A stretch of 64,000 nucleotides of DNA, from the NCBI GenBank assembly GCA_965202585.1, contig OZ241827.1:45694001-45758000 (forward strand), given 5' to 3'. The number at the start of each line of letters is the position of its first letter. The stretch's first letter is position 1. A program made the position numbers and the translations under genes. This stretch comes from Thalia democratica (lineage: Eukaryota). Under the pieces are notes generated by a model. It did not search any database. It was not told the DNA's origin and was given only the letters and a program-made list of their open reading frames with translations. Positions 1 through 64,000 of this stretch are shown here, in pieces.

Positions 1-293
1 GAACACTTATTTATGAACTTATTTTTAATCCTAAATACTTGTAGTTCTGTAAAGCTCTTTATTATCTATTGCTTGTTTTTTTATATCCAACAGGTTTTGT
101 GATTTAGTAATAAAGTGGTTGTATAGAAATAAAGTTAACTTTATCTTTTCTTTCTTCTTTTAAAATTTACGTAAACTTGCGTTTTTTTCAATTAAAATAC
201 CTTATTGCTTATTAATTGTTTAGCTGAAAAAGTTAAAAGCTAATCATACAAAAATTGTTTCTTACATTTTATCTTTTAAAATACTTTGTACAG

Positions 294-3200
294 AAAGACA
301 GCTTCAGTTTATACGCACTGTACAGTAAAAACAAACCACAATCGGACTTGTTGCTAGCTGAGCATGGTAATGAGTTTTTTAAATCAAAACAAATTGAACT
401 GGGTGACAAAATGAATCTTGCTTCATACCTGCTCAAACCAGTTCAACGAATGGGTTAGGTTCAAATTTGAACACTTTTATCTTTTTGATTTTTTAACATA
501 CTGCATGTACGTAATAATAAATTTTTACAGTCTTTTTTCTTAAAAAGAACCATATACAAGTTATTTTTTTTTAACAGCAAGTATTTAGTTTCAGTTTAAA
601 GCTCAAACTTTGAGTCTAAATACATAAACAAAGTATTACGATCTACCTATCTCAAACAATTTATTCTTTTACATTTTTTGCCACTAATAAAGAAAAGCTT
701 AATTAAGATTTAGTTTATAACTTTGTATAACTTTTGTTTTTTTATAACTTCAATCTTTGTTCTAAGCTATTAATAACAACTTAACATTGTTTTGTCTACA
801 TGGATTACTAAAAAAAGTACTAATTAATTTTTAACAAAAAGTTTTGATCAATAAATACTTGGACCATAAGATCACAACCTTTTTGTAAACTGATACCAAT
901 TTGTGTTCTTATTGTAACTTACTTATCAGTCGTAACTGAAGAAACTTGTGTAAACGATTTACAAAAACTATCTATTTTTTACTATGAAGCTACCGTTTGT
1001 TGCTATGATAAGCAACATCATCTTGTCTAATCACTGTTCAACGTATAACACATTGTCCACTAGTAGGATTGCCGTATGCTCGATTGTATGTCATGAGACA
1101 ATACTCAAAGTTCACTTGTAATATTTATTTTAATCAATTATGACTTGTTGTTAAAACAAACTTTTAGCATTGTCTTTAGCAAATAAAAGTCCTGAAATAT
1201 AAGTTTCTGCTGTGAAGACTAATGACAAATTTCTCTTGATTTTATCACCAATTGGCATGCAGCAGCTGTTTTGTGAGCGGACAATGTGTTATACGATGCA
1301 CGGTAATCTAACATAATGATGTCATTTATCATACCTGAAATCAGTATCTTACCAGTAAAATACAAAAACTTTTATGGTATACAATTTTATTCGGCCCAGA
1401 AATTTACAGCTGCTTTTTCTTAAACGATGATAAGGTATATACATAAAATTTATTTTTAGCAAAATACGCATTGTTGCTTCATCGTATGGCAAAGCGTTCT
1501 CATGGTGACACTGAAAAATACCTCAAGGAAGCAGAAAGTTTAGTGAAATTTCAGCTGAGGCACGGCAACGATCTGCTGACGATGGACTCCATTCGCGGTT
1601 GTGATGTTAATTTAAAAGAACAAGGAAATTTATTGCGACAAGTTCGTACTGAGTAGTCTTTATTTATAAAAAAAATTGATCTTTTTTTTTTAATGAATAA
1701 GCTTTGAAGAATTATTATCCTATCTTTTTTAAAGGAACTTTGTAAAATCTTTTAAGTAGAATTATTTTTGAGTCGTTTTTTTTTTTTACTGCATAAAAAG
1801 ACTTACAACTTTAGTTTAACATTTAGTTAATTTAAGGAGAAAATATAGGGGTTCAGTTTTAGATTTTAAACTTCCTTTTAATTTTTTTGGGTCTTAATTC
1901 TAAATAGGTTTAACAGATTCTCGCTTTTTAAAACTATTTTAATGAAAGTTAGATAAACTTATTGTTTTTAAAATTATAAAATACTGTGTTATCCAAATTA
2001 AAATAATATAGAACATGCCTTTAAATCAGTGGTCGTCAAAGTGTGCACCTGTGACACTAGTGCGCATATAATTTTTTTACTTTGCACAAAAAAAATAGTG
2101 AGCTTAAAAAAATTTTTTAGATGACGCTTGTTTTGTCTATTTCTATGGGAAAAGTATAACTATAACATAAAGCAACAGTTTTTAAACCGTTATTTATATA
2201 CTAAGGCACTCAAAACATAAAAAAAATAGTATTCTTTAATAATAATAATAACATACTTTTTATAGTCTAGTATGCACAGAATTTATTTCCTAGTAATTTA
2301 GTGTGCACAGCTTTTGAAAAGGTTGAAGACCACTGCTTTAACTAATAACATAGTAGTTGTTTTTAAATAAAATGTTTTTAAATAAAATGTTTTAATCTAT
2401 CGATAAAGTTTTTGAGATAAATAATTTATGTTGTTTAGGATTTTTTAACTGAAGTAAAGTAACTGAACACTATCTGACCAAACAAACATGTATTAATCAA
2501 TTTTTGTTATACCTATTCATAGTTTAATTCAACATCAGTTGGTACTTTCAAATTTTTTGTTCATATCAAAAAGATTAACTTTTTCGAACCAAGTTTTTAA
2601 CTTCCGCTCTATAACTTTATCCGCACAACGTTTTCCGTTGTTTAGTTGCAATTAAATTTTTAAATAACATCACAAAAAAAAGTTTATCAGTATAGCTGCT
2701 CTTAATGCAAAATTTAACTAAAAGACCGCTTTTGGTTTAGTTGATAACTAACAATTTTTTTTGCAGGAACAATTTACAATTTACTCTGGTAGAAAGAAAA
2801 TAGTTAGAAGGGTTTTCTTGTTTGAGGATTTAATTTTGTTTTCAAAACCAGTAAGCGTCAGCGGAGGTCATGATATTTACCATTACAAGTGTAGCTACAA
2901 AGTTAGTAGTTGTGTCTAAAATGTATTTTCAAATAATTTTAATAATTTTATGTTCCAACTATTTTAATTTTTTTGAATAAATTATTTTTTTAAATATAGT
3001 TTAAATTATAGTGTAGACTTGTTACAAGCTACCAACTATATTTTTATAAAAGATTTTGGTTTTTATTTAGTGATTGTTCTGTTCAATGATATCAATTATT
3101 CATATAATTAACCCAACTTACATATTCTTAAATTTATCAAAAATACATTATTTAAAAATACTAATATAAAAACTAAAATTTTGATACAAACTTTACCTTT

Positions 3201-5745
3201 TTTTTTAACTATTTAAATAAAAAACCTTTGCATTTCAACAAATATGTATTATCAAATTTTAATGACTTATTTAACAAAAAATTATATTTTGTTCTTTATA
3301 AAACTGCACTTAATAACTTTAAAGAAACACAGTTTAACTACAAAGATTGACTGTTCAATATAAACTCGTTTGTAGCTAAACCGCAGTAAAAAGTTTCTGT
3401 AAAAGACTAGTTGTTTTTTTGTTTTGATGTACAAGGTAGAGTTTTACAGAATTGATGTTTAGTTAATCAACCAACAAAGTTAAAAGCTTTTTACTAGCTT
3501 AACTTTTTTTTTAACAAACACAGAAATCATAAATTTTGTATTGTTAAACGCCAGTTATACTTTCATACATAACAATTATATATAAATTTTCTGTTAAAAC
3601 TTTAATACAAATAATTTTTAATTTCGTTTAAAAGAACTTGAAAATTTAGCTTTTTTTGATCTTAGTGTCTTAGTTTTAGTTTTAAAGTTTAATTTTTGTT
3701 TATAAGTAACACTAATAAACAACATAGTATTGTTCGTTAATACAAAAAAAGTAATATTAAACTTTCGCAATCTAACTTTTATGTTTTTTTTTGTAGACAG
3801 CAGAAATAGGAATGACGGAAAATATTGGAGACTCAGGAAACAAGTTTGAAATTTGGTTTCGTCGACGAAAATCAAGAGCTACCCAAGCCACTTTTGTTCT
3901 TCATAGCAACAGCAGAGCTATAAAAAGTCAGTGGGTGCAAGAAATTAGAAGTTTACTATGGAAGCAAGCACTTAGAAACAAAGGTTAGTTAAACTTAGTT
4001 CTTTATTTTTATATTTGTTATTTGTTCTTAGTGTTCAGTCAAAATTTATCAAAATTTTAAAATTAATGTGAATATTTATATTTTTGTTTAATTCTATGTT
4101 TTGATGTTTAAACATTTTTATTGTTTAAATCTATTTTAAAAGTTTTAAATCGTTACCGGCTAAAAAAAATAACTAATATATTTATAAAGTTGTTACGCTT
4201 TAAATCAGCATTCGAATTCGTAGAACAATAGCGAGAATGTAAAAATAGAGAAAAGTTTGTTTTTACAAACGCTTTTCATCACGCTGTTGAGTATTCAATG
4301 GGTACTAAGTTTTTATAGTAGAGCTATTTTTATATATGCTCAACGGTATAACATCTCTAACGATTTTCTCTATATTTTTTCATGCGCAGATTACCGCAAA
4401 GTCGAAATGTCTTCAATGGGAATTGGAAACAAACCGCACATGGACCTTACGCCATCTAACGGCAACTCCATCGTTGATAGGTCGGTCGTGCCGCACTCGA
4501 GCCCTTCCAACTTGTCACCAGACGTTTTGTACGAACGAGTAGCCCACTCCAGGTCTCGAGCTTCCATCGCAGTGACAAACAACATCGCCGTCAGGCCGCA
4601 TTCGATTGTATCAAACTCGTCATCGACGTCTTCGAAAGGCTCCAATCCTTCTTCGATGGTTTCGTCGCTGTCGCTCGCGTCGTGGCCCGCAAAGCGCGGT
4701 GAGTCGCGTCGCAACTACGCCACTCTGCCGAACTCTCACCATCACCTGCCGTTGGCGTATTGCGATTTTCATGCCATAGCTGAAGACGACGAAGGTATAC
4801 CAGGTTTGAAAAGATATGACTTTTTATTTTAAAAAATTAATGAAATTTTACATTTTAAATAGGTTTACTTTTAAATTTTTTTTTTGATTTTACAGAAAGC
4901 TTAGGATCCTCTTCAATGTGCACTACACCCGGACAAACTACTACCACCTTGTCGTGTACTGATGACAATACGCCAAAATCCACCCTCGATTCCTCTCCGA
5001 TGACTGCAAAGCAACACATCTATGACGTCATAGCCAGTGCCGATTACGAAAGTAATGAAGACAGACTGAATATGCAAAGTAATATTGAAAAAAGAAAAGA
5101 TCAATCCAACAATAACCTGAGTGTTATACCGTTTGAATTAGATACGGCTGATACTTGTGCAGCATCTAAAAAAGATAAAAAAAATCCAAAAAAACCTGAA
5201 GTTAAATGTTTAAAAAGTGGGTCAAAACTCGACGGACAAAAGAAAGTAAACTTTAAAGTGAAAAATGAAAAAATTGCAGTTTTGAAAAACAAACAGTCTA
5301 CGGTTAGATATTATTCGTGTTAAATAAAACGTTTTTATTCATTTTTGGGTTGCTTCAAACATTCGTTATGATATTAATTTAAATCTTTTAACCTCAAAAC
5401 GTTTTATTTTTTTAATAATTTTCTCCTGAAATTAAAAAGAAAACTATTAAAAAAATTTTTTTGATCTGCTTTATTTGAAATAAGCGCAATATAAATATTA
5501 CAACTTTTTACTCAAAATACTATTACTATAATGTTTATCAGTTTCATGCTTAACACCTCATTTTTAAAGCTTGCTTGCTTCAGGTTTCATCATTGTCACC
5601 AACAGAAACACCAAAAGAAATTCTGGCCGATAATGAGAATGTAAGAGAAAGTTCGCTCGTTTCTGAAGTTTCAGACGAAAGTATGAGTGAGCAAGTCTCA
5701 CCACAAATGACAGAAAAAAATAAAAATTTGACGACGACTGTTTGA
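294..5745 (+). CDS. PLEKHG4: PLEKHG4/puratrophin-family RhoGEF (DH-PH), 3' part; 5' exons lie upstream of the window
   Basis: Exons with GT-AG boundaries and consistent phases: 294-453, 1460-1641, 2767-2901, 3797-3983, 4390-4794, 4896-5302, 5584-5745 (stop TGA). The translation has the DH end (YLLKPVQRMAKYALLL...LRHGNDLL), a PH domain (RRVFLFEDLILFSK; FEIWFRRRK...LLWKQA) and the family motif EMSSMGIGNKPHMD. AATAAA at ~5945. The paralog assignment (PLEKHG4, 4B or ARHGEF40) is not resolved. Confidence 0.88.
2027..2335. mobile_element. Non-autonomous hAT (Charlie-type) MITE in RhoGEF intron
   Basis: TIRs CAGTGGTCGTCAA / TTGAAGACCACTG; 8-bp TSD ctttaaat / ctttaact (7/8 match). Confidence 0.85.
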
Positions 5746-6735
5746 ACGCTTGAACGTATATTTGTGATTTTATTTGAGCTATTTGTTTTTTGTTTTTCAT
5801 TTTCTAGAGTAAAAGTCTGTAGTTTTTTATGCTGTTTCTCCGCTGTTGACCCGTTTTATCAATCAATTTTTTCTGCTCTTGCTGTTAACTTTTTAGATTT
5901 TCGCTTTTGAAATTTTTTATGCCTTGAATGTACTTTTTTATATGAATAAACTTGTAAAAAATATTATTTAAATGCTAAAATAAGTTTAATACATTTTTTA
6001 AAGCTTTAGAATTATGTAATTAAGAACTACACTCAAAACTAAGTAAATAAAACACTAGCAATAAAAACTGAAATAAAATTAACCATGAAGTAAAGGATGG
6101 TTAATTGTTAGTAATTTGCTTTGATAAATATAAAAGAAACGGCTAAACAAGCATTAGTACTAGAAAATTTAAAAAAATACACCATATTTTAAGTGTAATT
6201 ACTTATATGTTACATTCCATATATAATTTAAGTTATTTTTATAGAAACAAGTGTTATATTTTAGTTATTAAAATTAAAGCTTTATAAAAAGAACATCTAT
6301 ACAATAAGTTGTTAATTTTAGCAGACTACTTTTTTAGATGTTTACTAAAAACTTGTGATTAAGGATTACTATCAATTTCTAAGGTTTTTGCGGTTTTCTT
6401 TTTTGTCTCAATATATGTTTTAATGATTAATAACAATTACTTGACAAAAATTTCTGACTCTAAAACTAGATATAAGTTGTTATTATTTAAACTGATAGTT
6501 TTAATCAAACATTTATACTTGTATAATTTTTATGTTGGATAAACACATTTAAAGTTGAAAGTATTAAATGACGAGTATTTTTTTAGTATAAAACTCTACT
6601 AAAAATAATAAATAGTTAAAGTTTTGAATGCTTTTTTTTTCAATACTTTTATATATAAAAATTTAAAACGATATTTCAAGTTTTATTATTTTTTCTATAA
6701 GTTTTCATAATTATAATTGTAATGCTGCTTAAAAG

Positions 6736-6908
6736 TGGGAACGGGTCAGAAAAGCACGGGTGACACTTTAGCTCGGTGTGACACTTTATCACGTTGTGAC
6801 ACTTGCTTAAGTGAAGCCGTGCTAAAGTTTCACTCTGTGCTAAAGTGACGCCGTGCTAAAAAGTCACCCCGTGCCAAAGTTGCGCTGTGCTTTTCTGACA
6901 TCTACCCT
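6736..6908. mobile_element. MITE, asymmetric-end family (GGGAACGGGTCA...TGACATCTACCC)
   Basis: Imperfect TIRs TGGGAACGGGTCAGAAAAGCAC / GTGCTTTTCTGACATCTACCCT with internal GCACG/CGTGC subrepeats. Relatives at 15518, 43794 and 47260. Confidence 0.75.
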
Positions 6909-7782
6909 TAAAAGTTTAGTACAAAAAAAGTATGTAGAAACTAAAAAGTTAGTTACCTAATATAAAACAATCTTGTTAATTTATTTAGATTTACTATAAA
7001 AAAAACGATTAAACCGCTTGTTTTAGTTACTATTAGATTAAAAACTAAGCACTAAAAATGTCATACAACTATAACGTATTTGGATCTTTTTGTAATACTT
7101 GAATTATTATGGCAAATTATTTTTTCTTGTATTGTAAACTAACTAACTTTTATTTAAATTGTCAAAATCTAAGAATAGAATTATAAAATGTGTGGCTTTT
7201 TGTTTTAATAATAAGATTTGAACAAAACCACTTTGTTACGGTAAAATTGACGAGTTCAAAAAATTACTTAGTATCCTATTTTTGACAAAAGAACTAAGTA
7301 ACAGATTTGATATTTTGCTTCTATTATAGTTTAGATTGTATATGAGTATATGAGTTACGATTTGTTCCTAAGAGTTTTTTTTCTTATACTAAAAATAGCT
7401 ACTAAAACTAATCTCACTTAAACTTTGGTTTAAGCCTACTAAAATTTTAAAAACTAGTACAAAAAATATAGTTGAAAAATTTATCACTTTTTACCAATTA
7501 TATCCATATCAGACCATATACTAATTAAAACCAGTAGTTAAAGCTATTGTTTAAGTAAAGAAATCATTTAAGCTACAAGATATTTATACTGATAGTACTT
7601 TAAAAATTATAAATTAAAAGTTTAATGCAACAACTATTTACCAAACTCTCAAAACACTGTTTAATTTTTATAACATATAACCTTCCTTAACACAGTGGGC
7701 CCGGTTCGCGTTTTACTTGAAATAGGAAATAAATTTTCTTACAAAAGCAATAATTTTTAAATCTTGAATGTTATTAAACTTT

Positions 7783-8562
7783 ATGGATTGCCACTCTTTG
7801 AATCAAAAAATCTATCCTGAATGACCTAAAAATGCCCTGAGTCATCCTTAATTTTTTTTAACTTAAAAAAAATAGTTTCTGGCGCAAACTACTTATAATT
7901 CGTATTTATTTTTCTTCTTAATAGTTAAAAGGAAGGTTGTGTATGTATTTTCTGCATTAGATATTCATTAAACTATTAAGAAATACTGTTTTCGAAGATT
8001 CTATGTTAAAAGTTTAAAACAATTGAGATTAAAAAACAAAAGTTATGGCTAATTTTGTGTAATCATATTAGTTAACTTTATATATAATAGAAAAAAGGTT
8101 GAATTTTTTTAAAACTTTTAAAGTACTAACTTTAACCTTACTTCATAAAGTACTCACTTGAATGCATATTTATTAACTTTAACTGTTCACTTCATTTTTA
8201 ATTAAACAGTTCACTATAAGCTCAAATCATGATAAGTACTAATTTCAGAATAAAAAAGCTAAAACGTTATTTCTGAGAATAGTGAAGAACTAGCTGCAAG
8301 GCTTTAAAACTTTAAATAAGTATTTCAAAATCAATAAAAATCATGTTCTAAAATGGTTATATAAAAAACAAAAAATTGAAACTGAATCAACTAAATCTCA
8401 TTCTAGATCTATAAAAATATATCCTAAGATTTTTTATAAAATCAAAACTGTCCTGAATCATTTTGAGTTTAAAAAAATATATATCCTGAGCTATCACGAG
8501 TCATCCTGAGATTTTCCAAAAATTAAAAATATCCTGAGTTATCCTGAGTACCCTGAGTGTTT
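7783..8562. mobile_element. Degenerate copy of the CAGGGTTGCC hAT-like MITE family
   Basis: Starts ATGGATTGCCACTCTTTGAATCAAAA and carries ATCCTGAG subrepeats like the copies at 29453, 31374 and 37004. The right terminus is eroded. Confidence 0.6.
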
Positions 8563-9938
8563 GTAAAATCTATTTTAAGGTAGTCTATGGTTGTATCTAT
8601 TGAATTTTCAAAACTATACAAATAAATCCCAAATAGAACAAAAGTTATCACACTTTAAGTAGTAGTTCTTATAATTAGTTTTTGTTCTATGCATTTTTAT
8701 ATAATAAATATGTTTGTTTTAAAAATAAAAGTAAAGCTAATTATACTCATATTTTAATTAATATCGTTTTTTAACAGCTTTTTAGATGTTATGTAGATAC
8801 TAAATATACAGTTTTAACAAAAAAGAACTCTTTTTACTAAAGTTGTTTTAATAAAATTAGAAAATTGATTCTTTATGGTGTTTTCAAAAAATAAGTAGGA
8901 ATAAATAGTTAATTGATATAAAATTAAGATGTTTGAGTTACTTTTATACATTTTATTTATTTTTTGATACCTATTGAAATTTACTCACAACTATTACATA
9001 TAATTTATATTTTTAAGTTTTAAACAAAAATTTTCTACCACACAAAATAGTTTCTTAGGATAACTTGTTCCACAAAAAGCATTGCCTTTCTTTAAGCCGA
9101 TTTTAGTCAGTGTTTTTTGATATGGTATATTAGGTGCATTTCAAAGATTAATTATAAAACATGTTTATTTTTATTTATTCGTTTTCTTTTTACATATTTT
9201 TATCAGACAATGAGATTATACTGTTATACCATTCTAACTTAGAACCCACATACACTAAGAAATTTTTTTTAATGGTACTTGTTAGTACTTGTTAATATTA
9301 AACTGATGCCGTTTTGTTTACGTAGTTAATGAATTTGTTCATTTGTTAATTTTTTTATATTGTTTTCTAAGTATTTAGAAATTTTAACAGAGGATAGCTT
9401 AGTGCTATTGATTAGAAATCAGTAAGCTTTGGTCCATTTTGAAAATATTAAGGACTTTATTTATCCCCAAGGGTAACTTAAGTACTATCTAAAGATAATT
9501 GTAAAACATTATTCTACTTACCTTTTTTTTTCTTGTCATCTGAAAACAGCCTAATGTTACTGTAAAAAACAATCTCTGTTGTTCTAACATTAACATAAAC
9601 TATAAATAGATGTTTTCGAACAACTTAACAATTTAAACAGTATTCTTTCTTTTTTATTATTATTGCAAGTTTATTGTCCATATGACCAGGCATCAAAACC
9701 CAGGCCACTTAAACAGAAAGACACTTAAGAAATAAATCTAAAATAAAAATAACACAAAAAGTTCATTGTTTTAAGCAAAGATACACTGAATGAATTGATA
9801 TTTTTGAATAACTCGACTAAACTTTATTTAGATCTTTTTTTCCCTTCATACTGTATATAAAAACTTTATATTACTTATTAAATATTTAATAAGTTGATGT
9901 TTTGTATTTAAATTTATTGTTATTAGAATGTTGTAGAG

Positions 9939-12900
9939 CAGTGGTCTTCAAGGTAATCGAAATCTGTGCTCACTAGACTACAAAAAAATATATTCGGTGT
10001 ACCCCAAGTTTAAATTTAGTTATTTTTTATGTTACATTATAGTTTGTTAAATAAACTTTATAAAAAGAAAAAAATCACGTAGTTTTTTTTTAGAAGTAAA
10101 TTGTTTTTAAAGTAATAAAAGGTCACGTTGTAACTGAAACTGCCGCTTGCAAAGATTTTCATTTTTGAAATTTGGCCCATGACTACCAAATACCTGCCGA
10201 CCTCTGAATTAGTTAGTGCATTTTTATAAGAAATAATAATCTATATTGAAAAAGTTAGTATGTACTACTGTAGAAAAAACTTGTGTAATTTAAATATAAA
10301 TTGCATAAAAATTACATGAAATAATTAATTATATAAAAAAAGTTTGCAAACTAAACTACTTATGACGTAAACCTGAGGCAGTTAGAGTCTGTTACTTTTT
10401 GTAATAATAAGTTGATTATTTAAAATTTAACTTTTTCGATTGGTCGTTGGACCAAAAAACTTCAACTTAGTCAAGAAGGATTTTTTTAAGTTCAAGAAAA
10501 GGATATGGAAAAAAAGGTAAGCATTTTGCTTTATTTAACTACATGTTTCTTTTCATACATAATTTATACATTCAATATACATTATTAGATAAAGCAAGGA
10601 GAAATTTAGCTTGTACAAAGCAAATTTTAGTCTAGCTTAGAACATTTTACTGGTTCAGACAGCTCCAATTTGAGTTTTTGTGTTTATAAAGCCTAACCCA
10701 AAATATAGATAACTTAAATTAAAGTTTAAAGTAAAATAAAAAACAGTAGGAAATATATTTACGACAAAAATAATACTTTGAATCGAATCAGCTGCTTAGT
10801 CGAGTCAGCAAAAGTTGGCAAAGTCCTAAAGGAAAAGCTTATTAATTTCGCTAGATAAAATAATGTGGAGTTAGATTTTCTAAAAACTGACATACATAGT
10901 TTAAAAGCTGACTACGCAGAAAAAAGTGAAAGGCTATAGGAAAAAATTCTAAGCTTACAAAATGATGAATCCAAAAATGATCGCATATAAGTTAATTCTT
11001 TAGAAATGAAAATAAACCTTCTGCAAAAAAGCTTAACGGACTTCAAGAGAGAATTCGTGAACAGATTCAACAGTTTTGAAGCAAAATTTAACACATATGC
11101 TGATATTGTCAAAAACAAGCCAGTTGAAGTTTTTACCGACATAAGCAGTAAACTTGATGTTGTTAAAGATAAAATATAAACTGATACCAAAGAGAAACAG
11201 ATTGAAAAGAAAAGATTGAATATCATCGTATTTAATATTCCTGAAAATAAAATTGTTCCTTTACAAAGTCAATTTGATAGTTGTAAGAAAGATTTCAAAG
11301 TCCTACGAGAAGTATTAGGTGAAAATAAAATCGAAAAACATGAACTGAAATCTTTATACCGTATAGGTAAGTTTGAAGTTAGAAAAGTTAGACCTATAAT
11401 TGTAAAACTCAATGACGCAAAAGCTAAAGAAAGACTGATTAAGCTGAGAAATCTCAAATATTTGACACATGAATTTGAAGTTAAAAAATACATAAATCCG
11501 GATGGAACCAATGAACAACTGAATTTTTTTAAGTAACTACAAAAAGAATTAAAAAGAAAACGAGCTATGGCAGAACAAAATAGTCTCAATATAAAATACG
11601 TGATAAAGAACAATAACATCATAGAAGCTACAAATCATCTTTTTCGGTATGATGCCCAGAAACTCTGGGATTAATAGGACAAACTGTAAGTCAAATCTTT
11701 TAAATTTGGTTTAAACAAGCTTCATAGTTGTAAGTTTAAACATAAAGTTTTCTTGTAATCTCTATTTTTGAAGTGTTATAAAGAAAAAAAAACTGGTGTG
11801 TAACACAAAAAAATTAAAAGTTCTAACGATTTATCAAAAATCAAAAAACGTAAATAATTTAAAGCTTGTTTACGCAAAATAAAAACAATTTGTACTATTT
11901 GACGAAAGGTTTTTAGAAAAACAAAATTAGTTTTTGCATTGCATATAGAATTCTTTTTTAATTTTTGGTCAAAAAAGATACTTTTAGGTTAAAGATGTAG
12001 AGTCGATAAACTATTTTCATCCACAATGTAGCTTTAAAAGCATCTTAACTTTATGAATGTTTAGTTTTTTACCTACTCAAGTCTTGTTTACCATTAGAAA
12101 AAATAAATTTACAAAACTGTTTCTAAATTGCAGCTACTTCAAGAATAATTTAAAGAATACGAAAACTGTGCTTTTTAGAAACAATACAAATTAAAAAAGA
12201 TATCAAAATTATTCACAAAGGAATGATGAAATCAAAATTTTGGAGAACCAAAAACAGAGGTAGTTTTTTTTTGATTTATATTATTTATTTTTATGTATTT
12301 TTTTGAAACAAGCAACTTTTTGATGATTATGTGCATGTTTTTGCTAAAGGTTAGTTTTTGGAATGCTTTGTATCTGGAATCTTTAAACTTTACTTTCAGA
12401 TCAAATTTAATTGTAGTTTTTATAAATAATAGGTTGCAAATTTTAAAAATTCAATGATCTAAAAGCTTATTCATGTTAAAATTTTGAAAAACAGCCTTAA
12501 ATTTTGACACTATACAATTGAAGTTCTACTAATTGTAAAAATGATCCAAACTTTGTAAATTTTAATTATTTTTACACAAAAACTTTATGAGTTTTGCAAC
12601 TGTTAGATATTGAATAGCTTCTAGTGGTATAATAGTTTATAAAATTATGTATGTAGGGTATATTACTAATGATAATACTTACCATTTTTGGGTGGCCCAT
12701 TAACAAAGTTTGTAATCTATTTTATAATCAAATTGTGTTACCTTTACTTCTGTTTTAACCGCATTACAAACTTTTAAAAAAGATTTAACTTCGAGTTTTT
12801 TTGTATTAGTAGAACTTTCTTTTGAATTTGTCTTTGCGAAAGTTCAAAAAAGATCATTTTAATAAAAAAAAGAATTTCATATTTTAGCAAAAGTTCGTGC

Positions 12901-12997
12901 ATCCCTAAATAAGTTTCGTGCACCCTAAAAACTTCGTTAACCCCAAAACTAATTTCGTACACTTTAGTTTGCACAGGTAATACAGTTAAGACCACTG
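9939..12997. mobile_element. 3.06-kb non-autonomous hAT element enclosing a LINE ORF1 remnant
   Basis: TIRs CAGTGGTCTTCAA / TTAAGACCACTG; 8-bp TSD ttgtagag (9931-38) / ctgtagag (12998-13005). Subterminal sequence resembles the 2027-2335 MITE. Confidence 0.7.
10860..11674 (+). pseudogene. Decayed non-LTR retrotransposon (CR1/L2-like) ORF1 protein
   Basis: One frame of ~270 codons with four premature stops. It has a coiled-coil-like N-part, TYADIVK, KRLNIIVFNIPE, LYRIGK, RPIIVKL and DGTNEQ...LQKELKRK, which are typical invertebrate LINE ORF1 motifs. No ORF2 follows. Confidence 0.72.
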
Positions 12998-14415
12998 CTG
13001 TAGAGGAGAGTGTAAGCACTGATTTTTTAATAAAAGAACAAATAAAATACATTTGAAAAGTGTTCAAGTTTTTTTTTCGTTATTTACCTACTACATATTA
13101 TCAAGTAGTAATATAATATCATGAATAGTTATAGACTTTATTAATTCAACACTACTATTTTAAAGTATTCTGTACATTGTTGAATATTTACACTCTTATA
13201 AATATATAAAACAAGTTAGATTTTTAAAATCAGTTTATACTTAGACAATGTCTTTATACATATTATGATTTCAACATATAAGTGGGTAAAATTTTTAATT
13301 GGCTAAAAATTACAAAGATACAAATAAAACTATCTTAATTTTTATTTGTTTCTTAAGATATATTTAAAAATTAAACTTCTTAACAGTTTTTTTGAGTGAA
13401 GTAGTTTTACTATCACTTTTTTAAACCAACCAAATATTTTCTTTTTTTTTTTGTATTTTTTTAACCTGAACCATTTTATTTCAAAGAAGCATTTTAACTA
13501 GTATTATTCTATAAGACTGCGTTTGTTTACTTGTAATTCCATTTTCAACTAAGTGCAAAAATATTAAGATCAGCAATTACAGAAGTAAATTTTCAGAAAG
13601 TTTATAGTAATTTTTCAGTTATAATCCAAAAATTACTTATAAAATTTGTAGACAAGATATCAAAATAGTTAATTAATGTTTACAATTCTTATTATGTATT
13701 TGAGAATAAGTTAAATAATTTTTAGCCTCTAAAAGTAACTAATTTTAAGTGATTGGCCATTTTAGTATGTTTAAAATCTAGTTAAGGATTTTTTAATATT
13801 TATTTTTAGATGTTTGCTGTCTTTTATAACTTTATTTATAAGTTGTTTGTACAAAATACATTATTATTTTTGCGACTACAAATATACGAGCGTTTTTTAA
13901 TAAATATTTATAAGATATACTAAGGCATTTAATTTTTTTTTCCAAGTGTAGGAACGTTTTATTAAAAACTGTTAAGTTTAAATGAACTTTTATTTTAAAA
14001 GTTTGCAAAGCTTCTTCTAAGACAAATAAAAACCGTACAGTTTGATATTTCAAAGCTAATTTTTTAAGATAAGCTTGAATTTCTAATGATGTTTGTTTTT
14101 TGAAAATTTATGAGATGGTACAAGAATAGTTTCTAAACTAAAACCTTTGATTTAGGAACTTAGATAAGTAACATTTTTGTTATTTTTAATCATAAGTATT
14201 CTGAAGCATATAAATCTTTATATAAAAGTTAAAATTAATACTATCTGAATAAAAATTGTCTTTTAAAATACTCAGTAAACCTGTAGACATAAGTATTATT
14301 TGTTTAATTATTAAAATAACATAATTGTTTTATACATACATTTAATACATAGAATTAGAAGAAAAAACTACATAACTCAAAAAACGTTTTGATATAAAAT
14401 CTCAATTTTCTTCCA

Positions 14416-17400
14416 CTACTTAAACATCACCATTTGTACGAACTCTGCAAAAAAAAATATTTTGTTTATTTACTGTAAATAAAATGATATTTTTGTTAGC
14501 ATAAATACAAAAATCACACATATAAAATTTTCTAACGTATGTTAGTAGCAAGCACTATTTTCTATAAATTTTAGGAGTTAAAACATTGTAATGTAGAAAA
14601 ACTTAAATATTTTGAATTAATTTTATCACTTAGTTAAATTATTTTATGTATTTAGATTTCACTCTAAGTGTACGTTCTTACTTTAAAAAATATTGAGTTT
14701 ACTAATAAAAATGTAAAATATATAGGAACATAGTCTCTTTTTTTGTATAGTTGAATACAATTGAATTATAAGAACAATACATCTGTGAATGAGATGAAAC
14801 TTTAATGTAAGTATTTAATAAACATTAGTCTGATTGTATTTTTTTAGCTTATAAGCATTTTTTAATCATACACTTATAATTTCTATAGGCATTGATGAAA
14901 AATAGTTATAAAATAGAGCAGCTCTTTTTTAGTGTTTAAATTAAATTTGATAAATGCCTAACTAGTACTTTTTTAAATATTTTTTTTTGTTGCTATAACT
15001 CTACTTAGTTGGGTATACGTTCTTAGTTCTCTTCACAACTGAAAGTTCGAACTTCGAAACTTTAAACTATGATAGTTCTGATTTTTAGTAAACTATATAC
15101 CTTATAATATTTTCTTTATAACTTTAACCATAATTGTCGTATTAGTATATTTTAGGTAAATTGTTTTTTAACTAAATTTATTAGAGATGGCTTAATAAGA
15201 AAATTACTTACTAAAATTATTTTTACCAACTATGAGTTTTATCTTTTATAACTTTTTTCATCTTAACCATAGTCTTATTACTTTACCTTCTGGTACAATA
15301 GTTTATAGTTTATTTCAACTAATTTTCTAAGATATTTTCGTTTAGATATATAATAAAAATTTTAGTTGTCATAATTTAAATTATTATGCAACCGTTTAGT
15401 TAATACTTATTGCATAAAAAAATTAAAATTTTACCTAGATTTTGTAAACTTTAAATAGTTTTTTAGTTTAGTTTGTTTTAAACCTGTGAATTATTATAAA
15501 TTACAATACTGTTTATTAGGGTAGGTGTAATATTTGCACAAGCGTACAAAATTGCACGAAGGGACAAAATTGCACGAAAATAAAATTGCACGAAGACACT
15601 TTTGCACGAAGGGTCAGTTTTGCACGAATACATTTTTGTACAGCTTTTTATTAATTAAATTTATATTTTTTACTTTTATATTACTTATTATTTTTTTTTA
15701 CTATTATTATTACCCCTAACCCTTACTCTCGGTCTTTTTTTTCTTTTCTTTTTTTAATTAGTTTATTTTTATTTATTTTTCTTGTTATTTTTTAAAAGTA
15801 ATTTTTATAAGTTTTATTTTAGTTTTTATTTCTACTATCACTTTTAAACCTATCCCTTATCCTCGGTCGGTAACCTTTTTTTTTCTCCTTGTTTTTTTTA
15901 TTTTTTTTTTTTTAAATCTTTTTTTTCTGTTTTTTCTTTTCACTCACGTGCTAAAATGACCCTCCGTGCAAAATTTTCTTCGTGCAATTGTGTCCCCTCA
16001 TACAAAATAGACCCTTCGTGCAAATTTGTTTAAATTTTGGTTATTATCCAAGCTTTCAAAAACATTTCTAGCTTTTGTTAGACTTATTTTGAAAATTATT
16101 AATAAAAATTTAATGATGTTTGAAGTATTTTTTTCAAAAAACCATTAGTTTTCAACTATACATTAATTTATCAAATATTTTCAATAAACCTTCGTAGTTA
16201 ACTTTACCATCACCGTCAACATCTGCTTGTCGAACCATGTTCTCCGCTTCTTCTGATGACAGGTTTTCACCGTAACGTGTTAAAACTTGGTGTAACTCCT
16301 CAGCCGAAATATAACCGTTTCCATCCTAAATAAACAAAAAAATATCAGTTTATTGAATAACTTAGTTTATCGAAATTTTTGTTTTTAAGTAACGAACGAA
16401 GTAGCCTTATATGAAGTAAATTCTTTTTGAGTGAGGGCGTTCAAATACCTTATGGTTCTATCTTTCTAGATGTTGGTATATAGAATGAAATGTAATATCA
16501 TTTAAACTAACTAATTGATTTTTTATAAATGAAATGAGTAGTTTAAACTACAAAAATTTGCAATATCAATAATAAATTTATTGCAAAATATTAAAAAGTC
16601 TTATTAATAATCCTTCTTTTTACAAGTTTTAATGTTGGAATAGTCTCTAGTGCATATATTTATTTTTTTAAATACTTATATTTAATTTTAAGCTCTTAGT
16701 TTTTAAAATTTAGATAGAAAATTGACCATAAACTAATAAACTTTATTTATCTAAAGTTTTTTTTTTTTATCAAATTTTACTTTACTGATCTAAAATGTTT
16801 CGTTTAATTTTAAAACTTATAATACTAAAAAATACTAAATTTATAAACAAAAAATGTTTACATAAAAACTGATTGAATGCATTTGAATTTTAACACTACT
16901 TAGTTAAAAGTAAATTTGTCTGAAAGTTTAGGAAAAAATAAATTTGGCTCAGTGATTTGATAGAAATCTAAAATAACTGTTACTCTAGTATCTCGTTGCT
17001 CTTTTTAATACTCGAAATTAGAAAAACATTTGAAAACCTGATCAAAAGCTTTAAAAGCATCGAGTATTTCTTTTTCCTTAAACGTAGTTTGAGCTTTGAG
17101 ATTCAACATTTTAATAAATTCATCGAATTCTATGCAACCATTTTCATTGCAATCAACCTTTTTTATCATTTCCTAACAATTTAAATACTTTGTTTATTGT
17201 TTTGTACATGACTAGTTATTTACAGCAATTACTTTTAGCTATATTTCTAACTTTTATTGTACGTTTTTTTAATAAGGTATTTGATAACAAAGTTTAAGGC
17301 AACTGTTTCAATAGGTTCAAATATAAGAATAAAATTTAAAGTTATCGTTTTTTGTTAAAAAATATTAAATATTTACTTTAAGTTCTTTTTCAGTAACTTT

Positions 17401-20400
17401 TTTACCAATTTCTTTCATGACTGCTGAAAGCTCATATGTTGTTATACTACCATTTCCATCCTTGTCAAACAAATTGAACAGTCTTTTGTACTCTGAAACA
17501 TATTTTAATATTTTCTTTGTTACTACATAATATGCATGGAAAAAGTCGTAAAAACTATACTAGTTAAAACTTATGTTCTATCTGACACAGTTCTCACTCG
17601 TTAGTTTTTCTTAACTCCAAGATTTATTTCATAATCAAACAATAAGATTATACAACAATAAAGTATTTAGAATAAATTTCTTATATTTTTAAAAATATGA
17701 ATTTATTCTTTCAAGAATTTATTTTGCAAACTAAGTTTCGGTCAAAGACCTCAAAATAGAATTCTATTTGAATAAGATTTATTTAAGCACTGACGAGGTC
17801 TTTGACCGAAACTTAGTTTGTAAAAGAAATTTTTGAAAGAATAAATTCATTATTTTTCCTCCAGTAGTTAAGATCTCTCTATTTGTTTTCTTAAAACGAA
17901 AACATATAATACTCTTAAAAATATTTCAATAAATGTTTTGTAATTTTTGTTTTTTTTTCGCAGTAACAAATTAAATCAAAACTACTTGTATTATAGTTTG
18001 GTTCTAATTAGTAAAACTTAGTTGAGCAAACTAGTATTGCTGGCTCACTTTATAATACAAAAAGTTTTACTAACTTTTATAAAACAAGATGAAAATTTTA
18101 TAGCTATTTGTATAAATCTTATTTGTAAATTTCCTTCTTCAAATAGTATTGTTTTAAAAATCATAGAAACATAATGTTTATTTACATAATTTTATATTTT
18201 TTGAGTTCTCTTGAATTCCAAAAGTTTATTGTTTAAAATCCAAAAGTGTTTTTTAGCTTGAAAATAGCTAGTACAAAACAAATAAATTGAAAACTTTATG
18301 TAAGAAATATTTTAAAATATTCTTTTTGTACGAAATAGTTCATATTAAGTCAGGAGTCGGAACGAAAAGCAAAAATATGTGCTCTTCAAAGTACCTTTTT
18401 TAAACAATCAAAAGCAGTTTTAGTCGTAAAACCTTACAACTAAGTTTTTAGTTTTATAACTAGTAATTATCAGTGATTTAATACTGCATATATTTTCACA
18501 TTTTAATTTAAATTTATATATAACTATATTTTTTTTAATTATATTTGACCAGCAAAGACTTTTTTTATACAGTGCGGCGTAGGAGTAAAGTTTTCTACAA
18601 ATAAACTGGCTCGTTGCTTATAAAAAGTATAACTTCTGTTATATATGACAATTTTAATCCAATTTTGGTTTTAAAGAGTATTTTTTTTGGTATTACTTTC
18701 CAAAACTACCTGGCCAAAAGATACTTTACTTTTTATAAAACCGGTCCTCTATCTAAAAAAAAATTCACAGCTCTAGTTTAAAGTAATAAATTGGTTCTTT
18801 TGGTACATTGTTTCAATTTATTAGAATAAAAGCTAAATTCAATAACGTAAAAATATATTTATTGTCATATATCACTTTTTAGAAATTTTAAAAGAATATT
18901 TTCTTTTTTAAATAAGGTATTTTGTTCTTTCCTAGTACTGCATTGTTGTTATACAACTACTTTGAAAAAAAGTCATATGAAATAAAAAATAAATATAGAA
19001 ATTAAAACTATCAAAATTGATGTTAAAATGAAAATATACTAACATTATTTTTGAACGTAAAGTTTTATCTTACCTTTTAGTTGTTTCTCTGAAATCAAAA
19101 GTGCCTATAAATATTCGTTGTTAGTATAACTTAAAATTAAACTTCAAAAATTGTTAGACAATTATATTATAAACTTAGATAATTTTCAAAAAAAATTAAA
19201 AGCTTTAGATCAAAATTAGTTAAAAAACCACTATTTTATAAATTTCTAACCATCTTCTAAGTACAATGACCTCCAAAACAAAACAACTTATTTATTCGCT
19301 ATAATATTATAAAAACGTTATTTAAAAACGAAAATACTTAAGGTGCTTTACCCATTTTTTTACTATTAAACAAAACTATAAAAATTTTATATTTAGAAAA
19401 AAAATCTTAAACTAGTTTTTAACTTAAAACTAATTATAGAAAGTATAAAAAAATTATTCCTAAGTTTTGTTTTTAAATAAATATAAAATGACAAGCTGTT
19501 TAAGTTTTTAAAAGAACTAAACTGGAAGAAGATTGGGAATATAACTAGTCAAATGAACCTTTTTAAAAGCTTTCATTTTCTAAAGCTTCTTTATCTTACT
19601 TTTTAGCTTCTTCATACCTTTATATATATATATATATATACAGTCTATTGACCAACAAAAAAGCGTACAAAATATTTGGTCCTAGGGCCTGGTGCACGAA
19701 AAAACCTTTCGGTTATCGAGTCGCACACCACGGGTACCTTTAACGTCTTGTCCAGAATATTATATAACGGTTCGAATACACATTACTTTACCAATGTTTG
19801 CTAATGTATAGCTTTGAAAATACTCTTTTACATAACATTTTGATCGATAAAGAAAATACTATTTATAACAATAAAAAATCTAAATTTCCTCACTATAAGA
19901 TATTACAGTGTTTTAAAACTTAAGTTTGAATAAAAAAAACTTTGACTGATAAACTATTGAGGTTAGTTAAAATTCTAGTTACTTTAAAAAAGTTAAATAA
20001 CATTAAAACTATGCAGTGAAAAAGTGGTAAGATTTTAATAACTTTTTACTGATATTTGTTTTATCTTTGTTGATATTAAGGCTTAAATTCTGTAAACATT
20101 TAATACTCATTCATACTAAGCAGACTAATAACACGTAAGTAGTAAAACAAATGAATGACACATGACACTTTTTTTATCTAACAAAAAAACACAATAAAAG
20201 ATAATTACTGTAACATTTACACACTATGCGCTTAATAAATAAATTATAATAATTAATGATAATAACAACAAAAACATTCCTTCTATTTTAAATATAATTT
20301 TTTATATTTTAAAAACTTTTCTAAGCCTAAAAATGTAACTTTAAAGAAGCAATAAAAATATAAAGACATAAAAGGAAAATTTTTTTTTTTGGTTTCCTGA

Positions 20401-23078
20401 GAAAACTAGATTTATTTATTATAAATTTACTTGAAACAGTAATCTCAGGCAACCGTTTATTTTCATAATTGACTCCCTGTTAGAAAGTACATCTACAATT
20501 TAGTATTTTTAGTTAGTTATTTTTACATGGTCATGCTAAAAAAAAAGAAGTTTGTAAATATTCTAAAGTTAACTCAAAATAGTAATCTTAATAAATAACG
20601 TAAAGAATATCCAGATAGAAAATGCTGCAACTTAGACTGGACCACTGTTATTGTTAGCAAAAAAATCAACTTTTGAACCAAAGTAACTGGGTATTAAATG
20701 ACAATTACGATTAAATCCTTAAACAAAAGTAAACAGACGAGTAGCAATGATCACTTATGAACTTAATAATCGCTACTTAATAAATAACTTTTAAATTCAT
20801 CCTGGAACTTTCTAAAAAGACTTTGATTTTTTAAACATAATGGAAGCTCAGTCCATAAATGGTAGGCTAGCGATGTGTGACCACACTTGTTGTTAATTCT
20901 AGGTAGGAAAAAACTTGTTTTGAAGTATGATAGTTATGGGTATTTTTTACACTTTTAAAGTAATTATTAAATTTAGCTGGTTAAAAGTTATTTTAAATTT
21001 AAACATAAAAAGAACTAATTCGTATAGATAGAAAATTAACATCAATTAATATTCTTAATCACTGTGTTAGTTGTTTTTTTTTTAATAAAACATTAAGTAA
21101 AACTGTTAAAAGACTAGTCTCATTTTATAATTACAATGATGTGAAAAAAATATATACTTATTAATAAAAATATGTTGTACTAAAACAATTTTTGTGATAA
21201 TATTTACAAAGTTGTAAAAATGTTAAATATTTTAAAGCAAAATACAGCTGTACTTTTCAATCAGATTAATTGCTTTCTAATGACTAAGTTCTACACAAAA
21301 TTTAAACTTGTTTTTTTATTGTTTTTTTTTTTTGGAAATATTTAAAGCTAACTGAAGTTTTTTCACCTTAGTTTAAAGAAAAAAATAGCTGTTAAACAAT
21401 TTTATTACATTAAAACAAATAATTTTTTGCTTATAAACTTTTATTGTGTTTGAAAAGTATATATGATAGCAAATTTATCTAAATCTAAGGGTGTACCGGA
21501 TCTGGCCTGTTTTCACTAATACCCGGATCCGGCAAAATTCTTTTTATTTTTAATGTTGACTGCTGTATTAATTTTAGCGTATTGATTGTTAGCGTATTCA
21601 TTATCCTGGACATTACATTAAACTGTATCCTGGTGTATGACTTAATAACCGAAAGGTTTTCTCGTTCACCAGGTCCTTGGACCAAATTTTTGAGAGCTTT
21701 TTTTTCGTTCAATAAACAACAATATGTGTTAGTTTGATAGTAATTTTACTTTCTACGATTTATTACAAGCAAGTACTATAATATTTATATGTTTGTTAAA
21801 GATTTTAATGTGTTTTTACTAATAAAATCCTTTTTGTGCACTTTTTCAATGTTTACGATAAGGTTAGCCAACTTCTTTAGTCGGTGGACCTGATATGGTA
21901 GCGTTTTGTACATAATGGGCCAGATTTATTAGACATAGACTTTTACGGTATAATTAACTTATAGAAGATATAAACGATAACAGAGTACACTTTTAAGCTT
22001 AGAGTTTATTAGAGCACACATTGAACAAAACACAAAACTATCTAATTTACAGGCTAATTAATTTAAATTAAGCATGAAAATTTATTTTTAAACAACTTAT
22101 AGTTATTTATTTTGTTACCAACTTTGAAATGAGATCCAGATCCGGCCTTTTTTCACTAACTTCCGGATAAGGCCAGATTCTAGTTATAAAATTTGGTCCG
22201 GTTCCGGTTCTTGATTTTATAGACTACTAATCAAAACCTTTTTACAAAATAATAAAACTATGTTTATTTTCTCTATAATATAATAAACACTATAATTTTT
22301 AGTTACAAGCTTGAATTTTGTTAATGTGTAAATTTGTTTAAAGTTAAGGCTAGTATTTAAAATCACTAAAAAGTTTTTAAAGAAGTTCATAGATTTCATT
22401 TAGTCTTTGTTTACAACTAAATAGGTTTAAACAAAATTTTTCTTTAGATTATCTTACTTTTAAGTAAAAATTTAAAAAAAAAAATTTTTTTTATTCTTAA
22501 AAATTTAAGTGAACAAGTTTGTTATACACTATAATTCAGAGAAGTAAAAAATTATACTTTTATAACGTAGTTGATTTTGTTAGTTAGTTAAGAACAAACA
22601 AACTAAACAAGACCTGTAAAAATATAAAATAAAGAGCATGTATTAAAAAGATAACTGTTATTGTACATAATAGAACTTTTTAGCAAACAAAACAGCAATT
22701 AAAGAAGAGTATATTTTTTTAAGTGATTTTATTTCTAGTTTAAAGTTTTTGTTCGAATTTAACTTACAAAGAACAACAAGTAGTAAAAAATTATAAAACT
22801 GATATTAAATTGTTCTTATAATTTGAATACTTTAATTACAATTTATTTTTAATAATTTGCCTATTTTTCAAATAATTTTAACAAGACTTCCACTATGATC
22901 TACAAGCAAAATATTTTTTACTTTGGTTTAAATATTTCGAACTAACAGTTAATATTAAAATAACTAATTTAGTTGTACCTAGTTTTTTTTTACAAATTTA
23001 TTTGGGGTTCAGCAAATTTTAAAATAAACTTACTTTAAACTAAATATGCTCAAAATAAATAAGTTTCTAACGTACCAT
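14416..23078 (-). CDS. Calmodulin-like EF-hand protein, 149 aa
   Basis: Exons (minus strand): 23076-23078 (ATG only, donor GTACGT; tentative), 19074-19104, 17377-17492, 17038-17172, 16190-16325, 14416-14444; total 450 nt. Four EF loops: [48 protein letters not shown]. Too divergent to be true calmodulin. Not in the ORF track. Confidence 0.9.
15518..16030. mobile_element. MITE, asymmetric-end family with TTGCACGA subrepeats, in last intron of the CaM-like gene
   Basis: Left end AGGGTAGGTGT; tandem TTGCACGAA in the left arm, TCGTGCAA in the right arm; internal CCCCTAACCCTTA motifs. The right terminus is eroded. Confidence 0.7.
17761..17776 (+). other. Retro-copied spliced leader sequence (ascidian type)
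   Basis: Exact ATTCTATTTGAATAAG, the Ciona intestinalis SL as I recall it. It is followed by ATTT rather than a GT donor, so it is a spliced product, not an SL RNA gene. Confidence 0.75.
17777..17830 (+). ncRNA. Type I minimal hammerhead ribozyme
   Basis: Core CTGACGA (17790-96), stem II GGTC-TTT-GACC, GAAAC (17808-12), short helix III AC-TTA-GT, triplet GTT (17816-18). Helix I is GCA/TGT plus ATTTATTT/AAAGAAAT; the inverted copy gives the better-pairing TGC and AAATAAAT. Confidence 0.75.
19621..19640. repeat. (TA)10 microsatellite
   Basis: Direct reading of the sequence. Confidence 0.95.
19645..19770 (+). repeat. Dispersed ~125-bp structured repeat (copy 1; others 21595-21715 -, 23165-23245 +, 43040-43160 -, weak 40615-40675 +)
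   Basis: Shared core CCTGGTGTACGAAAAAACCTTTCGGTTATCGAGTCGTACACC, preceded by TATTGAAC..AAAAAAAGC.CTCAAAA. Confidence 0.75.
21487..22212. mobile_element. Degenerate hAT-like element with CCGGAT subterminal repeats
   Basis: Left end AGGGTGTACCGGATCTGGCC...CCGGATCCGG; the right region repeats ATCCGGCC....TTCACTAA...CCGG. No clean TSD. Confidence 0.5.
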
Positions 23079-24655
23079 TATTTGTCTTAAGACTTATTTT
23101 AAGCTCACTTAAAATTTTATGATTTTTACTTTCTTTTAAACTAGATACCGTGAATTTATTATTTTATTGAACGACAAAAAAATCCTCAAAATATTTTTCT
23201 CGGGACCTGGTGTACGAAAAAAAACCTTTTGGTTATCGAGTCGGATTTATGAAAAGAGGATAGTTATAATTATTAAAAAAAAGACATATTTTGCCAAGTT
23301 AAAAAATCTTTGGGCCATACCTCAAAAAGTAAAATGTACCCAGAAATTCCAGCTAACGAATATTATGATAGTCGCTAACAAATTTTAAAATACTATATTT
23401 AAAAAGATAAAATTATATCGTCTTGCACCCACCAAACCTATATCATTCAGAACTTAAGACCAACAATTTATTCTATAGTGTTTATCTAAAACAACTAAGA
23501 AATGACTTGTTCTTGTGATTAGTCACATATATTTTTTAAATAAGTTAAAAGAGATTTTAGCTTTTTTTTATGGATTTAATTGGAAAGGGTAGTTGACTAA
23601 TATGAAAAACTATATCAACGAAAAAATCAAACTAACTTCTTTGTTTTTTTGATAAAACTCGTTACAATTAAATTAAGCTTCTATGTGGTTATCAATTAGC
23701 TGACCAATTATAAGCGTTCAAATCCTTAATCAAACATTAACATATGATTTTTTCAAAATGAAGTTTTTTTATTCTTTTAGATTTTCTCAACTGTACTAAA
23801 GTACAACTATATGATCACTATACAAGTAACCTTTTTTCAGCTTAGGTAACTTAGCTTAATCATTAATCAGCTTAATACATTCATTATTATGTATGGTTTT
23901 CTTTAAGTTTTGTCGGTTTTAAAAGAAAACGGTAACGTGATCATTTTTCAGCAATTTAACACTACTTTACTTCTTTAAACTTATTTCAAAAATTGTAAAA
24001 AGTTTTAATTATTAATTTTTCACTAACTAAATTAGAATCTTAATTTTTCAAAAGTTCTTCTTTTTGTAAAGTGCAGTTAAAGATTGTCACAACAAGTTCT
24101 AGTTGTTTTCATATTCAGGACAGATAAAATTAATGTAATTTCTAAAATTGGTATGTATCGTATAAAAATAGTTTAACAATAGACATATTATATAGAAATT
24201 ATACTATTTGGTTTGGATAAAATGTTACCGACAAGTTTGACAAACGATTCTCAATTTAATTTATTTACTACACAGTATTTTTTTTGTTTTCGTTTACATT
24301 GCGATAAAACGTAATAAAAGCAACTAATAACAGGATGCATAACGAAAATTGTCATTCTCACAACAACATGCATTAATTTGTTTATTTGATAAACTAATTT
24401 TACTTGGTGCCAAACAATAGATCAATTATTTTTTCAAATTTTTAAGACTACTTGCAAAATACCAAGTTAAAATATGTAGAAGTTTAGGTTCAAAACAAAA
24501 CCGAGTATAGCAGCTAACTGAGTGTCCAACATAAACTTGAGCAATACCAAAAAAAACGATCTAGTCATGAAGACAAAAGCACCTTGTACGGCAGTAAAAT
24601 AAATCAACATGAGCTAAAGTTCGGTTAATAAACCGGTGGTAGGGAAGCAGGAATT

Positions 24656-26401
24656 TTATTGGTAAGGAAATATGGAATGAGTTATATTTTTGGGAAGAAA
24701 ATTTTTTGCATTCAACTTGAGCGTGTTTTCCTCGTTACTTTCATTTAACTCACCCGTCGATATCAAATCAGATATGATGCTGTTTTCAAGAACCTTGTGG
24801 TAGTTGTTGTCCTCACTCAAGATAAATGAATCTTCATAATCCCACACATTAGATTGCAGGTAAATATGTCTGAGAACAAGATCGTCTTTCAATGTCGGAA
24901 AGTAGTATTGAGGCTGGTTCCAAATGACCCCTTCTTGAAGTGCATCTATTACATACTCTTCAATGCTTGCAGTACTTTCTTGAGCGTTGCAATTTCTCAA
25001 GCGATTAACTTCACTTCGAATATAGTTGATCATTTTAGCCTTTTCGTAGAAACTCAACGACTTCGACTTGCATAGGGCAAGAAAATCAAAGCTGTGTTTT
25101 TCTTTCATATGATCAAATATTGCGGAAACGCTGTTGAAAGCTTGGTTGCAGAAAAAGCAAAAACCGGGCCCTTCTTTTTCGGGCCAACCTTCAAAATCGT
25201 CTTCGTCGACATCATCAGCTTCTTGGTGAATTTTAATCCAGTTCATATTGAGCTCAGTGTAATTGATCAGATAAAATTTGTCGTACTCTTTGTTTTGGGG
25301 GTTCAGCTTTCTGTGGTTCTTTTTGCGCATGTGTTCTCGCAAAGCCACGCGATCTTTAAATATGTTTTCGCACATCAAACACTGCAAGTTGTTCATTTTG
25401 CTCTCAATGAGATCGAGAAACTCTCGAACATTCACCATATTGTCAGGGTGTCCCGGACGAAAGTTGTGCGCCTCGGACATGTGAGAGAAGAGATCTTTTC
25501 TGTTGCCTCTGAAAACTTTGTTGCAAAACAAGCAGTTTCTTTCAAAGTTGCAGTCCTTCCTTTCAAACTCCAGTCTTAAAAGTAGCTGCTTGAGTTTCAC
25601 ATACTTAAGTTTTTGGCGAACCTCCTTGTCTTCGGGCAGAGAATCACTGAGCAAGTAGTACTCTTCTTTTGGTCCAAAATCTTTCGGTCCGCAGTTGGTG
25701 AGAATCTTGTGACAAAAGTCGCTCAGCTTGTGATTCTTCAATCGATTTTTCCAGTGAAGAAAGTAATTTTGCTTGTCGGTTATTTGATTACAATCTGAAA
25801 TGACAAGACAATGCTTGACTATTAAATGAGCGAGATATGAATCCAGCTTTTTTTTAGTGGAATCAATGTCAGTGACGCTAAAATCACATAACACGCATGG
25901 AGTTTCATTGTCAAGTAGGCTTCCAGGATCAAGAAGCAAATTAACTCCTTCGTTAATTTCTTCATCATCATCTGACATGTCAATATCAAACTCATCCGAA
26001 GGAATCGTGTTTAATGCAGGAAAAACTGGCTGACCTTCAAAGTTCTTATAAACGAAATCAGTTTTCTGATCAACCTTGCAACTTTTTTTCAATTTTGACA
26101 TTACAGCCTCCAAGTCGTTGTTCATCATAGCAGCACCACTTTTTCTTACGTCTCCTCCTGCTATGTTCTCATTTGGCTTACTTTCCGTTTTTTGGTGGCC
26201 AACCAATACTGAATGATTTGTAGAAAAAGTAGTATCACCAATGTTAGAAGAATTATTGTTCTTTTTGTCTTCCATTTTGATCTTTGTATCGCTGCTTTGC
26301 TCAAGTATATCAGCATTGTTGTTGTTTAAAACATTTTCTACAATATGATTGATGTTGTTAAGGTTGCCAACAGCTCCAGACATAAAAGGTGCGCTTGTCA
26401 T
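24656..26401 (-). CDS. ZNF277: Zinc finger protein 277 ortholog, intronless, 581 aa
   Basis: Uninterrupted ORF. CVLC...HLIVKHCLVI, YYLLSDSLPED, CLFCNKVF...HMSEAH, LQCLMCENIFKDRVALREHMRKKNHRKLNPQNKEYDKFYLINY match ZNF277. Confidence 0.93.
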   Translation of the reverse strand: MTSAPFMSGAVGNLNNINHIVENVLNNNNADILEQSSDTKIKMEDKKNNNSSNIGDTTFSTNHSVLVGHQKTESKPNENIAGGDVRKSGAAMMNNDLEAVMSKLKKSCKVDQKTDFVYKNFEGQPVFPALNTIPSDEFDIDMSDDDEEINEGVNLLLDPGSLLDNETPCVLCDFSVTDIDSTKKKLDSYLAHLIVKHCLVISDCNQITDKQNYFLHWKNRLKNHKLSDFCHKILTNCGPKDFGPKEEYYLLSDSLPEDKEVRQKLKYVKLKQLLLRLEFERKDCNFERNCLFCNKVFRGNRKDLFSHMSEAHNFRPGHPDNMVNVREFLDLIESKMNNLQCLMCENIFKDRVALREHMRKKNHRKLNPQNKEYDKFYLINYTELNMNWIKIHQEADDVDEDDFEGWPEKEGPGFCFFCNQAFNSVSAIFDHMKEKHSFDFLALCKSKSLSFYEKAKMINYIRSEVNRLRNCNAQESTASIEEYVIDALQEGVIWNQPQYYFPTLKDDLVLRHIYLQSNVWDYEDSFILSEDNNYHKVLENSIISDLISTGELNESNEENTLKLNAKNFLPKNITHSIFPYQ

Positions 26402-26837
26402 TTCTGCGTTTTTTTACAACTTAAGTAAAGTGTATCGATTTCAAATTTGGAATTCTTTATTTCAACAACAAAAACTTTTATTTTCAAATGCAAACTTGTG
26501 GTTATTTTATACTATAGTTAATTATATTGCTATGGCGTCATACCTGAAAAAATGTATATAAATCATAACATATACATACATTGTTCAATTAATTTAAGAT
26601 TAAAAAAGAATGTACCTTTTTAGAAACTGATTTTATTTTTTAAGTTTTCCAACTTGATTTAAGCTTTTTAAAGAATTGAAAACATACTAAAATAATGTCT
26701 TGACAGTCTTTTATCAAAAAAATATGTTGTTTTAGCTGTACTTTTTTGTAAAAGTAAATTAAAACTAAATCTTAATAATTTTAACTAAATATGTATATAT
26801 ACAAATTAAACATTATTCTTTTTTTATTACACTAAAA

Positions 26838-27048
26838 CACGGATCGGCAGGTCAAAAAAAGAACGTTTTTTATTTGCATTAAAAAACATATTTAAGGATA
26901 ATTATTTTCAACAAAAATAATTTATGCCATAGATTATCCTTTAGATAACACTAAAATTTCATTTTTCTTTTTTCGAGAGTATCAATATATTAAACTAGTT
27001 GAAACAAAATTTTAATGCGGCCCGCGGGCCGCAGTTTGCCGACCCCTG
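26838..27048. mobile_element. hAT (Charlie-type) MITE
   Basis: Ends CACGGATCGGCAGG / GCGGGCCGCAGTTTGCCGACCCCTG; TSD cactaaaa / caataaaa (7/8). Confidence 0.8.
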
Positions 27049-27908
27049 CAATAAAACATGTGTTAGTGTAATAAAGAAAGAATACTGTTTAATTTGTTAT
27101 CAATATATATTCCAGTGAGCTTGTTTCGCTCGGATCTTTGTTAACAAACACTTAAATTTATATTTTTGAACAATCATTTGTATAAACCTAATTTCAATAA
27201 ATCATTTAAACTGAAAACATATTATGTATCTTTCAAAATAAAATGTCTGAAACGCTCTTTAACTGTTATATGTTGTTATAAAAAAAAAAGATCAGATCAA
27301 AAAGGCAGTGGCAGAAAATATTTATTTGAACTAATACAATCTTTAAAAAAATATCTATACTTTTTTAATATTTTTTAAGATTACTTAACTAAATATTTTT
27401 TTAATAAACTTGATTTAAAATCATAGTGTAAGTAAAAAGTCAACAAATATAAAACACCAAAACCTATTATTTTTATAATTTTACTATATTAGCTAAACAC
27501 GTTTCTAAAACTATTTACTTAGAATAAAGGCTTGATCTTTGCACGATGTTTACTTTTTTTAATGTATATAAATTATTTGTATAAAACTTTCATACATTTT
27601 TTTTAAATCAATATAAAAATATACATAGTTTCACACAAAAAGTAATACAATACTGTAAAGCTAATAAAAGTTTAACAAGCTTTATAAATAGGTAGTTTAC
27701 CAATAATCAGTTTTATGTTCAAGTTAATTCACAAGGTTTCAACATTAATTCTAATTTCATAGTACTCTAAAACAGCAAATTTTTCCTACACTTCAAATAC
27801 CTAGCTTAAATGCAGCAGCTACATAGATTTTTCAGAAACAAAATTTTATACAGCAAAGAAAGTTCTTATAAAAGTTTGAAAAAATTTGAAAATATCAAAT
27901 ATAAATAC

Positions 27909-29381
27909 TTAAGCATCACCACTATTAGTTAATTTTTTGGAAACTGATATCATTTTATTAAGGTCTAAAATTTTTTCTCTGACTTTGCCATTTATTTTAC
28001 CTTTCTTAACCTCAAACTGATCTATTTTCTCCCATCCGCTCCAACTAATATGACTTATACTTTTACTTTCAAGTTTACTAGGTACAAGTTTTTCATCAAA
28101 GCAATTTCCTTTTAAATCAATAAGTCTAGGTAAATCTGATAAAACTTGATAAGCTATATCATGACCACTACTAGATGTGTCAGCAAGAACTCCAACAGGA
28201 CCACTGGTGCACCAGCCAGCAGCATATAATCCATGTTCTGCATTTATAACTCCTTTTGTGTGCACAAGGTTGTCTTTAGAGTATGTTAGTAGCGGAGATG
28301 ATATCTTGTTTGAGTTATACCCAATGCAAGATACAACTAGATCACACTTGATATCAATAAAATCGTCAGACACTTCAAAGTAAGGATTATATGGGTCATC
28401 TGTCTCTACTATTATAATTTTTTGAAACTTTACAGAAGTAGCTTTAAAACCATCATCACTAAGAACTTCAACAGGCCTTAACAGTAAATTTATATTAAAT
28501 TGTTTTCCTACATTAGTTGATGTACTTTTCTGGGTAAAATCTTTAGAAACAGACACAAGGTATTTTATTAATCGTTGAATTTTTCTTTTTGATAAATTTC
28601 GTTTCTTTACAGCACTAAGAATGTTTGAGGAAAAACATGACATATCTACTAATGTTTCAACATTATTTAAATTACAAATTTCAGACAATTCCTTACGAGT
28701 ACAAGCCATTTGCAATGGACCCCTTCTACCAACAACATGAACATTTGAAATGGTGGAATCTTTTAAAATCTTAACTGCATCAGCAGATATATCTGAACTT
28801 TGTAAATCAGAAGTTGGTTTTAAAAGCATGCGTGCACAATCTAAAGCTACATTACCAATACCAATTATTACTGCACTTTTGCCTTTCAAATTAATTTCTA
28901 AATTTTGCTGCTCAGGGCAACCATTATACCAACCAACAAATTGATTAGATGTAAATACATTAGAATAGCTCTCGCCAGTAATACCCAGTTTTCTTTCGCC
29001 CTGAGCCCCATGACACAAAATAACTGCATGATAGTTTTTGCACAAATCTTCAACCTCAATATCTTTACCTATATTTACATTTCCAAGAAAATTAAAACGA
29101 CTATTACTAGCAGTTTTGGTGTAGTTGTTAATACTGTTTTTCACATCTTGGTGGTCAGGTGCTACTCCGTAACGCACCAACCCAAATGGAACAGGTAGTT
29201 TTTCAAACATATCTACTTGAACATCAGTGTTATTTTTAAGCAAAGTCTGACACACAGAAAAAGCTGCAGGACCACTTCCTACCACACATGCTTTTGGGCT
29301 AATATGAGAGTTTGTAGCAAAACCCCTTTGAAAAACACCTCCATAAATTTGCAATGGTTTTTTTGTGTGGTTGAGTAGCAT
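27909..29381 (-). CDS. FDXR: Mitochondrial NADPH:adrenodoxin (ferredoxin) reductase, intronless, 490 aa
   Basis: N-terminal presequence-like segment, VVGSGPA FAD motif, EKLPVPFGLVRYGVAPDH, NADP motif IIGIGNVALDCAR, VGRRGPLQ, C-terminal GKVREK. Confidence 0.95.
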   Translation of the reverse strand: MLLNHTKKPLQIYGGVFQRGFATNSHISPKACVVGSGPAAFSVCQTLLKNNTDVQVDMFEKLPVPFGLVRYGVAPDHQDVKNSINNYTKTASNSRFNFLGNVNIGKDIEVEDLCKNYHAVILCHGAQGERKLGITGESYSNVFTSNQFVGWYNGCPEQQNLEINLKGKSAVIIGIGNVALDCARMLLKPTSDLQSSDISADAVKILKDSTISNVHVVGRRGPLQMACTRKELSEICNLNNVETLVDMSCFSSNILSAVKKRNLSKRKIQRLIKYLVSVSKDFTQKSTSTNVGKQFNINLLLRPVEVLSDDGFKATSVKFQKIIIVETDDPYNPYFEVSDDFIDIKCDLVVSCIGYNSNKISSPLLTYSKDNLVHTKGVINAEHGLYAAGWCTSGPVGVLADTSSSGHDIAYQVLSDLPRLIDLKGNCFDEKLVPSKLESKSISHISWSGWEKIDQFEVKKGKINGKVREKILDLNKMISVSKKLTNSGDA

Positions 29382-29452
29382 ATTACAAATCTAAATGTAC
29401 TCTAAATGTAAATATAGTAAACCTAAAATACTTTAAAAAGCTTTAGTGAAAA

Positions 29453-29838
29453 TAGGGTTGCCACTCTTTGAGTCAAATAAACTGATTCCGAGAGACCTTA
29501 ACCTGTCGTGAGTCATCATGAGATTTTTTGAATTAAATTTTATTTTTGAACTAAATTTTTTTTTTAACTTTTAAAAATCAGTAAAAATTAGGTTCATAAC
29601 AAAATTGGTTACAAAATAACGAAGTTTGGAAACTAAAAATCATTTAAAATCTAAAAAACTGGCCTGAGACTTTCAGAAATTTCAAAACTAACCGGAAACT
29701 TAAAAAAAACATACTGGTTTGATTTGTTTTGAGTTTGAAAAGTATATATTATGAGTCATCCTGAGTTACACTAAGTCATCCTGAGTTTTCAAAAAATTCT
29801 AAAACATTCTTGCTTATTCTGTGTGTGCAGCAACCCTG
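29453..29838. mobile_element. hAT-like MITE with 6-bp TSD
   Basis: TIRs TAGGGTTGCC / AGCAACCCTG; flanks tgaaaa / tgaaaa; TCCTGAG subrepeats. Confidence 0.85.
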
Positions 29839-30063
29839 TGAAAAGTTTACAAAAGCAAATTTTAGTTTCCATGAAATGTACAATTATTATACTATTTTAA
29901 ATTATATAATTTTACATAACTTTATATTATTTATTATTTTATACTTTATATTATATATTTCTTATTGCTAAAAATTTGTCTAATGAAACGGAGTTTTGAT
30001 TTGCAAGCTTGTAAGTTAATGAAAATATTTTGACAGGGCTTGATGATGATCAAGAGTAGTTTT

Positions 30064-30425
30064 CAGGGTTGCCAAATGCTAAGGATACTCAGGATAACTC
30101 TAGATATTTTGAAGTTTTTGAAAATCTTAGTATGAGTCAGGGCAGCTCAGGATAACTCAATATATTTTAAACTTAGTTCTAAATTCAGGCTGACTCAGAA
30201 TAGTTTTGCTTTTGTTATAAAAACTCCGGATAATTTTAGGATATCTAAATTTATAGATTTTGAATGAGATTTAATTAAAATATTTTGTTATTCTATAACC
30301 AATTTTGTTGAAGAACTCTATTTATATTTATTTCAAATTGCTAAAACAAACTTTTTCAAAGGATTTGAAAAAAATCAGGATGACTATGGACAATTTTTTA
30401 TTTGACTCAAAGAGTAGCAACCCTG
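30064..30425. mobile_element. hAT-like MITE with 6-bp TSD (opposite orientation)
   Basis: TIRs CAGGGTTGCC / AGCAACCCTG; flanks agtttt / agttta; CTCAGGA subrepeats. Confidence 0.8.
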
Positions 30426-30654
30426 AGTTTAACACTAATATTTTCTAACTATTAAAATAAACCAAGACTTATTGAAATAAAAAAAACTTGGATTTTAAAG
30501 ATCTAGGAGAATGCATAATTAGAACTATATATTTAGTTCCTGTTGGGTGATTCTTTAAAAACATGAAATCTTAAAAACTGCAAAAGCTCCTTGGTCTCAT
30601 TAATTTTAACAATAAAATTTATGTAACCAAATATTTAATTTTCTATTCAATTAA

Positions 30655-31334
30655 GGGCATAGGGGGGGGTAAACACCCTTTTTTGGTTTTTGATCTTATT
30701 TTATATAGTTTTTACTAAGCTACAAGATGCTTTTAACAGATTTTAAAAATTCAAAATAATTTTTGAGATATAGCCGGTCAAAGTTGGAGGCAACAATAGG
30801 ATCCTTATGGGAGGCGCAAACTAAAATGGCAAATAACTAGAAATCACTAAAAATCTATCTCCTCCTACGTTTTTTGAGATAACTACCTCAAATTTTCAGG
30901 AAATGTTCCTTGCAGTATTTAGAAAATTCTGTCGGAACAGAATTTAAAAAAATTAAAAAATAAAAATTTTATAACAAAAAAACAAAAAAAAAACTGTTTT
31001 TTTTGTTTATTTTTTACATAAAATTTTTATTTTTTATTTTTTTCAAAATTCCTTCCGACAGAATTTTCTAAATATATCAAGGAACATTTCCTGAAAGTTT
31101 GAGGTAGTTATCTCAAAAAATGTAGGAGAAGATAGATTTTTAGTAAAATAGTCTATTTTTGCTGTTTTAGTTTGCGCCTCCCATAAGGAACCTATTGTTG
31201 GCTCCGACTTTGACCAGCTATATCTCAAAAATTATTTTGAATTTTTAAAATCTGTAAAAAGCATTTTGTAGCTTAGTAAAAACTATATAAGATAAGATTA
31301 AAAACCAAAAAAGGGTGTTTACCCCCCTATACCC
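30655..31334. mobile_element. Kolobok/T2-like fold-back MITE, near-complete palindrome
   Basis: TTAA|GGGCATAGGGG...CCCCTATACCC|TTAA; the arms pair over ~330 bp. Confidence 0.88.
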
Positions 31335-31373
31335 TTAATAATGAAATTCTTCAAGTTACTAAAATAAATTCAA

Positions 31374-31672
31374 CAGGGTTGCCACTCTTTGATTCAAAAA
31401 AAACTGTCCTGAGTGACTATCTTGAGTCATCCTGTAAGTTTTTTCAAATCCTTAAAAAAAATATTTAACTTTTTAAAATTAATAAAGTTCAAGTTCTAGA
31501 AGAAAATTGGTTGTAAAATAAGAAAATATTGTAACTAAATCAATTAAATATCAATTCAAAATCTAAAATAACTGTTCTGAGATTTTTTTAAATCTTAAAA
31601 CTAACCTGAGTCAGCCTGAGTTAAAAAAAATAGTTTAACTATCCTGAGAATCCTGAGTATGTGGCATTTCTG
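31374..31672. mobile_element. hAT-like MITE with 6-bp TSD
   Basis: CAGGGTTGCC / GGCATTTCTG; flanks attcaa / attcaa. Confidence 0.82.
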
Positions 31673-32028
31673 ATTCAACTACCAAAACTGATCATACTGT
31701 TCTTGGAATTAGTGCTCAACAGATCAGATTGAGGAAAACAAAAGTCATGGTTTACTGATTTTAATTATTTGTTAAGTGTTATTTGCAGGCTAATAATAAG
31801 TTACTTTGACAGTACAGACTAAATTATTCTAGGAAAATTCCTGACGATGACAATTAAAAAGACAGCTTTTAAAAACTGTAGGATAAAATTTACTACGGTC
31901 TCTTTTAGACTTTCAATATACTGGAGTGCACTATTTGTAAAAAAGCTTGTTAAGTTATTCTCATTTTAGAATATATTCAAAAGTGGCAAGCATGGTGAAG
32001 TTAAATGGAGCTAAGTAAATTACTCCAA

Positions 32029-32679
32029 GGCAATAAGGGGTAAGGGGACTTTTTTTATACGTTGAACTTATTTTCAAGATCTTTAACTTAGCTAGTAGTA
32101 GCTTTTTACTGTTTTGTAAAATTTAAAATAAACTTTGAAATATGATGGTACTAAGTCAGAAAGTTCAACAGGTTTCTTATGGAAGGACAAGCGTAAAAAG
32201 GTAAAAAAGACTATTTCATTATAAATATGTCTTCTCCTGCAGTTTTAAAGCTATAGTTCTGAATTTTTTTCAGTTTAATCTTCTTAGGTTAATAATAAAT
32301 AATGCTTTTGTAGGAATTTATTAATTTAAAGTAAAAACTTTTTTTTTCTAAACTTTTTTTTTATTATTTAAAATAAGATTTTTTATTAATGCAAGAAACG
32401 TTTCCTGACAAGTTGAGGTATATTGATTGAAAAATGAAGAACATAGGTTTTTATAGATTTTTCAAAACTCAGAAAATTCTTATAGATTTTTCAAAACTCA
32501 GAAAATTCTAAATTTCTCATTCTTAGTGTTGGTATCAGAAGTTTTTTACACAACTGACTATATCTCAAAAGTTAGTTAATCTTTTTACTCTGTAAAAACG
32601 ATCTCATAGTATACAATTTTAAATTATAGATAAAGACCAAATTTTTGTAAAAAAAATGCATGGACTCCTTCCTCTTGCC
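32029..32679. mobile_element. Kolobok/T2-like MITE, degenerate
   Basis: CCAA|GGCAATAAGGGG...CTTCCTCTTGCC|TTAA; internal similarity to the 30655 family. Confidence 0.6.
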
Positions 32680-33202
32680 TTAAATACATATCTCTCACTT
32701 AAATGTATAATTTTTCTATTTTTCAAATTTTAACATTTTAACTCAACTTTTATGGTAGTTTAAATTTTCAGCACCCTCTAAACAATCATCATACATTGAA
32801 ATTAGTATTGAGTTTAGAAAGGCAGACTTTGTTATTTTGAGCAAAGTATTGAACTTAACTTTTTTTACTTTTTTTTTAATTTTCATAGAATTATGATAAG
32901 ATAATACTTTTTTGAATTTAAGCAAATGTATTGTTGAAACTTTTTTTTTCAATTAAACTTAAAATACTTAAAATGATGAGTATTTTGTGTTCAGTAAACT
33001 AATTGCAATGTTAAGTTTATAATTTAATTCTCCTTTTAAAGAAAAATATCAGTTTAAAAATATAAAAATAAACCAAGCACTGGTAAACAATAGGAGTGAC
33101 TTTCTTGAGATAATCAAACGCAAACATACCAACATAAGACTCATATGGATACAAAAGTAAAAAATAGTACCTTCAAGATAAAAAATAGTAATAAAGCTAG
33201 TA

Positions 33203-33553
33203 CAGTTCTTCCTCACTTATCTGGTCCTTATTTATCCGGCCTGTTCAAATTTAGAAGTAGACTTTTTTAATTCAGCTAAAATTGATGCTTAACAATAAAA
33301 ACATATCTACATATAACAAAGGTTTGTTTCATTTATTTTTTGTCTGTTTTAATTTTTTGGTTTTATAAAGAAAGTTAAAATAAGTTAAATTAACAGCTAA
33401 TTAAGTGTACATTTCATTATATGCATTGCATAATAATAATGAGGTATGTTATTAAAATATAACATTTTGTTCTTATCCAGCCAAAGGCTAATCCGACCTT
33501 ATTCACAAAAAAAAAGGCTTTCCCAACATGGCCGGATAAGTAAGGATGCATTG
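33203..33553. mobile_element. pogo/Tigger-like (Tc1/mariner) MITE
   Basis: TA|CAGTTCTTCCTCACTTATC...CCGGATAAGTAAGGATGCATTG|TA. Confidence 0.7.
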
Positions 33554-33574
33554 TAACACTAAATATAGATGGAA

Positions 33575-35075
33575 ATAGTGTAGGGGTGTACTTAGGTGAT
33601 GTTTGCTGGACACATGCAGCATATGATTCGGATATGTTTAGGCTTCATTAAGAAGAATTTATAATAAAAAAAATATTTTGCAAAAACAAATTCTTCCACC
33701 CCAAAAATCTCATGTTTTTTATTTTTTGACTTAATTAGTAATTAAGTCATTTGTACATGTCCTAGACTTATAATTTATATTTTGAATGAAATGTTATAGT
33801 TATAGGCATACATTTGAAGACATTTCAACTGCTTTTGATATATTATGACGTCATAATTACACAGAATATTCAAATTTTTATATAAAATTGTACCTTTTTT
33901 CTAGTACAAAAAGCAAATTCTTCTGCTGGTTTTACTTTTAGTTTATTTGCTTTTGTTTCGAGTCAATTAACTAGAAAGATATAACTAATTCAATATCATT
34001 TCAATTGCATGTTGATATAGATATAAAAAACATTCTAAATCACTTTCAGTTATTAAATATTATAACTGTCGAGAAAACTTTAACAATAAACTAAACAACA
34101 ATTAATATCAATTCAATACCTAGTAAAGTGTAATTATACTATGTGTATAATATAGCTCTTAGCAAGGAATAAGCTTTCATATAGTATATAGATAAAATTC
34201 TATACCTTGCTAAGAGCTAAGTCTTGTAAATAGCATTCATCTAAAGTATATACAATAATAAACTGCTATGAGTTTAAAACTAAAAAGGATTTGATACAAA
34301 GCTTTTAAACTAGAGAACTGAAACATTTAAACAAACTTACAAATTAAGTTTTAATTAATATAAATGTAAAATACTTTAAAAACTTACATTAAATAGTAAT
34401 GTGAAAACAATAACATACTTAAATCTAATTTAAAAGTTAACTTAATATGAACAAATAATTATTGTTTAATTAAATAAAAACTCATTATATTTAAATAATG
34501 AAAATACATTAATTTTGCTGTAGAAGTCTAATTATTTTACACTTAGTCAGGTGCTCTCAACAATCAAAATATTTAATAACTGAAAGTGATTTAGAATGTA
34601 TTTAATATCTATATCAACATACAATTAAACATTACATTAGTAATATATTTCTGGTTAACTGACTCATTACACTTGACATTAAAAATCAAAGAAACTAAAA
34701 GTAAAACAGCAGAAGAAATTGCTTTTTAGATTAGAAAAAAGTACAAATTTAACAAAAAAATTGAATAATTTGTGTGATTATGGCGCTATAATATACCAAA
34801 AGCAGTTAAAATGTTTTCAGATGTATATAATTATAAGCTTTCATTTAAGATATAAATTATAAGTCTAGGACATGTACAAGTGACTTTATTACTATTAAAG
34901 TCAAAAAATACATAAACATGTGATTTTTGGCGTGCAAGATTTTTTTTTTGCAAAATTTAAAAAAAAAATTACAAATTCTTCTTAAGAAAGCCAAAAAACA
35001 CCAAAATCATATGTTTGAAAAAGAATTTTAAATTAGTACCAAAAAAATGTGCTGTTCTCCCTACCCCTACCCTAA
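33575..35075. mobile_element. ~1.5-kb fold-back element with long inverted arms
   Basis: 33660-33830 and 34820-34990 are inverted copies (e.g. TACATGTCCTAGACTTATAATTTATA / TATAAATTATAAGTCTAGGACATGTA). Termini GTAGGGG / CCCCTAC. A related end lies at ~38712. Confidence 0.6.
34120..34500 (+). repeat. Dispersed ~380-bp repeat with internal hairpin; second copy 62755-63130
   Basis: The two copies align (e.g. AACTGCTA.GAGTTTAAAACTAAAAAGGATTT.ATACA). 15-bp perfect stem at 34153-34167 / 34205-34219. Confidence 0.8.
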
Positions 35076-35581
35076 TAGTGTTTGGTGCTTTTTGTGAGAT
35101 TACACAGGGTGGACTTTTGCTTTATAGAAGTTTGTACTAGTTCTTCTTAAGTACAAGTTATCATGTTTGTTTTTAGTAGAAAATTTCTGAAAATATTCTA
35201 AGGCCAGCTTTTTTTCTAGATTTGTAATATATTTAATTGATTTAGTTTCAATATTTTGATATTTTATAACCTATTTTGTTGAACAACTAGATTATTATTG
35301 ATTTTGAAACTTTTTTTTATTTTTTTAAGGATTAAAAAAAATCAAGATAACTCAGGACAGTTTTTTTGACTCAAAAAAAAGTGGCAACACTGAGTAACAA
35401 AAAATATTTTAGAACTAGTAGATTTAAGCAAGCTTAATTTATAATTGCAGGGCTTTGAAAATAAATCTACATTTGACTGAGATTGCAATAGACTAGGAAT
35501 AAAGCTTTTTTTTTTAATTTTGCTTTGAAAGACTAACAACTGGAAAAGGGAAAAAAATAATTTATTATAAATTGATAGCTA

Positions 35582-35687
35582 TAAACAATGAACTTCACAA
35601 GACCAACAACAACAGCATCCAAGACATCCTACAACCGGTTTCGTCCTTATTATCAGGCAGGCATAGTCGCAAGAAACTGCTGTTGAT
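35582..35687 (-). mobile_element. 106-bp hammerhead-remnant retro-insertion with 12-bp TSD
   Basis: Flanked by aattgatagcta (35570-81 and 35688-99). The minus strand reads CCTGC-CTGA[del]TAATAAGGAC-GAAAC-CG-GTT-GTAGG. Confidence 0.7.
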
Positions 35688-35788
35688 AATTGATAGCTAG
35701 AAAGCAAATATTCTAGCCTATTTAGAGCTTCAAATAAAATTGAAAAGTTATGTCTACAACACCAGTTTTAAAAATTAATGCAAATTAA

Positions 35789-36658
35789 GGGCATAGGGGC
35801 AAACTCTTAAATTTATAATTTTTTATTGTAGATAGTTGTTACTTCTCATCTAATCTAAATTTGATTATTTTACATGCAAAAAATTACTCAGATTTCCTAG
35901 TTCCTAGTTATTTAAATTAATAAAACTAAAAATTAATATTACTAAAAAATATATGATAGGGTACAAAGTCAGAGAGTTTGATATGATCTTTTTGTAACCA
36001 ACAAAATAAAAAGGAAAACAGACTAGTTAATTGAAAATTTATCATCTTCTGCAATTTTTAAGCAATATTATTTTAATTAGTTACAAGTTGCTTTTTACAG
36101 ATTTTTCAAATTCAAAATAAGTTTAGAGACATAGCTAGTCAAGTCAAAGACTATAACAGGTTTCTTATGGAAAGCTAAAACTGCAAATAACTATAAAAAA
36201 TCACTTAAAATATATCTCTTCATATGTTTTTTGAGATAATACCTAAAACTTTCAGGAAGTGTTCCTTGCAATATTTAGAAAATTCTGTCTTAACATAATT
36301 AAAAAATAATTAAATTTAAATTTTAAGACAAAAATACTAAAAAATTATTGTTTATTTTTATTATATATATTTTTTTAATTTGTTACAACGGAATTTTCTA
36401 AATATTGCAGGGAACACTTTCTAAAAGTTTGTGGTAATAATCTCAAAAAATTTATGAGGTAGATTTTTAGTATTTTCTAGGTATTTGTTATTTTAGTTTG
36501 CGCCTTCAATAAGAACCTATTGTGGTCTCCAACTTTGACTGGCTATATCTCAAAATTTGTTTTGAATTGAAAATATTTGTTAATAACAACTTTTTGCTTA
36601 ATTAAAAGTTAATTAAATAACATCAAATTATGAAAAGTGATTTACCCCCACTATGCCC
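35789..36658. mobile_element. Kolobok/T2-like MITE
   Basis: TTAA|GGGCATAGGGG...CCCCACTATGCCC|TTAA; internal palindromic arms. Confidence 0.85.
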
Positions 36659-37003
36659 TTAATTTGACAGGGTTTTGCTGAAATCAAAGTTTGATTTATT
36701 AAAAAATAGAATACCAATTATAAAAGAAAAACCATAAAAATATATTTTAACATATTTCAATTTTTTGTTAAATGTAACAATAGTATTTTTCCTTATCAAA
36801 CAAAAAACATTTCTTGAAAATTTAACATCAATAGTTCAAAAAATAAAGAAAAAGATATTTTTTTTGTAAATTTTTTAATTTCTGAAAAAATTGACCATGA
36901 AAAATTTGCTATACATATGTTTGTATTGTTTTTTTTTATGACTATATCTCAAAAATAATCTTATTTTTTTACAAAAAGTGACTTATAGTTTATTGTTTTA
37001 TAA

Positions 37004-37393
37004 GAGAATTGCCATTCTTTGAGCCAAAAATACTGTTCTGAGTGACCAAAAACTGTCCTGAGTCATCGGGAGTTTACTGAAATCTTTAAGTTTTTTTTTT
37101 CAAAACTAATAAAATTCAGGTTCTTCAACATAATTTGTTATAATAAAATAACATTATGTTGAAACTAAACCAAAAAATTTCATTCACAATCTCAAAAAAA
37201 ATTGTCCTAAATAATTTTTTTGTAAACCTAAAACTATCCTGAGTTTTTAGAGCTTAGTTTCCAGAGTCAGCCTGAGTTTTAAAATAAAATTCAAAATCAC
37301 CTGAATTATCCTGAGCTGTCCTGAGTCATCCTGAGATTAAAAAATCTTTAGAATATCCTGACTCCTCAGTGTCCTGAGTTTTTGGCAACCTTG
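37004..37393. mobile_element. CAGGGTTGCC-family MITE, degenerate
   Basis: GAGAATTGCCATTCTTTGAG...GGCAACCTTG with many TCCTGAG subrepeats; TSD not recognisable. Confidence 0.7.
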
Positions 37394-40311
37394 CTAAAAG
37401 CTATCATACAAGAAAGAAAGAAAAATGTGAACTTTCACAACTAAGGTCAATGGATTGGTGTAGAGAAAGACCTTTTGGTCATAGAGCTGTGCACTATTTG
37501 CTTGTAACTAATACTTTGAGTTAACTTTAAAACAATGAAGAAAAAATAAAAACAAAAAACTCAAAAAGTAGTTAAATATACATTAAAAATAGTAAGCACC
37601 CTTTTTTAACCCATTACTGCCCATACTGACCATAGAAAGCATAATCTACCATGGGCTCCTCACCGTCTCCTCCCCTATATTTTGATTTTTATGATCATTT
37701 GCATTCACATTTTTCTTTCTACAAGAGCAACCACAAAAATGCAACAAATATCTCAAAATTAAATAAGTGGGGAAAATTTTCATTTTCAGTATACATAAAA
37801 CATTTAGTATAATCATAATACTGTATGAGCACCATGTATTTTATGTTTTATTTTATGAGCAATGTTAATTTTTGTATTAAAGTGCCTTTAGATCACTATT
37901 TATAACAAAAAAAGAACTGCTTATATAGATATAAGCACGACTAGGATCTATACAATAAAGATAAGAAGTCATAAAAATAAATTGAAATGTAGGAAAAATA
38001 ACCAAACCGTCCAGAGTTTGGCATAAAAAATTTGAAAATATCTCAGTTATCAAAATATTTAAAACTAGTTATATTAGGTTTCAGTTTCTTAAAATTTGTA
38101 ACCATCATGAGCTTTTTTTCAGTTAGTGTGTGGCAACCATGTTACATGAAAACTATAAAAATACATGAAATGTATTAGTTTTTAAATAAAAAAGATTAAA
38201 CAAGCTAAGGATATAAATGAGAATACATAAACCAATTAAATTTATTTAAAAACATATAAATACAAATTATACAGTAATTTTCCTTTATTGTACCAACATA
38301 TTTTCTGTGTGTTAACAAATCAACACACTTCAACTGGGTTCTGTAAAAAATAATTACTGTAATGTAAGAATGGAAGCATAGAATAAATTAGGTGTATTTC
38401 ATTAAAATCAAAATAATTTCTATAGATTATTTTTTTTTAATAATAGTAATTAATGGTAAAATACTAAAGTTAAATCCGACTGTTATAAAACTATATAATT
38501 ATTTTATTCCAGTTAACCTTTTTCACTAGGATCTTTTGTTAGCAAATGATTAAATCTATATTTTGAACAGTTTAAAGACATACAGAAATTGAAACTTTGC
38601 CAACACTTAAATTTTTCCTAAAATTTAAGGAACAAAAAATCAAAAATACCAACATTCTAAGTTTAAATACTTTAAAACAACTACATAGCTCAATTATTTG
38701 AGTGACATGGTGTGTAGGGGTCTTAATGAAGCTTAAAAACTCCTAAGCTTAAAAATTATGAAGCTCAAGATCCAAACCAATACCATACACATATACAAAA
38801 AAAACTAGGCCAAATTATATAATGATTTAAATTTCCATTTAAATCTATTGAACAATTGTTTTGCAATTTAATTTTGGGTTGTAATAACAATGATGGACCC
38901 CTTAGAAAAAGAGTCATTTTGTAGAAATTCCGGAAATCCCCTACTATCATAAGTTGATTAAAATTTAATATCAGGGACAAAACAAGCTCAAAAAATTCAA
39001 ATCAGTAACAAAACTTCAAATGTTTAAATAGTAAATTATAACTGAACAATCAGAGACAAAAAAATAATTATTATCTATTGTAACATCCATCATCATATCG
39101 CAAAATCTAATCTGAAAACCACTTATCGACCGCTTATTGAGCGTTAAATGAAGAAAAAAAAAATAAATTCGAAAGGTTTAATATACAAACCGATAATACA
39201 CTCAGTTTGCATATTTCACCTAAATCAAGATCATAATATGATACAAAAATATTTACTATTTTTTTTGGGTTAAATTTTTAAAATAAATTTAACTTAAATT
39301 TAAAAAAAATAAATATATAACTACACAAAATTAAATATTACTAGTTTGATCAGATATTAAGGATGAGTAAAAATTATATTTTAATTTTAAAGTAAAATTG
39401 CAATTGACAAACAAATTTTAAATCAACGATATTTTTTAAAGCAAATGTTATGACATAGACTTAACATTTTTATAAAAGAAATAAACTGACGTTTAGAAAT
39501 TAAAATTTTGGTTATAATACAAGATTTAGAAGAAAATTATTGGTATTTACGTTATAAAATCAATTTTCATCAATAAGAACTTTTTTATAGTAAGAACTTA
39601 AGAATTAAGATTAAGTTTATTTTTAACTATTAAGCTAATTAAATCAAGTTTGTATTAAATTAAACAAAAATCTTAAAATTTAATATACAGTCTAAAATTT
39701 ACTAAAATTTAGACTTTTACTATTATTTTACTTATTTTCTATAACTAAAACTGTATAGTTTGTGAAATAAATAGCCTAGTCAACTTAAGCATATAAGATA
39801 CAATCAAGGCTAACTATTGAACATATAAATTATCATATAACTACAAATTTTAAGTATTTTTTGTATAGAATTTGAAAAAATTGTTTTAATTTTTCTTAAA
39901 ATCATTATAATACTTGAACTATACTTAACATTTACACTTTTTACACTATACTTTATATTTTTTACATAAACAAGTTTATATAAAGTTAATTTTAATATAT
40001 TAATAAAAAAAAAAATTAGGTTTCATTTTGGCCGTAATAATTGTATAATGATTAAAATTTTTAATTTATAGCTTGCAGCTTGATAGAAAGAAAAGCATTT
40101 AATTTTTAAAGAGTCCTAAGTCCTAACCGGTTTTTTTTTTTGGAATTTTGAAACTAAGATCAGTCGTTATTGAACGATTTACATTGTAAAAGGTTAAAGT
40201 TTTGTCTTCTTTTTTTCAAAAGCTAGTTTTTTGTTATCATGAAAATTTTATAACATTAATTTTGAAAGAAGTAACTAGCAAATATAAATTATTAAATTTT
40301 TAAAATGTTAA

Positions 40312-41573
40312 GGGGATAAGGGGTTCTAACATTTTAAATAAATAAATAAGCCTTACATTTCAAAGCTTATGTTATGTTATATGCTATAAGATAGTTTTTA
40401 CAAAACTAATAACTAATTACTTTTGAGATATAACAATTTTCTGAAAATAATTAGGATACAACCATATAGAATTAAAAATTTTAAGGGCAATTTTCTCATA
40501 AATAAAACAAATTCATCGAAAACCTATCTCGTCCTTCATTTTAAAAGAAATATAATTTAAAATATCATAAAATGTATTTTAGAACAAACTTGGTTAAAAT
40601 TTGATCAACAATTTTTTTGGTTTAATGACCTGAATAGCAAAAATACCTCTCGGTCATCGAGTTGCATACCCAATTTAATAAAAATTATGCTGAGCTAAAA
40701 ATTAAAAAGAAATTTAAACTCTAAAACAAAGAGCTCTTTGAAAAATGAGATTATTAAAATTTACAACCAACATTTAATATCTTTCTCAAAAAGAAAAAAA
40801 AAATAAATAAAATAAAAATATTTGATGTTTTTATTTTTTTTATGTGTGTTTAAGAATTTCGACTCTACTACCAACTTATTTTAAATTATCCAAAAATAAT
40901 TAACAGTAAAATAAAGCTATAACATTGAAAAAAAAATATAATAAATAAAGCTGCAATATTTAAAAAAAAAGTAAAATAAAGCTGTTTCCATAAAAATAAA
41001 TGCTTAAACTAAAAAATAGTATAAAACAAATATATCATTTTAATTAAAACTATCTTTTTTTTACAAACTTAAATAAATGTTCAAATATATGAGTTTAACT
41101 ATACCAAAATAATAATGTATACAACCACAAAAAACACTGAAAATAGTAAATAATTTTTTTCTTTTTGAAAAAAATAATTAAATAGTAAAAATAAATAAAT
41201 AACAACAATATTAAGATAAAAAACACTAATAATCATAAAATATGTCAACCTATTGCTAGTTTAAAATTTTATCAGCGATTTTAGCTCATAATTTAAATTT
41301 TTAACTTTCTTTGTTTAAAAAAAATGGCATTAAGAATTTAATGATAGAAATTATTAAAAAAAGAAATATTATTTATTAAAAAAAAAAAAATAAAAATCTG
41401 TTTCTAACAAGTTGTTTAAAACTTATAAACAACTACTCTGAATCTAACTTTGGTCCCTTATATCTTGTTAGCTACTTTAATCTAACAAGCGGTAAAGTGT
41501 AACAAGTATATTATCTGATTATAAACAAAAAAGGACAAAGTTTGAAAAAAAAAGTTTTAGTCCCCCTATGCCC
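40312..41573. mobile_element. Kolobok/T2-like element, degenerate
   Basis: TTAA|GGGGATAAGGGG...CCCCCTATGCCC|TTAA. Confidence 0.55.
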
Positions 41574-43416
41574 TTAAATTAGTTTATTGGAAATTTATAA
41601 AATATTTGATAATACTTTTTAATTCTATGAGTCTATTATACAATTCGGTTTTGTTTCATAAAAATGTAACAAGGTTGAAAAGCGACCCTTTAAAAATATG
41701 AATCATATTTTATAAATTAAAACAGTAGGGGTGGGGGATCCACCATTAGTTTATCAAATTTTAAGAGTTTCAACTTAGCTACCATAAGTTTTTAAAGACT
41801 TAAGAAAATTCAAAGTAACTTTTGAGTTATGAGCGATCAAAGTTAGTGAACTCGATAGGTTCTAAAGGAGTTAATACCATACCTTATAAAACTTTTAATT
41901 AAGGAAAAAATGTAGTACTTCGATTCAAGAAAAAATATAACAAAAATCACAAACATAATGACTTAATAAAAAAGTAATTCATATTAAAAAAATACAGAAA
42001 ATCTTTTAAGTTAAATAAATATGCACTGTAGTTTATAGTTAAATTTTGCATATTATAACCAATATTATTTTATATTAAAAAAAATGTTAGACTACTCTAT
42101 GACCATAAGAAAAGCTTGCTTTACAAGTTTAAAAATGAAGACAAAAAATTTTATTAAATATTGTAAGTTACTAATCAAGTATACGAGAAAACTTTCTAGA
42201 AAATAATTAACATGCATAGTCTTTTCAAATAAATATAATTTTTTGATAAAAAAAAATTAATAAATACCATTGTTTTGATTAAAATTATTTTAAAACAAAA
42301 TTGTATTTACAAAATGAATGAAATATTTTTGTTAAGTAATCTCAACTGTTCATTTGTTCAGAAAAATAACTATAAATTAAAAAAAAAATATTTTAATTCT
42401 TAACATTTTTAATTCTAAACAAAATCTGAAAATAAACAAAGCTATGATAAAATTTTCTATTTAATCATAGCTTAAAAATATAAATGTATAATCTTGTATT
42501 GAAGATAAATAGTATGAGGGTTAATCTCACATTTATATTTGTTTGATTAGTGTTTATTTTTTTAATTTTTCATTATATCACCCTGTTGTTACTAGGATAA
42601 CTAGTTAATACTTCTTGTTTTTGTTTATATTATTTTGTTGTTACTAAGAACAATTTGTTGAAAGTTTTAAAGTTGAAAGTCGAAAGTCAGCAAAAAACTG
42701 GGAATTCCGGAACATGTACAATCGGACCCTTAGAAAAACAGGACATTATGGCTTTCAAAACAAAAGTCTTTAAAAAAAAATATTAGTTTATAAATTACTT
42801 TTTTTTAATATAGACGAAAAATAAAGTTTATATGCGATTCTATTCAGCTTTCAACCTTATTTTAATAAATTTCAACGTATAACACTTTAAAAGTCACAAA
42901 ATTGTAAATATATATTTAACTAACTAATACAATGTAGATTTTTTTTACAAAGGATACATATTTTTAAAAATGTTTTAACTTAATTAAGAATTTACAAAGT
43001 AAATCAAGTTTTAAAAATTAAAAAGATACTGTTTTTTTTTTTGTCTCGTACAATAACGTTAAAATGTATCCAAAAGGTGTACGACTCGATAACTGAAAGG
43101 TTTTTTCGTACACCAGAATCTAGGGCCTAGTAATTTGAGCGCTTTTTTTGTTGTTCAATAAAAAATACTACTGATGTTATCATTTGTGAGTAAATTTTAG
43201 ATTTTTAAGATATAGTTCATCTAAATATTAGAATAACCTTTTTTACTAGCTTTCGAATTTAAAAAAAAAACTTTTGTCTAAAAAATACTATTTTATTTTA
43301 ACAAATATTTTACTTGATGTTCAAATCTTAAGTCAATTATATTTTTGAGTACATATAACATTTTACCTAATTTAGAGCATATATACTTATTATTATAGAA
43401 TTACAATTATGTAGTG

Positions 43417-43704
43417 CAGGGGTCGGCAAACTGCGGCTATCAAAGCCAAAATATACGGCCCGCGAGGTACATTTCAGCTCAAAACATACATTTTACGAAA
43501 CAGTGATAAGATATGTTTTTGTAGTAAAAACTTATTCTTAAACTATTAGTCTAAAATTTACTCATTACTAAAGCTTATTTAATCACATTCTAGATTGAAA
43601 ATAGTATTTCTATATTAATTAATACTAATATTTTGAAATAACTTCGGCCCGCGGAAGGCTTTTTTTATACAGTTCGGCTCGCAAATTAATACCCGTGAAT
43701 CGTG
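43417..43704. mobile_element. hAT (Charlie-type) MITE
   Basis: CAGGGGTCGGCAAACTGCGG left end, GGCCCGCG motifs; TSD atgtagtg / atgtagag (7/8). Confidence 0.8.
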
Positions 43705-43793
43705 ATGTAGAGTGATTTAATTGTTAGATAATGTCAAAGAATTTAGCTTATATTACAAAAAGTTTTTAAAATACTGAAATGAGATTAAAAAAG

Positions 43794-44489
43794 CGGGTAG
43801 CTGTCAAATTTGCACGAGCGTACAAAACTGCACGAGGACACAAGATTGCAAGAAGATACTTTTGCATGAACACACTTTTGCACGAGAGGATACAATTGCA
43901 CGAAGATACTTTTGCACGATGAGTCACTTTTGGACGAAGGCAATTTTGCACGAAGACATTTCGATTTTTTTTTGTCTATTTTATTTAGCTGTTTTTTTTT
44001 ATCACTGTTACCCCTAACCCTTAACCTCGGTTGGTAACTTTTTTTATTTATATTAATATTTTTTTTTTTTCTATCACTGTTACCCCTAACCCTTACCCTC
44101 GGTCGGTAGGTTTTTTTTTAATTAGTTTATTTTTATTTATACATTTTTTTTTATTAATAATCTTTATTTGTTATTTGGTTATTTTTGTTTTTATTATCAC
44201 TGTTAACCCTAACCCTTACCCTTGGTCAGTAACTTTTTTATTTATGTTTTTTATTAATTTATCTTTTAGTTTTTTTTTTCTGTTTTTGTTTATTTTAATT
44301 TTTTTTTTACTCTCCTGCAAAAATGACCCTCCGAGCAAAATTGACACTTGGTGCAAAGTTGTCTTCGTTCAGCTTTGTTCCCTCGTGCAATTTAGTCAAC
44401 TCGTGCAAATTTGTCTTTGTGCAAAAGTATCTTCGTGCAGTTTTGTGCCCTCGTGCAATTTTGTCCTCGTAAAATTTTGACCCGTTCCT
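43794..44489. mobile_element. MITE, asymmetric-end family
   Basis: CGGGTAGCTGTCA...TGACCCGTTCCT; tandem TTGCACGA / TCGTGCAA arms; three internal CCCTAACCCTTA units. Confidence 0.8.
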
Positions 44490-44647
44490 TAAAAAAGTAA
44501 TTAAATACTAAGTATCACCGAACCGACCTAGTTATCAAGTTTCTATATCTTAAAAAGTGTTTTTTATATTTTATAGCTTACCAAAAACTAAAAAAAGTGG
44601 AAATAATTTTCTTTTGTGAAGTAAATCAAAATGTTCGAATTACGATT

Positions 44648-44902
44648 GGTCAGCTGAAGTATTGACTAGAATTTTTTTCATTCATAACATTATGCAAACT
44701 TAGTAAAATAACAAAACACCTGAGTCTAATTACCTATCTCCAACCTATTTTACAGATTTTTTTAAGTCTAAACTCCGACCCAAAACCCATTTTATTCAAA
44801 AATATAACAAATAAAAGAAAAAAAAACTTTATTGACTTAAACATAATACAGATAAAGTCTAATTTTAGCCGATCAGAAGCGCTTAGACTTTGCTGCTGAT
44901 GA
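44648..44902. mobile_element. MITE-like repeat; second copy 55626-55894
   Basis: Both copies share GGTC.GCTG.AG ends, ATTCATAACATTATGCAAAC and AGCCGATCAGAAGCGC.TA.A.TTTGC.GCTGA. Confidence 0.7.
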
Positions 44903-47259
44903 TCATTCCACCGATATATAAAAAGTTTAAAAATTATATTGGCTTGATACACAGATAAGAGCTAATACTAATCAGATTAATAAAAAAGACCATATTTTCA
45001 GTTCTAAAATGTTTTTAAATAATATTTAATTTATAAAATAATTTTTTTTAAGTAAAATGTTGTGCACCTTTGAATTTTAAAATTAACACTATTTGTTAAA
45101 AATAACCTTAATCTTAATTTAATCTTATTTTTTCAAACGAAATTTATTGTACCTTTTCAAAAATAAAGAAAGCAGAGTTTTGTTACAATAAGTAATTGTT
45201 AAAAGTATTTTAGCCAGACAATCAATTTTTGTGTGAAGGAAACTAAAACTTTGGCGTGTTTTGGGAAGCAAAACTTTATTTTAAGAAGCAGATACTTTTA
45301 AGATTATTTTAACCTACTAATTTATTTAAGTACTTTATTTTTATTTGTATAACTACTTTTAATTACTTATATAGTGAACGTTAAGTCTAATAACCCACTA
45401 ATATTTTAGAATAAACTTTAAAATAATGTTTCTAAAAGATTAAGCCATTCTGTATTTTATCTTAAAGGTTTTATAACGAACTTACTTTTTGTGTGCATTG
45501 AAATAAATATCTTCTATACTTTATAAAATATTGCTTTTAACAAAAAGTACTGTTAAAGATTTTTATAACTTACAAATTTATTAAACTTGTATTAGTACTT
45601 TAAAATCATATACATAATTCTATTTGTTAAAAGCTAGTTATTATTTTTCGAATTTAGTTTGCTGTTCAAAAACAAGTAACATTTAATTTTTCAGAGGTAT
45701 TTTTAATTTAGAGTAGTTTTAAAATATAAACAATATCACATTGCTTATTATCATTACAACTGTTGATTTAATTTGAGCTAAAAGAACAAGGTTTAGTTTC
45801 AAAAAAAAAAAGTTTTTGAACATCATGTATCAAGATTATTTGAAGCTTCCTAAAATACCTTAGTAAAATAAACCACTTAATCATTTCTTAAAATATTCAT
45901 TTAGGTTTTTTCACGCTTTCGAACATAAAATGTTTTAATATAGTACTAAAGGTCAGATATCTGCGACCTGCGGACTAAAGAAAAGTGTGCTGCCCGTAAT
46001 GTCAGCTAAAAACATACGTATTTTTTCTTTAATCGTAGTAAACTTAACATTGAAATTATTAATTACTAGTTCTTTATTATTGGTTAAGTTAATGTCATGG
46101 AAATTTTGGTCTAAAACAATATTTCTTATTGACTACAATAATTATTTTAAATAATCCCGGCTAACAAGGACATTTTCTGGTACTTATAAAAGGATACTTA
46201 TCGCTGTATTATAGTTATATAACAACTGTATTGTTTGTTTTTAAACGACTTAAAACATAAATTCAAAGTTGCTTTTTACGTAATAGAGATTGAGCATTTG
46301 TTCTTAAATATCGAGTTTTTGAGCGAATATCGTATTATTTTTGACATCTTATTAGTTTTTTATAATAGTTATTATACCTGATTGTAATGAAAAGATTTAA
46401 ATTTTTTAATTTTAATACTAATTTTAAGTAATTTCAAACCTTCGCATGAATGTAAAAACAACATTTATAGACTTGAAAATATTGATCAAACAACTATAAC
46501 TTATTACAGTAAATTTTAAATTCATTATTTAAAAAAATGTAACTGTTTAGTTAATCTAGTAGGTATTGTTGGCTTTAAGATCTTTGTCTAATAATTTATA
46601 TAGCCCGAATTTTAATTCTTGTTTTAATAAATTTTAATTATAATCAACTAGTTTTTTCGAATTTCCATAATCAGGATGTTGCCACATGTTTTTGAATTTC
46701 TTTTAGATTTTGATTTATGGTCGTCTGGTTAAGTTCCATATTTATAGTTCATTTTCAGTATAAAATTAAATATAGGGTAAAAAACTGTCACTAATGGTAA
46801 AAAAATATTTAAAAGTACTGTAATACTACTTTAAATGTGTTTTCAAATTAAAACATTCTAAATAATGATTCAAACACATTTTTTTTTTGAAATATTTTTT
46901 TGTTTTTAATCTAAATTTCATACCTTTACGTGTAATAAATGATTTTAAAATTCTTGGAGTTACTTTTATTCAAATTTCCAGTTTTTATTTTTAAGTTGTT
47001 AAACTCAAGTTATTTTCAGATTTCCATATAACCCTGCAAAACTAAGTAGCTTCTATATTTTTACTTTATCACGGTCTTAAGTTAAATGGTTTACTATTCT
47101 TTCTAAAGATACAAAATATTTTTTCTTTTCGTTAAAAATTATATATCTAAATTTACGTGATAAAAGTTTTAGGCCAAAAAAGATCGTTTTTAAAGTAGTT
47201 AAGAAAGTTATAAGAAATATTGGTTCGTATATTGTTTTAAAGCCAACAGCAGGAGAATA

Positions 47260-47435
47260 TGGGAACGGGTCACAAATGCGCGAGCTTCAACATTTAAGAT
47301 AATTAAGAACATTTATAACTCATTTTTTGTAAGTATGTAAGTAATGGTTTATTAATTCTTTTATAAATTGTTTTTACTTAATCTCTTTAAACTTAAGTGC
47401 AAAAGTGACACTCTTGCGTTTCTGACACCTAACCG
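47260..47435. mobile_element. MITE, asymmetric-end family, TA TSD
   Basis: TA|TGGGAACGGGTCAC...CTGACACCTAACCG|TA. Confidence 0.75.
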
Positions 47436-49243
47436 TAAAGTATTCATAGATGAGGCTTATATTGAAAAAGTAATTTTAAAACTTTTATGTATATTTGATA
47501 AACTGTTAAAGAATATATAAATGTTATTTAATAACTATATTATACTTCTTTTCCGCCCGTGAGTTTAATATTAATACAAAAATTATGAAATTATGTTTTT
47601 AAGTTGGGCCGAGCAACTTTTCTTTCAGTTCGCCAGATTTACTAGAAAGTTACTTATACAGGCTATAAAAGTATTCAAGGATGTGTAATTTTGAAAAATT
47701 GTATTCTTAATAACTTCATGAAAGAAAACACATAATGAAATAACCCTTTTCTAAGCTTTAACTTTTCCTGTAAATAAAATCAGGCGAATATTTGAATAAA
47801 ATAGAAACTTTTATAACTGTTTATTTCCATGCTATAAAATTGCGTTGCAAGTCCTAGATTTTGCTTGAAAGGCCTGCATATTGCCCATGCCTACTTTAAG
47901 TAGTTGTAAATGAGATTTGATATAAAATATTAGCTGATTTTTTAAATGATAGATAATTTATAAAGAATTTTGATCTGTATAAAAATTTTATAAAAAAAAC
48001 CGAACTATGGCTAGAACCGTAATATTAATAACTCTCCTATTTCCTAGCTTAAAGGTTTTTTTCACCAAATCTGGGATCTGTGTAACATAAGTTTATAATA
48101 CAAACTCATCTGAAAACATAGACGCTTGAAAAATTCTTTCACACACATATACTCTCTTAAGCACAATTTAGTTGAAATTGAATGCAAAGATGTTTCATTA
48201 TAAGTCACTAAAAATATCATCATAGATAAACAGCGTTCTTTCATAAACGTAGAAAATTTTGTAAGAAAAGTTTTAAAGAGTTAATTAATACTAAGCCTGA
48301 TTTCATAAAAAAAGTTATGGAACAAAACTGAGCTATTTTCTGATGTTAATAAAGATGTATTTTCTTTATGAGCCTATTTTTAAAAAATGTGTCTACAGTG
48401 TTTCATGATAAAAAACTTTTTTTTGATTCGTCGACTAGCGAATTTCAATCTTACTTTAGTTTTTAATAGCGTCCCTACGCCACTGATCAACACCTTCTTA
48501 AATATAACTACAAACAAAAACTCTCGTTAAGAACATTTTTAGCAAACGTATTTACGCGTCTTCGGTTTTTTAAATCTAATCAAGTCGAAAACGTCAAATG
48601 GTAAAATATTTTATTAATTTGTATTTGAAAAAGGGCTTCTAAACAAAAAAGTGATTTTTTTACAAGAACATTAAATTTGTATTTCTCAATGAAAAATATC
48701 TTGTAGTACTCTGAGCGTAAAATAAGGAAAATTTATTTAACAATTTTTCCATTTTTCTAATCAAACAGCTACTAAACTGGTAACAGGAAAAATCTCAACT
48801 TTGTCAATAATGATCAAAGCATTAACCTCAAGTTAAACAGTAAACTATTCCAGAAACTATTTAAGTTATATTTAACATAACTATACTTTTAGATATGAAA
48901 ATATACATAAAAAAAAAGTAAATATTGTGTATACATATTTGTCTTCAATATTAAATACTGTAATTTATTTAAGGTTCTTATGTTACATTAAAATCATTAA
49001 CTTTTGTAAATATTTATTCTGATATTACCAACTTAAAGTAGGTAACTGAAAAGGAATACCACAAAAAACAGTACATAAAAAGATGCTAAAATTTATTTGT
49101 CTATATTTTACTAATTTATACATAAGATATTTTGCCTAGTTTTCAAAAGCCAATTCAAATCTAAACTTTATTTGTCTACATTTTACTAGCTAAATATACA
49201 TAACACTATTTTTGCCTAGTTTTAAAAAGCACATTTGATTGCA

Positions 49244-52200
49244 TTAGTGTTTCTTCCTTTTTTTCTTATCTTGCTTGGCAGCCTCATCAATAGCTTTTCT
49301 TTTATTTTTCAATTCTTCAGCCTGATAAAAACAAATAAATAATAATAAGGTATATGTTATATATCAGCATAACTCAACTGCATTAAAATAAGAATACATT
49401 CTTGGGTAACTATGGTTGTTTAACTATTAATTTACGACTTCATTGTACGACTTATAGTTTATCTAAAGATTATTTTTAAACTGTATTATAACTTTTAACG
49501 TAGCCTTTATCCAATAACTCATTGTCAGTGTTCTATTTTACTTTCATTCTTAATAAGTAATAACAAAAAGAGTCGAAAGAATATACTGAATAAATCTTTA
49601 AATGTAAGTAAGTGTAAATAAAATATATAATTAATAAAAAACAACTTTCTTTAAATCTAAAACTTAACAGATCGCTTAAACAATAACTTATAGCTTAGAG
49701 AAAATTTATATGCGATCATTACTTAAAGAATTCATAGTATGTGCTAGTCTACAATCGATCAAAAATTGAAACAAACTTGGGTTTTTTAATTTATTAAGAA
49801 TTGCTATTATTAAGTAGTAAAGTTGTTAAATTCAATTATGTAATTTTTTCTTAACTATTATAAATTTATTCAAATGTATGTGTTATTTTGAAATTAAGTT
49901 TATCCAAAGTAAGGTAATTACAAAATAGTTTGCTTGTATATACCTGTCTAGCCTTTCTATCTTTACCATACTTTATTTTAGCATAAAGCTTCTTCGCTTT
50001 TTTGCCCATTTGTTTCTTTGCAAGGCGCAGATCTTCAGCAGACACCTGTTTTAAACAAGTTATAATCTATTAACTACACATACAATAATTAAATAATCAA
50101 TAATATGAAAGGTGAAAATAATTATTTAAACATTATTCAAACTTGCATTAAAATATAGAGAGATATTTTGAAATAACGAAGACATTTATAACATACCTTG
50201 TCTGCTCTAGAGTTTTTGTGAGTGTCCTTAGGAGCTTCTTGAATGACAACATCTTTCTTGGAGCTTCCACTGCTGCTTTCCTGAAAAAAAAAGGTAACTT
50301 AATATAACTTAACATAAATTACAAAAAATGTTTTCGGTTTTCAATATTTTACTTAAAACATAAAATTTAGTTTTTGTAAGTCATACAGTAAAAAAACCTT
50401 TTCAGTTTCTTTTTCATCTTCTTCAGCTTTTTCAACTTCCTCTTCATCAACGTCTTCTTCATCACTTTCTTCTTCTTCAGATTCTGATAAGTCTTTCTCG
50501 TCATCATCTCCTATTATTTTCGTATTTGTAAAAAAAAATTATAATGCTAATTTTAATACTTTTCTACGTATAACAATAATTCTTAAACTATCAACTACAG
50601 GTCTCTTTTATGAGCAAGAAAAGCCTCAATCCCTTAAAGTATAATTATTAATTAACATCTCACCCAAATTAAGATTTCCTTTTTGCATGTCGATGATGCG
50701 CTGCCTTTCCAATGGAATGTGCATTCCTTCGCTTTCATCGGCGAACGGCGAGCAATGAGCAGGCAACTTCATGCCCGGCATGTAATCTCTCTCGCTTATC
50801 AAAACTCTTGCATTCACACAATCCGCCACCCATTGAGGTTGCACGTACTTCCTGTGTACAAAAATGCATTGTCGTTATGTAGAGAACAAAATAAATAAAA
50901 AGATAGTACGAAAGTTAATAGTAAGGCCATAAGGAGGGGGGGTAAGCCATGTTTTTTAAGAGTTTTTCTAAGCTTCAAGATACTTTTTATTGTTTTTAAA
51001 AATTCGAATTAATTTTTGAGATAGACCAGTCAAAGTCGGGCGGCATAATAGGTTCCTAATGGGAAGAGAAAACTAAAACCGCGAAAAAAGACTATTTTAC
51101 TTAAAATCTATCTCCTTACATTTTTTAAGCAATCTTCTTCAAACTTTCACATTCTAATCTTTATACAATAACAAAAAACGTTACTTTGGACTTTGAATTT
51201 TTTATTCTAAAAAGGTTATTTTTTTGAAAAAAAAAAGACTTTTTTTTCTAATTTTTTTGTTTTTTTAAATTCACATGTAACATTTTTTTCAATATAAGTA
51301 ACACTTCCTGAAAATTTGAAGAAGATTGCTTGAAAAATGAAGGAGAAGATATATTTTTAGTGAATTTTAAAATTTCCGAGAAAATTGGCCCCGAAAAATT
51401 TGTGGTCCATACGTTTGTATCGGAAACCTTTTACAAAAAATAAATATCTCAAAAGTTAAATGATATTTTGAATTCTATAAAAACTGGCTTGTAATTAAAG
51501 ATTTTATATGAAAGCCAAAATTAATTTTGTAAAAAAAGTGTTGGACCCCCCTATGGCCTTAATAGCATTACCTAACTACAGTATACTACCGCTTAAGTAC
51601 GCACTTTTTTTGGTACGCATCACGCCTTAAGTACGCACTTATCCAGAAAGACAAAGTAAAGGATGTTATACTAGAACTTCAAGAAATTCCAGTTTTTTTG
51701 CCTAAATCATTTTAAAATCTATTAAAAAAATTTGCAAATTAGAATTATGTTTTAAATGTTATTTAAAATAAATGACTTGTTTATTTGGCATAATTATTTG
51801 GTGGCTAGTTGTAAGAAAGAAAACAAACAACTAAATTTCATATTATACTATATCGTCAAAAAGTACGCACTACCCGTGCTAAGTACGCACTTTTTGGTCG
51901 GGTTCAATTTGCGTACTTAAGCGGTAGTGTACTGTATTTAATAAACAAATCGAAATACTTTTCCCACGTATAATACCAAAATAATCTAAAACATAATTCA
52001 AATTAAAAAAGAAAAAAACTACTTTAAAAAGTACTTCATGTTTAGAATAAACTATATCATACCTATGGCCATCGTCGTGGTCCATTTTTGGATTGGGTCT
52101 GTCAACTAAATGATGAGTAATAGTTGGATCTGATTCGTCAAATGTTGATCCGATTCCAACTGTTTTTGGCCAAGAAACTTCTCCACCGAAACTCCTGAAA

Positions 52201-55200
52201 TAAGACATGATTAAACAATATTGCTTACATAAAACATAACCTTCATACACACTTAGTATGTAAAAGACATTAGCATTTCAATCTTACTTAAGTATGTCGA
52301 GTACTACAAAAACTAACCTAATTAACTGTTTTTTAAGTAACAAGAAAAAAAATCCTATCTAGTGCTAATCTATTTAAACATGTATTCTAATAAAAAGTTA
52401 TAAAATTACATAAAAATTTTAAAATAGCACTTGCTTAAACAAAAACAGCGCTGTAGATTAAGAAAATGCAAAAAGTAACTGAAAAGTGTGTCGTTAAATA
52501 TTTTCTCATGTTCCCTTTTTTAATTTGCTTTTATATAAGTTTTAATTAAAAAAAGAAAAATATGTAGACTACAACAACATGATATACGTATTGATATACA
52601 TACAAATGATTTTGAGCCCTCTTAAAATAAACGGCGTCTATGAGTGACTACCTATACTATGGTAGAAGAATGGTGGGTTTTTTATTCCATTACTCAGGGT
52701 TGCCACTAATTTTTGAGAAATCTCTTACATGTTTTTGAAGGTAGAAGTTTTTGGGTCTATTTTTAGTTTAAAATTAAGTTTAAGGTAAAAAACTGTTAAA
52801 TAGTATAACAACATTGAAAAGATACTGTAAAGCTATTTTAATTTTGTTTTTTAACAAAAAATTTTTTGATGATGACAATTTTTTTATCTATATGATAGAC
52901 TTTAACAGTTCAAAATTTTGTTACTTAACATGTAATTTTTTTTTTCTAATTCGAGGTTTTTCCAGGTTTTGTGGCAACCCTGATTACTATAAGATAATCA
53001 AAAACAATTTTTTCAAAGTAAGATTAACTTGATGTTATTTTAATAGATAAAACTAGCCTGTGTGGTAACCATATTATTAGCGCTTTATTTTTTGACATAT
53101 AGAATGTTGGAAAAATATTTATGTATAAAAACTTGTACATTGATAAACTATACAAAAATACTAACAACGTCATAATTCATAAATAAAACATGCAGGCAAA
53201 ATTATATACGAGCTAAAAAATAATCACCTTATCATAAAAACGAAAGGCTCGCGTGGTACTTCTCGTGAAATAAACACTTTTTTGCCTTCAAACAACTTTT
53301 TGAAAGCTTTTGCCTCAGCTTGCTTCTCAACGTAGTCTTTCTCTGAAGCATCAGGATTTTCCTTTTTAAGAATTTCCAGTTCTTCGTCTAACTCGTCATT
53401 ATCATCATCTTCCACTGGACAGGCTCTAGTCAAGACTGCATTCAAAGAATTCACTGTCTGTTTGAAATAATAAGCGTTTTTTTCTTATCATATTTTCTAA
53501 ATTCGACAAGAGAATATTATCTACAAGTTCTTAACTGAGTTAACAAAAAGCAAATTTTCAGAAAAATACAAACAAGCACCTACATAAGATAAACAAAATA
53601 TATAACCAATTAAAAGTAAGAATATTTAAAAAGTTTACTTCAGAAGCCATCTCTTCTTTGTCACAGTAAAATTCTTCATCATCATTGTTAGATGCCTGCT
53701 TGGTGATGGACTTCAAGTTGAGTTTGGGCGGGTAGAACAAGTTTGCTTTCTGGTACAAACCGTACAATGCAAATCCCAGCATGGTGCTGCTGATCTCAGT
53801 GAAAGATGACATCACTTTGAAATCAACATCTGTCGGATGCTGCACAGAATTATTTCAAGTGTTTTTCTTTTTGCAGTTTTGTAGATTGAACCATAGTATG
53901 TAACTTATTGCAAATTTAACAAATAAATAAAAAACTACATTTTTGAATGAAAAGCATTGCTAATAAATTTTGAATAATGAAATTCAAAATACATAAATGT
54001 ATATTTAGTCTTTAGATAACATGTTGGTTTTTTTTAAAGTATATTGTGCTCTATACTTTATTGATAAAATAAAGCAAAGTATAAATTAAATACTTAATCT
54101 TTATTTATAAACAAAATTGACAAAATGAACTAATTATATAAATATATTTAAGCTTTATAGTTTTTGATTTTATTGTATTTCGATTACTTTCAGAGTTTTT
54201 CAAAATATTTTTTGTTAAGTGCAATAGGTTTGTACTTAATTCTGTAGTGTTAAAATTCTAGCGCCATGAGAAATATCATGTTGATTATAAAGTTTCACTA
54301 CGACTATTTTGAAAAAAATTATAAAAAGTTATTTAATATAATTAACAGGATAAACCATAGATAAACAGGAGATTTACGTTAATGGCTTAATTGTGCAAAA
54401 AAAATATCTTAAAGCATAATTAATTTTTTACACATTGGATGTTTTTATTTCATGAACTTGATTTAAGTTAAATGTACATAATAAAATAAACTAGAAAATT
54501 AAACATTGATTGAAACCGTAAAAACTAATTCATATTTATAAGTTAGTATCTATAATTTAATTGAAAACCAAACATTGAATAAAGACTGTCTAAAAAAAAT
54601 TCTTAATTAAAATATATTTTACTAACAGCATGTGGGTTTGGATGAGCAACAATCCAAGTAACTTTATGCCCCATAATATCTGCTTGGTAATAATAACCTT
54701 TGATAGAAATGAAAACTTTGCTCAAGCTTCTTGTCATCATCACATAATGCATAAATTCAACTTAAAAAAATTGGTTTATCACAGATTAATTAAAGTAATT
54801 TAAAAGTAAAAATGTTCATTATATATCATACTGAGTTAAAAAACTACTGTTTTTGAAAAACCTGATCTTTAATCACCTTAATAAATAAAAGAGTAGTAAG
54901 TAAGTGGTCACTGAAACATTTTTAATTCATTTTAGTTAATTTTTTGTATTTAATTTGATAACTACTGATTATCTTACAAAAAATCATTTCGTAACAAATA
55001 TATAGATTGAATTTTATTAGTTACACAACTTTTACAAAATAAATCAAATAATTATTGCTTGTATAATTAAAACTCCATAACTCATATTACTTTTAATCTT
55101 ACAGAAACTTACCTGTTAATCTACGGCACATCTCAATAGTTTCTACATAAATACGTCCGGATTTCGGGAGACGAGCAAAAAGAAAATTAAGATTCAACGC

Positions 55201-58200
55201 GTCATCAAGGTCTTCAATAGCAGCATCGAGAGATGGGTATCTGAATAAAATAGTTTTAGTAAGAAATAACAAAACTGTTTTGAATTACGCCACTCACCTT
55301 TCAAGAACAATGTGATCCAAAGTATGGGTCGGCCTGCCTTCACGGATCGCTGCTGCCCTCGTTTTGTCATCACGAGCTTCTGCTTTTCTCAGTTTTCTTG
55401 CAAAAATCTACATGGGATTTTAATCAATTTACAAATAAACAATTAAAGCAATCAAATAAACAAAAAACCTTAATTAAATTTTTAATTATTTATAAAGCAC
55501 TTTATAGAAAGTAAGTTTGAACTTATAGATTTCATAAAGTTAAATATCCAAACTAAGTTTAAATAAAAAATTGAGTTTTTCTAACTGCGTTTTCCTTTTA
55601 CAAAACTTACCAAAAATAAACTAAGGGTCGGCTGCAGTAGTAGGTTTTAGAAATTATTTTATTCATAACATTATGCAAACGAGGTAAATTAATAATACAG
55701 CAATACATATATACCCCTATCCTTAACCCATTTTACCCAAAATTTTTAATCTGCAGCTTTACCTTTAAACCACATTACCCGAAAATATATCAAATAATTC
55801 AAAAAAGTTTTATTTATTTAAAATTAAAACAAAATTTTAAATAGAGAGAAGTAAAATTCAAGCCGATCAGAAGCGCCTAAAATTTGCAGCTGACAGATAA
55901 AATAACTTTTCAACAGTTTTAATGCAGATGTACTGTACATTTTGAGTTAATTTTTGATTTAAGTTTTGACCTAAAATTCATAAAAATACGACGAAACACA
56001 ACTTAAATTTATCTAAAAAGTTACTATACAAATGACTGTCTACTAATTATTTTGACGTAACCAAAAAATTGTGTTGGTATTGTTTTGAAACAAAAATTGA
56101 ATGTAAAAAAAAGATTTAAATTGGCAAGAAAACAATTTTAATATTTAATTAACAATTTATAGTTAGCATACAAACATAAAGGAATTTACAAATCAAAAAG
56201 TTTTTCAAATACAACAATTTATTTCTAAAAAAACTCATTACAGATATGCAAAACAATACTAACATAATGAAAAATATGTGTAAAAATCAAATACAATATT
56301 TTCTAAATCTATACTTAATTCTTTATATTCAAAATTTAGTACAAACTTTGTATTGACGAAATTTATCAATGACTGGTTCATGCATGATGTATTGGATGTC
56401 TTTGAGGAAATAGAATGTTTTGTTTGACGTGCTTCCTTTATTTACCTGCAAAAACAAAATTGATCAAATATAATTCATATCGTACTTAATTACTATTACA
56501 ATGAATTTTAATTTAAAAAGTAAATATTATTATTTTGTCTATTTGCCAAAAACTGCATTAATATTCAAACAATTTATAAGAAGAAATTAAATAGAACATT
56601 TTTCCTTTTAGTGAGAAAATTTAAATGCAAGTTACCTTCTTTTTGTTTTCTGGTTGACGAGGGTATATGCCTTTAAATATACACAGGCGTCTGAAGTCAG
56701 CAAGACTCAGTTGCAGCCTCTTACATGCCTTTTTTCTTGAAATGTACTGGGTGGCTGCTCCAGATTGAAACTGTTGTCAAGTTGTTAGTCAGTTAACAAA
56801 ATCTACATGTAACCAATTAATCTTTAAAATAGTAATTTTTTTTTTTTTTTCTGAAAACTACTTTTTTTTATATACTCAAAAAAAAATCTAGGTTGAAAAA
56901 CAAAAACTGAGGAAGTATTTTGAATTTTTTTTATTCACTAGTAGGTCTGAATTTTGTAAAAGATAATAAATAAGTAAGTTAGATCAAGACCGTTAGTTCA
57001 TGTTAAAGTTTTGCAGTTTAGTTAAAATTTGAATTTTTTTAGCTGTTAATGAAACTTGGTACTATATCAAACTCAAAAAAAAATTTTTGTATACTATATC
57101 CTTAATTTTATTCAAGTTTAGATAACTAGTTGTTTTGATTTACTATTAAGCCTCATATTTAAATATATATAATTTTAAAGAAGTGGGAATCTGTATTTAC
57201 TTTAACAGTTACGAAAATATGTATGTATTTTTAGCCACAATTAAAAAAAAGTTTTAAATTAATATGTTAAGTAAATATACTTAAAAGTACAAAACTTATA
57301 CTTTCTCTTTTAAAAGTTAAACTTTAAAGTACTTAACATGTGATATATACAAAAAAATGTCATAAGAAGTTTAAAATATCAAAACATTTAGTGCTTGTGG
57401 TAACATTAGCAAAAGTCTACAGAAACGAAGCCTGAACTTTCATATGCAGTGAGACAAGATCAAGTTTACAAGGCTTGATCAAACCAATTCGATCATCAGA
57501 CCACAAGCTTTTGGTAGACTGAGACTGGTTTCGTCCTGATTAGAGCTCATCAGTTAGTCACAACCGAAAAAAAAAACCAGATGTCTTGCCTAGTGGATAA
57601 TGTATTGAACTTTGCACGGTGCTGGCGTCACTGATCAATGCCAGCAAATGGACCCTTCATGCTTGCATGTATAAACCTTTTGTAGATTGAAGACTGTAAG
57701 TTTTTTGGTTGTGACTGACTGATGAGTCCTAATCAGGACGAAACCGGTCTCAGTCTACCTAAAGCTTGTGACCATTCAAAAATGATTGAATTGGTTTGAT
57801 CAAGCCTTGTAAACTTGAGCTTGTCTCACGGCAAATGAAATGTTTTTGTTGATTGTAGTAATTAAGAAAGCAGCTTTAAATTACTCAAAAAAAATATTTA
57901 GGTTTATTCAGAAAAACTTAATAAAGTATGAAAAATAATTAACAACTCAAAATTTTTTTTTTAAACACACTTAATTTAATTAATTTTAATACCTCGTACA
58001 TTTTACTTTTTTTTAAACTGTATTCAATGCATATTGTCTATAGCTTGAATGTACTTTATAATATACTTAATTTTAGAACATTACATAATCTTGATTAATA
58101 AAACCAGGAGCAAAATTAATTCAATGTTTGTATTTTGTTGATTTTAACAGACAACATATTGCTGAAGCTTGTTTTTTAAATTCAGTGAAAAAACTCTTGT

Positions 58201-59040
58201 ATATATTTTTAATAAGTAATTTTTTAAAACCTATAAAAGGTTTTAGACTATCTCAAATTTTTGAATTTATGTATGTTTTCAATATTTAATTTTATCAATT
58301 TTTTTTAACTAATAAAGTTTCAGTACAAAAATTTATACATTTTTTGAATTGATAAAAAATATCATTTAAGTTTCATACATTTGAGTATAAAAAATTATTC
58401 ATATCAAGGATAGACAAAAACATTTTTTATCTTTTAAATTTTTTAAAATATATTATACATATTTAAATTTGATTTAAAACAATAAACAACAAGAGTATAG
58501 GGAAGATAAGAAATTTTTTTCACATATAGATAAATTTCAAAAATATTAAAGTTAAATACAATTACAGGATACAGTTTAAAATAATATTTAAGATTTAAAA
58601 GCAGATAGTTATAAAGTTTTTTAGATTGTTTATGGTCAAATAAAAAAGACGAAAATGACTATTTCATTAAAATCAATTTTATCTGACAGTTTTTAAGAAG
58701 CTCTTATAAGTTTATCTTAACTTAGTAACAATCATATTGTGGGAACTAATTTTTTTTTGGTAATAATGTGTTTTCTTAATGATTACAATACATTTTCTAT
58801 AGTGCATGGTTACCTGAAATTTTATGGTCAACACTTAAAAAATTTAAGAAAATGTATTTTGACATTCTTATTTTCCAAAAAATATGGTTCTTAAGATATA
58901 TTCTATTCTGTCTAAAAATGACCTAGAGTTATATTTAAAAATTTCAAATAAGACCTTATATTAGATTTATAAAAAAAAAATATTAGACTTAAATTTAAAA
59001 ATTTATAAAATAACATTACCTTTTTCTTCATCTGCCCCAT
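49244..59040 (-). CDS. PES1: Pescadillo homolog (PeBoW complex, BRCT domain)
   Basis: 14 exons, all GT-AG and in phase: 59020-59040, 56636-56770, 56347-56445, 55298-55407, 55113-55240, 54627-54760, 53639-53839, 53228-53457, 52063-52194, 50664-50851, 50398-50510, 50197-50280, 49944-50045, 49244-49321. Motifs [52 protein letters not shown]. Confidence 0.96.
50925..51558. mobile_element. Kolobok/T2-like MITE in PES1 intron; sister copy 61634-62308 (3'-truncated)
   Basis: GTAA|GGCCATAAGG...CCCCCTATGGCC|TTAA; long internal similarity to 61634-62308. Confidence 0.8.
51579..51934. mobile_element. pogo/Tigger-like MITE
   Basis: TA|CAGTATACTACCGCTTAAGTACGCA...TGCGTACTTAAGCGGTAGTGTACTG|TA; AAGTACGCAC subrepeats. 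Confidence 0.9.
52695..52982. mobile_element. hAT-like MITE with 6-bp TSD
   Basis: CAGGGTTGCC / GGCAACCCTG; flanks attact / attact. Confidence 0.85.
57517..57559 (-). ncRNA. Type I minimal hammerhead ribozyme (partly mismatched stems)
   Basis: GACTAA-CTGATGA-GCTCT(AATC)AGGAC-GAAAC-CA-GTC^TCAGTC on the minus strand, i.e. the PES1 sense strand. Confidence 0.8.
57713..57755 (+). ncRNA. Type I minimal hammerhead ribozyme (intact consensus)
   Basis: GACTGA-CTGATGA-GTCCT(AATC)AGGAC-GAAAC-CG-GTC^TCAGTC: perfect 6-bp helix I, 5-bp helix II, palindromic helix III ACCGGT. Predicted cut after 57749. Confidence 0.92.
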
Positions 59041-59336
59041 TTTATTTGATTTGTGCTATATTATAACTGTAATAAATGAAGAGTTTATAAACAAACTATT
59101 ATTATTATACTTTAATAATCACAATGGTATCTTAAACAATATCACAGAGCAACATATAATTTTTTCAATTCGTAATTAGGTATTTTGAAACATAGAAACA
59201 AAAAAGTTAGCTTTTTTAAACACATGGTACTAGAAACTTATGTATGAAAATTTGTGGTATGAAAACTTAAGACCACAAAATATTAACTAGCACTCATAGG
59301 AAAAACAAAAAATTATTTCAAAGGTTTATTAGCAGA

Positions 59337-60038
59337 TTACTCTGGCTTGCTTAGAGCCAAAATTGTGAAACGAAGTTCCGAAGGATCTCTTGCCATGAAC
59401 TTCTTACAAACTGCAGCAGCGTCACTGACAAAATCTACTTCTGATGTTGGTCCATGATTGATTGGAAAGTTTTTGCGGCCATCTAACTCATACAGTGAAC
59501 CATCCTTGTGCACAAGTGCTACAAAGTGTAAATCAACTGGTGTTTCTGCAGACATGGCTGGAGTTTCTCCACTTTGTGCTGCATCGGTGTGTGCCTTTGT
59601 AAATGATGTGTCTGACTCAAGAGTTTTACCAATATCTTCAGGGCTTAGCCCTTTCACCTTGTCAAAAAAGTTCTTGAACACCGAATTGTCAGTCAGCAAG
59701 ATTTTATCTCTAGAATTTCCTAGGGCATGGATCACACCAATTGTTCCACAAGCGTTTCCTATAGTCTGCTTCATATAAAACACATCAGAGCTTAGTGTTT
59801 GTCCATTTTTTTCTATTGTGTTATTTTCTTCAATGCAGAATGATTTATAAGTATCAGTTATAGGAAAAAGTAAAATAAAGGCACAACAAGGTTTAGGAAC
59901 CATGCACAAAAGTTCAGGATCAACTCCATATACATCACTAAATGTCCAACCATTTTTCACACCAAGAGTATTTATATATGAAGTCATAGTTTCTGGATTA
60001 GACTCGAGTGGAGACCAACGAACATTTGTTGAACTCAT
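59337..60038 (-). CDS. UCHL3: Ubiquitin carboxyl-terminal hydrolase (UCH-L3/L1 type), intronless, 233 aa
   Basis: WSPLESNP start; KQTIGNACGTIG (catalytic Cys), DLHFVAL (His), YELDGRK (Asp); C-terminal ELRFTILAL. Confidence 0.93.
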   Translation of the reverse strand: MSSTNVRWSPLESNPETMTSYINTLGVKNGWTFSDVYGVDPELLCMVPKPCCAFILLFPITDTYKSFCIEENNTIEKNGQTLSSDVFYMKQTIGNACGTIGVIHALGNSRDKILLTDNSVFKNFFDKVKGLSPEDIGKTLESDTSFTKAHTDAAQSGETPAMSAETPVDLHFVALVHKDGSLYELDGRKNFPINHGPTSEVDFVSDAAAVCKKFMARDPSELRFTILALSKPE

Positions 60039-62393
60039 TTTATGATTTATATACAGCTAAAAATTATTTTATTATTATAAATTTAGATAAGGGATTCCAT
60101 TTATGAAAATTACCATTAATAAACTGACTTAGTAATAACATGTAATAAACATTTTGGTAGAATGTTATTGTTAAACTAATTCTTATCAAACTACATAAGT
60201 TAAATATTTATACCAAACTAATCCAGTTTAATCAAAGATGAACAAAAAGTAGAAAAGGCAGAAAAAAGGCTTATTTAAGTATAAATGCCTAAATATTAGT
60301 GCTTTACTAAATCCAAATGCCATTGCAATTATAAATTAGTTTAACCAAATCCAGACCTTTAAACTTAGTTGAAGTCCAAATAAAACCAGATAGGACTTAA
60401 TTTTTAATCAAAACCAGCTCCTACAGGATTTAAATACATTGTTGAAATTAAAATCTAGTTGGATACTGATCTTGTCAAGCTAGAATCAGATCAGGCATTT
60501 GGACCTGGAAATACACAAAATTATCATACAATACTTAACTGACATAATACCTAGGAAAAATCAAAATAGCTTAATATTTACAAAAAAAGTTCGAACTAGG
60601 CTGAGTCAGCCTGAGTTTTTCAATTAAGTCCATACTAGAATGAGTTTATCAAAGATTTAAATTTTAATTAACTATTACAAGTGTGTGCCAAAAAAAATTG
60701 TCAGATGTTTACATTTTTCTGTGCTTTTTTTATATTTGGGAGTTTACCAACTTTTAAAATACTTTTTATTTAATTTTTTATGTAAAATTTCTAAAAACTT
60801 GATGGAATTCTTAATGTTGAATTTTGTTTCAAAACAACATACGTTACACAAATCTGCCAAAAGTGAAAAAAGACTGCTTTAATATAACAATTTTGATTTA
60901 AACCCATCAGCACTTGAGATCAACAACTATGGTAGAAAAATTTTCAACTTTCAAAGGTTAGATACATATTCTTTCTATACAGTTGCTACTGTTTGAAGCA
61001 AACTAGCCAGAGTAAATCTAAAGCATGTATTCTCTATAATTACCTTATTAATATTAATGGCAAACTAACTACAACTACATACAAATGAAAGCAAATTTTT
61101 TGACAAAAAAAAAATTATTTATCCAGGTAAAAGGGAATCTATCAATGTTTATTAGTATTATACACTCTAAAATTAACTTAAACACTAACGCTTTTATAAC
61201 TTCATTAGTATTTACGTAAAAGTTAAAAATTATAATCAGATTTACATTTAGATTGATACCTAAAAGAGCTATAAATATTAATAAATATATATATTTTATT
61301 TTATGAAACTGTTATCATAAAAAACGCCATCATTATAACTTTGAAATATAGATTTAACACAAGTTTTTTAAATTAATTAAAAATTTAAAAAACTTGAAGA
61401 CTTTATACTATAATTTTTAACAGAGTCTTAAAATATATGATCTTTTAAAAAGTACTAATAATATACACCATAAAATTAATTTTTTCTTTTGTCAAGATTA
61501 ACTTTATGTTTCTTTTTATGAAAAAAAAGTGTCAGCAATACTTGATTGAGTCTAATTACTACTTCCAATTTTTTTTTTTGCAACATTAAATATATATTGT
61601 TTTTGTAACTTAAGTAATATAAATTTAACTTAAGGCCAACAGTGGGGTAAGCCATGTTATTTACAAATTGATCTTATTCTATAGAATTTTTTCTAAGCTT
61701 TAAGATGCTTTTTATGGTTTTAAAAAATTCAAGTTATTTTTTGAGATATAACCAGTAAAAGTTGGGCCGCACAATAGGTTCCCTATCCCTATGGGAAGGG
61801 AAATTAAAACAGCAAAAAAGACTATTTGGTTTAAAATCTACCTCCTTCTACATTTTTCAAGCAATCTTCTTCGAATTTTCACAGTCTAATCTTTATACAA
61901 AAACAAAAAAAAAGTTACTTGTGAATTTAAAAATATTCAAGTAAAATGTTGTTTTTTTTTTGAAAAAAAAATTTTTTTTTTAGTTTTTGTCATAAAATCT
62001 TATATTTTTTAATTTTCAAAATTCATAAGAAATATTTTTTCTTATAATGTAAGGAACATTTCCTGAAAATTTGAAGAAGATTGCTTGAAAAATGAGGGAG
62101 ATAGAATTTTAGTTATTTTTTAAATTTCTGAGAAAATTGACCTGAAAAATTTACAGTCCATACATTTGTATCGGAAACTTTTTACAAACAAATTAAATAT
62201 CTCATAAGTTTAATGATATTTTTTAATTGTATAAAACCTGGCTTATAGTTTGTAATTAAAGCTTTCATATAAAAGTTTAAGTTAATCTTTGTAAAAAAAA
62301 AAGTGTTTTATAGTTTAAAAGCTCTATATCACAAATCCCTTTGACTGTAAAATTTTTACAATCATCACCAAATTCGTCCACTTAGCTATTAAT

Positions 62394-62633
62394 ATGTTTT
62401 ACATTTGTTGTACTCCAAAATCAAAAAAGATGCATGATTGTATTTCTGCATATTCAGAATCCATCAATTTACAGTGGACCAAGGCATTTGGTGAAGGATA
62501 TGTTCTATCAAAAACCCAATTGAAACAAAACTTGATTTTAGAAGTAAATAATTATTTTTTTAAACTGTATGTGGGGCGATTCCAAAAGAAATCAAAAAAG
62601 AAAGGTGTCCTAAGAAACAATATAATTCTATAA
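62394..62633 (+). pseudogene. Possible DNA-transposon protein fragment
   Basis: The peptide LQWTKAFGEGYVLSKTQLKQNL...NNYFFKLY resembles N-terminal regions of invertebrate transposon proteins (impression only). It abuts the truncated end of a MITE. Confidence 0.3.
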
Positions 62634-63920
62634 AAAAAAAAATTGGAACAACTATCAACTCAGAAAACCTTACCATATTTTTCTTCTATGAATATAGTTT
62701 AGTTTAATATTTTTATATTCTTTAACAACAAATTAATTGATAGTTAATATCAACCCAATACCTGGTAAAATGTAAATCTACTATGTGTATGTTATAGCTG
62801 TTAGGAAGGTATAAGCTTTTATGTGCCATATACATATAAGTTTATACCCTGTTTTGAGCTAAATCTTGTAAGTAGCATTTATGTGAAGTAAATACAATAA
62901 TTAACTGCTAGGAGTTTAAAACTAAAAAGGATTTAATACAGATCTTTTAAACTAAAGAATAAAACATTTAAACAAACTAACAAATTTAGCTTTGATTCAT
63001 TTTTATGTAAAAACTTATAATGTGATGTGAAAATAATAACATATTTAAACCTAATTTAAAAAAAAGTGTTAGAATAAAAAACTACTTTTTAGTAAAAAAA
63101 AATTTTCACTTATTTTAATAAATTTACATGCATTTCCTCTAATCATGGTTGCCACAGATCAAGCTGAGAAAAATTTCTCGACTTTTTCTAAAACAAACTC
63201 TTAATTTAAACCTATTCTAAAATACATAACTATCTAAAGCTTTTAATATTATTTTTATACAGGTTAAAACAACAGTTTTTTGCTAAATTAAATCATCTAA
63301 CTTCCATAACATCACTTAAACCATTTGTGTATGATTGATATATTTTCAATAAACAGTTCTACCAGCAAAATATAGTCAGACTTAGCATAAAAGTTGTAAA
63401 ATAACCTAAAGGTAATTAAATCTAAAAATAAAAAATGTTTATATAAAACATGTGATACTTATATAAATTGTTCACTTAGCTTAATAAAATACTACCTAAA
63501 CCATGTAACATAAAATCCTTAATTTAAAAATAAATTAGAAAAGAATATACTTAAGTAATTGTAAAAAAATAAGTAAAAATGTAAAGTATATACCTGTTAT
63601 ATAAAATATTTCCTGTTATCATTTGGTATAAAAATTGAAACAAATAAATCCACTCTATTTATCAAAAAATAAGATATTCTACAAAAAATTACAATGGAAT
63701 ATACCTCTTTTTTAACTTATTATTCAAGTTTAAACAACTTAAAAAAATTATAAAGAGGTAAAGTATTTACATAAACTTGTTATATAAGATACTTAACTTA
63801 GTGCTTAATTATGAAGAACTTAAATATTTACATAAAAAAAGCACTTTAATTCTAACTCTGCAATATAAACTTTTGTGTATATATCACAGTTACACTGTGG
63901 AAGTTTTTTTTTGCCACAGA

Positions 63921-64000
63921 CGGGGTTGCCAAATTTTTTGTCAAATTTCCTCCAGGTTTTTAAAATTACATGTTTTAGGGTCTATTTTTAGTTTAAAATT
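63921..64000. mobile_element. Left end of a GGGTTGCC-family MITE running off the window
   Basis: CGGGGTTGCCAAA followed by CCAGG.TTT and GGGTCTATTTTTAGTTTAAAATT, shared with 52695-52982. Confidence 0.6.

Follow-up and report, generated by a model that had tools for sequence, protein, structure and literature searches.

A spliced leader joined to a hammerhead ribozyme in a calmodulin-like gene of Thalia democratica: a probable retrocopy of a trans-spliced RNA

The stretch of DNA analysed here (the window) comprises 64,000 nucleotides of contig OZ241827.1 of the Thalia democratica assembly GCA_965202585.1. A calmodulin-like gene within it carries an insertion of 216 bases (17699-17914), which is flanked by an exact 10-bp target-site duplication, TTAAAAATAT, or by one of 12 bp when a single mismatch is allowed. 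The insertion consists of a short inverted arm and a full arm of 151-154 nt, and the AT at its centre (17761-17762) is common to both. A second DNA run differs at several sites near the insertion 17699-17914. The features of the locus are listed below, with the basis of each in brackets.

17689-17698, no strand assigned: left copy of the target-site duplication, TTAAAAATAT (exact direct repeat with 17915-17924)
17699-17762, minus strand: short inverted arm (sequence and inverted-arm comparison)
17761-17776, plus strand: complete 16-nt spliced leader, ATTCTATTTGAATAAG, at the 5' end of the full arm (exact match)
17777-17789, plus strand: 5' strand of helix I, with the distal stem ATTTATTT, an AA internal loop and the proximal stem GCA (pairs with 17819-17830)
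17790-17796, plus strand: core CUGANGA, here CTGACGA (sequence)
17797-17807, plus strand: helix II, GGTC/GACC, 4 bp, with loop TTT (sequence and fold)
17808-17818, plus strand: core GAAA, 2-bp helix III (AC/GT), loop TTA and predicted cleavage site after T17818 (sequence)
17819-17830, plus strand: 3' strand of helix I, with TGT, a bulged A and AAAGAAAT (sequence)
17831-17914, plus strand: long 3' tail of the full arm, containing AATAAA and ending near CATATAAT (17903-17910) (same tail in more than 20 other copies)
17915-17924, no strand assigned: right copy of the target-site duplication, TTAAAAATAT (exact direct repeat with 17689-17698)

In the full arm the spliced leader (SL) 16-mer is followed, without any gap, by ATTTATTTAAGCA (17777-17789), CTGACGA (17790-17796), GGTC-TTT-GACC (17797-17807), GAAAC (17808-17812) and TTA plus GTT (to 17818). 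A sequence-only reading of this DNA had joined the 16-mer directly to helix I and to a complete type I hammerhead core, and this can be read in the sequence as it stands. The same reading had recognised a real insertion but had made it too small, since its extent is 17699-17914; a tail of ~37 nt had been assigned to the plus arm, which in alignment with other copies in fact reaches ~17912-17914. The inverted copy that it had placed on the left was recovered as two arms of 62 nt each (17691-17752 against 17795-17856) with 92% complementarity. Read in minus-strand order, the short arm contains nucleotides 1-9 of the SL, an extra T, GAGGTC..GACC-GAAAC-TTA-GTT and a tail of ~40 nt that ends just 3' of AATAAATTC. 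It lacks 25 nt, namely the 3' part of the SL, the 5' strand of helix I and CTGAC; a fusion of a partial leader to the hammerhead had been described for this arm, and it is found there as SL nucleotides 1-9 plus T, then GAGGTC. The fusion had further been taken for a template switch; the arm itself is a regular insertion product, and the 25-nt internal gap alone is copy-specific. The gap may have arisen either by a skip or template switch of the cDNA or by later deletion.

The 16-mer, exact at 17761-17776, had been named as the Ciona leader, and it is indeed identical to the SL of Ciona intestinalis (PMC1488885). It had also been judged unlikely to occur by chance; in the 0.8-Gb genome we counted 1299 exact copies against 9 of the reversed control. 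A check of the species' own leader had been called for. In the snRNA/5S region of a 15.085-kb rDNA unit, between the genes for U5 and 5S and on the same strand, a candidate SL RNA gene was found that has the identical 16-mer with GTAAGT directly after it. No obvious Sm site was found in this candidate, nor any upstream motif common to it and the neighbouring U2 and U5 genes. The leader of Ciona intestinalis is the same 16 nt (PMC1488885, PMC7986045), whereas its 46-nt SL RNA, in which the Sm motif is AGCUUUGG, is encoded by tandem repeats of 264 bp (PMC7986045); the candidate here lies in a 15-kb rDNA unit and shows no clear Sm site. Because of the gene candidate, the identity with the Ciona SL and the SL-headed 5' UTRs of LINEs, we infer that the SL is added to host mRNAs of Thalia democratica.

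When 30 SL 16-mers were sampled at unbiased sites, 19 stood at the start of hammerhead elements, which fall into three families, and 3 at the start of LINE-like ORFs, so that the SL-hammerhead junctions which the earlier reading had proposed to look for elsewhere do exist. A first look at family size returned 1762 candidates, 82 of them scored matches, and the 30-nt core of the family to which the window copy belongs (family A) is present exactly in 765 places genome-wide. By these counts the window copy is one of several hundred copies of a family of putative ribozyme-carrying retroelements; the SL-hammerhead retro-insertion that had been proposed stands, and its uniqueness gives way to a large family. 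Two forms of family A can be told apart. Parental copies lack the SL and have instead at least 210 nt of conserved AT-rich upstream sequence, which closes with a T-run and an AG abutting helix I. In derived copies, the window copy among them, the 16-nt SL replaces everything upstream of the acceptor AG. Parental copies were read as 80-letter strings from pattern searches. By reading, 100 listed copies with the exact core were divided into ~56 with parental upstream sequence and a T-run plus AG directly before ATTTATTTAAGCA, ~29 with the SL and 15 others. A 51-mer spanning the parental junction is exact in 77 places, and a 29-mer made of TTTAG, helix I and core in 327. SL-less master copies with an acceptor, which had been named as something to search for, thus exist in hundreds, with the poly-T AG exactly at the SL junction. 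Monomers begin exactly at SL nucleotide 1 (loci L032, L045 and C2:20799645), in L032 and L045 beside unrelated flanks. The window copy bears the marks of a retrocopy: a full leader at the extreme 5' end, an acceptor in the parent at the junction, and a target-site duplication.

Of 100 copies listed for a second hammerhead family (family B), 38 read ...TTTTTACAG and 40 carry the SL, with the junction at one and the same nucleotide; family B is an independent replicate of the pair of parental and SL-headed forms. In a further family (L037 and L054) the SL is joined to the same sequence at two different AGs. Another possibility is that the leader was captured once or a few times only, that the SL-headed copies form their own lineage, and that the 16-mer in the window was inherited, the RNA perhaps being re-spliced at the leader's AG. 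Near-identical SL dimers with private variants (L047, L048, L050 and L052) do occur within 0.6 Mb, tandem partial leaders are seen upstream of full ones (C2:36479652 and C2:47112728), and re-splicing would leave no trace, the leader copy in the DNA itself closing with AG at this junction. However, the L047-L052 cluster resembles a segmental duplication rather than transposition, and SL copies are found in every sequence variant of the parental copies; variants common to both forms include CTGACGA/CTGAAGA, GTAAAA/GCAAAA and the tail TCATT/ATATT. The same junction logic, moreover, recurs in two unrelated hammerhead families, in the third family and in several LINE families, which favours repeated capture. 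We regard single or rare capture as rather less likely than not. The conservation profile across copies is biased, because the copies were selected by their core, and it was not used as evidence of selection.

The conserved core and type I helices of a hammerhead are present in the window copy (CTGACGA, GAAAC and the cleavage triplet GTT, of the U-H type; GGUC/GACC, closed by G10.1-C11.1). Helix I of the family has 3 bp, an internal loop and 8 bp, and it is formed from the flanks on the 5' and 3' sides, as in the type I topology. In the MFE fold the distal stem of helix I and helix II are present, and the proximal GCA/UGU pairs are absent. G17826, a private change of the window copy, breaks one helix I pair; T occupies 17826 in nearly all contigs of the family. 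Position 7 of the core is C, A or T across the family and the remainder is largely unchanged among the listed copies, while subfamilies of family B keep the complementarity of helix II with other sequences (CTCGTTT/AAACGAG and TCTATAT/ATATAGG). The helix III heptamer ACTTAGT (AC-UUA-GU) is self-complementary at 6 of 7 positions, as is AC-AUU-GU of family B. In metazoan hammerheads of the dimer type, helix III has 1-2 bp and its small loop is palindromic, which permits an intermolecular helix III, and hammerheads with a minimal helix III required a relaxed descriptor of their own (PMC4209133); ACTTAGT matches this dimer type (PMC4209133). Rfam at its gathering score gave no match of any kind over the whole window, and in an E-value scan Hammerhead_3 reached 14.4 bits against a cut-off of 48.5 (E = 3.3). 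We infer that the hammerhead is a predicted ribozyme of the dimer type, dependent on a protein or on a partner molecule. The whole insertion folds at -84 kcal/mol, and head-to-head dimers fold into perfect hairpins of ~60 bp. A miRNA was considered and set aside, the E-value scan giving only weak plant-miRNA-like Rfam matches, which are due to the long hairpin. Of 100 listed copies with the exact tail, none starts at the predicted cleavage site and ~93 retain the whole ribozyme. It can be seen from such copies that the insertions would have come from uncleaved templates, which says nothing of ribozyme inactivity.

The manner of insertion is recorded in the dimers. All 16 dimers examined are head-to-head, each pairing a tail of 95-98 nt with one of 33-46 nt, and at their centre two leaders overlap by AT. 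The hammerhead ends ~95 nt from the long 3' end, and two 3' ends can be distinguished, that of the short arm just after AATAAAT and that of the long arm near CATATAAT. The retro-insertion claimed earlier is supported by the duplications, 10 bp in the window and 10-16 bp, all perfect, in 8 other copies. A purified Penelope-like element (PLE) protein was found to cut both strands and to extend them, beginning from two internal sites (giving an optional 'tail') and with unprocessed RNA as its template (PMC11167929). The asymmetry of the tails and the 10-16-bp duplications would fit such two-strand priming, and the elements here have the Penelope-type traits of a hammerhead close to the end, a 3' tail that may be present or absent, and partial copies in inverted orientation. 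A foldback or MITE DNA transposon, with terminal inverted repeats containing a hammerhead-like motif and, by chance, a 16-mer identical to the leader, would also have 62-nt inverted arms and a flanking duplication. Its probability is close to nil, because the arms are always unequal (tails of 95-98 against 33-46 nt) and monomers start exactly at SL nucleotide 1 (L032, L045 and C2:20799645). In addition, duplications of between 10 and 16 bp are found instead of one fixed length, and most often the element lacks an inverted arm altogether and carries a long unrelated 5' part ending in the acceptor. Assignment to the metazoan non-LTR retrozymes was likewise rejected; these are defined by tandem direct repeats, which give rise to circular RNA after double cleavage. 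No tandem array was found, the copies being inverted dimers, monomers or long parental forms, and a direct tandem was seen in 1 of 100 listed copies (C2:7301019).

Which enzyme may have carried out the insertion was considered from the retroelements of the genome. At least 136 matches to GIY-YIG were obtained, with open frames of up to 964 aa and often in head-to-head pairs; none was near a parental copy, among the parental copies and the 136 matches listed. LINEs with an ORF1 and an ORF2 bearing Exo_endo_phos (AP endonuclease) also look active, with intact 5' ends and the SL at their start; they are called LINEs because of the ORF2 endonuclease, and Pfam found only a Baculo_FP_2nd domain, in 2 of 5 ORF1s. 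It may be supposed, the trans-spliced origin being the same, that family A is a SINE-like passenger of the reverse transcriptase of such LINEs and not Penelope-like. The intact-looking, SL-headed LINEs with ORF1 and Exo_endo_phos ORF2 speak for this, as do the 10-16-bp duplications at AT-rich sites, which suit target-primed insertion by an AP endonuclease, and the absence of a GIY-YIG ORF beside parental copies among the matches listed. On the other hand, the 3' end has neither poly(A) nor a simple repeat; the hammerhead near the 3' end, the two 3' ends and the regular head-to-head dimers, in which the 5' part is duplicated and not inverted, are hallmarks of Penelope-like elements; and the GIY-YIG ORFs here show the same head-to-head pairing. 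A LINE passenger seems improbable, and a Penelope-like RT/GIY-YIG protein is most likely the enzyme for family A.

In a marine metatranscriptome, the spliced mRNA of the calmodulin-like gene was present and unique stretches of its intron were at zero depth, with a summed depth of ~1300 for the element. Assembled contigs contained the SL-hammerhead unit embedded in longer transcripts; among these contigs, which resolve neither starts nor ends, none had the SL at a free 5' end. Family A is transcribed.

Taken together, we estimate at roughly 85% the probability that 17699-17914 is a single retro-insertion of a non-autonomous hammerhead retroelement, whose SL trans-spliced RNA was copied into DNA. 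The transcript of a parental copy would be trans-spliced to the SL at its T-run AG acceptor, and the product would be an RNA of ~151 nt made of SL, hammerhead and 3' tail. This RNA would retain the 3' module where reverse transcription starts, a module of which the hammerhead may be conserved as a part, and would be reverse transcribed with the ribozyme site still uncut. At a staggered break in an AT-rich target, cDNA synthesis would be primed from both strands, one cDNA starting from the distal 3' site (tail of ~98 nt) and the other from the proximal site after AATAAAT (tail of ~40 nt). The two cDNAs would then meet at the 5' end of the leader and be joined through its self-complementary terminal AT into a head-to-head dimer; in the window copy the short-arm cDNA may have skipped 25 nt, or these may have been deleted later. 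The sequence-only reading had likewise proposed an SL-capped ribozyme RNA that was reverse transcribed uncleaved, which the SL-less acceptor parents, the duplications and the intact ribozymes support; its RNA of ~95 nt is corrected to ~151 nt. Of the refuting conditions it had named, those checked here spoke in no case against it.

Sm-alpha of Schistosoma and satellite 2 of newts are short, abundant, non-coding repeats with a type I hammerhead, in which a dimer is required for cleavage. Family A resembles both as a short, abundant, non-coding repeat with a type I hammerhead. To our knowledge, and in the literature searched here, no 5' leader has been described in either. The hammerheads of PLEs and non-LTR retrozymes, as here, are of type I with a 4-bp helix II, a 2-bp helix III and a near-palindromic loop; PLE elements with hammerheads share the position near the 3' end, the two 3' ends ('tail'), head-to-head copies, AT-rich targets and an uncleaved template (PMC4209133, PMC11167929, bioRxiv 10.64898/2026.07.22.740005). 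In Penelope of D. virilis an intron has its 3' end at the 5' start of helix I of the hammerhead (PMC4209133), where the 3' splice site of the elements described here is also found. Unlike in PLE hammerheads, the acceptor here would serve SL trans-splicing, and hundreds of genomic copies have the leader as their fixed 5' end; in contrast to PLEs, family A is known here as a non-coding element, with no RT/GIY-YIG ORF tied to it. It differs from retrozymes in forming inverted dimers or monomers and not the tandem direct arrays that define them. A closer precedent for the leader is given by the DinoSL retrogenes of dinoflagellates, in which SL-bearing RNA was also reverse transcribed and left a 5' mark on genomic retrocopies (PMC6050394, PMC5585692, PMC12014239). 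Those, however, derive from host mRNAs of protists and carry truncated relict leaders, whereas here, in an animal, retroelements of two kinds, hammerhead elements and LINEs, carry an ascidian-type 16-nt leader; the leader is kept in full, and untagged parents with the acceptor persist side by side. In the literature on spliced leaders combined with hammerheads, Penelope-like elements or tunicate retroposition, searched outside subscription journals, the phenomenon was not found described.

More tentatively, SL trans-splicing may belong as a rule to the life cycle of more than one class of retroelement here, Penelope-type hammerhead elements as well as AP-endonuclease LINEs; this broader proposal is possible, at odds somewhat below even. 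The leader would supply a capped 5' end, and therefore an element would require no promoter of its own, any read-through transcript being enough. Since the leader, once in the genome, brings an AG of its own to this junction, an SL-headed copy would regenerate the acceptor and could be re-spliced and recopied. In the hammerhead elements, splicing to an acceptor at the foot of helix I would yield the shortest RNA in which the ribozyme and the module where reverse transcription starts are both retained.

The untagged acceptor parents and the leader-tagged offspring of the same retroelement are both preserved, in two independent ribozyme families and in LINEs, and the genome would in this way keep a record of trans-splicing feeding retrotransposition. 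Three usually separate fields are tied together: host SL trans-splicing, hammerhead-bearing Penelope-type elements and target-primed reverse transcription. A possible reason is also offered why Penelope-type elements retain a 3' splice site just where helix I of the hammerhead starts. The asymmetric head-to-head dimers, with their joint at the terminal AT of the leader, may display in nature the priming of two strands from two start sites, a process until now described only in vitro for one reptile element. For practical purposes, genomic leader copies would mark full-length retrocopies, and they need to be masked when trans-splicing is mapped in Thalia democratica. If the addition of the leader propagates copies without promoters, it would be a new retroelement solution to the 5'-end problem, in a chordate relative.

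The leader-ribozyme fusion is present in the window as the sequence-only reading described it: an exact copy of the 16-nt spliced leader (SL), ATTCTATTTGAATAAG, lies at 17761-17776 on the forward strand and is followed immediately by a type I hammerhead.

Parts of the hammerhead in the window
17777-17789, forward strand: helix I, 5' strand
17790-17796, forward strand: hammerhead core CTGACGA
17797-17807, forward strand: helix II, GGTC-TTT-GACC
17808-17812, forward strand: GAAAC
to 17818, forward strand: TTA loop followed by GTT; cleavage is predicted to occur after 17818
17819-17830, forward strand: helix I, 3' strand

Helix I of this copy consists of 3 bp, an internal loop and 8 bp, and one pair is disrupted by a G at 17826, which is private to the window copy because nearly all family contigs have T there. 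The inverted copy noticed to the left of the leader was also recovered (62-nt arms, 92% complementary). The forward-strand arm does not end near 17857, as had been supposed. When it is aligned with other copies, the arm is seen to extend through AATAAATTCATT, then a CCTCCAG motif and a T-rich segment, as far as CATATAAT (17903-17910). The whole insertion occupies 17699-17914, with an exact 10-bp duplication, TTAAAAATAT, on either side (17689-17698 and 17915-17924). This gives the full arm a length of 151-154 nt. The left, short arm, whose tail measures about 40 nt, is missing 25 nt: the leader's 3' part, the 5' strand of helix I, and CTGAC. At 18134-18149 on the reverse strand, 220 nt from the insertion, there is also a leader-like 16-mer, ATACTATTTGAAGAAG, with two mismatches and no hammerhead after it, which is at chance level for the window (0.36 expected at two mismatches or fewer).

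A scan of the window at Rfam gathering scores gave no hammerhead match, and the Hammerhead_3 score of this hammerhead was 14.4 bits against a cut-off of 48.5. Its core fits the common metazoan type I architecture, with G10.1-C11.1 in helix II and a 2-bp helix III closed by a near-palindromic loop; such short-helix-III ribozymes are thought to cleave as dimers (PMC4209133). Position 7, free in the CUGANGA consensus, is C, A or T by subfamily, and in the subfamilies of a second hammerhead family (B) helix II is kept despite different sequences. The core, the helices, position 7 and the family B helix II thus argue for a real hammerhead. A second, unrelated minimal hammerhead is found at 57438-57840, without a spliced leader (helix I GACTGA/TCAGTC, CTGATGA, GTCCT-AATC-AGGAC, GAAAC, and the palindrome ACCGGT as helix III), within a head-to-head inverted repeat with arms of 59-70 nt that are 91-93% complementary.

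The window insertion is one member of a family and not a single event. In the genome (801.8 Mb, 1833 contigs), a 167-nt query gave 82 scored matches of 1762 first-look candidates, the 30-nt ribozyme core has 765 exact copies, and the leader 16-mer has 1299, against 9 for its reversed control. What the leader heads was examined in an unbiased sample of 30 leader sites, all on contig 1.

Sequences headed by the leader at 30 sites
11 of 30: family A, to which the window copy belongs
6 of 30: family B, with a long helix II
2 of 30: a third family, C
3 of 30: LINE-like 5' UTRs with ATG and ORF
8 of 30: other sequences

Several multi-copy families (sampled loci L062, L088, L074, L078, L067) start with the exact leader, then a 5' UTR of 4-40 nt and an ORF1 that encodes about 270-310 aa. 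In two of them the next ORF opens with an Exo_endo_phos (AP endonuclease) domain above the Pfam cut-off, and they are therefore LINEs.

LINEs headed by the leader
L062:3-1480, reverse strand
L088:2-1481, reverse strand

Full-length LINE RNAs in this genome seem to be SL trans-spliced before copying. At some sites partial leaders are stacked beside a full one (genome contig C2 at 36479652 and 47112728; L065, L071), as direct copies including repeated ATTCTATAAGG and as inverted 5' pieces including repeated TTCAAATAGA; repeated template switching at the leader 5' end, or re-splicing of SL-headed copies, could produce them. Separately, contig C5 holds, among the matches listed, about 11 near-identical family B copies at 10.61-11.62 Mb with a common odd upstream sequence carrying repeated CAATAGAAT. 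Some neighbours are about 10 kb apart and other gaps reach a few hundred kb; the cluster looks like a large repeated block carrying the element. The window also contains, at 59337-60038 on the reverse strand, an uninterrupted 233-aa ORF for a full-length ubiquitin C-terminal hydrolase (Peptidase_C12, E = 2.9e-66), with no leader upstream; it may be a retrogene, since it is intronless while the genome's other genes have introns.

If the leader was added by trans-splicing, SL-less master copies with an acceptor were to be expected, and these were found. The upstream 60 nt were read in 100 listed exact-core copies and counted by hand; the counts for families A and B refer to the first 100 listed, and parental sequence was read as 80-nt strings. 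About 56 of the 100 have a conserved upstream sequence ending in CACATATC, a T-run and AG, adjoining ATTTATTTAAGCA; about 29 have the leader, which ends in AAG, at the same nucleotide, and 15 have other sequence. A 51-mer spanning the parental junction occurs exactly in 77 places and a 29-mer version in 327. Conservation of the parental upstream, which is AT-rich and non-coding, extends over at least 210 nt. Family B is an independent replicate: among 100 listed copies, 38 show a conserved upstream that terminates in TTTTTACAG and 40 the leader, at the same junction nucleotide. One further family has the leader attached to a single sequence at either of two AGs (L037 versus L054). Leader capture is probably recurrent, because parental and SL copies have the same variants (CTGACGA/CTGAAGA, GTAAAA/GCAAAA, tail TCATT/ATATT).

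In Ciona intestinalis the 16-mer is the SL (PMC1488885 Table 1; PMC7986045), which bears out its initial identification. Within a 15.085-kb tandem rDNA unit of the present genome it precedes a consensus donor, GTAAGT, and a 6-bp hairpin; the unit is ordered on one strand as 18S, 5.8S, 28S, U2, U5, SL candidate and 5S.

Candidate SL RNA gene
L090:1040-1147 (genome contig C26), reverse strand: same strand as its neighbours, between U5 and 5S

It is kept as a candidate because neither a clear Sm site nor an upstream motif in common with U2 or U5 was found.

The proposal that the copied RNA was uncleaved stands. About 93 of 100 listed copies with an exact tail retain the whole ribozyme and none of the 100 starts at the predicted cleavage site. 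The templates would have been uncleaved, because cleavage would separate the leader from the 3' module; the whole-ribozyme copies count against ribozyme activity on copied templates. All 16 measurable head-to-head dimers have one tail of 95-98 nt and another of 33-46 nt, and eight have perfect 10-16 bp duplications around the whole dimer; each dimer is therefore one event. At the dimer centre the two leaders overlap by their terminal self-complementary AT, and monomers begin exactly at leader nt 1 (L032, L045). [quoted passage not shown] Each target strand may have primed a cDNA, with an SL-headed RNA as template, and the pair would then have annealed by their leader ends. In the window the cDNA of the short arm may have skipped the 25 nt, or these were deleted later; premature switching is favoured, because other copies have different short-arm truncations (L003, L021). 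GIY-YIG gave at least 136 matches in the genome, with open frames of up to 964 aa and some head-to-head pairs. None lies near a parental copy among those listed; a LINE enzyme may have served as reverse transcriptase.

The host is a calmodulin-like gene on the reverse strand.

EF-hand exons of the host gene
about 16200-16320, reverse strand
about 17040-17170, reverse strand
about 17400-17495, reverse strand

In one RNA contig 16198-16324 is spliced straight to 17037-17171. As an AG acceptor, and no start codon, marks the beginning of the exon at about 17495, the insertion, already read as intronic, most likely lies in the first intron, its full arm antisense. Among the public runs compared as assembled contigs, two (X5 and X6) behave like DNA. 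The marine metatranscriptome X1 contains the spliced calmodulin-like mRNA and has zero depth on unique intron stretches, and over 17770-17966 its depth sums to about 1300; the element family is therefore transcribed. The contigs place SL-hammerhead units inside longer RNAs; assembled contigs cannot show 5' ends. Other very high-copy repeats lie in the window at 19650-19745, 15800-15996, 20528-21118 and 21513-21700; the repeat at 19543-19739 is abundant and appears transcribed, with contig depths that sum to about 6x10^5 in the DNA runs and to about 2470 in X1.

Hammerheads are known in Penelope-like elements and their non-autonomous relatives (PMC4209133, PMC11167929), D. virilis Penelope has a 3' splice site at the base of helix I (PMC4209133), and leader-tagged retrocopies are known in dinoflagellates (PMC6050394, PMC5585692, PMC12014239). 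The parts are thus known separately. Their combination was not found in the searchable literature, most subscription journals being outside its scope: hundreds of ribozyme elements, and LINEs as well, with an ascidian-type leader fixed at their 5' end, untagged parents persisting beside leader-tagged copies, and dimers that would record two-strand priming.
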